From NCBI GenBank assembly GCA_039621445.1, contig CP154954.1:21526954-21590953 (forward strand): DNA of 64,000 bases, read 5' to 3'. This DNA is from Euglena gracilis (taxonomy: Eukaryota). The number at the start of each line of letters is the position of its first letter. The stretch's first letter is position 1. This document shows, one piece after another, positions 1 through 64,000 of this stretch. The translations under genes and the position numbers were made by a program. The notes under the pieces are model-generated. The model was not told where the DNA came from. It saw only the letters and a list, made by a program, of their open reading frames with translations, and made no database searches.

Positions 1-268
1 GCAAATATCAGATTGGCGTTGATACTCAATCCACATTCACATTTTGTAGTAGACATGGCTGAGAGAGAGAGAGAGGAAAACACAACAGCCCTTGTCAAAA
101 AGGTAAAATGAAGGTCATCCGTCGCCGGACAGGGGTGCCTGCCCAACCCACCCCTGAAACCCTACCCCCCCCCCCCGGGGGGGTCGGCAGGGGTGCTATG
201 GGGTGCCTGCCCCTAGCACCCACCCACCCCCCCCCCGTGGGGTAGGCACCCGACTAAGCACAAGCCTG
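1..268 (-). mobile_element. Partial copy (one end) of the hAT element at 3171-5265
   Basis: Near-identical to 4999-5265; ends in TIR taagcacaagcctg followed by the same 8-bp target ggaacgtc (269-276). Confidence 0.85.
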
Positions 269-3170
269 GGAACGTCCCGAACGCCTCCCATCACCCTCCT
301 GCCCACCCGCTGGGGCCGGTGGGAGGGTGCGGTTCTGTGACCCAATGCAGAACGGCAAAGCTGATTGGTGCCCCGGTGCACAAAACGCCTCCAGCGGAGG
401 AGGTAATTTGCAACCCAGGCGGGAAAACCTGTTGGTTGACCACTGCTGAGCACATCCGCCAACAGTCAAATAATCCACTTGAACACTTGCCGGCAAAACT
501 CAACCGATACCGCGGAAACCCCATCAACGGGGATCACGGGCAGCTGTGGCTTGCCCAGCACTTCAAAAACAGTGCCCTGGATCCGGTCAGTTGAGAAAGC
601 TGTGATCATTTGGTTTGAGTCACACGTGAGTATCAAACCAGCATCATGCGACGACCAATCCAATTGCTCTAAATGCCTGGCCAACTGGTGCTCCCTTTTG
701 GGCTAGAAAAAAAAAACTGTCCCCTTCCCATTTTTTCCCAAACTTTGGTGAGCTGGCGAGCTGGGGGGCCCAGGGGGTAGATTGGGGGGTGTCGGGTGGA
801 AAGAGCGGCGCAGCAGATGCAGCCGTGGGGCAGACTGGACGAGCTCCTTTTGACATGGTACGGACAGCCACATATGAGCAACGGCTGCCCAACTGGGTAA
901 TTGCCCAGGCACACCCATCCCTTATCTGAACTTCGCCCCGTGCCTTTTGGCAGGCTCCCAATGCTGATGGCCCAGTCAGACTCGACGGAACTGCATCACA
1001 GGAATCAGCAGTCTAAGGAGCAAAGGTTGGTCATCACGAAGCCCAGCAAACTGCCAGAGCTGGGCTTTCACACACCACTCAGGTTGACCGGGGCCCTTTC
1101 TCCCCAACTGGCGCGGCCACTCCAGACCTTCAGCCACCAGTCAACACCTTCCTCTTTCCCCAACACCCCGCCAACCCAACGCTTCAATGCCAATACCCGG
1201 GAATGCAGGAGGCAGGTGCGATTCCGTTGTCCATCCCGGAACGTCCCGAACGCCTCCCATCACCCTCCTGCCCACCCGCTGGGGCCGGTGGGAGGGTGCG
1301 GTTCTGTGACCCAATGCAGAACGGCAAAGCTGATTGGTGCCCCGGTGCACAAAGCACCTCCAGCGGAGGAGGTAATTTGCAACCCAGGGGGGAAAACTTG
1401 TTGGTTGTCCACTGCTGAGCACATCCTCCAAAGGGTCAAATTGTCCACTTGAACACTTGCCGGCAAAACTCAACCGATACCGCGGAAACCGGGCAGCTGT
1501 GGCTTGCCCAGCACTTCAAAAACAGTGCCCTGGATCCGGTCAGTTGAGAAAGCTGTGATCATTTGGTTTGAGTCACACGTGAGTATCAAACCAGCATCAT
1601 GCGACGACAATCCAATTGCTCTAAATGCCTGGCCAACTGGTGCTCCCTTTTGGGCTAGAAAAAAAAAACTGTCCCCTTCCCACCTTTTCGGCAAACTTTG
1701 GTGAGCTGGCGAGCTGGGGGGCCCAGGGGGTAGATTGGGGGGTGTCGGGTGGAAAGAGCGGCACAGCAGATGCAGCCGTGGGGCAGACTGGACGAGCTCC
1801 TTTGACATGATACGGACAGCCACATATGACCACCGGCTGCCCAACTGGGTAATTGCCCAGGCACACCCATCCCTTATCTGATCTTCGCCCCCTTTTGTGC
1901 CTTTTGGCAGGCTCCCAATGCTGATGGCCCAGTCAGACTCAACGGAACTGCATCACAGGAATCAGCAGTCTAAGGAGCATATATGGGTCATCACGAAGCC
2001 CAGCAAACTGCCAGAGCTGGGCTTTCACACACCACTCAGGTTGACCGGGCCCTTTCTCCCCAACTGGCGCGGCCACTCCAGACCTTCAGCCACCAGTCAA
2101 CACCTTCCTCTTTCCCCAACACCCCGCCAACCCAACGCTTCAATGCCAATACCCGGGAATGCAGGAGGCAGGTGCGATTCCGTTGTCCATCCCGGAACGT
2201 CCCGAACGCCTCCCATCACCCTCCTGCCCACCCGCTGGGGCCGGTGGGAGGGTGCGGTTCTGTGACCCAATGCAGAACGGCAAAGCTGATTGGTGCCCCG
2301 GTGCACAAAACGCCTCCAGCGGAGGAGGTAATTTGCAACCCAGGCGGGAAAACCTGTTGGTTGTCCACTGCTGAGCACATCCGCCAACAGTCAAATTGTC
2401 CACTTGAACACTTGCCGGCAAAACTCAACCGATACCGCGGAAATCCCATCAACGGGGATCACGGGCAGCTGTGGCTTGCCCAGCACTTCAAAAACAGTGG
2501 CCCTGGATCCGGTCAGTTGAGAAAGCTGTGATCATTTGGTTTGAGTCACACGTGAGTATCAAACCAGCATCATGCGACGACAATCCAATTGCTCTAAATG
2601 CCTGGCCAACTGGTGCTCCCTTTTGGGCTAGAAAAAAAAAACTGTCCCCTTCCCACCTTTTCGGCAAACTTTGGTGAGCTGGCGAGCTGGGGGCCCAGGG
2701 GGTAGATAGGGGGGGTGTCGGGTGGAAAGAGCGGCGCAGCAGATGCAGCCGTGGGGCAGACTGGACGAGCTCCTTTGACATGATACGGACAGCCACATAT
2801 GACCACCGGCTGCCCAACTGGGTAATTGCCCAGGCACACCCATCCCTTATCTGATCTTCGCCCCGTGCCTTTTGGCAGGCTCCCAATGCTGATGGCCCAG
2901 TCAGACTCGACGGAACTGCATCACAGGAATCAGCAGTCTAAGGAGCAAAGGTTGATCATCACGAAGCCCAGCAAACTGCCAGAGCTGGGCTTTCACACAC
3001 CACTCAGGTTGACCGGGGCCCTTTCTCCCCAACTGGCGCGGCCACCCCAGACCTTCAGCCACCAGTCAACACCTTCCTCTTTCCCCAACACCCCGCCAAC
3101 CCAACGCTTCAATGCCAATACCTGGGAATGCAGGAGGCAGGTGCGATTCCGTTGTCCATCCCGGAACGTC
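269..3170. repeat. Tandem array, ~965-bp unit, 3 copies
   Basis: Unit marker ggaacgtc(ccgaacg) at 269, 1238, 2194, 3163; units highly similar with small indels. Confidence 0.95.
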
Positions 3171-3388
3171 CATGCTTGTGCTTACCAACCGGGGGGGAGG
3201 GGGGGGTGGGTGCTATAGCAGGCACACCCCCCCGGGGGTGCGGCCGCCCGGGGTACCCAGGGTTGGGTTGGGGGAGGTTGGGCAGATCTCCGTGTGTCCA
3301 AGAATCAACAAGCAACCAGGTCGCGATAAGCATCAATGCATTAGGAGCGTTGCATGGTCATTTCCCCGAAGACGGGGCATGTTACAGA

Positions 3389-4164
3389 TTAATCAGAGGA
3401 TGACGATGAAGAAACTTCATCATCGGAGGATGACTCACTATATACATCAACCGAAATTTGCCCCCCCCTTTGCCTTTTCCTTCCCTTTTCCTTTCTCTTT
3501 TCTGGGTGCTCTTTTTGATCCCTTGTCGGCTCTTGCCAAGCGAAAATGCAGCCTTGGCGTCGAGTTTACCAGCCGGTCCAGCACAGGTTGAAAATTATAT
3601 TCTTCCCATGGTGCTGCATCCAAACACAACACCATTAGCTGCTCAACGAGAGCAACATCCAACAGCGTACGCTGGTCAGAGAGAATGCGCCTCAATTTGG
3701 AAAAAGCGGACAAAACCAGGGTGCTGTCTAAAATACCAAGGCGATGAACACCATAAAAACAGCACCCTACCTTCAACTTGAGCATTGGAAGGGGTTAATG
3801 CGAGGCACATCCGGAGGAAATAATGCAGCTGAGGAAAATTTCCTCGGTTTGAAATTATCCGCTTCCAAAAAAGCGCGGATTCTGCTGGCCGGGTTACAGT
3901 TTCAGCCACGGAGACCATGGCATTAAACTCCGTGTGGAGAGCATCAAAAGTGATGTTCCACCTTTGCAAGCTCCCTTCCCAGTGGTCAAAAATAGGACGG
4001 ATGGAGGTTTCAGCGAATGAGGCAGGTAAATTTGTTGGCCAACTGTTCAAATTGAGCCAGGAGAGGGAATCCAAGACGGAGCGGGAAACAAAGCGGTCAG
4101 AAATTTGAGTCAATATAACCTTGTGAACCTCGTGCAAGACAGAGGCACCTTGGGTTACATGCAA
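3389..4164 (-). pseudogene. hAT transposase C-terminal region (dimerisation domain), intron-containing
   Basis: After removing 3712-3772 it reads FWKRII...FPQLHYFLRMCLALTPSNAQVESAFSKLRRILSDQRTLLDVALVEQLM, a hATC-like motif. An acidic tail (SESSSDDEVSSSSSSD*) follows a G-run frameshift. Zinc-finger-like remnant NAVREHLRGTKH near 4620-4660. No DDE core recognised. Confidence 0.85.
3712..3772 (-). other. Nonconventional (euglenid-type) intron in transposase, 61 nt
   Basis: 5' aggTAGggtgctgt ... acagcaccCTGgtttt 3', 11-bp terminal stem; removal joins two ORFs and restores V-E-S-A-F-S. Confidence 0.8.
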
Positions 4165-5265
4165 GCTTGTATCTAACGAACCAGGTTACAAAATTGTCCC
4201 CCTGTCGGATGTCGGATGTCGGACTGGAAATCCCCATGACATGTCCGCAAAAGAGACGCAAACTTGATTCCAGAGTCGGCAATTTGAACACCTTGGAATT
4301 CCAAGAATCCCTTACTTCGCCCAGGCTGAAGGTGCGATTTCAAGCCATTCCCTCTTGATCCCTCTTGCGTCAACAAACATCAAACCAGGCGAGGGTGGTC
4401 AAGCCTCATCCCTGGTTCCATGGTTGGGGCACTGCGCACCGACTCCGCAGACTCGCTGCACTCCATGATCGTTGAACTCGAAACAAAAAACACGAATCTT
4501 CTTCAATATCCACTGTCTAACATTTGCAACATCATTTGTTAGAAGAAGAAACATGAACAGCACGTTGGGACACCACGGGAAACAAGCGTTTCTTGTTCGG
4601 TTTCGCGGCCATCCTCATCCGGTGCTTCGTCCCGCGGAGGTGTTCACGAACGGCATTCGGGGCCGTTGACACCGCCAGCAACGCCATTCGAATAAAACCA
4701 TTGCACAACAAAAATTTCCTTCAGTCCACATTCCTTCTGGTGTTTGTACAAAAAAAATTTGGGAAACAAACAGGCGATATAACAGGTAAAGAAAAAAAGA
4801 AATATGGCCACAGGACAACGCAACAATGGGGGTTTTGCATCAAAAAAAAAAAAAAAAAAAAAAAAAAGAAACAAAAAGAAAAAAAAAAAAAAAGTAAAAA
4901 AAAAAAAGGAAATATGCCACAGGACACGCAACAATGGGGGTTTTGCATCAAAAAAGGATACTTTTGAACCTCAAAAGAAAACTGGTCCAAATATTTGGGC
5001 AAATATCAGATTGGCGTTGATACTCAATCCACATTCACATTTTGTAGTAGACATGGCTGAGAGAGAGAGAGAGAGAGGAAAACACAACAGCCCTTGTCAA
5101 AAAGGTAAAATGAAGGTCATCCGTCGCCGGACAGGGGTGCCTGCCCAACCCACCCCTGAAACCCTACCCCCCCCCCCGGGGGGGGCGGCAGGGGTGCTAT
5201 GGGGTGCCTGCCCCTAGCACCCACCCCCCCCCCGTGGGGTAGGCACCCGACTAAGCACAAGCCTG

Positions 5266-8200
5266 GGAACGTCCCGAACGCCTCCCATCACCCTCCTGCC
5301 CACCCGCTGGGGCCGGTGGGAGGGTGCGGTTCTGTGACCCAATGCAGAACGGCAAAGCTGATTGGTGCCCCGGTGCACAAAATGCCTCCAGCGGAGGAGG
5401 TAATTTGCAACCCAGGGGGGAAAACCTGTTGGTTGTCCACTGCTGAGCACATCCGCCAACAGTCAAATAGTCCACTTGAACACTTGCCGGCAAAACTCAA
5501 CCGATACCGCGGAAACCCCATCAACGGGGATCACGGGCAGCTGTGGCTTGCCCAGCACTTCAAAAACAGTGCCCTGGATCCGGTCAGTTGAGAAAGCTGT
5601 GATCATTTGGTTTGAGTCACACGTGAGTATCAAACCAGCATCATGCGACGACCAATCCAATTGCTCTAAATGCCTGGCCAACTGGTGCTCCCTTTTGGGC
5701 TAGAAAAAAAAACTGTCCCCTTCCCACCTTTTCCCAAACTTTGGTGAGCTGGCGAGCTGGGGGGCCCAGGGGGTAGATTGGGGGGTGTCGGGTGGAAAGA
5801 GCGGCGCAGCAGATGCAGCCGTGGGGCAGACTGGACGAGCTCCTTTTGACATGGTACGGACAGCCACATATGAGCAACGGCTGCCCAACTGGGTAATTGC
5901 CCAGGCACACCCATCCCTTATCTGAACTTCGCCCCCTTTCGTGCCTTTTGGCAGGCTCCCAATGCTGATGGCCCAGTCAGACTCGACGGAACTGCATCAC
6001 AGGAATCAGCAGTCTAAGGAGCAAAGGTTGGTCATCACGAAGCCCAGCAAACTGCCAGAGCTGGGCTTTCACACACCACTCAGGTTGACCGGGTTCTCCC
6101 CAACTGGCGCGGCCACTCCAGACCTTCAGCCACCAGTCAACACCTTCCTCTTTCCCCAACACCCCGCCAACCCAACGCTTCAATGCCAACACCCGGGAAT
6201 GCAGGAGGCAGGTACGAAGCCGTTGTCCATCCCGGAACGTCCCGAACGCCTCCCATCACCCTCCTGCCCACCCGCTGGGGCCGGTGGGAGGGTGCGGTTC
6301 TGTGACCCAATGCAGAACGGCAAAGCTGATTGGTGCCCCGGTGCACAAAATGCCTCCAGCGGAGGAGGTAATTTGCAACCCAGGGGGGAAAACCTGTTGG
6401 TTGTCCACTGCTGAGCACATCCGCCAACAGTCAAATAATCCACTTGAACACTTGCCGGCAAAACTCAACCGATACCGCGGAAACCCCATCAACGGGGATC
6501 ACGGGCAGCTGTGGCTTGCCCAGCACTTCAAAAACAGTGGCCTGGATCCGGTCAGTTGAGAAAGCTGTGATCATTTGGTTTGAGTCACACGTGAGTATCA
6601 AACCAGCATCATGCGACGACCAATCCAATTGCTCTAATTGCCTGGCCAACTGGTGCTCCCTTTTGGGCTAGAAAAAAAAACTGTCCCCTTCCCACCTTTT
6701 CCCAAACTTTGGTGAGCTGGCGAGCTGGGGGGCCCAGGGGGTAGATTGGGGGGTGTCGGGTGGAAAGAGCGGCGCAGCAGATGCAGCCGTGGGGCAGACT
6801 GGACGAGCTCCTTTTGACATGGTACGGACAGCCACATATGAGCAACGGCTGCCCAACTGGGTAATTGCCCAGGCACACCCATCCCTTATCTGAACTTCGC
6901 CCCCTTTCGTGCCTTTTGGCAGGCTCCCAATGCTGATGGCCCAGTCAGACTCGACGGAACTGCATCACAGGAATCAGCAGTCTAAGGAGCAAAGGTTGGT
7001 CATCACGAAGCCCAGCAAACTGCCAGAGCTGGGCTTTCACACACCACTCAGGTTGATCGGGCCCTTTCTCCCCAACTGGCGCGGCCACTCCAGACCTTCA
7101 GCCACCAGTCAACACCTTCCTCTTTCCCCAACACCCCACCAACCCAACGCTTCAATGCCAACACCTGGGAATGCAGGAGGCAGGTGCGATTCCGTTGTCC
7201 ATCCCGGAACGTCCCGAACGCCTCCCATCACCCTCCTGCCCACCCGCTGGGGCCGGTGGGAGGGTGCGGTTCTGTGACCCAATGCAGAACGGCAAAGCTG
7301 ACTGGTGCCCTGGTGCACAAAGCACCTCCAGCGGAGGAGGTAATTTGCAACCCAGACGGGAAAACCTGTTGGTTGTCCACTGCTGAGCACATCCTCCAAG
7401 CGTCAAGTTGTCCACTTGAACACTTGCCGGCAAAACTCAACCGATACCGCGGAAACCCCATCAACGGGGATCACGGGCAGCTGTGGCTTGCCCAGCACTT
7501 CAAAAACAGTGGCCCTGGACCCGGTCAGTTGAGAAAGCTGTGATCATTTGGTTTGAGTCACACGTGAGTATCAAACCAGCATCATGCGACGACCAATCCA
7601 ATTGCTCTAATTGCCTGGCCAACTGGTGCTCCCTTTTGGGCTAGAAAAAAAAACTGTCCCCTTCCCACCTTTCCCCAAACTTTGGTGAGCTGGCGAGCTG
7701 GGGGGCCCAGGGGGTAGATTGGGGGGTGTCGGGTGGAAAGAGCGGCGCAGCAGATGCAGGCGTGGGGCAGACTGGACGAGCTCCTTTTGACATGGTACGG
7801 ACAGCCACATGTAAGCAACGGCTGCCCAACTGGGTAATTGCCCAGGCACACCCATCCCTTATCTGAACTTCGCCCCCTTTCGTGCCTTTTGGCAGGCTCC
7901 CAATGCTGATGGCCCAGTCAGACTCGACAGAACTGCATCACAGGAATCAGCAGTCTAAGGAGCAAAGGTTGGTCATCACGAAGCCCAGCAAACTGCCAGA
8001 GCTGGGCTTTCACACACCACTCAGGTTGACCAGGCACTCCAGACCTTCAGCCACCAGTCAACGCCTTCCTCTTTCCCCAACACCCCGCCAACCCAACGCT
8101 TCAATGCCAATACCCGGGAATGCAGGAGGCAGGTGCGATTCCGTTGTCCATCCCGGAACGTACCGAACGCCTCCCATCACCCTCCTGCCCACCCGCTGGG

Positions 8201-8870
8201 GCCGGTGGGAGGGTGCGGTTCTGTGACCCAGTGCAGAACGGCAAAGCTGATTGGTGCCCCGGTGCACAAAACGCCTCCAGCGGAGGAGGTAATTTGCAAC
8301 CCAGGCGGGAAAACCTGTTGGTTGTCCACTGCTGAGCACATCCGCCAACAGTCAAATAATCCGCTTGAACACTTGCCGGCAAAACTCAACCGATACCGCG
8401 GAAACCCCATCAACGGGGATCACGGGCAGCTGTGGCTTGCCCAGCACTTCAAAAACAGTGGCCCTGGACCCGGTCAGTTGAGAAAGCTGTGATCATTTGG
8501 TTTGAGTCACACGTGAGTATCAAACCAGCATCATGCGACGACCAATCCAATTGCTCTAATTGCCTGGCCAACTGGTGCTCCCTTTTGGGCTAGGAAAAAA
8601 AAACTAAACCACGGCAGATGCAGCCGTGGGGCAGACTGGACGAGCTCCTTTTGACGTGGTGCGGACAGCCACATATGACCACCGGCTGCCCAACTGGGTA
8701 ATTGCCCAGGCACACCCATCCCTTATCTGAACTTCGCCCCCTTTCGTGCCTTTTGGCAGGCTCCCAATGCTGATGGCCAGTCAGACTCGACGGAACTGCA
8801 TCACAGGAATCAGCAGTCTAAGGAGCAAAGGTGGGTCATCATGAAGCCTAAACTGCAAGAGCTGGGTTTC
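5266..8870. repeat. Tandem array, ~965-bp unit, ~3.7 copies
   Basis: Unit marker at 5266, 6234, 7206, 8155; last unit has an internal deletion and is truncated. Confidence 0.95.
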
Positions 8871-9276
8871 CGGTGTTTGTCTGTGCTGTCTTGGTCGTTT
8901 TTTTTTTTCTTGTACCATCTGTCGTACCTCAAATAGGATTACAGGAATGGCTTCCTGTCATAGCACTTTGTTTATATCAAGAACGTCCAAAAAAAAGCTC
9001 AAAAATCGACCGTTTTTTTTGGTTTTCAAAATTCACTCTTTGGAAAATGTGCTTTAAATTGACTATTTTTTGCGAGCCTGAAAATTTTTCAAAAAACAAC
9101 CCCTTTTGGGTTGCCGGAGGTTGTGATTTCGGAATTGCTTGGGGGGGACCTAGGTTTACCCTCCCCGAGCTGTTCCCATCGGTCCATAAAAGAATAGCTC
9201 GGGGGGGGGGTACACTTTCAACTGCCCACCAGCTGTTTTGGGTTGTTTAGACTTCAAATTGTAAAATACTGCATAC

Positions 9277-12200
9277 CAGAGGAAGAAATGGGTGCTGATC
9301 CTTTTGCTTGTCCAGCTGGGTCAACCACTCCTGGGTAAATCTCCTTCACTGTGAAGCAATGGACGTCGCATCATATCAACCAAAACATGAAATAAAAAAA
9401 AACACAAACAAAATTGATTGCAATAGCACACCAAGTAACATGTCTCTGAGCATACCATATCGACCTCCTGGGCTCACTTTCCACTTTGCCGGTCAATCAC
9501 CTTTCAAAAACCTGTCACCCACTTCCAACACCCCCAGGAGGTCAGTCACTCTGGCCTCTCCAGCCAAAATTGCTCGAAATCAATGTATTTTGGCCATTTC
9601 TGGTCAAACATGCAAAAAAAAAAATACTGTGCCTTTGGCACCTGGTGGGCCACTTTTGAGCCAGTCCTGGCTGATCCACCCCAGGGTCTGGAGCCCGAAC
9701 CAAATCGCTCAGAAAAAAAAACCATCCCCGGAGAGGGGGTTGGACACACCTTAAGCAATGGAATGGTTTGGACCAGGCTTTTTTTTTTACCAGCCCTGGG
9801 GGTGCGGGGGGGGGGGGTGCCTTGATCGATGGGGTCCCCCCAGGGGGGTCGGTTTTGGGCCCTGGTGCCTGCTGAGCAAGCTGCCTGTTCCTTGAAAATG
9901 GCTCATTTCTGGGGGGGGGGGGCTAGAGCACTGCCTACCTCAAAATCCAACCCCCTCGGAGCATTAGCTTCATCAAAAAAAAATATGCCTGGAAAATGCA
10001 AATGTTGAAAATGCAAAAATAAAAAAAGCAACTTTCAAAAAAAATTGCTGGGTGTGATGAGGTGGGCAATTTGGAAACAATTGCAATGTACTGCACCCTC
10101 ACCCCAAATAATCCCCCCCCCCCTGTGAGCGTCCAATTTCGAGCAATGGGGTACTGCCCCCCACCAACTTCGCCCCCCCCCCCCCCCCCGCCAGGACTTC
10201 GGGCACCCCGGGGCATATTTGGGGGGGAGTTTAATTGCGATCTGATGTTGCAGGAGAAATGCACGCAGATTTTGGGGAGACTGGCATGCTCTTGCAGGGT
10301 CAAAAAGAAAACAAACCACCACAACTTGGCAAAAAAATCAAGAACCCATTAAAATGCTGAGGAAAAGAAAGCCTCTTTGTTCTGGCCTTTCCTTCTGTAA
10401 TATGGGTAAAACTTTCACTCAGGCTTCTTTGGAAGACACAGGGGAGTTCCCGCCAAAAAAAACAGGTCATTTGAAAGCGTTTCCCAAAAATTTTCCCGCA
10501 CTTTGTGCCGGAACCCAAACCCAGACCCCGGATCCACACCCCAGGGTGTCGCTTAGTGACCGGGGGGGGGGGGTCCAGGTCAGAGGTTAGGAAATTTGGG
10601 CTGGCTGGCCCCCTCTCCCCCCCACAGGAATTGGCCTTTGGGGGTACTCCCTGGAAGTCTGGATGGTATGTCTGGACTCCCAGTCCAAACCATGCCATTG
10701 CGTAGCGACCCCCCGGGGGGGGGGGAGGGGGTCACTTTCCACTCTGAAAAAACCAGTCAGTCACTTTTTCCCAAAAAACCAGTCAGTCACTTCACCCCCC
10801 CCACTTTTCAAAAAAAAACCAGTCAGTCGCTTTACCCCCGGGGGGGGGGGGGGATCGGCCACTCTTGGATGATGAGGAGGAGGCAATGAATATTTGACAA
10901 AAAGTCTCAAGAAAAAATCCAAAAAATTTCCGGCGCCTTCGGCGCCAGGCCAACGACTTTTTCATTTTCGGCCCCGCTTCCACATTCCGGGGCCGGTTGC
11001 ACCTGATGTCAAAGGCAGCGAGGGATTCCGGGATCTCCAGACAGCCAGCACGGAGGCCGCGATGGATAAAGACTCTGGGCTGGTGTTGCCCATGAAATCG
11101 ACCATCTGGGCAGCAACCAGTTCCGGAGTTATGCCAAGGGATCTGACCCATGCTGTAGCTCAGCAACGGCAAACGTGTGAGGGGCAGGGCATTGCTCAAT
11201 GACCAATTGGGGGAGAGGGGGGTGAACCCACAAGCTGGAAATCTTGGGCTGCCTGAAAAAAGGTTGCTGGCTGATCCCCCCCCCCCAAGGGTGAGGTCGA
11301 ACCCGGTGCCCAAAATTGAAACTGCAAAAAAGCACAAAACGAAACATTCTCTATCAACTCAAAACAAAAAACATGTGTTTTCAACTCTTGATTTCGGACC
11401 CCTGTTCGATGTCTGGATCGTCCTTGGACGGCCCTTGGAAGATTGTTTTTTCTTAAAAAAATAAACAAAACCTTTATAAAAAAAACCTTTGAAAACACCT
11501 TAAACCCTTTTTGGGGGAAATCATTGTTTTAAACAATAAAACCTGGTCATTATTTGGGGGGGTGAAACACAATCCCAGCAACAGCATGATCCTGTGTCAG
11601 TTACAAACTCCCGGATGATGCGAATAGCATCGTCTGTCAAGCCAGACCGGTCAAAAGATGGGTAGTCGGACTCCAGAGGAATAACCAACGTTGCCCCTCC
11701 TGTTTGGTGAAACAGAAAACAGATAAACCCATTGTTGACTGCCAGAAATGCGTGGGTACAATCAACTTCAGGACAGCATGAATTGCGGGGAAATGCATCC
11801 CTTTGAATACTTGTTCGAGAAAAAACATCGCAAACTATCTTGCAATACTCAATCAGAAGTGTCAATAAAAAAAACACAACAATTGTGGGATGGGGGGGAT
11901 CCCCAAGTGCCTTGAAATATCTACCCATACGGGAAAACCTGGTGGGGGTGGTCGGTGGTACAAGAAAGCCTGGAGGGGAGAGGAGGTCAACCCCACCCGG
12001 GAAGTGGGGGGGTCAACCCGTGCTGCAAAAAGCAAAATTAGCTCGGAATTAGCTCGGAATCAGGAAGAGCAGGGGTAAGAATTAGCTCGGAATTAGCTCG
12101 GAATCAGGAAGAGCAGGGGTGAGAAGAAAAGGAGGATTCAGGATGCAGCTGGTGACACCTGGGAGAGCAATGGTGGCTGGGGTTGGGGTATCCTTTTGGA

Positions 12201-15200
12201 TCACTCCAACTGGCACTTCGCGTGCTGCTGGTGGCACTGAGGACAGAATTGCAATTGGGAATGGAAGACAGTCAGAGAGAAAAAATACAAACACACACAT
12301 CCACACACGCGCACACACACAGAGAGAGAGAAAGGGGGGGGACAAAAGATCTTAAAAAGATGAGGTGCCCCAGCAGGAAACCCCCAGCAGGAAACATGAC
12401 ATCTGACCATTTTGGTGGTCAATCCTGTAACCACCCTCCCAGGACCTGGTCCGGAGGATTATTTTGAGTGGGGAAAAAGCAAAAAAGCAAAAAATCACTT
12501 CAAAAACAACTTCAAAAACAACTTCAAAAAAGACTGCAAAGACACAAATACAAATAACCATTGAACACCCCGTGAAGATCTTTCACGTTCCTTTGGCCGA
12601 TTTGGACTCCGCAGAAGGGGGCAGTTTTGGACCGGGATCTTCACCGACAGACCCCCCAAAAATAGATGGCAGCCCCATACCACTGGACCCCCCCCCCGGG
12701 GGTCCCAGTGGTATGGCCTGGGGGGGGGGGCGGGGATTTTTTTTAAGACCGGGGGGGGGGGGCGGGGGTTCCCCTCACCCACCCCCCAAGGGGGGGGGGC
12801 CTGCATCCGGGACCCCAGCGGAACCCAGCCTCTCCGTGGCGCAGGGGAGAAACGGCCCCCCACTCCGCCCCAGGGGGTACGGCTAACTGAGTACCTCCTG
12901 GGATGAGGTGGACACCCCCCACCTGTCACTCTAGACACCCCACTCCAGCCCCAGCCCTCTGCAGGTCCACTCCCTCGGTCCGCTGCGGCCGTCGTCCTCT
13001 CGATGTTCTATCGGGCCGCCGTCCTCTCGATTTTCTCTTGGTCCCAGCCACCCACCCACCCACCACCCAACCCAGCCGGCAGCCCCAGCCCCACCCACAC
13101 CCAGCCCAGCCAGCGGCCCCGGCCCCGCCCCCTCCCAGCCCAGCCGGCAGCTCCCCCCCTCCAGGGTCCGGCTCACCCCCCCCCCCCCCCCACCCCCTGC
13201 GGGGGGCCGACCCACCCCCCCCCCCCCCTCCGGGGGTCCGACCCACACCCCCCCCCCCTCCGGGGGTCCGACCCACACCCCCCCCCTCCGGGGTGCAGGC
13301 TGCTAGAACCCAAGTTCTATGGATGTCGTCTTACACACCACGACCCCTCCCCACACGGACGGCTGCACATTGGATGCCCCCCCCCGGCCTGCACCACTGA
13401 CACCAACCGATCCCTCCCCCCGGCCTTTTGGTTGCTTTTCGGCATGCACAAACACACCCAAGACTCTCGTAGCAGGTGATAAGTGTTTCCGGAAGATCCA
13501 ACCCAATATCCCCGAGACGTCTCTCACCCCCCCCGCCCCGGCCCTTGGCCTGCCAACACGCCCCCTCCTCTGTTTTCTACGTCGTCCTCTCTCGGTCCAC
13601 CGCGGCCGTCGTCCTGTCGTTGTTCTCTTTCGGTCCACCGTGGCCGTCGTCCTGTCGTTGTTCTCTTTCGGTCCACCGCGGCCGTCGACCTGTCGTTGTT
13701 CTCTCTCGGTCCACCGCGGCCGTCGTCCTGTCGTTGTTCTCTTTCGGTCCACCGCGGCCGTCGACCTGTCGTTGTTCTCTCTCGGTCCACCGCGGCCGTC
13801 GACCTGTCGTTGTTCTCCCTCGGTCCACCGCGGCCGTCGTCCTCTCGATCTTCCTACCCGCCATCGACCCCGGAGCTGCTCTCGGCCCCCATCAGCCCTG
13901 TTGAGCCCCACACGATCTCCTGTGCCGGCCCATGCCATCATCCCGTCTTCTGTCCGCTCTCTGTCCTGCTCCTCAGCAGGCACGCCCTCATCCATCCATC
14001 ATATCATCCCGGCCTCTGCCCCCCAGCGGGCACGCCCTCATCCCTCCATCACATCCGGGCCCCGGGTAGGCCCCTTGGAGGCAGGGCCATAGAGGCCTTG
14101 TCGACCTTGGGCATTGCAGTGAAGTGGGGCGCTTCTAATCCTAATCCTAATCCCAAGGGGGGGGGGCTCGGCCGGACCCACCCACCCACCCTACCCCCCC
14201 CTCCCCCCCCCACGACTAAAACAACCCCTGGGCGGGGGTCCCACTTGTGTGGGGGGCTGCTAAATAGACTTCCTACCAAAATTGGAGTTTTTCAGCAACT
14301 GACCCAAAAAAATTGACCGGGTTCCAGGTGCATATTATTTGCACCTGGAAGTATGAAGTATGCAAGCACCTATGAAATGGCGTGACTGGGCGTGGCTGGG
14401 CATGACTGGCTTTAAAGAACCTCACAGGTGGGGTTCCGTGACTGGGCATGACTGGGCGTGACTGGCTCATTTTGGCCATATTTTTTTTGGCCATTTTTGC
14501 CCCGTTTGGCCCCTTTTGGCCACTTTCAAATATTTTGGGCCACTTTTGGCTGCTTTTGCTTGCCTTTGGCCATTTTAATCATTATTATTAATCTATTTTT
14601 GCCCACTTTCGATAGATTTTTTAGGCCACCTTTGGACCATTTTTGGCCACTTTTGACCACATTTTCCTATTTTGAAATTGAAAGCAGCAATAAGTGCCCA
14701 TGGCCAAAAGCAACAAAAAAAAGTGGCCAAAAGCAGCGAAAAGCAACAAAAAGTGGCTAAAAGCGGTCAAAAACAGCAAGAAGTGGCCTCAAAATGGCCA
14801 AAGAGCAACAGAAGCGGCCTACTGTGGGCAAAAGTGGCCAAAGGTGGGCAAAAATGGCCAGAGGTGGGCAAAAGTGGGCAACGAAAGCCAAAAGTGGCCC
14901 AAAAATGACCAAAAGTGACTAAACAGCAACTAAAAGCTGCCAAAAGTGACCAAAAACAGCCAGAAGATGGGCAAACGTGGCAAAAAGCCTGTCGTTTAAA
15001 GTTGGGGTGACTGGGGTTTCTAGTGGCATGCGTGGCAGGCGTGGGTGTGACTGGGTGTAACTGGGCATGACTGGGCCTGGGATTCTGGATGACCATAGGT
15101 GCTTGGTGATATGCACCTAAAATATTCTGTACACTGGAAAATGAGCAATAAAAATGCCTTTTCCCTCACTTTTGCATATTGCATATTTTTTTATATTAGG

Positions 15201-17714
15201 TGTTTTCCGCATAAAAAATTTACAAAAAAAATCAAAAATACGAGCATTTTTGGATTCATTTTCAAAGAAAAATCAGGGATTTTCCACCAATTTTGGCCTG
15301 GTATTTGGCCTTTTGCCCATCCACAACCGAGATTTTCCCGGACCCCTCAATTTCGAGGTAGGTGGGGGGGTCTGACCCCCCCTCCATGTTGGGAGGAGGG
15401 GGGGCATTTCTGCCCACCCCTATACAGGAGCGACCATGCCCCCGATTACCAGGCACAGGACTTTTGTGAAATTCAGGGTGCGCTGAGCATGCTTGACATC
15501 GGAGTTAGGGTTAAGGTTAGATTTATGGTCTGAGAATTATCGAATAAATTTCTTTGTGGGTCTACATGTCCTACCTTTCCAAACCATGTCAAATTTGCTG
15601 CAAATGTTACTCTTGTGGATGCACTTAAGCGTAAAAACACCCAACCCTCATTTAACCAATGGCTGAAGAAGCTAAAGCACTTGCCTATTTGGGGGGGGGG
15701 CACTATTCGGAACGTTGGTTGAAAACCGAGGGGGAGGCTTCTATCCGGGGGGGGGGGGGCTTTTATTCGGGGGGGTTACCCCCCTCCCCTCGGGGTCCAA
15801 GACTAAAAAAAACCCTGGCATTAACATCAACATTAACCAAGCAAAACTGTCAAACAAAACAGGACAGGGTTGAACAAACAAAAAATGCGAATTATTTGTG
15901 TCTTCAGTCCTGATGGATGAAAAGCCGTGAGCAAAGCAAACCCCCCATTTTCCTTCACCCTGAGTTGGACTACATTGCAAAACAAAATTTTTTAGGGTGT
16001 TGACAGAGGGGGGGAGTCCAAACCTGCAACACTCGGAAGGTCCGGGTTCCGCTTCCGGAATGCATCCAGGACTGCTGCTGCAGCGGCGCGCACCTCCCCG
16101 GCCTGGCTCCCCTGGAACTCCGGCAGACTGGCCCGGGGCAGGGATCGCTGGACACCCCCCCACCAGGGGTTTTTTTAAGCCCGGGGGGGGGGGAGGGGGG
16201 GTTCCCCCCACCCACCCACCCCCTGGGGGGGGACCCCCCGGGGGGGGAGGGGGTCCCGGGGGACCCACAAAAAATGGCCGAAAAATCGCGAAAAGTGCTA
16301 AAAATAGAATTTTTCGGTGCCTGCGGCGCCGAAAAGTATATCCCACCCCCCTCCGGGGGGCCCCCCCCCGGGGGGGGGGGGCTCGGCCGGACCCACCCAC
16401 CCTACCCCCCCCCCGGGGGTCCAAACTTAAAAAAATCCCTGCCCCCCACCGCCCTGAGCAGGGGCCAGGGGTTTTTTTTTAAGACAGGGGGGGTCCCCCC
16501 ACCCACCCACCCCCTGGGGGGATCCCGGGGGATCCAACCCAATTTTCCCTGAAAAGGCCAAAAAATCGCGAAAAATGCTAAAAATAGCACCCCGTTCAAA
16601 AAATTTTTTGGCGCGTTCGGTGCCGAAAAATATACCCCACTCCCCTCTGGGAGACCCCCCGAGGGGGGGCTCAGCCAGACCCACCCACCCCCCGGGGGTC
16701 CAAGACTAAAAAAATAACCCTTGGCAGGGGCATCCCCTTCAGCGTGCAACGACACCCTGGCCACAATCTGGTCCACGGTGAGGGCGAGGGTGCCGGTCTG
16801 CAGGGCGAAGTTCCGCACCGCCCGGACGGCGCTGCTCAGGATGCCGGCCCGGTCGAATGGGGGGTAATCGTCGTCGGCGGGCATCGTGACGACCACCTGC
16901 CCTGGGAGGGATGGGCCAGGACGCTGCAGAGATGCAGAGCACTTCTCCTTCAGCCTTTCTTTTATTATGATTAAACGAGAGCTTGGTGAGCAGAAACCAT
17001 CCCGATGCATCGGAGTAACAAGATTCCGGGATGGAATGGAAATCATTTCTAAAAAGACCACGCAAATGCAGCAGACATATACAGCAGGGACACTAATTAT
17101 AATTATTATAATATTATACTAATTCTAATCATTAATACTAATTACACCTATTGCTAATGCTAATTATAATATATATATATAATATAAAATTATAATTATA
17201 ATTATAATTATTTGTTCACCCAAATTTTGAGGGTGGTACCCGGCACCCTGCTGGCCGCTGCCCCACAGCAGTGCCCCAGCCAGCTCTGCTGCAGCGCGCT
17301 CTGGAAAAGCCAATTCTACGAGAGCCAAAACTTGTGGGTTCTCGTGGTCAGTTAGGTCGTGGGCCTGGGGGAGGGGTGGGTGGGTAATAAGATGTTGCGT
17401 ACGGGGTTGACATCTGATAAACCAGTTGAGGATGCCACTGCATACCTTCTTCCGAGGCCAAATCATATGCTGCAATCCGTGGGCCAACTGAGAGGACACA
17501 AAGGGCACAGGAAGGTACTTCGTTCAGGGGAAAAAAAAGAGAGAGAACAATCAAAAAAAAATGCATGAAAAAATGAACTTTTTGATGACCAGTGGACCTT
17601 AGAGATGTGGCCGATAAAATATAAACATCTGGTCAAAGAAACTTAAAATACGTAACTGGGGGAACAAAAATAAATAATTTGGGTCCAAAAATTTTTTGGC
17701 CAATTTCAAATTTG

Positions 17715-17802
<88 letters not shown>

Positions 17803-20800
17803 ACCCACCCACCCACCCACACACACACACACTGACATTGGAAAAAGCCATTAATTTTGGGTCCTATGGCCATTACTGTGAGCCACGTGGCCATTATTTT
17901 GGGGCCAGGTGGGCATTCATTTGGGGTGAGGTGGCTGTCAAGCACATATGGTTATCCAGAGTCCCAGACCCAGTCACACCCAATCACGCCCAGTCACACC
18001 CAGCCACGCCAAAAAAAACCCCAGTCATCCCAGCTTCCCTCCATCACCTTTGAGGTTCTCAATGGGGCCCCTTCAACTTCTTGGTTGTTTTTGACCACTT
18101 TTGGCCAGTTGGCCCTTTCATGCCGCTTCTGGCCACATTTGGCCACTTTGCCAACTTTCAGCCACTTTGGCTGCTTCTTTGCTGCTTTTCAATTGAGTGG
18201 GCAATGCCAAAACAAAACTTAACGCATTTGGATTTGGAGTTACTTTCCCAAAACTTCCCAAGAATCCAACACTGTGTGCGACTGTGAAAAACCAGCGAAC
18301 AAGGAAGGAGGGGTTGGGCACCTTCCAAATGAGGATTCTGGCGGCGCCACACTTCCAAAACCATGTCAGCAAGGTCCGCTGCTTTCACAGTCAGTTTTCC
18401 GGCCCAAAGACAGGGATGTGCGAATGCAAGGGGAACGCAACTTGAAAATGTGACCATAAAAAAATAGATAAAAATTGTCAAAATGCCCCCACCCACCCTT
18501 TGGCTGATGGTCAACTGAGCTGATGAACAAGATGGTGTGTGCATGAGGTGTGCATGAGCACATCTCACACGGATGAAAGAGAAAATTGATCACTTCGAAA
18601 TGATTGCAATTTGCTTTGTCCCCAGCTGCAGGAAAAAACCGGGGTGGCAGGAAAGAAGCTGCTGGCTGACCCCCACCCCAGAGATCCCCCCTGGATGGAA
18701 CTGGACCTGACTGACCTAAGTTGAATGGACCTGGAAAAACTGCAAAGAAGAGCAGAATCACAAAATAATAAGCCATTTAAACCTTGAGCTGGGCAATCCA
18801 TTACCAAGCAATTGAGCAATTGAACAATTTTTGTCCAATGTATTTCCGTTTCCAATGCCAAGCTGCCGAAGGGGGCTGGACAAGGAGTGAAAACGGTCTA
18901 CAGGGAGAGAAGGGGGTTAGCCCCATTTGGTTTTAAATCTGTGACTGGATTTAAATCTGTGACTGAACAACAAATCTTTCACAAATCAATCAAACAAACT
19001 ATGAAAGAACAAAAGCGACATATTGGAGGTGAGCAGTGCTGTTCCCAAGCCCTGTCCTTTGCATCAGGTTCCAGGAGGGATTTCCCCAAGTCATGGTGGG
19101 CAATTTTCAAATTGCCATTGGCAACAACGAAGTTCTCCAAGAGGCGGGAGGCGAAATCAACCATCTCATTGTAAAATGGGTACTCGTCTCGCAAAGGGAC
19201 CTTGAAGCGAAAAGCGCTGTAGCCATCTGCGAGACGTGGTGTGAGAAAATGCAGAAGCAGCATTTTCTTTAACAGGGTATCCTCAAAATATGGTCAACCC
19301 AGTTGCTTTCTTGAAATCCAGCCAAGTGGGGGGTGGCTTTATCCTTTCCGCTTTCTGGGATTTCATCCTGCTGGTGCTGAGTATGAGAAAAAGATAATCC
19401 CACAACATGTGAAAGGTGACATAAAATGCAGGCTTCTTTTTAAGACCCGGGGGGAGGGGGTCCCCCCATCCACCCAACCTGGCGCGGGACCACAGGGGGC
19501 GGGACCCCCAAAAATCGGGCCGTCTGAGGCCATTCCCCCCCCAAAAAACACCGGCGCTTCGCGGCAGAACCCATGCCCAGGCCTTCCAGGGACCCCCCCC
19601 AGCAGGGTTCAAAACCACCCATCACCCATTCATCCCCCCGCTGGGGGGGGGTCTTCTGACTTTAAAAAAAAACAGCCTGATAAATGGCATTGTGAAAAGC
19701 AAACTGTCAGTCCATGGAGATGCACACCTGATTCTTAATCCATCCCATTTAACAGTGCGCAGTCACCCCATATTGCAAAATTTTTCCTGATTTTTCCAGT
19801 GTCCATTTTCCTTTTTTTGCCTTTTCTTGGTTTGAGTGTCCATGTTGCATCCACCCCAATTGCAAGACATCTGTTGAACGTCGTATTTCAACACTTTATG
19901 GCTTTTTGAGTAAATTCTCCCAGACATGACTCCCGGCAAAACTGTCCTTTGGGGCCTATTTCATTGATCAGAGGGTTTACTATTCACGTCCTAGGGGGCT
20001 TTATAGAAATTCGCCAGCACTTTGTGCCGAAAGGCATATCCGGCAGAGTTCAAAGGACAGGTGGGCAGGGTGAGTCGGTCCCTCCAGTCCAGAGGGGGAG
20101 CACCCCCCCTCCTGCACAGGTGCTCGGTCTGGGTGACCAATTTCGGCGCCGTCGCAAAGCGCCGGGCCGGAAAAGCTTGCACCTTAAACCCGGCCGGAAA
20201 TGCCAAAAAGTGGAAAACTTTTGGAAAAAAATTGCCAGAAATGCCAAAAAGTTTCGGCTCGAAATGGCAGAAGGAAAAAATACCCCCCACCCAGGATCGG
20301 TCTGGAACCACCCCCACGGGGGGGGGGGGTACGAACCCCCTCTCCTTCACCCTTGGGGACAGGGGGCTTTTTAAGACCAGGGGGGAGGAGGTCGCACCCA
20401 CCCACCCACCCCCTGGGCCCCCCAGGGGGAGGTCCCAGGGACCAGCCACCCTAACCCCCTTCCCCCATGGGCAGGGCAGAACGGGAAGGCCTGGTAAGGG
20501 GGGGTCGACGGCTCCGTGCGGATTTCCGGTGGTCGCCGTCGTGGTGGTCGGGCCGACCATGGTCGGGCCGACCAATGGTGGTCGGGCCAGACATTCATTT
20601 AGTGTGGTTCACAAAAGACGTGTGAACCACAATTTTTTTTTCTGGTGTCCACAGGTGAACCACAATTTTTTTTTTGGTGTCCACAGGTGAACCACAAAAA
20701 AATTTTTGGTGTCCACAGGTGAACCACAAAAATTTTTGTGGTGTCCACAAAAATTGATTGAGGATCGACAAAAAAATAAAATTTACACCTAAAGGCGGAT

Positions 20801-23800
20801 TGATCTTTGGACACCTCAGCCACATTCTGAGCCTTGGCCCTGGCTCAATCCACGAAGCGTGGCAGTTGGAATTGGACAGATTGCTATCGAGAGTTCTCAA
20901 GCAGACGTGCTGTATGGACAACTTACCCAACACGGATACCATCAAAAAGTTAAGTACTGGCGTCGATGAAGCGGAATTCCGCTTCATGCAAGCAGAAACA
21001 CGCGACAATTATCGTGGGGCTTTGGCATGGTTGTGGACATTGGGAGCGTTGTGGGGCATTGTGGGATGTCAGTTGAGTGCCTCAGTGCCTGAAAAAGTGC
21101 CTGAAAGATCGGAAATGCCATGTGCTTTGTTTTGAGGTAGGAGCCGGAAAGCCACTTCATTGGTGTGGTGTCAGATCTTCAACTTGACCATTCAATGAAA
21201 GACCACATTCAGTATAGTTTTTCATTCAGAAAGGTAAATGTCAGCCTCATTCTGGTTTTTGCAGTTTGGCAGTATGAGATAATTAAAAAGTATTATGTCA
21301 GCATGAGGAAGCGGGTAATCGCTTCATATTTGCTCTGCTTTTTTTTTGCAGGTTTTACGCCAATGTCGTGTCGAAATGTCCTTCCAAGTAAAGCACGGGG
21401 AAGTCTGTATCGTTTCGCCTGTTCTACCCTTCGTAAATCGTGCAATTGTCTCCACGCGGTTTGACGTATTTGCATTATGCACTTTGGATAGTGACATTCA
21501 ATTTCTGTTCAGTTTGTTCAGTTTCTGTTATCTTCATAAATTTCATAAATGTTAACGTTCTTCGTTGTTATTGGGGTTGGAATATCGTTTGGTGATTGTT
21601 GATCATTTCAATTCATACTATTATTTTCTACGGATTCTTTCAAAGCGGTTTTACACTTCCTTTTTGGTGTGCAAACATTATGCATATTTTTTTACATTAC
21701 ATTATGTATGATTCATTGCGTTCAGTTTTCGTTGCACATCTCCTGCTTTTGAAGCGGAATGCAATATTTACCGCTTCCATTTTTTAATTTTTCTGTTTCG
21801 TTCCTTCGGGGCCTACGGCAGCAGAAACGACGCTTGTTTTTGTCGGTTCCTCCTGTTCAGGTGTTTCTTGATTGGTTTTGTTGATTACTGGAATTCGAAA
21901 GTAAATTGGCCTTCTTAGGTCTGTTTTCGACTGTATAGGTAAAATCAGAATCTCTTCAAAAAAAATCGAAAACTATGACCCTTTTTTGGAAGTGGTTTTC
22001 TGCTTCCTCTTCTGTTTTTAGAGCACCAGAATTTTTGGCCAACTTACACCGCCTGAGTCAAACATGTCCAAAGAAGGTTGCTTCATTGCTGTTGACGAGA
22101 AAGAAAATGATGCAAATGTCAGCAGGCAGTGGAAAAATTTTTGGTGTCCACATGTGAACCACAAATATTACTTTGGTGTCCACAGGTGAACCACAAAATT
22201 TTTTTTGGTGTCCACAAGTGAACCACAAAAAAAATTTTGGTGTCCACAGGTGAACCACAAAAATTTTTGTGGTGTCCACAGTGAACCACAAAATGACAAC
22301 CTTGGTGTACCACACTAAATGAATGTCTGGGTCGGGCCGACCACCATTTTTTTGCACTACCCCCCCCTTCTGGAGATTTAAGCCCCCCCCCCCCCCTCGG
22401 GGAAAACAGAGCTGAGTCGCTTTTGTAAGTCACTTGGTCACCCCCCGCACCCCCCTCAAATAACAAAGGAGCCCAGACACCGGGGGGGGGGGACCCCCCC
22501 CCCTGTCGTGGTCCGAACTTAACCAGACAAGGGGGGGGGGGGATTCTCGGGACCCGAACTTGACTGCCTAGCTCCCAAAATCCCTATACCAAAACCCTAT
22601 ATCTAACCCTAACCCTAACCGTATACCTAACCCTAACCCTATACCTAACCCTGATCCGAACCCTAACCCTAACCCTAACCCTAACCCTACTCCTTCATTG
22701 ACCGGCTTAGAAAAATTTCAATTTTGAGGACTACAGCCGGCTGTTCAGAAACGTGATAAATTGGCCCCTACAAGGTACCAGCTACCCCAAAGAGCCGCCC
22801 AACTAGGGTTAATACACATGGGGGGACCCTCGCTCGGCGCCTTTGGCGCCTCGCTCGGGTCCCCCCATGTTTTTAACCCTAGTTGGGCGGCTCTTTGGGT
22901 TCGCTGGGTACCTTGTAGAGACCAATCTAACAACGTTGAGCGGGAAATGTTCTGCTGTTTGGATAAGAATCGTAACCCTAACCCTACTCCTTCAAATAAC
23001 CTCATAAATTCTTTTTGGACACAAGAAAACGCCATCAGCAAATTCTTTATAACAAAATCCCCCCTATGTTGGCAACATACTTGAGTGCTAAGTCCTTTTT
23101 GTGCAAAATTTTGCCATTATATTGAAAATCCAACGGGGAGAGGTGTTCTTCTGCCAAAAGTGACCCCAAAATGGGCATATCCCCCCCAAGTTTTTGCATA
23201 TTCACCCCCGATTGGGGGGTTCTGGAGCCATTTAAATGGGTTTTGACTGGCGTTGGGGTGATTTGGACAAAAGTTTTTTTCAGGGGGGGGGCTTAAATCT
23301 CCAGAAAGGGGGGGGTAGTGCAAAAAAATGGTGGTCGGGCCGACCACCACAGGTCGGGCCGACCATGGTCGGCCCGACCACCACGACGGCGACCACCGGA
23401 AATCCGCTCGGGGCCGGGGTCGACCCCCCCCACCCGGGAGGTGGGGGGGTCGACCCCCCCAACCCACCACAGCATTTTCACCGATTTCGGGAAAACGGGG
23501 ATTTTGACCAGAAAAATTTAGAAATTTTTTTTGAAAAATGAACCCAAATACATGATTTTTTGATGGAAAAACACATTTTTATCACAAAAAAATCTCAAAA
23601 AATTCAGGGTTAATTGGTAGTTTTTAGGAGGGGGGTGAAAAAGCCGAAAATCAAAAAAGTGTACCAAACTTTGGGACAGTCAAAATTTACCAAAATGGGT
23701 CAAAAAAAAACACCCGGCGCCGAAGGCGCCGGAAAATTTTTTTCGGGTTCAAAAATTGGTGCTCCCGGAAAATACGGGAAGAGGTGGTGGGGGGGGGTCG

Positions 23801-26800
23801 ACCCCCCCCCCCACCCACCACCCTGGCTGTTCGGCCGATTCCCGTTCTGCCCTGCCCTTGGGAGAGGGGGTCCAAAGCTAAAAAAAAAACCCCTGCTTGG
23901 GGAGTGTCAGCAAAATAATAACTTGGCCAAGCCAGGTGGTTTTCGCATCACAAGCACACTATACTAAGCCAATAACCAATTCCAAAAAAATTTTCACTTC
24001 TGTCAGAAAACCAATAAGCCCCATCATAAAAGCAATTGGACGAGGACAATACCACTGGGCTCCTTTTGTGTGACTGCTGGCTCCACAACTTTTGATGCTG
24101 GTTTCGGTTCAGGAACAGGTTTTGCAACCACAGCAGGCTCTGGCTCTGCAACACGTGCAGGTTCAGCCCTTGAGGCATATGCCGGTTCTGGTTCGACAAC
24201 ATGTGCTGGTTCAGCCCTGATGACATATTCCGGCTCTGGCTCTGCAACGTGAACTGGTGCTTCCCTTGAGATATACTCCAGCTCTGGCTCTGCATACACG
24301 GGCTGTGGTTCAGCCACAACCTCTCTCTCGACCACCTCTTCCTCCACAACTCCTTCATAATGCTCTTCGTAATACTCTTCTGTCAGAGAAAAAAATGTGG
24401 AATGGGCATTGGGAAACAATCATGTTTGGAATGGAGCTGTAATGATGATGCTTCCGGCAAAAGCAGATGGTTCAGCAAACCTCGGCCAACTGGTTCAGGG
24501 GCCTCTTCTCTTGGATATTCATCCTCAAGCCCTGAAAAGAGGTCCAAGAAAAAGGTTTTACAGGAAAAGTCCAGGTGGAGCTGTCCACCACAAATTCATT
24601 TGGCTTCATCAGCTTTTAAAGCCACATCAGACGTATACTCAGTGTGTATGATACACAAATGCTCGGCAATGTACCACAAAAAAGAAAATGCGGATGGATC
24701 AGTTTCTAAGATTTCTAAGATCTGTTTCTAAGATCCCTGGGGAAAGGGTCCCCACACCATCCCGGTGCATGACCCTCCCCGGCGCGGATCCTTCCCCCTG
24801 AAATCAGACCTGAAGAAACCATCTGAAGGCATATTCCAAAAAAATTCCAGTGCTTGCAACAGAACCCATTCCCAGACCGCCAACGCGGGACCATCACCCA
24901 GGATCCCCCAGGTGGGGGGGACAAGTTGAAAAAAGAAAGTAGAAAATAGCTTGTAAACCCTCTTTGATCCACAAGAAACGTAAAAAGATTCTGAACGTTC
25001 TTCCCACATTCCCCCTGTCCACCAACCGGGTTCCTGAAACCCCCAACCAGGGGGGGGGGGCATGCGCGCCCCCGAACGTACCACCACTGACCATGGGGTG
25101 GTCGCAAACACAGGCGCAAAAAACAACCCAATTATCAAAACCACCCACAAACCCCCGACCAGGGGGGTGGTCGTACGCACCTCCTTTCCCGACCTGGGGG
25201 TCGGTGTTTCGGGGTGGTCGGTGGACGGGGGGGGGGGGGCTCAAAAGTGAATGACAACCTTCTTCATGCACCAAAATTCATTCTTTCTCTTTTTTTTAAA
25301 AAAAGATGGGATGAAAAATATTACGTTCTTTTTAACAAAGAAATTTCGCCGCAAAAAATCAATTTCTTTTAAACAAATGAACAAAAGACCTGGGGGGTCG
25401 GTCGGGGTCGGTTTCGACTGGGGGTGGGCGGTTGTTTCGGGGTGGTACGGGGGAACGGGGGTCAAAACGGGGGGCTCATTCACCAAAATTTCATTATTTC
25501 TCTTTTTTTTAAAACAAAGATGATGAAAACTGACAACCCGCCAAACATTCTTTTTTAACAAATGCCACCAAAATTCATTCTTTCTCTTTTTTTTAAAAAA
25601 AGATGGGATGAAAAATATTACGTTCTTTTTAACAAAGAAATTTCGCCGCAAAAAATCAATTTCTTTTAAACAAATGAACAAAAATATTTTGTCAACAAAA
25701 ATGAAGGGTGTATTGAATATTTTTTTTGTTAAACCGTCCAACCACGTTGTATTTCGGGAACTCTGGGCCTTTCTCCATTTGCAAAATGTTCAAAAAACCG
25801 CAGAATATGACATTTGTAATTGCCCCGAAAAATATATGGTTCTGTTATTAAATAGAAGCATTGGTATCAGCTCCTGCCTGCCCAGTGCAGGCACCCCCCC
25901 TAGGGGTTCAGATACCATGGACTGAAATGCCGGCACCAATTTCCCCTGAAACACCAATTTTTCCCTGGGCACGGGCACCTTTCGCACTGGGGGGGGGGGG
26001 AGTGCTATCGCACAACCCGCCCCAAAGCCCAACCCCCGCAGGGAGGGGCCGAAAATGCCCAACCCCCTGCCTGCCCACATGTTAGATGCACTTTGGCTTC
26101 TAAGGCCTGGCGCTGCATTCCACCAGAAGCCCTTTCTGCGGAGCAACTCCCAATGATTGTCCGACCCAATATTCAGTGGGTCTTCAAACTTCCATTTTGG
26201 TTTTTCTTTGCCCTTCCCCCCAACCACTTTGGGTCTTTTTTGACGTTTTTTTTGGCTGTTTTGAAACCTCCCAAAAAAAGGCAGAAAATCAGAGGGGTGT
26301 GCGACAGCTTTGGACCAAAATTTTCCAACCGTGGTTTTGTGTGGTTATCCGCCTTTGCAATTTTCGATTGTGTATGAATTGTCTGGTGTGGAGGGGTTCA
26401 TCAGAAAAGGTTTTCCGGGGTTTCTGAGGAGCACCAGAGGAGACAGGGAGGAAGTTGGTGCTGAAATACGTCGTGAGCTTGTGAAATCTGTCAGTCTGAG
26501 ATCTGATTCCCACAAAGCAAAACCATATTGGCGATATTTTCCAGGCGCAAACATACCATGCCCCCCCCCCCATATAAGACCCCCCTGGCCGGCCGAAGGC
26601 CGGCCCTTTGGCCGGGACCGACCCCCCCCATATAAGACCCCCCCCCATATAAGACCCCCCCCCTGGGATTTTGGCACCCGAGGGGGGGCCTTATATGGGG
26701 GGGGGGGGCATGGTATCTCCATATCCCTCCATATCCCTCCACATCATTGTTTGTGGGGAAAGAAAACCCAACCACCAACCAAACCACAAAGAACACCTAA

Positions 26801-29800
26801 AAACCTAAAACCTGTTTAGGGTATTCGAGTAGGAGACCATCTGCCATCAAAGAAATGCAAGATTGACGTCATGTGGTCCGCATTGATGGGGAGGGGATCA
26901 AATGGTTGGCTGGGGCCACAGCCGCCCTCTGCCTGGCCATGAAAACTTTGTGGGAAGTCGCATTTTTGTTTTTTTTGCATATTTTGCATTTCCGATTTTT
27001 TTTCGGGCATTTGTAGGGGCAAATCTCCACTTTCAGGCAACTGGAAGTTGCACACGTCACGTTTTTTGACCAATTTCACATTACCAGTAGTCGCAAAATG
27101 AAATACAAGTGGATGCAACGAGGTGAACCAACCGTACCAGTTTACAAGGTTTCACCACATTTTCTTCTGGTGTTGCATTCTGGGGCAGGTGGAAATCTAG
27201 CAGAAAAGTGTGCACCCCGGAGATCCAAAAGGAATTTGCATGCAAGTTGCATTTTTTTGCATTTTTTTTTGCACTTTTGTTGCATTTTTTTACATTTTTT
27301 TTGCATTGCATATTTTTGAGGAGTGTTGCATATTCATAATATATTATTGTGATATTTTCCTTTTGTTTGAAACTTTTCTTTGGTGGAGAGGGTGTCTTCT
27401 GATTCCGATAAAAAAAAAACATAATTTTGGGACCTTCCACAGAATTCATTGAAAACTTTTGAAGGGGGGTAATGCAGATTTTTGCAGGTCGGCAGCGACC
27501 CTGCAGGGTTGGTCAGCAGCCCTGGTCGGGCCTGACCACACCATTGCTTAAGCCCCCCCCCCCCAACCCTGTGTGGGGTACTAATCTAACCTAACCAAAC
27601 TAGTGCCCAACTGGGGTTATTACATATGGTGGCCGACCGGCAATTATAACACCCACAGCTTTCTGTACCCAGCCGACGCCCAAGGGCAAACCTTCCAAAT
27701 GGGGATTGTGCATCCTCCAGACATCAAGGACCATTTTTGCATAATACAAAGACTCTTCCCGCTCATTTCCATCCACATCCCGCATCACCTCAGCGACCTG
27801 TTCAGCAGTTAGTCGCAAATGACCACTGTCAGGGCTGGTTAAAGCAGTAGATGAAAAAGAGCAGGAAAGTGCTTCATCCTGCCCTGGATGTTGCCCAAAA
27901 CAAAGTCCTGGATAATGCGGATCGCATCCTCTGTCAAACCCACATCATCACATTCAGGGTACTCCTCGCCACCAGGAATGTTGACACTCACCTCCTCTCC
28001 TGAGAGCAGGAAAACATCATTTCAACAACAATTACAACAACGCATGGTATATCTGCAAAACATGGTGGAACCCAAGAAGGTGACAAAGACAATTTCTGCA
28101 CTTTCACCGCTGACCTGGGACCAGACATTTTTTTTTGCTGTCCCTGGGGGCAACAAAAAAAAGGCTGCATGGAGGCGACCAGCCCATAAATGACACCCCC
28201 AACACCCTGAAAACCCCCCAGGGAGTGTCATTTATGGGGTGCCATTCATGGGGGGGGTCCAATTTTCAAAGGAAAATTTCTTGGGCGCCACCGGCGGCCG
28301 AAAAAAAATCCGATCCCGGAAGGGGAAGTGTCACTTACGGGGGGGGGGATTTATGGGGGGGTCACTGAGCTCTGAGCTTACCACTTACTTAGAAAAGGGG
28401 AGAACCCCCACACTCGTTTTTTTTTCTCTTGGGAAAACATTGTTTCCGGAAATGTCCATAAGACGAAATGTACCCCTGGAGGCCCTCTATCGCCCCCCCG
28501 TTCGCCGTTTTGGCCGCCGACACGCCTGGCCCGTGTTTCGGCGCGATTTTGTGGCCCAAAACGGCCATTTTGGTGTTTTTTGGAGGGGGGACATTTTTGA
28601 TCAAAAATCGGGTTTCCAAAATATCTCGACAATGAAGCAAAATCAAAGAAAATTCCCGGAGAGCAAAAAATGAAGCCCTTGGAATGCCCTATCCAACCAT
28701 GCTTTGCTTTCCCCCCAACTCTGCGTGTAGCCCGAGTTACGGACATTTTTCGGCCAATTTCAGCCCATTCCATTTCAGGGGCCATTTTGGGCTGTTTTCA
28801 GAGTCAAAAAATCGATGTTTTCAAAATATCTCAAACACAAAGCATTTTGGGGCAATCTCCAAATTGGTGGGGAATCAAAGGAAAGGGGACCTAAATAAAG
28901 CCCCTGGACTGCTGCCAGGGCCAGTTGCGCACCTGGGACGGGGCCGGCAGACCGGGCCAGGCCAGGAAGTATGCCTGGCAGCCGGCCGGGCCGGGCTGCG
29001 CCGCTTCCTCCAGTTTGCGAAATTGGGTTGGGTTGGGCCGGGCCGGGCCACCAGGTTGGGCCGAATGTTCGACCTGGGGCACATACCTCAAACATTTGCT
29101 GCGGCATGGCACCATCAGGCATGTAAAGAGCTCAGCACTACACAAAACCTGGTACAGTCCCTGGGCGTAAATCCCCCCCCCCGAAAATTCCCCCCTCCTG
29201 AAGTTTCGGTAGGGCTGTTTCGATTAATCGATTAATCGATTAATCGTTCGTCATCGCCGATTAATCGAATCGTTCGGCCCATGGCGATTAACCGTTCATT
29301 GTGGATGTCAACCACAATAGGCACAATATTTGTTGAAATCAACAAAAATTTGTGGAGTAGTCAGTCAGATAGCACATTACTTGCTGGTACACCATGAAAA
29401 CGGTTGTTAAAAGTGGCCAACAAGTCAGCGAACGTGCCAGTGAAACATCGCGCGATTCTGATTAAAATACAGCAGTTCCTAATAAGCTTCGTTCTGCCAT
29501 GTCGACAGAGAATGAAACAAAAATTCGTCAGCAGGCACACAAAGAAATGGTCTAGGTTCGATATTAGAATTTCTCAGGCAGATTTCATCATCAAAAATCG
29601 GAAGGGACCAATTAATTGTTAATCGTCCGAGACACCCCGATTAATCGAGATTAATCGTTCGCCAGCCCGAAACGATTAATTGGCACAACCCTAGTTTCGG
29701 AATTTCCCTGGATTTGCAAAAGGCTCTAAAAACGTGTTCAGCCCGCCAAATGCCTGCCCTGAAATTCGTGGTAATGAACACGTTTTCAATGAGGGCATCT

Positions 29801-32800
29801 GTGGCAATGACACGTTTTCAATTAAGGCATCTGTGGTTAGGCACGTTTTCAATGAGGGCATCTGTGGCAATGACACGTTTTCGATTAAGGCATCTGTGTT
29901 CAGGCACGTTTTCCATTAGGGCATCTGTGGCAACCCTGAGTAAAAAGCAAAAAACGCTGTCGCGAAAAATCAGCGGGCGGTTGCGAGGCCGGGTGGTCCT
30001 CAACGAGTGAGGCGGGTCGGGGGCACTCTACAACACAACAGAAGGCTAGGTTGCCTGGGAGCACAACGACACGGAGTGGCGGACATCACGGAACACGACA
30101 CGCTTTACACAAAAAAGAGGCATACTTTGGTGGCCGCCGCAAATCTTGGCAATGAAAATGATATGCCAAACCGCAGGCGTCACACACAACTTTGTTCAGC
30201 TCCACACAATTTGGATTTTTGGGAATGGCAAAGAAGAAAAGAGGTTGCAGAACGATTCCCTGAAACGAACAAAGTTCCCGACTGCTGCTCACGTTGAGCC
30301 ACACATTGTTCAATGACGCTCGCCTCATCGAACAACAGGCTGGGTTCCAGCTCCCATCCCGTCCAGGCAAAGAAAGGCAAAGAAAGCATCCAGCTCAGGA
30401 TAAGAGGCTTGCCGATGTTGACACAGTTTGGCGAACTCCAAACAGTTGGCAACAGCAGCAAGCTCTGCACCTACGGAGCCGGACTTTTTCTTTGTGTTGC
30501 CCTGTGCCAGCAAGGTGCCATGAAGGGGGTCAACCTTCGGCTTCTTGGTATCTTGCTGGTATACCGCGAGAGCAGCCAGGAACAGTTCCGTCCTCGGGGG
30601 CGGTGGCAAAAGACCATTCACAAAGTTAGCCGTGCGTTTAGCCATAGTGGGAAGGCTGCGGAAAAGGGGGGGGGTGACACGTTTTCAATGAGGGCATCTG
30701 TGGCAATGACACGTTTTCAATTAAGGCATCTGTGGTTAGGCACGTTTTCAAACAAATTGTGGCTGAGCCCAGATTTCAGCCTGAAAACGTGTTCAGGGGG
30801 CCCCCGAAGGGGGCCCCTGGCTGAACACGTTTTCAGGCTGAAATATGGGCTCAGCCACAATTTGTGTGTAGAAACGGTTGAAAATCCCCCCCTTCAGTCC
30901 CAGAGGAACGGCAAAGGCAGGTGGGTTGGGACTTTCTTTTTATACATGCAGCAGCACAGCTTCACCACTTGCATGACCCCCGGGTCGAGGACTTGGCATC
31001 TTTTGGTCTTTTTGTACATTGAACCACCCTCGGCCTGTATCTTTATGTGTGCCCTGCCTCCGGTTCAAGATCTTTTGCCGGTTGCCCACCGCCCTGAACA
31101 GAGGTGTTCGGGAATATGCCATAACAACCCCACAACATACAGCCAATGAATTCCGAATGCCGGCAGGCTTCATGGCTTCAAAGAATAGAAGAGACTGTGG
31201 AGGAACGGGGTCCGAAACGGCCGAAAATCCCCCCCCCCCAGTCAAGAGCCCAAAAAACCTTCCCTGGGGGGAAATTTACGCCCAGGGACTGTACTAACCC
31301 CCCCCCCCCCTAATAGAAGCACGGGTGCGCTTATAGGGGACCGCCGCCTCCGGCGGCGGGCTTCTATTTGGACCCTACCTGCGCGATTTTTGTTGATTTG
31401 CTTTGGAAATCCCATCAAAATGGGGGGTGGCTTGTAGCGGGGGGTGCGCTTTTATTTGGGCCCTGCGCTTGTAGCGGCCCCGTGCTTCTATTAGGGGGGG
31501 GGGTTAACCCCGATTGAACACCCCCCCCCCCCACTGAGGTCCAGACAAGGGCCAGCCCACGAACCAAGCAAAGATCCAAAATAATTAAAATTCTGCTTAT
31601 TGATTAATATCAATGAGCAGATTTGGCAAAAGTGGCCACAATGCGAACAACTCAAGTGGCTTTTGCATCCGTTTTTTGCAGCCATTTTGACCAATCTTGA
31701 CGCCCCTTTCTTCGGTTCTACGGGGTTCAGGGAGCACTTTGGGCTCCGTGCGGAAAATCGCGGGTGACCAAATTGCGGGTCGGGCCGACCTGGTCGGCCC
31801 GACCTATGGTCGGCCCGACCTGTGTGGGTGGCTTATCGACCTGTGTGGGTCGGACCGACCAGGTCGGGCCGACCCACAATATTCCGCCCCCCCCCCCCTT
31901 CTGGAGATTTAAGCCCCCCCCCCCGAAAAAATTTTTTGTCCAAATCACCCCAAAACCAGTCAAAACCCTCCAGAACCCCCCAATCGGGGGTGAATATGCA
32001 AAAACATGGGGGGAAAATGCCCATTTTGGGCCACTTCGGCCCTTGGTCGTCTAATGGGGGGGGGCTCCCCCCTCCGCTCCCCCCCCGCCCCCCAATAACA
32101 AAATCCCTTTGCTGCCGGACCGTTTTGTGTGCATGCGCAACCAGACACCCATTGTCGGAGGGCGCCTTCGGCGCCCTTGGTCGTCTAGCAGGGGGGGGGG
32201 GCTGCCGCCCCCCCCCCTTCCGCCCCCCCCCGCCCCCCAATAGCAAAATCCCTTTGCTGCCGGACCGTTGTGTGTGCATGCGCAACCGGACACCCATTGT
32301 CGGAGGGCGCCTTCGGCGCCCTTGGTCGTCTAGCGCGGGGGGGGGGGGGGGGCCGCCCCCCCCCCCCCCCCCCCACCCCCCCCCCAATAACAAAATCCCT
32401 TTGCTGCCGGACCGTTTTGTGTGCATGCGCAACCGGACACCCATTGTCGGAGGGCGCCTTTGGCGCCCTTGGTCGTCTAGCGGGGGGGGGGGGGCTGCCC
32501 CCCCCCCCCCCCCCCCCCCGCGCCCCCCGGGCGTGTGGGGAATTCGGGGGGGGGGGTTCAATTAGGGGGGGGGGAGGTGGTAATTGTCAATTAACCGTAG
32601 TTAACCAGGCTCCTCAATCAATTAACCGATTGATGGTGTGCACAAATGGGGAGCAGAAAACGTCCATGGGACATGTTTATTTCCCAACAATGTCAAAAGA
32701 CCCGCGCATGGCGGTAGGCTGCGGGGGGGGGGGGGTAGTGGGTAGTCGGCCGACTCGTCGGCCAACCACCTAAGTGGTCGGCAGAGTAGTCGGCCGACTA

Positions 32801-35800
32801 GTTGGCCGACTACCCAACTGGTCGGCCGACTAGGCCTGGTCGGTATGAGGACAGCCAGCGAGTTGAGTTCGACAAATTTGCATGAACGTCCACATTGCCA
32901 CAAGAGGAAGTCAATGGTTCTACAGGCGTTCCCCTGCGACTCGTACCTGTGTGTAGCGATGTGCGCAGCTCCACAAACTCTCTAGACCCTGTGCCGACAC
33001 CAGCCGTATCTTCTGACCTTGTTTTGTGCTTTCCCTGTCCATCAGTGACCCAAAGTAGGCCAAAAATAGGTGTGGATCGACCTGTTTTGCCGCGGATCGA
33101 CTAACAGACAAATACCGTTATTTCCCCGTTTGAAGCAGGTAGCCATTCCACAGGCTTTCAATCATTTCAAGCTCTTGCATGGAGATTTGCGAAACCGGCC
33201 ATTGGAGCAGTCTGTGCATGCTCTGATGTTTGTTTGGATGAACATGGGTGCCAAACGGCAGACTGGGGGGGTAGTGGGTACCATGCCCCCCCCCCCGAGC
33301 TGTCCCCCCCGAGAAATTTCCCATTGGGGGGACGGGAATAGCTCACTGTCATAGCACTTTTTACAAAGAACTTCCCAAAAAAGTGCTCAAAAATCGACGT
33401 TTTTGGGACGTTTTCAAAATTTGATTTTGGCAAATGTGCTTAAAATTGACCATTTTTTGCGAACATGCAAAAAAAAATTGCCAAAAATGACCCCTTTTGG
33501 ACTGCCCGAGGGTCGGGTATGGGAATAGCTCGGGGGGGGGGGACGTAGGCCGTAAAGGGTCCCGGGGACGGAAAGAGCTGGGGGGGGGGGGGGCGACAAG
33601 TCGGCCGACTACCCAATTGGTCGGCCGACTAGGCCTAGTCGGTAGCTAGTCGGCGAGACGGGGTGGGGGGGGGGTGGGTAGTCGGCTGACCAGTCAGCCG
33701 ACTACCCACTCCAATGTACTAACGGGTCAAGTTTGCCGACTTTCAAGCCCCCACCCCTCTACTACAAAAAAGAGGTGGCGGACGCCGGTTCTGTCCAAAG
33801 CCCGGCGTTCCGGACGCCGGTTCCGTCCTTCGGAAGGTTCCGTTCCGAAGGACGGAACCGGCGTCCGGAACGCCGGGCTTTGGACAGAACCGGCGTCCGC
33901 CACCTCTTGTTTAAGCCGGCGTTTTAGAGACGCCGGGTTCAGGACAGAACCGGCGTCCCCAACCTTCGGCCAAAGGACACTCCCAGGACCAATCTCCGAC
34001 CACTGATCTGCAATGTCACACCACTTTGCACTTCACCAAATTCCGGCGATCGCGAGGGTATTTCTGGCTGTGTCAATCGTCCAGGTATAAAATCACCCCT
34101 CGATCGAAAGCTCTTTTCATCAGACGACCGGCGATCACCACCAAATTCAGCCACACCGCCTGGAGCTCTTATTTTCTGTCACTGGGGAATCCTAATTTCA
34201 CAACTCTGGTGCCCCCCCAAGGCCCCCAGGTCGTTGATTCGAAGAGAAAAAACGTTTCTGTAGGGTTTATCCAGCATCTTAAACCAAAAGTCACTGAAAA
34301 TTGCCACAAGTTTCGACTCAGATTCTGGCCGATCCGACCATCGCGAGCGTATCTCGGGCTGCGTGCAACGTTAGGGTACCAAGTTACCCCTCGATCGAAA
34401 GCTCTTTTCAACAGACGACTAGCGGTGCTCATCAGATCTTTCCACGCTGCACGGTACTCTATTTCCAAATCTGGGCCGATTTTCACCAATTTTGGATATC
34501 CACCCCACTGGTCCCCAGATGGCAAAATTCATTGTCCTTGATGGTTGAAACACTCATACCAGCACCTTAGGGCCACTTTTGGGCACTTTTGGTGACATTT
34601 TTAGGAATGAAAACCGGACGCCGGGCTTTGGACAAAACCGGCGTTCCTAACGCCGGGCTTTAGGACAGAACCGGCGTCCGGAAAGCCCGTGGGGGGGGGG
34701 GGACGCCGGTTCTGTCCTGAACCCGGCGTCTCAAACGCCGGCTTAAAGAAATTATTGTCCAAATCATCCCAAAACCAACGGAAACCCACGAACCCACCAA
34801 TCGGGGGTGAATATGCAAAAATTCGGAAGAAAGATCTCCTTTTTTTAGCCATTTTAGCAAAATTTTACCCCTGCCCATGATATTTTCCATGCGGTGGCAA
34901 GGAAAACCCAGTCAAAATGATCAACAAAAAAGAGAACTTAGCCCCCCAAAGAATTTTGCCAAAATTAAGGGATTTTGTTATTTAAGGGGGGGTGCATGGG
35001 GGGGGGCGGTAGCCCCCCCCCCCCCTGGATGCACTTTGGCTTCTATCTGGTTTAAGGCCCGGCGCTGCATTCCGCTTCTGGCCCTTTCTTCGGAGCAACT
35101 CCCAATAATTGTCCGACCCCATATTCACTGGGACTTCAAACTTCCCCCCCTCCCCCCCCGAGGAGGCCTTAGGCCGACTAAGTTCGCACTCGATCAACTG
35201 GAGGTCCCCCCCGCCCATGTCAAAACAGCCAACGGAAAAGGATTTTGCCCCCCAAGTATTTTGCCAACATAAAGGGATTTTGCTATTTGAGGGGGGGGTG
35301 CGGGGGGGGGGGCGGCAGCACCCCCCTCCCGCGAGGAGGCCGTAGGCCGACTAAGTTCGCACGAATATACTTTGCCCTACTCTAAATTGTCATTTTCACT
35401 TCAAAAAAAGCCCAAACTGAGGCCCGGGTGGGGTTGGATTGGGGAGTTTTCTGCCTCTCAAGATGCAAACACTCTCATTTGTAAAGTTCATGCAAACCTT
35501 GTGTATCTGTGGCAATCTGCAGTCCCACCAACCCAAAATTGACCCCCCACCAACCAGGCATTTTCATCTGTGGGTGATCACACTGGTGCAGAGTACTCAT
35601 TTGGCCCCGTAGACCATTTCTGGGTGATTTGGGCAAGCCAGAGACCATTTTTATGTTCGCTGACTAGTCTGCTTAGGGATTTGTTCACAGGGGGGGGGCT
35701 TAAAAGTCGGCGGTTTTGACTCGTTAGCACATTAGAGTGGGTATTTCGCCGACTAGTCGGCCGACTACCCACTACCCCCCCCCCATCTCGCCGACTAGCT

Positions 35801-37394
35801 ATAATCCATAAAAGCCCAAAATTGGCCCAAAAAGCCCAAAATTTCTGTTGTACTGAGCGAACGAAGACATAAAAGCTGCAGGGAAGTGGGGGGTAGATTT
35901 GGCCTGGGGGGGGGGGTTGTGGGCAGACCCTAGGGTCGCCAAAGGTCGCCATGGTCGCCAAAGGTCGCCATGGTCGCCAAAGGTCGTGGGCAGGTCGATG
36001 TCAAAAAATGCGCTCCACGGCAAATTAGCGCAACATACGCACAAAAGGTGTTGCACACACAAGGGATTTTTTTTTTTAGGGCCCTGGAACAGTTGCCTAC
36101 GCCGCTACAATGCAAAAAAGACTGAGTAGGAAATACCCATAGCGACCTTTGGCGACCTTTGGCGACCGTGGGCAGACCCTAGGGTCTGCCCACAACCCCC
36201 CCCCCCCAGGCCAGATCCGGGAGCCGCAGGGAAGTGATAGGATTGGAGGGGCAGATGGTCTGCCAGTGATCACCGATGGCAGTTAGGATAGCCGTGAACT
36301 TCCGTCATCATAGCCGGTTTCCTAACCGTAATTGGTGTGGATCGACTGACAGACTTGATGCACTGCCGTGGATCGACAAGTACCGAAATAACCCCCTGCC
36401 TATCACAATAATCACCATTGTATATGGTGTGGATTATCCTTTTTGGGCCTGAACGATCCTGTTCGGGGGTTGCGAACGAATAATCACTAGTCAACTAGTC
36501 GTCGCAACCTTGGGGTGAAAAAGAAAAACAAAGTCCCATTTCCAAGACAAGCAAAACCCTGGTGGCAAGGTGCGGCCAGGCTGCTTCTGGTCGGCGTGTG
36601 CCGCAACAGGTTTACCCCCCCTATTGTCCCTGAGCCCCAGCCGATGGAGGGTTTTTTGGCCGGGCCAAAAAATTCTCTTTGGCACGCTCGCATTGTCCCG
36701 CACCTTGCAAGAAACCCAGAGGCGGCAGTTGGAGAAAAGGGGGATAAAAGCCGCTGACCCCTTTGTCATGCAAGGCTGCCCACCCAGAACAGGGAAATGG
36801 GGTGATTTGCCTGAAGGGCAAAAACTCCAAAAGTGCGACCCAAAAGGGGGCGGGGTTCTGCCGCGTAACAGACAAGTACCGACTTTGGTACTTGTTCGCT
36901 AAGCGACCCCCACCGAAATCTTTCTAAGTTATTGAAGGAGTGGGGTTAGGGTTACAATTCAGGTCAGAAGTTAGGCCAAATTTCTGGCCTGACTTTGGTC
37001 CTAACAAGTACCCCGACTTTGCCCTTCCAACTTGAATTGAGTTGAGTTAAAATGAAAAAAATGAAAATTGAAAAAGAACACAAATCAAAGGTCCAACATC
37101 CCTTGTGTCCCCCCAATTGCAGAAGAATTGCAAAAAAAATCCGTGTTTCTTGGTGTTACACGGGAAGATTAGACCCAAAAAAGTCCTCCCCCCCCCAAGG
37201 CCAAGGGGAGCGCCACCAGGAGAGCAAAAAAATGAAATGTGGCTGTGGCTTGGCACACCTTGTTCTCCTTCTTGCAAAAAATTTTCTTCATATTGCGGTT
37301 CGTACTGTCCCTCATAATACTGTTCACCTGTGGAGGAAAGAGGATGAATTTTCATCACAAAAGAACTTAAATCACCTTGTTCTTCGTGCGACAT
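9277..37394 (-). CDS. Gene A: multi-exon hypothetical protein with four copies of an unrecognised ~80-aa domain and an E/P/V/A-rich linker (3' end not found)
   Basis: Frame-consistent exons: 37394-37376, 37327-37259, 27999-27890, 27824-27692, 24531-24481, 24379-24053, (19941-19855?), 19226-19058, 18404-18322, 17487-17423, 17364-17220, 16901-16763, 16133-16024, 12236-12159, 11699-11592, 11143-11003, then tentative 9572-9523, 9483-9456, 9348-9277. Could instead be two tandem paralogs split near 19-24 kb. Confidence 0.7.
11003..11699 (-). CDS. Gene A domain copy 4
   Basis: GGATLVIPLESDYPSFDRSGLTDDAIRIIREFVTDTG|SLGITPELVAAQMVDFMGNTSPESLSIAASVLAVWRSRNPSLP; internal intron 11144-11591 gatCATgctgt...acagcATGggtca. 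Confidence 0.8.
12037..12120. repeat. Short direct duplication (~43 bp x2)
   Basis: aattagctcggaattagctcggaatcaggaagagcaggggt repeated. Confidence 0.8.
13593..13845. repeat. 38-bp minisatellite, ~7 copies
   Basis: cggtccaccgcggccgtcg(t/a)cctgtcgttgttctct(c/t)t at 13593, 13631, 13669, 13707, 13745, 13783, 13821; no spacers. Confidence 0.9.
16024..16901 (-). CDS. Gene A domain copy 3
   Basis: GQVVVTMPADDDYPPFDRAGILSSAVRAVRNFALQTGTLALTVDQIV|ASLPEFQGSQAGEVRAAAAAVLDAFRKRNPDLP; internal intron 16134-16762 ggcCAGggtgtcg...cgatccCTGccccg. Confidence 0.8.
16164..16441. mobile_element. hAT-like MITE (278 bp)
   Basis: Termini caggggttttttt / aaaaaaatccctg; 8-bp TSD ccccccac. Confidence 0.8.
16466..16723. 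mobile_element. hAT-like MITE (258 bp)
   Basis: Termini caggggtttttttt / aaaaataacccttg; 8-bp TSD gcaggggc. Confidence 0.8.
17719..17832. repeat. (CA)n microsatellite
   Basis: Direct reading. Confidence 0.95.
18322..19226 (-). CDS. Gene A domain copy 2
   Basis: GYSAFRFKVPLRDEYPFYNEMVDFASRLLENFVVANGNLKIAHHDLGKSLLEPDA(K/R)|AGKLTVKAADLADMVLEVWRRQNPHLE; internal intron ~18405-19057 ggaCAGgg...ccCTGtcttt. Confidence 0.75.
19429..19679. mobile_element. hAT-like MITE
   Basis: Termini caggcttcttttt / aaaaaaacagcctg; imperfect TSD ataaaatg / ataaatgg. Confidence 0.6.
20588..22329 (-). mobile_element. hAT-like non-autonomous element (1742 bp) nested in another repeat
   Basis: 21-bp TIR cagacattcatttagtgtggt; 8-bp TSD ggtcgggc; subterminal ~33-bp repeats ggtgtccacaggtgaaccac at both ends. 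Confidence 0.85.
22583..22690. repeat. Interstitial telomere-like (CCCTAA)n, degenerate
   Basis: ctaaccctaaccctaacc runs with variants. Confidence 0.8.
22768..22918. mobile_element. Foldback/MITE-like palindrome
   Basis: Arms cccaaagagccgcccaactagggttaa / ttaaccctagttgggcggctctttggg around a central ggcgcctttggcgcc. Confidence 0.65.
24053..24531 (-). CDS. Gene A low-complexity exons (AEPEP-like repeats)
   Basis: Exons 24531-24481 (51 nt) and 24379-24053 (327 nt), both phase 1-1 with GT-AG borders; ...VAEPEPEYVIRAEPAHVVEPEPAYASRAEPARVAEPEP... Confidence 0.8.
26556..26713. mobile_element. MITE with TA target (Tc1/mariner-like)
   Basis: ta|ccatgcccccccccccatataag ... cttatatggggggggggggcatgg|ta. 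Confidence 0.7.
27692..27999 (-). CDS. Gene A domain copy 1
   Basis: GEEVSVNIPGGEEYPECDDVGLTEDAIRIIQDFVLGN|GHLRLTAEQVAEVMRDVDGNEREESLYYAKMVLDVWRMHNPHLE; AG/GT outer borders; internal intron 27825-27889 atcCAGggc...gccCTGacagt. Confidence 0.8.
29210..29693. mobile_element. hAT-like MITE (TAGGG termini)
   Basis: tagggctgtttcgattaatcg / cgattaattggcacaacccta; TSD (a)gtttcgg; cgattaat subterminal repeats. Confidence 0.75.
29727..30871 (-). mobile_element. PHD-fragment-bearing repeat element, copy 1 (internally deleted)
   Basis: Inverted near-identical copy of 44375-45921; flanking ccacagatgcc 29/32-bp repeats; long terminal hairpin 30752-30865. Confidence 0.75.
31298..31503. mobile_element. MITE, possibly piggyBac-like
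   Basis: C-run+taatagaagcacggg / cccgtgcttctatta+G-run; flanks ctaa / ttaa. Confidence 0.55.
32040..32520. repeat. ~135-147-bp tandem repeat, 3+ copies
   Basis: cccttggtcgtcta...aaaatccctttgctgccggaccg...gagggcgccttcggcg repeated, with variable G/C runs. Confidence 0.85.
37259..37394 (-). CDS. Gene A exons 1-2 (MSHEEQ|GEQYYEGQYEPQYEENFLQEGEQ)
   Basis: ATG lies 9 nt after a ttttttAG acceptor (37404-37405, possible trans-splice site); 48-nt GT-AG intron at 37328-37375; GT donor at 37258. Confidence 0.7.
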
Positions 37395-37499
37395 GACAGG
37401 GTACTAAAAAATGAGGGTGCTCTCTGATCAATCTGGAAGGTGATCAATGAAGCTGAATGTCCAAACCCCACGCCCACGCCCACCCACCCACCCACCCAC

Positions 37500-37558
37500 C
37501 CACAACACACAACAACACAACACAACACAACACAACACAACACAACAGAACAGAACAC

Positions 37559-37626
<68 letters not shown>
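37500..37626. repeat. Compound microsatellite (CACAA)n(CA)n(GA)n
   Basis: Direct reading. Confidence 0.9.
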
Positions 37627-39869
37627 CTTCTACACACACTCATCCAAGGCGCTCACAATCACATTCACACACTCGAACTCACTCGCTCGCTCGGTCGCTC
37701 ACTCACTCACAATTGCACCACCCATGACCAGAAACACAGAAAAAATGGCTGATGTTTTTGTTAAAAAACTTTTTGACTGTTCTTCTGGATCACGCGCGCT
37801 TTTTACATTTTTGGAGGATACTGAATTCACATTCATTGGTGGAGAATCTTCACCAAAAATATAAAAGTATTAAAATCTCAAAAGATGATGAATCCCCCCC
37901 CTTTTTTGAAACCAGAACTTTTTGAGACCTGGATGTAGATTGGTAAAGGATGTGTATACAAGACCTTTCTTGTTCACAACGGTTGAGATTCAGTTTCTTA
38001 AGATGATGTCAACTGGCAAATTCTTAACTCTACTTGACCAACTACATTACACCCAGAGTACAAGCAACCCGCGACCTGTGGCGGCACAGGGAGTCACAAG
38101 GGGGTTTCTCTTGTGGCGAGGGCCAAAAGAGGCGTTTCCCTGGGCCCGGGGCACGGTTTGGGTGAAGCTTTGCTACCCACCGTGATCTGCTTCACTTGAC
38201 CAACATTGGCCACCCACCTGGACAACACAGCCACATTTTGGCAGTACGGGGGGGGGTGCGGACACCCCAGTGAACTTCACCGGTGAACGTTCACGGGGGG
38301 GGGGGGGAGGGGGAGGGGGTAGTTTTGGTGGTGAAATTCACTGGTGAAGTTCACCAGTGAACTTCACCGTTTTGATGGTTGGGGGTGAAATTTTGATGGG
38401 TGAAATTTTGCTTCTTTTCCTCTTAAAATGGACATTTTGAGGTTGATGGTTCATGGAATTTATCGAAATTCCATGAGCCATGAAATGAAAGAATTGCCCC
38501 AAAATGACATTTTTGGCCATTTTTGGCCAAGAAAGTGCTCTTGTGGTGAACTTCACCGGTGAATTTCACCGTTGGGGTAGGCAGATGGGGGGGGGGAGGG
38601 GGTCCGGGACCCCCCGGTGAACTTTCAAACGGTGAACTTCACCTAGGGGGGGGGGGAGGGGGGGTCCGGGACCCCAAAAATTACTGCCTGATCTCCAAGT
38701 TTGCCATGACCTCTTCATGTGTGAAGCAGCGAGCATCGGATTTACACCCACACCAATGTGGGGTGGCAACACCCAAGGGCAGGAGGTTGGGAAATATTCA
38801 CCGTGCAGTTTTTGCAGGTTTTTTTGCAGTTTTCACGTTTTGGGTTTTTTGCAGTTTTTTGCAGTTTTTTTTTTGCAGTTTTTGCAGTTTTTTTATTATT
38901 TTCGTTTTGAGGAAACCCGAGTGTTTGTTTTTTTTTTCCGGATTGTATGTTTGACAGGTGTTTCTCAAGAAAATGCATCATCTATTCATGAGTTGTGTTG
39001 TCTACAGCTATGCCTTGCCCTCAACTGGCTTGCCAACTCCTTTGCCTCTCAATACAACAGAGATTGGTGTAGCCACCATTCCAAATAATAGATTGTTTCT
39101 GTGACAAGACCACAATTACTCCCAACCAAAATTGCTCCACTCCAGCAAGGTTTTATTTAGTCGTGGAGTTGCTGCTGCATCTTCAACGGGAGTGCCCCGT
39201 CTACAAGAAGAAGCCGAAGTTCAATATACATGGGAGACAAGGGGGGATGGGGGGGTCCGAGGGGGGGGTTGGAAGTTGTACACGGGGGGGAGGGGGGGGG
39301 TCCCCAGAAAATCACAACTGTACTGCCTACCCCCGAGACAGTTGCGACATTTTTCGTCCAATTGAGGTTGTCTTTGTTGTACATACATTTTGTGCAGTTC
39401 AGATTGCATCTTACGGGAAGATGACCAATGCTGTTGCGTTTGTGATTGTTCATATGACATTTGTCCAAAATTTCACCCTTGGCCCAGAATGCCGAATGAT
39501 AGTCAATGTTTTCATTTTAAACACTCAGCAGAAGTGTTGAAACTCTGAAGGTTAATTTCCTTGCAATGATGGATTTTGCGAAATTCAGATGCATTTTGCG
39601 AAATATTTGTTTCTTGTGAAAAGAATGGTAGCCAATGTTTTCACTTTGAACACTTAGCAGAAAGGCAGGAAGCAGCTTCAATCACTCCCCCTTGGCACAC
39701 CATGCGGAATTGTAGCCAATGTGCGGAATTGTAGCCAATGTTTTGCCCCTGTGTCCTGGTTCGTTACGGCTACGGCTACGGCTACTGGCATGTTCAGATT
39801 TCTGTCAATTCTCCCCTCTCTGTTTCTTTCCTTCAGCCATTTCTCATCTTTCTTTGTCCCTGACATATT

Positions 39870-41186
39870 GAACCTCGGCTTTTTTTACATGGGAAAAAAA
39901 GGTGCTTTGCACACAAAAAAAAGGAGAAACGGTCTGAAATTTCTGAAAAAAGCAGAACATTTATTACACGGCGGAAATTAAAAAATGAATTACGCCGTAA
40001 GTTACGCGTAAGTTACAAGCGAAACTTACAATTGTAAATTACGTCGCAATGCTATTCTCGGGTCACGGGCGGGTCACGGGCGGGTCACGGGGGGGTCACG
40101 GGGGTAGCACCCCCCCCCCCCCAGTCTACCGCCATGCCTTGGCACTCCATGTGCCTGGGCTTTGCCTCTGAACGAGGGGGGGGAGAAAAACAAACAACAA
40201 AATGCGCACCTTCGTGAAACAGTTCTTGAGGCAAATGACGTTGGGTTTGTGTGTTGTTGTCATCCCATGTGAGAAGAAACAAGTCAAAGGTCTCTGCAAA
40301 AAAAAATGCAGTTCAAGGTTTGTTTATAGCCAAAGGGGGGGACTATTTTTGGACCCGAAGGCAGCAACCCGCCTGAAAAAGTGCATTGGCTTGGATGAAT
40401 TCCAAAATAAAAATTGGCGGTGTACTTAATCGGCGCGGTCTTGCCCCTCAAAGGAAATAGCCGTGTGACCTCGTGGGTTTCGAACCCACGACCACACCAT
40501 CATAAGACATGCTCCGCCATCATGTTAATGGTCACTCTGTATGCATTTGTCATGGACTTTTGTCAAAATTTCTTAAAGAATGTCATTTTGGCCATTTTTT
40601 TGCCAAACAAGTGCTCTTGTAGTGAACTTCACCAGTGAAGTTAACTTCACTAGTGAAGTTAACTTCACCCAATTTACCTTAACCAAATTTAACTTACCCT
40701 CACCCCCCTCAAAATGTCACCCCCCAAATGTGGCCAAATTTTTTGGCAAATTTTGGTTTATCCCCTCAAAGGGTTACCCCTCATTTTCCTTCGACATCAA
40801 AGGCGACAAAGGCCAAAATTTGACCTCCCCTCCAAAGTGTCCCCCCCCCCGGAGTGGCCATTTGGGTGCCACGATGCCTGGAGGGTGGCCACTTTGAGGG
40901 GGGTGAGGGTAGTGAAATTAAGTTAGTTAAGCTAACTTCACTGAGGCAGATGAGGGGGAGGGTTTCCGGGACCCCCCCCCCCGGTGTACTTCACCGTGGT
41001 TTCAAACAATGAACTTTATGGGGGGTCAAAATGCAAGGAATGATTGAGCAAGGAAAGAGGGGTCCTGCGGTGTGTGATTTTTTTTAAATTTCATAACTTT
41101 CATAAATTTCAAAAATTACCATAAGTTACGGTAAGTTACGGGTGTGCAAATTATCAAAAATAAATTACGCAAAATTTGCAATGCTA
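39870..41186. mobile_element. TAGCATTGC-terminus element, copy A (left end inverted)
   Basis: 40250-41186 matches 46238-47180; 39885-40054 is the reverse complement of the left part of copy B. Confidence 0.7.
40464..40535 (-). pseudogene. tRNA-like sequence inside a repeat
   Basis: 72 nt; gtgacc/ggtcac acceptor-like stem; T-arm gtggg-TTCGAAA-cccac; degenerate D and anticodon arms. Confidence 0.55.
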
Positions 41187-42307
41187 CCCGAGAATGGAGC
41201 CTTCAATTTTCATACAATGCATCAACCTTCATCACTCCAGCCTTTCTTTTCATTCAATCAGCCTGCTTTTTGATGTAGGTGGCGTTTTTGGTCGCTTTTC
41301 ATCAATTTTCTGCTTCAAACCATCGAAAATTTGCCTTGACATGATCAAAAAAATGGAAAGAAACGCCAAGATTTGAGGTGAAAAGATTTTCGACCCAAAC
41401 AATGGTGCCTTTTTGGCGTATTAATTTGACCCAAAATATGCCCCATTGGCAAAAGGGGAGATTGCGCAAGTCTCATGGCAAAAGGGGTGGAGGGGAAACA
41501 TGAAATTTTTGTGGAAGAAAAACCCCCAAAAAGCAGAAAAGAATTGTCCTCACCCACCTTCCATTTGGGCAACCAAATCCCTTTTTGACACCCAACATCC
41601 AATGCACCTTCACACCCAAAAATGGCCAAAAATCTTGCCCCTAAATGTGCCAAAATTGCATTTCCACACACAAAACAGAATTTTGGGTACATTTTTTTTT
41701 TCAAAATGGCCATTTTGGGCCATTTTCTCCAAAATGGCCCAAAATGCATCCCAAAAAAATGTGACGGTCAAGAAATTCCTAACAAAATTCGCTTTCAAAA
41801 GATGGAAAAAAAAGATCAAGTTCGGACATAAAAGTCACCCACCGTGTCGCCAAGACCAAGTCGCCCAATTGGTCGGCCAGAATATTATTGCAAATTTGTC
41901 CAAATCGGAAAAATCTGGAAATCGCCAAAAAACCACACCAAAAAGCGCAAAAGGCGTTAATTTTTCCAAAACTGGTTCCGCTCTACCCATACCCCCCCCT
42001 TATTGCCCCCCCCCCCCCTCATTGTCCTTGGGCCCCGGCTGACGGGGGATTTTTTGGCCCGGCCAATGAAATTCCTTTGGTACCCCCTTATTGCCCCCCC
42101 CCCTTGTTGTCCGCCTCCCGGGGAGAGGTCGGTGGGACAATAAGGGGGGGGGGAAAGAAATAAAAGCCCAGGGACCCCAACTTTAATTTGAACCCTGACA
42201 TCAAACACATTTTGGCACAAAACCAACATCAGCATAATCTTGTTTTTGCGCCTTGGAGTTGGGGAACCGGTCCCTTTTCCATTTGGGTGGGCCGAGGCCT
42301 GCTTGTA

Positions 42308-43650
42308 CAGGAGAGGCTTTTATTCCGCACGTGAAGTATTTCCGTTCACTTTAAATCCGCCGCTCTTAAACCGTTTAGAGCGCCGAAACAAGGACCACCC
42401 GTCGGTATTTTGGCGACCGGATTAAAACCGCGAAATTTCCGCCCTGGAATTATGTCCTACCGAAAATTATTCTCTTCTGGAGGGAAAAAATATTTGGCGA
42501 CGCTACTGACTTCTCTGGGCATCAAGCGCTCAAAGGTGTGCCAAACAATTCTTTCATGCAGATTGGCTTCATTCTTTCATACAGCCAACAAGTGAAGGCC
42601 CATTGTGTATTCAAGTTTTAAGAACAAGCTGCCAAACTTCAAGTTACAAGTTTCAAGATCAAGGTGTGTTGCTTGAAAGTTAAGGAAGTCGAAAGAAAAG
42701 TGAATGAAGCAAATTGAGTTTGAGGTGCTGCTGCAGAAGTTCCTGGTGATGTGCTGCAGAAGTTATTGGTACCTTTGGCAACTTTCATGTTTCAGCTGTG
42801 CTTTGCCTTGCCCTGAGATCTGAGAAAATCACTTTCAAACAGTTTTTTTTGTCAACCCAGCAACTGAAACATTCACCCCCCTCCCCCATTTTGGTGCCAC
42901 ATCTTGGAGGCCACAGATGGGGAAACATCTTGGCCACAGATGGGGAAACATTTTGGGTCCAGTTTGATGGCACATTTTGGGGACATTTTGGCACATCTTG
43001 GGTGCAGTTTGGTGCCACAGCCGGGGGCAACATTTTGTTGTCACACATCTTGGCCACAGTTGGGGGAAACATTTTGGCTCCAGTTTCCTGGCACATTTTG
43101 GGGATTGGGCCACAAATCTTGGCCACAGCTCGCACATCTTGGGCACAGCTGCGGGCCAGAAATCTTGGCCACAGATGGGGGAAACATTGTGTCCAGTTTG
43201 ATTTTGGGGCCAGTTTGGTGCAATAGGTGGGGCAACATTTTGGTGCCACAGGTTGGTCACAGTTGGGGGAAACACTTTGTGACCAGTTTTTCTGGAACAG
43301 CTTGGGCGCCCACAGTTTGGGACGGGTTTGGTGCCCTAGGTGGGCAGCTTTGTTCCCCATCTCGGGCAAGTTTTTGCGACCCAGGTGGGTGGCCCTGTTT
43401 TATTTTTTCCGGGGTCCTGTCCAAAAATCCCGATTTGCCTCAAGTCAAGACGCATTTAAAATCTGTCCGTTCAGCCGGTGGCGACTTTGGTTTCATCACG
43501 TTAAACAGGTGGCCTCATTTCTGCCGGCTTTTATTCACGGGATTTTTTGCGTCGGTATAAAGGCGCCGAATCTTGGGGGTCGTGCGGGGATAAAAGCCAC
43601 GGAATTAGATTTTACAAATTAATTGGCCATCGGATTTAAAGCCTCTCCTG
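42308..43650. mobile_element. Tc1/mariner/pogo-like non-autonomous element
   Basis: ta|caggagaggcttt ... aaagcctctcctg|ta; internal ttggccacag-rich low-complexity block at 42890-43370. Confidence 0.75.
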
Positions 43651-44374
43651 TATTGGGACGGGGGTGCTCCAATATGCAGGGGGGAAATACAAACACATTT
43701 TTGTGTTTTGTGTTTTACATTTTACTAACCACCTTCCCCTTGTGGTGGGTTAGGAGACTGAGGATTAGGAATAGCATTGCGACGTAATTTACAATTGTAA
43801 GTTTCACTTGAAACTTACGCGTAACTTATGGCCAGGGTTGACGTTTTTTTGTTTTTTTTTAAAAAACAAAAAAACGTGTTTTTTTAAAAAAAACGCAAAA
43901 AAACATGTTTTTTGAAAAGCAAAAATTGACCTTTTTCCTTGCGAAATCGCCATTTTTTTGAGGAAAATTTTTCGGGTGTGGTTCGGGTCACGGGGGGGGG
44001 GGTCACGGGGGAACACTACATTTTTGGTGGCCAAATTAGGAATCACCGAAAACAAATTTTTGGGAATTTTTGGGAAACAAATTTTCAGGCTCCAAATTAG
44101 GAATCCCCCAACCTAAAATTCGTAATTTTGGCACCAAATTAGGCATCACCAGTCCAAATTTTGCAAAATTTATGCCTAAAAATTAGGAATCTGCCTGAAT
44201 ATTTTGTCAAATTAGGCATCACTGGCCAAATTTTTTTCAGAAAAAAATTGGCCGAAAAGGGTCTTGGGTCGGGTTGGGGGGGGGGTCACGGGGGGAACAC
44301 CCGCTCTAAAGTTTTTTTTATTGGTTAAAATATTTTTCAAATATGTGTTTTCTGGTGCAAAAAAATCATGCTTT

Positions 44375-45921
44375 CTATACACAAATTGTGGCTGAGCCCA
44401 GATTTCAGCCTGAAAACGTGTTCAGCCAGGGGCCCCCTTCGGGGGCCCCCTGAACACGTTTTCTGTGTCAAGAACTGTGTTTGGGCCAAGAGTTGGGGGG
44501 AGCCCAGGGGCGGGGACCGCGGCGCCGAAGGCGCCGTGGTCGCCCCTGGGCCCCCCTAAAACCTTGGCCCAAAACACTGTTCTTGTTTGAAACCGTGTTT
44601 TGGGCGAAGATTTAAGACTTTTAAAGTCTCGAAATCGGCCCAAACACGGTTTCAGGCTGAAATCTGGGCTCAGCCACAATTTGTTTGAAAACGTGCCTAA
44701 CCACAGATGCCTTAATTGAAAACGTGTCATTGCCACAGATGCCCTCATTGAAAACGTGTCACCCCCCCTTTTCCGCAGCCCTCCCACTATGGCTAAACGC
44801 ACGGCTAACTTTTGTGAATGGTCTTTTACCACCTCCCCCTAGGACGGAACTGTTCCTGGCTGCTCTCGCGGTATACCAGCAAGATGCCAAGAAGCCGAAG
44901 GTTGACCCCCTTCATGGCACCTTGCTGGCACAGGGCAACACAAAGAAAAAGTCCGGCTCCGTAGGTGCAGAGCTTGCTGCTGTTGCCAACCGTTTGGAGT
45001 TCGCCAAACTGTGTCAACATCGGCAAGCCTCTTATCCTGAGCTGGATGCTTTCTTTGCCTTTCTTTGCCTGGACGGGATGGGAGCTGGAACCCAGCCTGT
45101 TGTTCGATGAGGCGAGCGTCATTGAACAATGTGTGGCTCAACGTGAGCAGCAGTCGGGAACTTTGTTTGTTTCAGGGAATCGTTCTGCAACCTCTTTTCA
45201 GACATACGTGAACTTGGGCAAATTTTTGCGCCCCGCCAAGTGAGGAACACTCGGTCGAAAATCAGGACCTGACCGATGTTCCGTCTGTGTTTCCCACCGC
45301 CGAGCAACGTTCCGCTCCTGCGGTCAGCAGCTCCGTTCCCTCCCCTGACCAACCCGATGTCCCTCGTGCTGTGTCCCGACTGCCTATAAAACAGGAGAAA
45401 TGTGGTTTTTGTGGTGTTGCCATTCCCAAAAATCCAAATTGTGTGGAGCTGAACAAAGTTGTGTGTGACGCCTGCGGTTTGGCATATCATTTTCATTGCC
45501 AAGATTTGCGGCAGCCACCAAAGTATGGCTCTTTTTTGTGTAAAGCGTGTCGTGTTCCGTGATGTCCGCCACTCCGTGTCGTTGTGCTCCCAGGCAACCT
45601 AGCCTTCTGTTGTGTTGTAGAGTGCCCCCGACCCGCCTCACTCGTTGAGGACCACCCGGCCTCGCAACCGCCCGCTGATTTTTCATGACAGCGTTTTTTG
45701 CTTTTTACTCAGGGTTGCCACAGATGCCCTAATGGAAAACGTGCCTGAACACAGATGCCTTAATCGAAAACGTGTCATTGCCACAGATGCCCTCATTGAA
45801 AACGTGCCTAACCACAGATGCCTTAATTGAAAACGTGTCATTGCCACAGATGCCCTCATTGAAAACGTGTTCATGACCACGAATTTCAGGGCAGGCATTT
45901 GGCGGGCTGAACACGTTTTTA
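44375..45921 (+). mobile_element. PHD-fragment-bearing repeat element, copy 2
   Basis: Inverted copy of 29727-30871 with ~220 bp extra coding sequence and an insertion in the hairpin. Confidence 0.75.
45401..45562 (+). pseudogene. PHD finger coding fragment
   Basis: CGFC...VVCDACGLAYHFHCQDLRQPPKYGSFLCKAC matches the C4-H-C3 pattern. Confidence 0.8.
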
Positions 45922-46450
45922 ACCCAAAAAAAAAGACAAAAAATGAATGCTGCAGAAATAAAAAATGAACTTTTTCCCAAAAAAAACATTGAAAATTTTT
46001 TTCACCCAACCCCTCTATGACGTTTTTTTTCTTTTTTTTAAAAAAAACATATTTTTTTAAAAAAAACATGTTTTTTTTGTTTCAAAAAAACAAGCCGTCA
46101 ACCTTGCTTACAGCGTAATTCATTTTTTAATTTCTGCGGTGTAATTTATGTTCTACCTTTTTTTCAGAAAATTCATACCGTTTCTCCCTTTTTTTGTGTG
46201 CAAAGCACCTTTTTTTCCCATTTAAAAATTGGCTTTATGTGTTGTTGTCATCCCATGTGAGAAAAGACAAGTCAAAGGTCACTGCAAAAAGAATGAAGTT
46301 CAAGGTTTTGTTTATAGCCAAAGGGGAGACTATTTTTGGACCCAAAGGCAGCAACCCGCCTGAAAGAGTGCATTGGCTTGGATGAATTCCAAAATAAAAA
46401 TTGGCGGTGTACTTAATCGGCGCGGTCTTGCCCCTCAAAGGAAATAGCCG

Positions 46451-46522
46451 TGTGACCTCGTGGGTTTCGAACCCACGACCACACCATCATAAGACATGCT
46501 CCGCCATCATGTTAATGGTCAC
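46451..46522 (-). pseudogene. tRNA-like sequence, second copy
   Basis: Same sequence as 40464-40535. Confidence 0.55.
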
Positions 46523-49500
46523 TCTGTATGCATTTGTCATGGACTTTTGTCAAAATTTCTTAAAGAATGTCAGTTTGGCCATTTTTTTTGCCAAACAAGT
46601 GCTCTTGTAGTGAACTTCACCAGTGAAGTTAACTTCACCAGTGAAGTTAACTTCACCCAATTTACCTTAACCAAATTTAACTTACCCCCACCCCCCTCAA
46701 AATGTCACCCCCCAAACGTGGCCAAATTTTTTGGCAAATTTTGGTTTATCCCCTCAAAGGGTTTACCCCTCATTTTCCTTCGACACCAAAGGCGACAAAG
46801 GCCAAAATTTGACCTCCCCTCCAAAGTGCCCCCCCCCCCCCCCGGAGTGGCCATTTGGGTGCCACGATGCCTGGAGGGTGGCCACTTTGAGGGGGGTGAG
46901 GGTAGTGAAATTAAGTTAGTTAAGCTAACTTCACTGAGGCAGATGAGGGGAGGGTTTCCGGGACCCCCCCCCCCCCGGTGTACTTCACCGTAGTTTCAAA
47001 CAATGAACTTTATGGGGGGTCAAAATGCAAGGAATGATTGAGCAAGGAAAGAGGGGTCCTGGGGTGTGTGATTTTTTTTAAATTTCATAACTTTCATAAA
47101 TTTCAAAAATTACCGTAAGTTACGGTAAGTTACGGGTGTGCAAATTATCAAAAATAAATTACGCAAGATTTGCAATGCCAAATGGGAATTTTTTCAACCC
47201 ATAAAGTCCCGGATTTCTAACTAGGGTTGCATTATCTTGATTTTGCGTCTTGCCAGAGTTACACCCCGCCTACAGATTGCCTAGTCTTGTTTTTTTTTGT
47301 GTGCACTTGTCTTGGGGAGTTACGTCCAAAAACATTGTTTTTTTGTGACAAGTTTTTGTTGTTGTTTTACAGTTTGTTTGTTTGTTTGTTTGTTTGTTTG
47401 TTTGTTTTTTGGACCAGGGCCCAGAAAACGAGCTTTGGACCTAAATAAAAGCTTTGGAACATCTTGTCGACCGGTATTTTGATTTTCCCATGGCTCCATA
47501 CCTGGCCCAACTTTGGCGGTCAAACTCTCACTTAAATTTTCTTCTTTGTTGGTAGGCGCATTTGCCCAAATCGACCTTTTTTGAAAATTGCAGCAACTGG
47601 CTCCCGAAACCTCAAAATTGTAAACAGAATGCGATGTGGTACCCCCGTACGTAGCTCGTCGGCGAGATGGGGTGGGGGGGGGGTTGTGGGTAGTCGGCCG
47701 ACCAGTCGGCAAAATACCCACTCTAATGTACTAACGGGTCAAAACCGCCGACTTCTAAGCCCCCCCATGAAGAAAATCCTATGCAAACTAGTCGGTGGCT
47801 AGTCGGTGGTCATAGGCGGGTCCAAATCACCCGGAAATGGTCTGGATGGGTCCAAATAAGTGTCTTACACCAACATAAACATCCTCAGATGGGGGGTGTT
47901 CCCCCCGCGTCCCCCCCGCGTCCCGAATTTTGGCCGGGCACACTTTTTGGTCGACCAAAGGAAAATTGCATACAATTTTGGGTGACACCAAAGAAAACGT
48001 GTGGGGGTAGTTGGGCCACAGTTCCCCCCCACGTCCCCCCCCCCCCGCGTCCCCCTCCCCCCCCCCGTGTCCCGAACCACCCCCATGGAAATCTTTGGTC
48101 GGTGGGGGGTCGGTGGGGGTCCGGAGGGGTAAAGCGGCAGCCCGAACCGGCGTTCTGGAACACGGCTTCACGCCCGAACCGGCGTTCAGGACACAGTTGT
48201 TGAAACCGTGGATTAGGGGCTCTGGCTTCACGCCCGAACCGGCGTTCAAGGAATCACGGCCAATTTCGTCCTAAATACCTGCGCATTCCACTTCACCCAC
48301 TGCAATCCAGTGCCCAGCCTAGCCTACACTACTCTCATGAACGCGTGAAACACGCCACAACGCACGTGCAACCGTCCCCCACCCGGCGGAGGTGATGGGC
48401 CGGTTGATGCCAACGTTGTCCGACCCCGCGCCCCAGAGCATGCATGGCAGCACGCAGCTGATGGGCCCCCTGAACTGCCTTACGTTGGGCTGCGGTGCAC
48501 GGTGCAAGGAGCACTGTGCCCCACAATTAGACTCAGCACAGGGGATGAGCACCGTGTGGCACCTCGAGTGAAACACCCCTGTCGCCACCTTTAGCATCAT
48601 TCCCAAAAACGGTCTATGAACACGGAATTATTTCACAATCCAAATGGACTCAAAGAAGCGAACACCATTGGTCAGTCCTTGCCCCAAACTTTCCCCAAGC
48701 CCTTGAGACCATGAGTCAGGCACAAGCACATCACAAAAGAAACTTGCCGATAATCCCAGTAATTTTTTCTGTTCTGCTTTTTCTGTGCCACATGTCCACA
48801 AAGCATTTTGCACACCTTTTGGCACTTTTCATTTGGGGTCTTTCCCGCCCGAACCGGTGTCCTGAACCAGTAAACAACATTGGACCTCTGTGGTCGTGTT
48901 AAATCCAAACAGCTAATTTTTGTGGTGTTTAGCCCCAGTCTGGAAGAGGCATCAAACCATTCAGAATGCGCACCTGCGCACTTTGCTTCCGAAATGCGCG
49001 GATGCGCATTTTCAAAAAAAAACTGCCAGAATTTTGTGACTCAACAAGAAAAATGCATTCCCAGCTGTCTAAGAACTTGGTGAACTGAACACCAGCCGTG
49101 CCAGGAGGCTCATGGTGGAACACAGGAAGCGTAAGGCTCTGTACGTCCCTTTTTTTGCAGACACGACCAGAAGGGACAAATTCCCGAAGGGGAAGGACAA
49201 ATCCGCTTCCTACACACTACACAGAAGGAGGCCAGGCAGCGAGTTCGGGTCCCAAACCCCCCCAGGGATCGACACGAAGCCCTTCAGCATTCTGGTAGGT
49301 GGTGAGCAGGGTAGTGAGTGAGGATGGTTGGAGTGGGGATCCCGACCCTCCCGAGGGGTCAAAGTGGTGGCGGGGGGTGTCCAGATCACCACCCCAGGTG
49401 TTGGGAGGTGGCTCTGGAGCTCCCCCTCCTTCCCTCCTTGACTGAAAGACATAACCACGAAAATTTTCTCCTAGTGCTATGCACTGGAGATGGCAAAAGT

Positions 49501-51005
49501 CACATTTCCCCTCGAATGTTCCATGTTTATCCATTGTTTTGCGCAATTGTTCATATTCTTGCCTATTTGGAAATTTTTCATTTTTTTTGTATGTTTTGTT
49601 GTTTTTTTTTTTTTGAAAAATCAATTTTTTATATTTTTTTATATGGGGTTTATTCTGTGAATTAGAATTCATTGTTACCTTTTTGGTTTTGTAAAGGAGT
49701 TGAACCTACCAGTCATTTTTGCCAAAATATGATGTTTTGGAGAGAGATTGACAAACCTCCTTGATTTCCCTCTCCCAGTCGCGGCAGGGAGGGTATGTTG
49801 TTTTGTCACCGAAGTCTGGGGCAGGGGGTGTACATTATTTTAGGGGGGTTACTCAAAAACTCTCACTGAATCAAAAAAGCTGACCTCACCAAACCTCATT
49901 TTCTCTCTCTCTCTCTCTCTCCCAAAAATTCATTAAAACACCAAACAAGGAGCATTTTTTTTCTTATTCACAATTGTATTTCGCCGTGGCACAAATATTT
50001 TTTTTTACTGCGGCCGCGCTTCAAAGAAATTTTTGCCGCGGCTGTCACGGTACAAGCAGAATTGCCTCGATGGTTACGACGCTGGGAAAAAGATTTGCCG
50101 TGGTTGTCGCAGTGCAAACATTTTTTTTTTGCCGTGGTGCAGCACCCAGCAAATATTGGCAGCAGTGCCCCGCCCACAATTTTATTGTTGATAACCTGTG
50201 AAAACACACATGGCTTGCACAAAAGTTCTCTCTTTCCCACCTTATACCCATATCGGTGTGAAAACACATAACATAGCTTGCACCAAAATTCATTCCCTCC
50301 TGCCTTATACCCATCTCGGGGATGGTCCAGAAAGTATCAAGAGGCCAGACAAGAGGAATAAGGTATTTGTGGCACACAGAAAAAAAATTCCGCAGCGGTC
50401 ACGGTTACAACCTTCAAAAATTTCTGCAGCTGCCACAGCGTACAGAATAATTTTTGCCGTGGCGCTGCCGGTTACAATTTTGTTCCCGCGGTGGTCGCGG
50501 CGCATAGAAACATTTTTCCCAGTCGCACTAACTACAAGTCTGGTTTGAAGGTGCGGCAACAAAAATTGGGCTGCATTTTTTGTTATAAAGATTGGATTTG
50601 TTTATTCTGGGAACGTCTGCTTTTTTCATATCTTCATAGTGTTGCAAAGTGCAGAATACAACACATTTTGGCATTTGCCTCCAAAGAAAATTCAGGGTTT
50701 CACCAAATTTTCACACAAAACGCCAAAAAAGGCGTGGGCTGGACCTGTCCAGGGGGTGGTTTGTCCAGCTGGCGTTTGGACTCAGCTGGTACCCCCCAAA
50801 AATAGGAAAAAAGCTTGAATTCCAAAATACCCTCAAAAATGCAATTTGTACCCCTTTTTACATACAGTCCAGCTCGGGTGGGCCGCGTTGGACCCATTTT
50901 ATTATTTTTTATTTTTGAGTACCCTCGGGGGGGGGGGGGGCAGGGATACGCAGGAAGCCCTGGGGGGGTTGAACCCCCTCCTCCAACATCAAAACCAACA
51001 TTGAC

Positions 51006-51801
51006 CAGGGGCAGGGAGATATTCCGGTCGGAATAAACCGGAATAAACCGGAATCGCGAAAGCCAGGATAAACCGGAATAAACCGGAATAACCAGAATAA
51101 AAGTGCCAGCCAATGACATGAAAATTCTGCAAGACACAAAGGCAATAAAGGTGACGTTTGACGTATTTCCATGTTTTCCTCAATCAATCTCATGTCAGAT
51201 GGATCATATTAAGAGGACGGGCCACCAATGAAGAAGGCAAGATCTTCCAAAGGAGTGGTGAATAAGGCAAACTGTGCAATGAAATGACAGTTTGCAGGCG
51301 CATTCAGGATTTTCCCAAGGGAGTGGTTTGTGTTTGTGAAGCAATATCGGCAATCCCCACCAAATCATTCAGTCAATATCCTAAGTTAATGAGACAGCCA
51401 TTGAAGGGTTCAAAACACACCTGCTGGGTGTTGTGTGCATTATATGCTGTGGTGATACCTGCTCTTAGGCACCTTATTTGTTAAAGTGCCTGCTTTCATC
51501 TCCGCGTCCTGGGGAACCCCACCACATCCTGCTTACATTTTTTGGGTTTTTGGGGTATCTTGTCATTTTCATGATAAAATGTCGATGTGCATTTGCACAC
51601 ATCGACAAAGAAAAAAAGCTTAAGTGCGAGATGCATCGCCTAAGATTGGCACTCGGCAGGACAATTTTTGAGAAGAAAAAAGAAAGCGGTGCCAGGGACC
51701 AACCGGAATAAATTCCGGAATAAACCGGAATAACCCGGAATAAACCGGAATAAAACCCCGGAATAAAATTTTTGGCCGACCGGAATATATCCCCGCCCCT
51801 G
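51006..51801. mobile_element. TIR element (796 bp)
   Basis: 26-bp TIR caggggc(a/g)ggga(g/t)atattccggtcgg; 7-bp TSD cattgac; ccggaataaa subterminal repeats at both ends. Confidence 0.8.
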
Positions 51802-54800
51802 CATTGACTTAGAAATATTCAGTTCGGGAGCCGACTGTGGGTGAAGATACTTGCAAAAAATTGGTGTGGATGAAGATACAGGGAGAGATGTGCAATGGCA
51901 TGGGTGGACCATCTGGCTCCCAAGCTGGACGTAGTTGGAAACAAAATCCAAAAGTAGCCCAGATGTTGAGGGAATATATTTTCTTTGCAGTTCTCTCAAA
52001 TAATACACTAAAAAAGGCCATTTCCCATATTCCCCATTATTTTTCACCCAATTCTGCTGGACAATACCAGATTTAATTTTTCAGGTGAAATATGTCGGTT
52101 GTTTTCTATTGAAGGAATGACACCCCCCAAATTGGTAGGAGATTCAAAAATCTAAAATTTTTTTTTCAGGAGGGGTCAGTAATTTGAGACGACGACGTCC
52201 AGGGCAAAGTTTTGGTCGAAATGGAGGCCCTGATTTTTACCAACCTACCCCCCCCCCCCTGGCTCATTGACCTGTGGAACGTTGGTCTCAATAGGCGGGA
52301 GGACCAACTTGGGGGGGGGGCATGTTGACTCCAACAGCCAAGGGGGGCCAAGGAGCCGCCAAGCCAAAATGCCTCAAAAGGGGGGGTCCGTATCGACCCC
52401 AACAGGCCTGGGGACCAACTTTTGAAGGGGGCACGTTGGCCCCAAAAGCCGGGGGTGGGAAAGAGCTTGGGGGGGGGGCAATGAGCCCACAAAGTAATTC
52501 AAAGGCTTCTTAGTTCTTAGTTGGGGACGATGCTGCTGAAATTTTTTTCTTTATCTTTTCCCACCTCCTGCAGGATCATTATTTTCCAATTGGACTCAAA
52601 ATGTAAATGCAAATGATGTGTATTGCCTCATCCATGCCTCAGCAAAGCCAGGAAGCATTGCGTATTAGCCAACATCGCATTTTTCGAATGTTTTCAATTT
52701 CATGGTAACCCCCCGCCAAAATGCTTTTAGGTCTGTTACTGGAACACACCATCTGGTCTTTAGGAGCTCTTATTATTTGGATTTTCTCTTTACCCACCCT
52801 GGCATTTTGGCTTTCCAAATGAGTTCGTTGCAGTGTGCTATACAAAAATTGGTGTTATTTGAGGCTTGACGTGGCTTTGGGGGTCTCAAAAATTACACGC
52901 TATCAGAATTTTTTTATTTTGTGGATTCTTTTGGTGCCTGGCGCCGTAAGCTCCTTGAACCTTGTCTCCTCATTGAACGTTTTTTATTTCCTCATTTTTT
53001 CCTTGGCAAGTAAATGAATTATTTCTGAGGTGTGTTGCCACATGGGCATTTGCAATTGCAAGGAACCCAAAGATGAGCTTGTGTTCGACCCTGCTCTGGT
53101 TACCACTGATGACCAGCGGCAAAAGCTCTGTAAAAAGGTGGCCCAAGTTGTGACCGGAAAAGATCAGCAAACGTTCTATTTTCCCTGATGAGTTTTGTGT
53201 TGTTTTATTCCAGCTTGGGTGACACTGACACAAATATGCACAAACACACACGGAAAAAGCACACTAATATATCATCCCTTCCCCCCGTAACGCTATTTTG
53301 GCAATTTATTTTGTTTCTTTCCCCAGAAGCATACCTTTTCCACCGTGGTGCGATTTGACAACTGCTTATTATTGTATGGCGTGCAAATTTACGTTCGCCG
53401 GAGAGGTCTCATTACTTTGAACCTTCGTTTCTTCTCCCCTTGGTATTTCCTGCCGTTTTTGAAAATGAGAATATGATTTTGCTGGGGAGGGCCAAAAAAT
53501 TCACCGTCTAAATAACAGCATGAAAATAAATGCCATTTTCTTGAAACACAGCAATGTGGTACAAAATGTGTGCCTCCATTGATCCAACCGTCTGTTTCCA
53601 TCCCTGATCCGAGGTGTTTGGATTGGGGTCAGCAGCAAAATTAAATCGAATTTATTGATCAAAGGTTATTGTTACAGTCACAATCAAGGCAAAATTATAT
53701 GAAGTGAAAAGCTACAAAGTTTATATGGGTAAACAAATAATGTTTTGGGAGAATATTACTTTTCTTTTTGGATTAAATCTTTTCAGACCACACTGCAACC
53801 AAAAAACCTCCATCCATGTGGTTAGGATGAGCAAACTTCTCAAAACGTGTAATGTGCACATATGATGTGTGGTGATTGGTTTTGTCACCACTTATTGACA
53901 GTATCCCCTTTATGTTTGGTCCGACCCTGGGTCAGGCCCAATTCCGAGGACCTCCATAGGAGAGGGGGGGGGTCAGCCTGCAGCCTTTTTCCAGCCAGCC
54001 CAAATTTTCCACCCTCTGAGCTGGACTCCCCCCTGGGGGGTCAGTAAGGTGCCCCCTGATCCGTGTGTATGTACCCTGTCGTGTGTGTGTGTGTGGACCG
54101 GGTTGTCGGGGGGGGGGGGCAGGCGGCCTTCGGTATGAGAGGCCTAGGCAAACGTACGTAACCTCCTCACCTTTTTTCAAAACCTTATCAATGAAAGTTG
54201 TTGACAGCGGTTGAACAAGCAAATCACAGCATGCAAATCTGGCAATGCTTAACCTTTCCCACAGACGTTCCATTGCAGAACAGAACCCCAGGTGAGAGGT
54301 GTCCGGCCTCACTCCCAGTGGTTTATCACCCAGCCAGCAGCATCCGGCCGGGCTGTACGGAAGGTCTGGTGGGGTGGGGTCGACCCCCCCCACCCAGGAG
54401 GTGGGGGGGGGAGCGACCTCCCCCTGTTTCATGGACAAGGGATTCATCTAGAAGTCCTCCTAAAAAGTCCGCCAAGGGTCCAGCTTGCTGCCGGCGTCCC
54501 ACCACCCCTCCCACATTTCCGAGGGTGGCGATTTTCAGGTCAAAATTTTTCCTTGGCAGTGCTCATTGTGTTGGGATTTTATGAATCCCAACACAAACCC
54601 AATACATATCCCAACACATATCCCACCACAAATCCCAACATGCAATCCTAACACAAACACCGAATTGTGGTAGGTGCAATATTTTTTTGTCTTTTTTTTT
54701 GTCTTTGGGAGGGGTTCGTTTTGTCTTTTGTTAGTATTTGTTTCCAAATTGCGCCTCGGCCTTTTCATCTGGTTCTTTTGCTGTCAGTTGAGTATTTCTT

Positions 54801-54839
54801 TTTTATTCCATTTTTATTTGAGAATAAACGGATGCTGAA

Positions 54840-57800
54840 ATGGACGAGAAAGGAAGGGATTTTGTCAATGAATACACTGTGATCAAGCACTTGGGATCTG
54901 GAACATATGGCACAGTAAATCTGTGTGAGCATTATCAAAACAGGCAATTTCTATCAAGCACTCATGGGACGGGAAACAAATTGCTGTCTCCACCTCTGTA
55001 AGCCCTTGTTCTTCAAAGGCTGAACACCAGTATTTCACACGAGCATTTGCAATTTGAAATTTTGCTATTTTTTTGTCAACTGGAGAAAGTTTTCCCTAAG
55101 TTAGACCCAGGCTTATTAGTTACCTCCCAAAAAGTCTGTCAAGATTGCCTGCCTCTGACGCAGGAACAGTATGCGGTGAAGGTCATCCCTCGTGCAAAGG
55201 TGAAGAAAGCAAATGTGGCGGAAGCTGAGATTTTGAAGAAGCTGAACTGAGGCCTCATCCTGTGCCAACTCTCTGTAAGTTTGTGCGAGATGATCAGTGT
55301 TTTTGCCAGTTTCTTTCCAGTATGTTCCAGAAATCTATGAGGCAGTGGTCTCCATGCAACATCCGAACGTCATTCAGATGTATGAGTTGATGGATGACGC
55401 CGGGCAAGAGTTCATTTACCTTTTGCAGGCTTCTTCTCCACAGCGATATGTGGCATGAGAAAGGTTTTTTTTAGGGTTGGTCTGCCAGGCTACCACAAAC
55501 TCAGACAAAAAAGGGGGGACAGAGGCGGAAAACAGCGCCAGACCAGAAGAGAACAAACAGCCGCAGTGCATGCATGGGCGGATTTGCACGTGTGCCAGAA
55601 TGAAGCTAAAGCCTGATTTCGTGCTAGAGTTTGTGGCAGACGGTGCCATTATGTCCCTCGATGGAGATGGCCAAGCAAAGACACCCACCCTAGAAGAAGT
55701 TACTTGTGCAAAGTGCATGAAGCAGGTCACAGAAGGGCTTGCCTACCTGCACAGTATGAACATCATCCACCGCGATATTAAGCCAGACAACTTGCTCATA
55801 GACAGAAAGAAAGACGTTGTCAAGCTCTGTGCTCAGGGTTCTTCCTGATCGTACAAAGGGTTTTTCTGAGAAAAAATCATTTTGAAAGAGATGTGGAAAG
55901 CCCCGAAGTGTGGAGCAGTGGAGCAATTAACACAAAAAAATGATTTTTTTCGGCAGAGGTATTTTGTTCACAAGGCTTTTGTGGCAAGCTGTATTTCATT
56001 TTCGCCTCCAGAACAGAAGATTGTTTTTGATTTGATTTGATTTCGCCGTGCATTTATTTTGAGGCAGAGGGCTGATTGCTTCATTTTCATCATAGGAAGC
56101 ATTCCTTGCACCCCAACCATTATTCCCAACAAGAACGGGAAGACGCCCTGTGCTTCGATTTCGGCGTCGGCATGCTGTTTGAGAACGAGAACGACACAGT
56201 GCGCAAAACGGAGGGCACCCCGTTTTTCCTGGCTCCCAGCCAGGGCTGCACCGCAGACCCCCACAGGCGCCATGCGGGTCTCCTCCCTCCCCTGGCCCCC
56301 TCGCGCATCAGGTTTGCCCGTCCAGCCGTGGCCCCGAGGCCTGCCGGGGGCAGTACTACTCCGGGAAGTCCTCCGATATCTGGCAACTCGGTATCACGCT
56401 GTTCGCGTTGATTTTTGGCCCTCCAGGGAGCTTAATTGTGGCTGGGGCTCGTGGTTTGGAAGTATTAGATTTCAAAATGATGTTGATGGACCCCACCTGC
56501 GAGGGGGGGGGGCGATAAAACCACTGATTATCCCCCACTTTCTTTTAATTATGGGTGGGTCAATTGTGGGTCTGGCTGACTGTTTCCATGATAGATTTAT
56601 CCTCTGGGGGAGGCTATGTGTGGGTTGCTGGGGAATTATGACAGCGTGCAAGGGAATGGTAAGGCTGGCAAATATGGTTAAATTCTCTGGTCCATTTCTG
56701 AGGATGACTGGAATAAGCCCTCAGGAGCAAGTTTCTTGAGGCTCCCGGGTTGTATTACTCAAGGTCTCTGCTTCTGTGTGCCATTCTTAGCTGCAAATCA
56801 GGTCGCCCTCTTCAACGACATCCAGCAAAAGCCTCTTTCTGGGCAAGGGGCAACTTATGCCACTCCGGAGATGCAGATCTTCTCCTCTTCCCCTTTTTTT
56901 CAGATCGGCGACACACAGACACCAACAGCAGCCGATTTCAATCAACACACATTGCTTACGGCGTGGATGGGTGGATGGAGAGCGATGGGTTGCAGTGAAG
57001 CAACCAGAAACCCCTCAGTCGACCCCTCCAATTGATTCTGGGAGCCACTACCTCCCCCCCCTAATAAGTGCACGGGTGCGCGCATTTTAAGGACGTAGTT
57101 TCAGACCCCAAGGGGTGCGCATTTATTAGGGCACTGCGCACTTATTAGGGCAAATCCCAAAATACAAAGTTTCCCCCACACTTTTTCATTTCAATTTTCT
57201 CCCCATTTTGTGATGTCAGGAATTAAGAGAGATCATGTGTCAAATCTGTGTTTGGATGATAGAAATATTTCGTCTGAGAAGGACAGTTCTGAGAAATGTG
57301 TGTGCTTTTCCGACCTGAGATGTGACAGTGATTTCTATTTTGGGGGGATGCACACTTTTTAGGGAGGTAGTTTCGGACCCTTGGGGGGTGCACATTTATT
57401 AGGGCACTGCGCATAATTAGGGCACTGCGCACTTATTAGGGGCGGGTTTACAATCAAGCAAGAGGGGTCCAAATGAAAGCTGGAGGCAGCAGAAACCGGC
57501 AGTGCAATGTCAAATAGTGCCATGCTTTTGCCCCGCAGGTAGCAGTTCGCCACCTGCGCTTTGATGGAGAGCTTAGGAAGCTGCATTTTCATTTTTTCCG
57601 CTTTGTTTGGCAATTTGCCAATACCACACCAGACCACACTATACCATACTACCTGACCTCGTCTTTCTTTACCTTACCTGACCTGATTTTACTACAACGT
57701 ACCATACCATACCATACCATACTGTACGTACCATACCATACCATATCATACCATACCATACCATACCATACCATACCATACCATACCATACCATACCATA

Positions 57801-60800
57801 CCATACCATACCATACCATACCGTACCGTACCGTACCGTACCATACCATACCATACCATACCATACCATACCATACCATACCATACCATACCATACCATA
57901 CCATACCATACCATACCATACCATACCATACCATACCATTTTTTTTAGTCAGTTTTAGGGTGGTTTGCGGCCGAAGAAAATCGTCCCCGGCGGCTTTCAT
58001 TTTTCTTCCCCTGGGGGGGTTATAAGTCCCGGTTTGGTTGGTCGTCCCGAGGGGGGGTTAGTAAGTGGGGGGGGTTATAAGTGGGGGGTTATAAGTGGGG
58101 GGGTTATGGTATGGTATGGTATGGTATGGTACGATATGGTATAGTATGGTATGGTATGGTATGAGAGGGGGGGTTTACCATACTATACCATACCATACCA
58201 TACCATACCATACCATACCATACCATACCATACCATACCATATCGTACTTTATGGCAGAGAACTTCATGTCCGCCTCCCGGAGCCAACGCTGCCCAGTGG
58301 CAGCATCCCAAAGGGGGCCAGTGCCAACCTGAGCCACCTGCTGCAGCGCATGCTGGAGAAGGACGCCCTCATCCGCATCTCCCTCAATGAGATCAAGGAC
58401 CGCCCAGGCCCCTTCCAGCATGGCTCATGGGCGAGGTGAGGACGCACTGTTTTTTTGTCACCCTGTGTGGCTTTTGTCCGTCTGACCTATCTGACGTTCC
58501 AATTGTTGACCTCTTCCGTCCCGGCAGAGTGACAGCCCCAGCCAAGAGCCCGTTTCTTTCCAGCCCCTTCCCTTCGATGAGCTCTGACTTCCTATTTGGC
58601 GCTTCGATTGTCACAGGGGTTAGGACTGAGGTTTCTGAATTTCTGGTCACAGGCCAAAGTGGCCCTCAGTTTCTAAAGCGCCACCATGAAGGAAAGAGAC
58701 AGTTTTGGTACCTTTTTTTTATACCCACCGCAAGATGAAATCAAGTTCTTTTGTTTCCCCTGTGCTTCACCCCCTGATAAATGACCCGAAAACCCTGGTC
58801 TTGCCCCCCCCCCTGCATGGCAACTGCAACCACTTTCAGTGAATTTCAACTGTAACAAGGCCCAGTGAACTTCGAAAAGATTGCATTTGCATTATTTGCC
58901 CAAACCCCCAAGCCAGTTTATTTGTTAGCTCCACGAGATCGGCCGCCCAAGTCAAAAATTTATGGGCCAACCCAGGGCATTCTTCAAGGGACGGGGCAAA
59001 TATTTTGTTTTAAAATTTAAAGGACCGCCCTTGGGCCAAATGCTGTCCACCTGCCGGTCTGGGGATTGAACAGGGTCGAAAACAAAAAAAAACATAAAGC
59101 CTTAAAATGCCTTTTCTGATATATTCAGTGGATGGGCGATGGACCAAGGATGCTAGAAATCAATTTTCCCCCAATGCCGACCTGTTTTCGCCGAAAAATG
59201 TCAAAATTTTCACCACTTTTTTGCAAGGATTTTTTTTTTGTTGAATGTGCTGGAACAGCAGAAAACAAGCACCTTAAACTTGAAGGTAGCCCGGGCCAAG
59301 CCCCAAAATTTTTGTTTCAAAAACGAGCTTTTGTTAATTGTGGCCAAACTCAACTTTCCCCAGTCTGGTCGAACCCAGGTCGGGTTCCAGCCAGTGCACT
59401 ATGTCTCATGGGGGAGGAGAGGACGGTCAGCAGAGCCATCCCAACCAGCCCAAATTTTCTGACCTCAAGGCTACTGGGGGGAGACTCTGGTGCATATTTG
59501 GCAGGGACAATTGAGAGTCATTTTCTCAAAAAAAACATGTAATACTGAACTGGAATTAGGTTTTTGCTCCGGAGATTGAAGGCGACCGCTCACACCCCTG
59601 GGTCACGGGGGAGAACAGCCCCGTGCCGAACTCCATGCGCCTGGTGGCCGCCGCCTCCGCGGAGAGTCTGACGTACTCTGAGCCGCCCGTCGCCGGCTTC
59701 TTCTTGCTCCTCGTCCCTGTAGCGCATGGGGATGGCATCAAGCCAGGAACAGGATGAAATGAAGATTTCTGAGGCACATCCTCCTTGGAAATGGGCAGCT
59801 TGGGAGCAAAGGGTGAGGAGATTGTTTTATTTGGCAATGCTGATCCATTTTACACCAACTCCTGATGGCTGATGGGGCAAAGAAATCAATGCAAATACAC
59901 ACCCTTCCCCCAAGTGATACGCCCCCAGTTTATAATCTGGGCAGCCAATATAAGGCAAGGGGGGTGTTTTGGGGGTTTTTCAAAATCAAAAATTGATTCC
60001 TCCTGACCCCCTTTTTTGTATTTCGGGCTTTTTGCCCATTTGATGATTTTTTTTGAAGAAAATTTTCTGACCCTTGCAAATTTTTGCAATTTTTGGGGGG
60101 TCTTTTCTCCCTTTTCTTTCACTGCAGTGCTGAGGGAGGGGTGTTATCATTTGGTCAGCCGAAGTCTGTCCGTGTCGGCAAACCGTCCCTGTGAAGTGTC
60201 CCTGTAACCAAAGTGTCCCTGTGAAATGTCCCTGTGAGGAAAGCGTCCCTGTAAAGTGTCCACGTAACCAAACTGCAGCCATGATGCTTCTTTTTGTTTG
60301 CTCAAAACAGTCCCCAGCCAAGACGTTTGGCCAAACGGACCTTACTCAGCTTCCCTCGCTTGTTTCTGTGTTCCATTGTTCCTCGCCATTGTTCCTCGGC
60401 ACCGAAATCATTTTTTTTCTGTGAGGATCCCAGTGCAACTGAGCGGCAGAGAAGGAGCCATGCCTCAGGCCCACACGGTCCCCCACAGAAGTGGTCAGCT
60501 ATCGGAGCCAAGCCGCTGCGCTGCCCTCGGGAATTCCCTCGGAGAAGCCCGTTTTGTTCAATGCGTGCATGCATCCACCTGCCACCTGTCCACACGTCAC
60601 GCCTCCAGCGCGGCTGGCAGTTCCTGAGGTTTGGGCCCTTCCCCCCCCCCCCATTTCTGACCACCATCAGGTTGGTCGGCTCAGGCTTGTGCCAGAGCCG
60701 AGGCTGGCGACCCATCCCTGTTGCTGTTCAGGCGTCAGCCCATCCAGTGCACACCCGTGCCAGGGGCTTGCCAGCATCCTGATCGTGGAGGACGTGTTCC

Positions 60801-63800
60801 TTCAACGGAGCATTTGCCGCAAAATCATGGAGTCCATCGTTGAGGGACAGCTCACCGTCCAAGGCTGACCCCTCACCCTCTGACCCTGGATCGGTGTCCG
60901 GTGGGCTGCTTGTTTGTTCGGTCAGCCCCGCGTACAAATTGAAGAAGTTGAAGGAATCTTTCACAATTTTGGGTCTCTGCATCATCTCTCTCTTGCATTC
61001 CCCATTACTGCCTCCGTTTTGGAGCCATTCGCATTACACGTGATTGTTCAATGGACTTCAATCCATTTCTTGATTCATGCACACTTTCGCTGATTCTCAC
61101 TCAGAAAGTTTTCTCAGTTGGGGGGGGGGGGTGTTCAGGTCATGAAGAAACTTGAATAGACCGAAGCAGAATGTTACTCAATATCCTGAGTTATGTTACT
61201 GAATATCCTGATAACACCTGCCCACAGAGTTATCAAGAGTGGGTGGGTGGTTCGGGGCTGCCGGACCCCCTCTGGGTGGGGCAATCACGCACACAACCAC
61301 ACACACACACACAGGAGGAGCATAAACCCTCCCCCCAAATAATTCCCCCCAAATAATACCCCCCCCCCCCCCCCAAATACCTCCCCCCCACGGGGTCCGA
61401 CTGCGGCGACCGAGTTAATCCCCCCCCAACCCCAATCTCGCGCCGACGACCCGGATTTGACCTGAAAATGTTGGTAAAAATCCCAATCTCTGACAACAAA
61501 TTGCGGAAAAAAAATCGGGTTTTCTGGATCATCTGTCCTCCAAAAATGCCAAATTTCACGAGAAGGTTCAAAACATGACCCCAAAGGGGGGTTTTTGGTG
61601 CTATTTTGGGTCTTACAGGACTTCGAAAAATTTCGAAAAATTTGGGATGCTATCACTCCCCCCCCCCAAACAATACCCCCCCCCCCCTCGGGCCGGGACT
61701 TCGGCTGAAAAAAATAACACCCCGGGGGGTATTGTTTGGGGGGGGGGGTTTAGCTTATTTTACACACCGAATTTTGTGGAGGGTACCCAACCCCCCCACC
61801 TATGGGCTGTGGTGGTGGTGTGTGCGGAACCTTCTCGGAGCTCCTCAGGTGTCCAATTTTGTACACAGGCCACAATTTTGTACACGCTACATGGCGTGGC
61901 ACTCACATGAACAACAAGAATCAACATGCACACATAAAATTTGAGAGACAACAGGATTCATGTTGTGAATGAAAGGGATCGACTTTTTTTGGGTGGGTGC
62001 GTGGCGGGTACTTGAAAAGAGTCAGTGGGTTGTGTCCAGGATATGGTGCCCAACCCCCTGGAGGCCACTAAGTGGATGACACCTATTTGTGGTGGAAGTC
62101 CAGATCACTCCTTTGGCAAAGCCTGCAAATGCAAAGCCTTGGCAATGTGTCTCGGTGGCAGGATTTGGTGGAATTTTTCTCGTATGTGGTACCGCAGTCC
62201 AAATTCCGCAAGTCCTTTTCGGAGGATAAAAAAAAGTTTTAAAAAAACTGCCAATTATGCAAAAGATCGAACTTTTTTTTTTAGTCCTAAATTTGAGCTG
62301 GCCGGCCCCTTTTCTGACCCATTTTGGCCTATTTTTGCCCCTCGAAAGCCAAAAATGCGTTACCGTCTTGCGGCTGCGAAATAATAAATGAAACTGGTCG
62401 ATGGGCCACTTTGCTATTCTGGGAGACGTCGCCCAGAACAAAACCCCCCGAATGGTTTTTCTGGGCAACCTTGAGTCCCCGTTGCTTTTCTGCGGAGCAA
62501 TGCCCTGTCCCCCCCCCCTCTAACGTTGACCCACGGCGCCTCGGACCCATGAGACCCAAGGCTCCCAGCCCCCTCGACCCTCTGATTCAAGGGAGCCTTG
62601 CACCCATCGACGAGGCGGCTGATGGTGGAGCGGCGGTTGCCTTCTGCCGGACCCACTTCTACCACCTCATCCTGATGGACATCCACCTGCCCAGGGCAGC
62701 CCCCCCCCCCCGGTGGTGCTGGAACACCTGGACCCCCTGTCCCCCCCACAGGCAAAGCCGCCAAGGTTCGCTTCACGTCGTGTGCCATGGCATTGGTTAA
62801 GGTGTGCCCGACTGGGTGTTTGGAGTGATGGATTGGTCCTTGGCTGCAGACCCTCTCCCCCTGGGGATAGGGTCGGGTTATTGGTCCATCTGGCGCCTTT
62901 GACGCCAGAAGGTTTTGGCAAATTTGACCAAAGTCCGTTACTTTTGAGCCATTTTATCCGTTGATTTTGATCCATTTTAGTCCCAGTGGCCAGAGTGACC
63001 GACGAGGGTCGGGCCGGAAGTGAGTCCCCCCTCCCTGGGGGGACTTCACAAGCAATGGTACGGCTGTGCCCCCCCCCCCCCAACGTCCCGACCCAACGGC
63101 CCTGCCAACGCCGGGGCTCAACGGCTTCGAGGCCACCGTCCACATCCGCACGCTGCAGCGGGAGCGCGGCGACGGCCTCGTGAGCCTCATCGTGGGGCTG
63201 ACTGGCAGCCAGGCCCCACCGTCGCCCCCGCCGAGGGTTCGACTGGGAGAGGGCGGGGGAATGGCCTCGCACCTGGGGGGGGGGGGGGGGGGGCTACTAA
63301 TGGTGCTGCCTGAACTGAGAACCGAGAATCAGAAACAGTTCCAGACTTCTGTCAATGAGAGGAATACTCCCACCTCCGCGCTGGCTGACCTCTCCGAATA
63401 CGATCTCCCACCCCCTCGCGGATGGCTGGTTGGCCGGCACCGAAGGAATCAGGCGCGAATTGCCCAATTTTTTTCTTTCCAATTTCTCTGTTTGGGGTTT
63501 CGGGGTTTCCACTTACGGCACCCTACCCGTTTGGGTTGGGAATGGGTCTGTTTTAGACAAAACAGCAAAATGCCGATTTTGTAAATTTATGGCGCTTTTA
63601 GGGGGGGGGGCTGGAAACCCCCCCCAGAATGCCCTGGAAAGTTGAAACACACAAAACCGGCAGAGCACACCTGGCCTCTGGAGAAGAAGGGTCCTGCGGG
63701 AGACACCCACGAGAGCGTGCCGAGTGTGGGGCACAGTAGCGGGATGAACGAGGTGCTGTGGAAGCCCGCCACCCCGGCGTCCATGCGCCAGCTCTGCGTC

Positions 63801-63905
63801 AAGTATGACATCCCGCGGAGGCGGGCCCCGGCTGCCGGGAATCTGTTGCCTCGGCAACCGTTGCTGGGGTGGGGGAGAACCAGGACTGAACAACGAATCT
63901 TTTGA
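54840..63905 (+). CDS. Gene B: CAMKK/GRIK-like Ser/Thr kinase with C-terminal receiver (REC) domain
   Basis: Exons ~54842-54937, 55157-55243, 55356-55422, 55621-55830, 56157-56237, 56336-56420, 56776-~56834, ~58269-58398, ~59591-59676, 60773-60856, 62606-62688, 63110-63206, 63702-(63815..63905). Motifs GSGTYG, AVK, HPNVI, HRDIKPDN, DFG, GTPFFLAPE, DIW, HPW; then ILIVED, LILMDIHLP, NGFEAT, GLTG, LWKP. True 5' and 3' ends uncertain. Confidence 0.9.
57700..58240. repeat. (CCATA)n pentanucleotide microsatellite with an inverted block
   Basis: (ccata)n 57700-57938, (tatgg)n 58105-58162, (ccata)n 58178-58240, all inside a kinase intron. Confidence 0.95.
60773..63815 (+). CDS. Receiver-domain exons of gene B
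   Basis: SILIVEDVFLQRSICRKIMESIVEGQLT|IDEAADGGAAVAFCRTHFYHLILMDIHL|PGLNGFEATVHIRTLQRERGDGLVSLIVGLTG|DTHESVPSVGHSSGMNEVLWKPATPASMRQLC. Confidence 0.88.
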
Positions 63906-64000
63906 ATCCCTTGAACCCCGAGGGCGGGTTGCCCCCCCCCCCCGCCAAATCTGGTGGGGAGTCCGACCACCCCCTCCCTCCACCACCCCTGAACTTTTTT

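Follow-up and report, generated by a model that had tools for sequence, protein, structure and literature searches.

A Euglena gracilis gene joining a CaMKK-like kinase to a receiver domain, and its conserved euglenozoan family

The kinases acting upstream of AMPK, SnRK1 and SNF1 are CaMKK1 and CaMKK2 in animals, GRIK1/2 in plants and Sak1, Tos3 and Elm1 in yeast; an Arg/Pro-rich (RP) insert between subdomains II and III is the hallmark of the animal CaMKKs, and the autoinhibitory/calmodulin-binding segment of a CaMKK comes right after its kinase domain. The His-Asp and Ser/Thr cascades of eukaryotes are usually connected via separate proteins, as in the Sln1-Ypd1-Ssk1 pathway that leads to a MAPK module. 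The kinase of SypE, from Vibrio fischeri, is an anti-sigma kinase of the RsbW/GHKL type and acts on a STAS protein. SypE is described as a response regulator in which an N-terminal Ser kinase is followed by a central receiver (REC) domain and a C-terminal PP2C-type phosphatase (PMC3610818). Fungal Rim15, which is of Greatwall/AGC type and lacks a PP2C, likewise couples a eukaryotic Ser/Thr kinase to a C-terminal receiver.

The gene described here was found in a 64,000-nucleotide stretch of Euglena gracilis nuclear DNA (the window), and its product of 1158 residues is ordered as an MG-x-C-x-C N-terminus, a kinase domain (residues 51-306), a linker, a REC domain (348-464), a spacer and a PP2C-fold domain (about 797-1150). 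Pfam searches with the transcript-derived protein EG_transcript_705 gave 206.7 bits for Pkinase, 53.7 bits for Response_reg (cut-off 30.2) and 127.2 bits for PP2C (cut-off 20.3). The same three-domain order, with the REC in the middle, is found in SypE, which offers the best working model for a kinase/phosphatase output set by a REC; however, the Euglena kinase is Hanks-type (PF00069) and falls in the CaMKK clade, the kinase parts of the two proteins being analogous and not homologous, and the PP2C of the window orthogroup looks inactive. Rim15 belongs to a different kinase family. Compared with the CaMKKs, the Euglena protein is without the RP insert, begins with MG and Cys, and carries a REC and then a PP2C fold after the kinase; at the position of the calmodulin switch the Euglena family has no conserved segment, the REC standing there instead. 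A description of a CaMKK-REC protein, or of any eukaryotic kinase-REC-PP2C protein, was not found in PMC CC-licensed papers or bioRxiv, in keeping with the original prediction, which was made from the window's letters and had called the architecture one not known to be characterised. The 'kinatases' of the TriTryps were set aside as unrelated, being DSP phosphatases with pseudokinase domains.

Exons 1-15, the 5' part of the gene, lie at 53042-63816 on the + strand of the window (Table 1). The spliced model comprises 1417 nt and 472 codons with 0 stops, and EG_transcript_705 (1158 aa; labelled P0002) is 99.4% identical to it, with 15 collinear exon matches on the window by tblastn and three residue differences, two in exon 5 and the third in exon 14 (H413 in the window model, Q in the transcript). 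The mRNA continues past exon 15, the next exon being absent from 63817-64000. The kinase and REC exons do lie within the extent first proposed for the fusion (54840-63905), whereas the gene starts further upstream, at 53042, and exon 15, the last within the window, stops at 63816. Exon 1, the 13-residue micro-exon, the C-terminal PP2C past the window and the family-wide conservation had been missed at that stage.

Table 1. Positions in the window of the exons, domain boundaries and key residues of the kinase-REC gene
Feature	Position	Strand	Content
Exon 1	53042..53161	+	start codon, residues 1-40, MGICNCK.., Gly2, Cys4, Cys6
Exon 1 3' end	ambiguous within 53160-53164	+	
Exon 2	54843..54937	+	kinase subdomain I, GSGTYG
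Pfam kinase domain start	about 54873	+	codon 51 (exon 2)
Exon 3	55157..55245	+	subdomains II-III; Lys80 55179, Glu94 55221
Exon 4	55358..55422	+	HPNVIQMYELMDD.., subdomain IV
Exon 5	55621..55829	+	subdomains V-VIb, HRDIKPDN; Asp175 55774, Asn180 55789
Exon 6	56156..56237	+	DFG (Asp194 56157), activation loop to ..GTPFFLAP
Exon 7	56336..56420	+	subdomains VIII-IX
Exon 8	56776..56840	+	subdomain X; 3' end 56840 is an RNA-read loose end preceding 58305
Intron 8 microsatellites	57700..58242	.	(TACCA)48, then (TATGG)12 and (TACCA)13; non-coding
Exon 9	58305..58400	+	subdomain XI to ..LNEIKD
Exon 10	59593..59687	+	HPWVTG.., then linker part 1
Pfam kinase domain end	about 59604	+	codon 306 (exon 10)
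Exon 11	60466..60505	+	40-nt micro-exon, RPTRSPTEVVSYR, linker part 2 (13 residues)
Exon 12	60776..60854	+	REC beta1-alpha1; acidic pair Glu352-Asp353 60788-60793
Exon 13	62604..62688	+	REC beta2-beta3; phospho-acceptor Asp399 62678-62680
Exon 14	63110..63206	+	REC alpha3-beta4; Thr433 63201-63203
Exon 15	63702..63816	+	REC alpha4-beta5-alpha5; Lys455-Pro456 63762-63767
Pfam REC domain end	about 63791	+	codon 464 (exon 15)

A GT..AG placement was possible for none of the 14 introns. Base pairing of positions +4..+6 with -8..-6 is the rule described for euglenid nonconventional introns (PMC4770533), and in strict register it was present in nine of the 14 (six CAG/CTG, two CAA/TTG and one GAG/CTC), the other five being unpaired; random controls averaged 2.8 and never exceeded 8 in 2000 trials. 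All 14 introns are of the euglenid nonconventional type. Upstream of the gene (1-53000), no Pfam family scored over the cut-off in the 10 ORFs scanned from the 31 of at least 170 aa, and the single sub-threshold match was read as chance.

RNA evidence was mapped over 58245-64000 using raw RNA-seq reads from two studies (runs X21 and X24, species label E. gracilis) and two independent RNA contigs. Six joints connect exon 9 (..EIKD) through exon 10 (HPW..) to every REC exon, with read counts in X21 and X24, respectively, of 9 and 0 for 58400>59593, 9 and 1 for 59687>60466, 7 and 0 for 60505>60776, 7 and 2 for 60854>62604, 1 and 2 for 62688>63110, and 2 and 5 for 63206>63702. All six are present in one X15 contig (3695 nt) and in one X18 contig (2885 nt, 0 mismatches); the former continues for 879 nt on the upstream side and for 2209 nt on the downstream side, and the entire coding sequence is covered by a single RNA contig. 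The joints of exons 1-8 rest on protein homology, except that the loose end of exon 8 fixes 56840>58305. The kinase-REC gene is therefore confirmed as real, expressed and spliced in frame, and the kinase and REC lie on one transcript, as had been proposed. Opposite-strand joints of 60652, 61359, 61374 and 61676 with 63275/63294 were rejected as low-complexity artefacts because they lie inside poly-C/poly-G tracts.

With the kinase sequence alone as query, the best PDB matches were CaMKK2 (160 bits), CaMKK1 (156), CDPK1 (153) and AMPK (139), CaMKK being ahead of CDPK by only about 7 bits, so that a clear margin requires the family profile. A profile of 23 family members gave 341 bits for CaMKK2 and 320 for CaMKK1, against 235 for LKB1, 225 for CIPK23 and about 211 for AMPK, and AGC kinases were absent from the best 60 PDB matches of both searches, which consisted of CaMKK, LKB1, CIPK, AMPK, MARK, CDPK and similar kinases. 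A tree of 53 kinase domains calculated with IQ-TREE, in which no labelled AMPK or LKB1 rows and no PDB references were included and beside which AMPK and LKB1 were compared through the PDB searches only, united the kinase-REC, kinase-PP2C and standalone CaMKK/GRIK-named kinases in a 36-row clade with support of 100/98, leaving out all 17 remaining rows (CDPK, DCLK3, ATG1, CaMK, NEK12 and bacterial kinases). CaMKKs are thus the closest matches of the Euglena catalytic domain among solved structures, and it shares a clade with sequences named CaMKK and GRIK2. The catalytic codons K80, E94, D175, N180 and D194 are all present in the window, and the catalytic residues are invariant in 23/23 members of the family, Lys80 being conserved at 90% or above. 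On sequence grounds the kinase is assigned to the CaMKK/GRIK type with its catalytic residues intact; the profile search and the tree agree with the CAMKK-like identity originally predicted and with its separation from Rim15-like AGC kinases. In the alignment with CaMKK2 chain 5uy6_A, the stretch between residues 43 and 68 of that chain, representing the Arg/Pro-rich insert, had no counterpart in the query.

The Response_reg (PF00072) match on EG_transcript_705 covers profile positions 1-108 of 111, and the REC was found to be as intact as predicted: the ED pair, the LMD Asp, the GLTG Thr and the KP are all real codons in the window, providing the five phospho-chemistry residues E352, D353, D399, T433 and K455, with P456. 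Among 30 aligned family RECs the acceptor Asp and the Thr/Ser are kept in all 30 and the acidic pair and the Lys in 29 each; the one REC without the Lys is a truncated sequence. The receiver of Rim15 in Ascomycota, by comparison, has its acceptor Asp replaced (PMC8510515). The closest PDB matches were the receiver domains of SLN1 and of hybrid histidine kinases (E 1e-9 to 5e-8). In the AF2 model, strands 345-351, 372-378, 395-399, 428-433 and 451-454 alternate with five helices at a pLDDT of about 83-94 (about 88 overall), and the domain is thus predicted to have the (beta-alpha)5 fold.

The PP2C domain was analysed in transcript-derived proteins, its sequence lying outside the window. In EG_transcript_705 the Pfam match covers profile positions 30-228 of 255, and the best PDB matches were Arabidopsis PP2Cs (E 1e-18). 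The metal-binding acidic residues of PP2C/PPM phosphatases reside in the RxxMED, DGHG, DGxWD and terminal DN motifs. EG_transcript_705 and its two orthologues keep DGHG and GDSR, but RxxMED is missing, AGLWS stands in place of DGLWD, GV or GA in place of GD, and EN in place of DN; the Asp of DGxWD is kept in 27 of 30 aligned PP2C domains, and the three exceptions are exactly the window orthogroup. Judged by the loss of several metal-binding acidic residues, the PP2C of this orthogroup is degenerate and looks inactive, whereas the paralogue EG_transcript_1518 has canonical PP2C motifs. With the Arabidopsis PP2C structures as reference, the same metal-residue losses were seen in the window protein.

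The kinase-REC linker, predicted at about 25 residues, is in fact 41 residues long between the Pfam boundaries (306/348), including the 40-nt micro-exon; it is unconserved in the family consensus, and the AF2 model has low pLDDT (under 50) at 323-342. The spacer of ~320 residues between the REC and the PP2C is also unconserved and is probably disordered, in view of the low pLDDT at 514-798; residues 471-790 gave no usable match in the ESM Atlas, and the matches in a phmmer search were limited to the window gene's two orthologues. An MG start with a Cys within 7 residues occurs in 13 of the 14 full-length kinase-REC-PP2C proteins, and acylation of this Gly/Cys motif probably attaches the protein to a membrane.

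The family comprised 37 REC-bearing proteins, 16 kinase-REC-PP2C and 21 kinase-REC, and 14 kinase-PP2C proteins without REC were among the 212 homologues collected. Organism labels were looked up for 20 of the 37; 16 were labelled and four unlabelled, and all 16 were from Euglenozoa. The kinase-REC core occurs in euglenids, diplonemids and a prokinetoplastid (an early kinetoplastid), with at least 3 copies in E. gracilis and 4 in Sulcionema. Overall identity within the family is 28-37%, the two close orthologues of the window gene being at 85% and 62%. The kinase-REC proteins form a clade with support of 96/96 (IQ-TREE), and when the basal kinase-REC protein P0104 was used as query in a homologue search no further kinase-REC proteins were found. 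By these alignments and trees, the kinase-REC(-PP2C) proteins make up one clade, a conserved euglenozoan family and not a one-off. Standalone CaMKK/GRIK-like kinases are also found in Discoba, in Acrasis (named CaMKK) and Naegleria.

The best explanation, which is held with slightly better than even confidence, is a three-domain kinase-REC-PP2C gene in which the REC acts as a phospho-switch on a kinase with CaMKK-like targets, the PP2C is a pseudophosphatase and the N-terminus is acylated. The REC, standing where CaMKKs carry the autoinhibitory/calmodulin-binding segment, would serve as the regulatory switch, with a histidine kinase or phosphorelay phosphorylating Asp399 and thereby changing the kinase output. 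Where a paralogue has kept an intact PP2C, the switch would probably balance kinase against phosphatase on a shared substrate, as in SypE, while in the window orthogroup the PP2C may have turned into a non-catalytic docking or regulatory module; acylation of the N-terminal Gly/Cys would probably anchor the protein at the membrane. By analogy with CaMKK, GRIK and Sak1, the kinase would most likely phosphorylate AMPK/SnRK1-like kinases, or others of the CAMK-like type, on threonines of the activation loop; both this type of target and control through phosphorylation of the Asp are inferences. The PP2C and the conserved euglenozoan family move the likely logic away from the simple gated activator first envisaged and closer to a SypE-type switch between kinase and phosphatase.

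That the fusion is an artefact of annotation or assembly, with kinase and REC on separate transcripts or genes, has a negligible probability: although every splice site is non-canonical and the raw ORF pieces match REC weakly in Pfam (Pkinase in 3/8, Response_reg in 1/8 at 16 bits, under the cut-off), each joint from exon 9 to exon 15 is carried by reads from two studies and by two contigs, and two more euglenid data sets, as well as many other Euglenozoa, contain full-length orthologous transcripts in which the domains follow in this order. It is also rather unlikely that the REC works independently of phosphorylation, in dimerisation or scaffolding as has been proposed for some receivers of Rim15, with the kinase regulated instead by activation-loop phosphorylation or membrane recruitment. 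Such a role would fit the reported absence of HPt domains from five surveyed Euglenozoa, the four named being trypanosomatids (PMC4558063), and the receiver of Ascomycota Rim15, which has its acceptor Asp replaced and whose role is reported as unstudied (PMC8510515); however, all five phospho-chemistry positions are kept despite an overall identity of 28-37%, and conservation of the phospho-site across so deep a divergence is the pattern expected of a working acceptor site, unlike that of Ascomycota Rim15. On the side of the phospho-switch, a REC orthogroup carrying an H-ATPase domain is reported, on the basis of a supplementary figure, to be expanded in E. gracilis (PMC6366073).

It is conceivable, if somewhat doubtful, that the kinase is CaMKK-like by descent only and acts on targets with no relation to AMPK/SnRK1, such as proteins of the membrane or flagellum close to the acylated N-terminus; the predicted activation of AMPK-type signalling would then be wrong, even with a kinase gated by the REC. 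The kinase-REC clade (96/96) is a separate lineage, sister to the standalone CaMKK/GRIK-like kinases, MG+Cys N-termini are found in 13/14, and the multi-copy state of the family within species (at least three in E. gracilis, four in Sulcionema) suggests diversified targets. The activation-loop mark of AMPK/SnRK1 is known to be removed by PP2Cs. Against other targets, the recurrent fusion of CaMKK-clade kinases with PP2C, seen also in the 14 proteins without REC, fits a shared class of phospho-threonine substrates, and AMPK alpha is reported in Euglenozoa (bioRxiv 10.64898/2026.09.26.754375). A more far-reaching proposal, to be regarded as improbable on present evidence, is that the whole family is a phosphorelay-switched writer/eraser of AMPK/SnRK1 activation loops in a single polypeptide, ancestral to euglenids, diplonemids and kinetoplastids, the window orthogroup being derived. 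Phosphorylated REC would then switch the protein from one output to the other, CaMKK-type kinase or PP2C phosphatase, which would make it a eukaryotic counterpart of SypE built on a Hanks-type kinase, and the window orthogroup would be locked in the kinase role with its pseudophosphatase kept as a substrate clamp.

In this family a receiver forms part of a CaMKK-type kinase, in the position usually taken by the calcium switch, and most relatives also carry an opposing PP2C; the layout shared across Euglenozoa is a hint that a eukaryotic kinase is under the control of a phospho-switch of the bacterial kind. If the receiver truly gates the enzyme, Euglenozoa would link environmental sensing by histidine kinases to an energy/stress-kinase cascade within one protein. 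Asp399 provides a defined test object, and knock-down methods exist for E. gracilis. Paralogues with an active PP2C beside the orthogroup in which it has decayed offer a natural comparison for the evolution of such a switch.

The sequence was found to be a eukaryotic, intron-rich region in which stop-to-stop open reading frames (ORFs) on the + strand hold recognisable kinase and receiver (REC) pieces. When eight raw ORF pieces were scanned against Pfam, Pkinase was matched in three (the best being 55459-55848, 64.5 bits) and Response_reg in one, at a sub-threshold 16 bits against a cut-off of 30.2. A query with the largest kinase exon retrieved P0002, a protein of 1158 residues with the source name eukprot EG_transcript_705, the EG_transcript_ naming being that of the EukProt Euglena gracilis set. 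Its orthologues are P0003 (85% identity; transcriptome prefix GGOE, which we take to be Euglena longa) and P0004 (a JGI record, 63% identity in a three-way alignment). Searching the window with P0002 using tblastn yielded 15 collinear exon matches, from which a splice model of 1417 nt and 472 codons without stops was assembled, differing from P0002 at three residues (T151 vs I, M156 vs T and H413 vs Q). Within the window lie the codons for residues 1-472 (N-terminus, kinase, linker and REC); those for the spacer and PP2C domain lie downstream of it.

RNA was placed on positions 58245-64000 only, a range chosen to start beyond the (TACCA)n arrays in intron 8, using the raw RNA-seq runs X21 and X24 and the contig sets X15 and X18, presumed to be RNA. 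Every one of the six splice joints that link the final kinase exon to the last exon of the REC was seen in the RNA, and the whole set is carried both by a single X15 contig (3695 nt) and by a single X18 contig (2885 nt, no mismatches to the window). In reads and contigs, the letters 5' of 58305 are those of window 56811-56840, the end of exon 8, while the letters 3' of 63816 translate to P0002 residues 471-480 and have no match in window 63817-64000; the mRNA therefore runs past the window end. The X15 contig extends beyond the joint block by 879 nt on its upstream side and by 2209 nt on its downstream side, and is long enough for the entire 1158-codon reading frame. Separate kinase and REC transcripts, set beforehand as the outcome that would speak against a fusion, were therefore ruled out. 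The original prediction of a kinase joined in frame to a receiver was thus confirmed, its limits of 54840-63905 being corrected to those of the exon matches.

Coordinates of the gene, its joints, the encoded domains and other features of the window
Feature	Position	Details
Exon matches to P0002	53042 to ~63818	15, collinear
Joint	58400>59593	X21 9 reads, X24 0
Joint	59687>60466	X21 9 reads, X24 1
Joint	60505>60776	X21 7 reads, X24 0
Joint	60854>62604	X21 7 reads, X24 2
Joint	62688>63110	X21 1 read, X24 2
Joint	63206>63702	X21 2 reads, X24 5
Pkinase (Pfam)	P0002 residues 51-306	206.7 bits
Response_reg (Pfam)	P0002 residues 348-464	53.7 bits, cut-off 30.2
PP2C (Pfam)	P0002 residues 797-992	127.2 bits, profile positions 30-228 of 255
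Polypyrimidine tract, then AG	52985-53041	~32 nt 5' of start codon
Short upstream ATG	53015	opens 4-codon ORF
MG-x-C-x-C type N-terminus	53042-53060	Gly2 and nearby Cys
Introns	53162-63701	14
Micro-exon	60466-60505	40 nt, 13 residues, within kinase-REC linker
Intron 8 arrays	57700-58242	(TACCA)48 microsatellite, complement (TATGG)12, (TACCA)13
Intron 8 repeats	57116-57152, 57396-57441	18-19 nt, unit TTATTAGGGCACTGCGCA
Poly-C/poly-G tracts	61340-61390, 63270-63295	intronic
Proline-rich low-complexity ORFs	~13000-13300	

A second RNA variant was seen at 10 exonic positions between 58329 and 63764 (exons 9-15), for example 60475 A>G, 60493 G>C and 60784 C>T; these three alternative letters are carried by the X15 contig, the X18 contig being identical to the window, and two further listed differences (61378 and 61382) fall in intron 12. 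Transcripts come from at least two sources, either alleles or very close paralogues. Ahead of the start codon, the AG after the polypyrimidine tract could be a spliced-leader acceptor, and a short upstream ATG is also present.

The kinase type was assessed by PDB searches and phylogeny. With a single sequence, CaMKK2 (160 bits) and CaMKK1 (156) ranked on top, closely followed by CDPK1 (153), BRSK2 (147), AMPK (139) and LKB1 (130), whereas a 23-member family profile gave 341 bits for CaMKK2 and 320 for CaMKK1, ahead of LKB1 (235), CIPK23 (225) and AMPK (~211); the CaMKK margin is therefore clear with the profile and narrow with the single sequence. AMPK and LKB1 were compared through these searches only, since the trees hold no labelled rows of either family. 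In a FastTree phylogeny of 201 kinase-domain rows, every kinase-REC row fell in one 41-row clade, nested in a 122-row clade with standalone CaMKK/GRIK-like proteins (local support 99). An IQ-TREE analysis (LG+C20+F+G4 by PMSF, 1000 ultrafast bootstraps and SH-aLRT) of 53 kinase domains from 50 proteins, hand-chosen among 335, recovered a 100/98 clade of 22 kinase-REC, seven kinase-PP2C and seven standalone rows, the last from Acrasis (named CaMKK), Naegleria, Capsella, Cryptomeria (named GRIK2), Rhynocoris, Coemansia and Cymbomonas. The other 17 rows all lay outside it (CDPK-named, DCLK3, ATG1a, oomycete CaMK, NEK12, fhkE-related, two bacterial kinases and others). Within it, 21 kinase-REC rows and the kinase-PP2C protein P0097 formed a clade with support 96/96; the other six kinase-PP2C rows stood beside standalone CaMKK/GRIK-like kinases. 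The CAMKK-like assignment originally proposed is upheld by both the profile and the phylogeny. Catalytic residues K80, E94, D175, N180 and D194 are intact in the window codons and invariant or at least 90% conserved in the 23 aligned members. Alignment to a CaMKK structure revealed no counterpart in the P0002 kinase of the Arg/Pro-rich insert of animal CaMKKs, and no conservation is seen among the same 23 members in the 41 residues that follow the kinase domain. By sequence, the kinase belongs to the CaMKK/GRIK clade; of the two accessory features of animal CaMKKs it lacks the insert and probably also the calmodulin-controlled segment.

The receiver residues E352-D353, D399, T433 and K455-P456 were read straight off the window codons, bearing out the acidic pair, acceptor Asp, Thr and KP of the original prediction. 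Among 30 aligned family receivers, each above 40 bits (eight weaker matches were left out of the count), the acceptor Asp and the Thr/Ser are present in all, the acidic pair in 29 (the exception being Glu-Glu) and the Lys in 29 (the exception being truncated). The closest solved receivers are those of hybrid histidine kinases and yeast SLN1 (E 1e-9 to 5e-8), and the REC has the sequence of an ordinary, complete receiver. In an AF2 model built from a 23-sequence alignment, the REC forms five alternating strands and helices (pLDDT ~83-94), the kinase is predicted at ~90 and the PP2C-like domain at ~70-90 with a disordered insert at 1031-1110; linker 323-342 and spacer 514-798 are of low confidence. 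Across full-length kinase-REC-PP2C proteins the REC-to-PP2C spacer is polar-rich, unconserved and 234-493 residues long. Of 14 such proteins, 13 start with MG and have a Cys among residues 1-7, the 14th starting MMG; this putative myristoylation/palmitoylation motif, shared by the window gene, suggests family-wide dual acylation and membrane anchoring.

RxxMED, DGHG, DGxWD and the terminal DN hold the metal ligands of PP2C phosphatases. Relative to Arabidopsis PP2C structures, P0002 reads AAGLWS for SDGLWD and GV for the GD of RxxGD. The Asp of DGxWD is kept in 27 of 30 aligned PP2C domains, the exceptions being exactly P0002, P0003 and P0004, which also have no RxxMED and read EN for the terminal DN while keeping DGHG and GDSR. 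The changed residues are identical across the three, a pattern more like that of a pseudophosphatase being maintained than of random decay. Canonical motifs are found in the E. gracilis paralogues EG_transcript_142 and EG_transcript_1518 and in diplonemid and Papus members.

An exhaustive HMMER search with P0002 covered 1.84 billion representatives, the best 150 matches being listed. The 212 proteins collected include at least 16 kinase-REC-PP2C, at least 21 kinase-REC and at least 14 kinase-PP2C proteins, the last with canonical PP2C and no detected REC (including P0109, P0120, P0133 and P0136); seven of these kinase-PP2C proteins were sampled for the IQ-TREE phylogeny. The kinase-REC core is conserved. 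Sixteen of 20 family proteins looked up by cluster carried an organism label, in every case euglenozoan: Euglena gracilis (2), Entosiphon (1), Sulcionema (4), Namystynia (4), Lacrimia (1), Papus (1) and Hpha-prefixed records (3), presumably Hemistasia, which bear the automatic source label K07359/CAMKK2. P0013 (prefix RCo, assumed to be Rhabdomonas) is a further member. The E. gracilis paralogue P0065 (EG_transcript_142, 1728 residues) has two tandem kinase-REC units followed by a single canonical PP2C.

CaMKKs carry a calmodulin-controlled autoinhibitory segment directly after the kinase domain, where the REC sits here; the REC would therefore be the likely regulatory input. It is plausible that phosphorylation of Asp399 would switch the output of this CaMKK-type kinase, and AMPK/SnRK1-type activation loops would, by analogy, be the obvious candidate substrates. 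The repeated CaMKK-clade kinase-PP2C fusion, with and without REC, is consistent with substrates of one common phospho-threonine class. The presence of AMPK alpha in Euglenozoa is reported in one study (bioRxiv 10.64898/2026.09.26.754375), and another reports that E. gracilis has a REC orthogroup, with an H-ATPase domain, that is expanded (PMC6366073). Gating by a phosphorelay is disfavoured by a published survey of five Euglenozoa that found no HPt domain in any of them, the species it names, four in number, being trypanosomatids (PMC4558063). The original reading as a two-component-gated activator of AMPK-type signalling is partly supported, its mechanism being plausible. The Vibrio fischeri protein SypE, described as a Ser kinase, central REC and PP2C-type phosphatase (PMC3610818), has the same domain order as P0002; the resemblance is analogous only, and SypE would be the best working analogue for paralogues with active PP2C. 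The protein is not Rim15-like. In the literature searched, no description was found of a receiver joined to a CaMKK-type kinase or of a eukaryotic kinase-REC-PP2C protein, in keeping with the prediction of an uncharacterised architecture; public transcriptomes already contain family sequences, which bear automatic labels there. Receivers with enzymatic output are known in principle, as are the component families; the kinase-REC-PP2C combination, the REC position in a CaMKK scaffold and the spread across Euglenozoa are new.

GT..AG borders could be placed for none of the 14 introns, short direct repeats leaving 0-5 nt of ambiguity at each border. Pairing of +4..+6 with -8..-6 was observed in nine (six CAG/CTG, two CAA/TTG, one GAG/CTC), against an average of 2.8 and never more than 8 when borders from this DNA were paired at random in 2000 trials; the other five have no pairing in this strict register. 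Such pairing without GT..AG is the signature described for euglenid nonconventional introns (PMC4770533), and all 14 introns are nonconventional. This is notable because, of a published sample of 271 E. gracilis introns, 80% were reported as conventional and 8.5% as nonconventional (PMC6366073). A gene with nonconventional introns alone may help the study of how such introns are excised. The micro-exon, supported by RNA reads and contigs, lies between two nonconventional introns, 778 and 270 nt long. Elsewhere, in window 1-53000, no Pfam family scored above cut-off in the 10 ORFs scanned of 31 of at least 170 aa, in line with the reported very low coding density of the E. gracilis genome; proline-rich ORFs are also present there. 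Intron 8 holds pentanucleotide arrays and 18-19-nt repeats. The intronic poly-C/poly-G tracts draw many reads with opposite-strand joints, including 38 reads in X21 that join 61374 with 63294, and these are probably low-complexity mapping or library artefacts.
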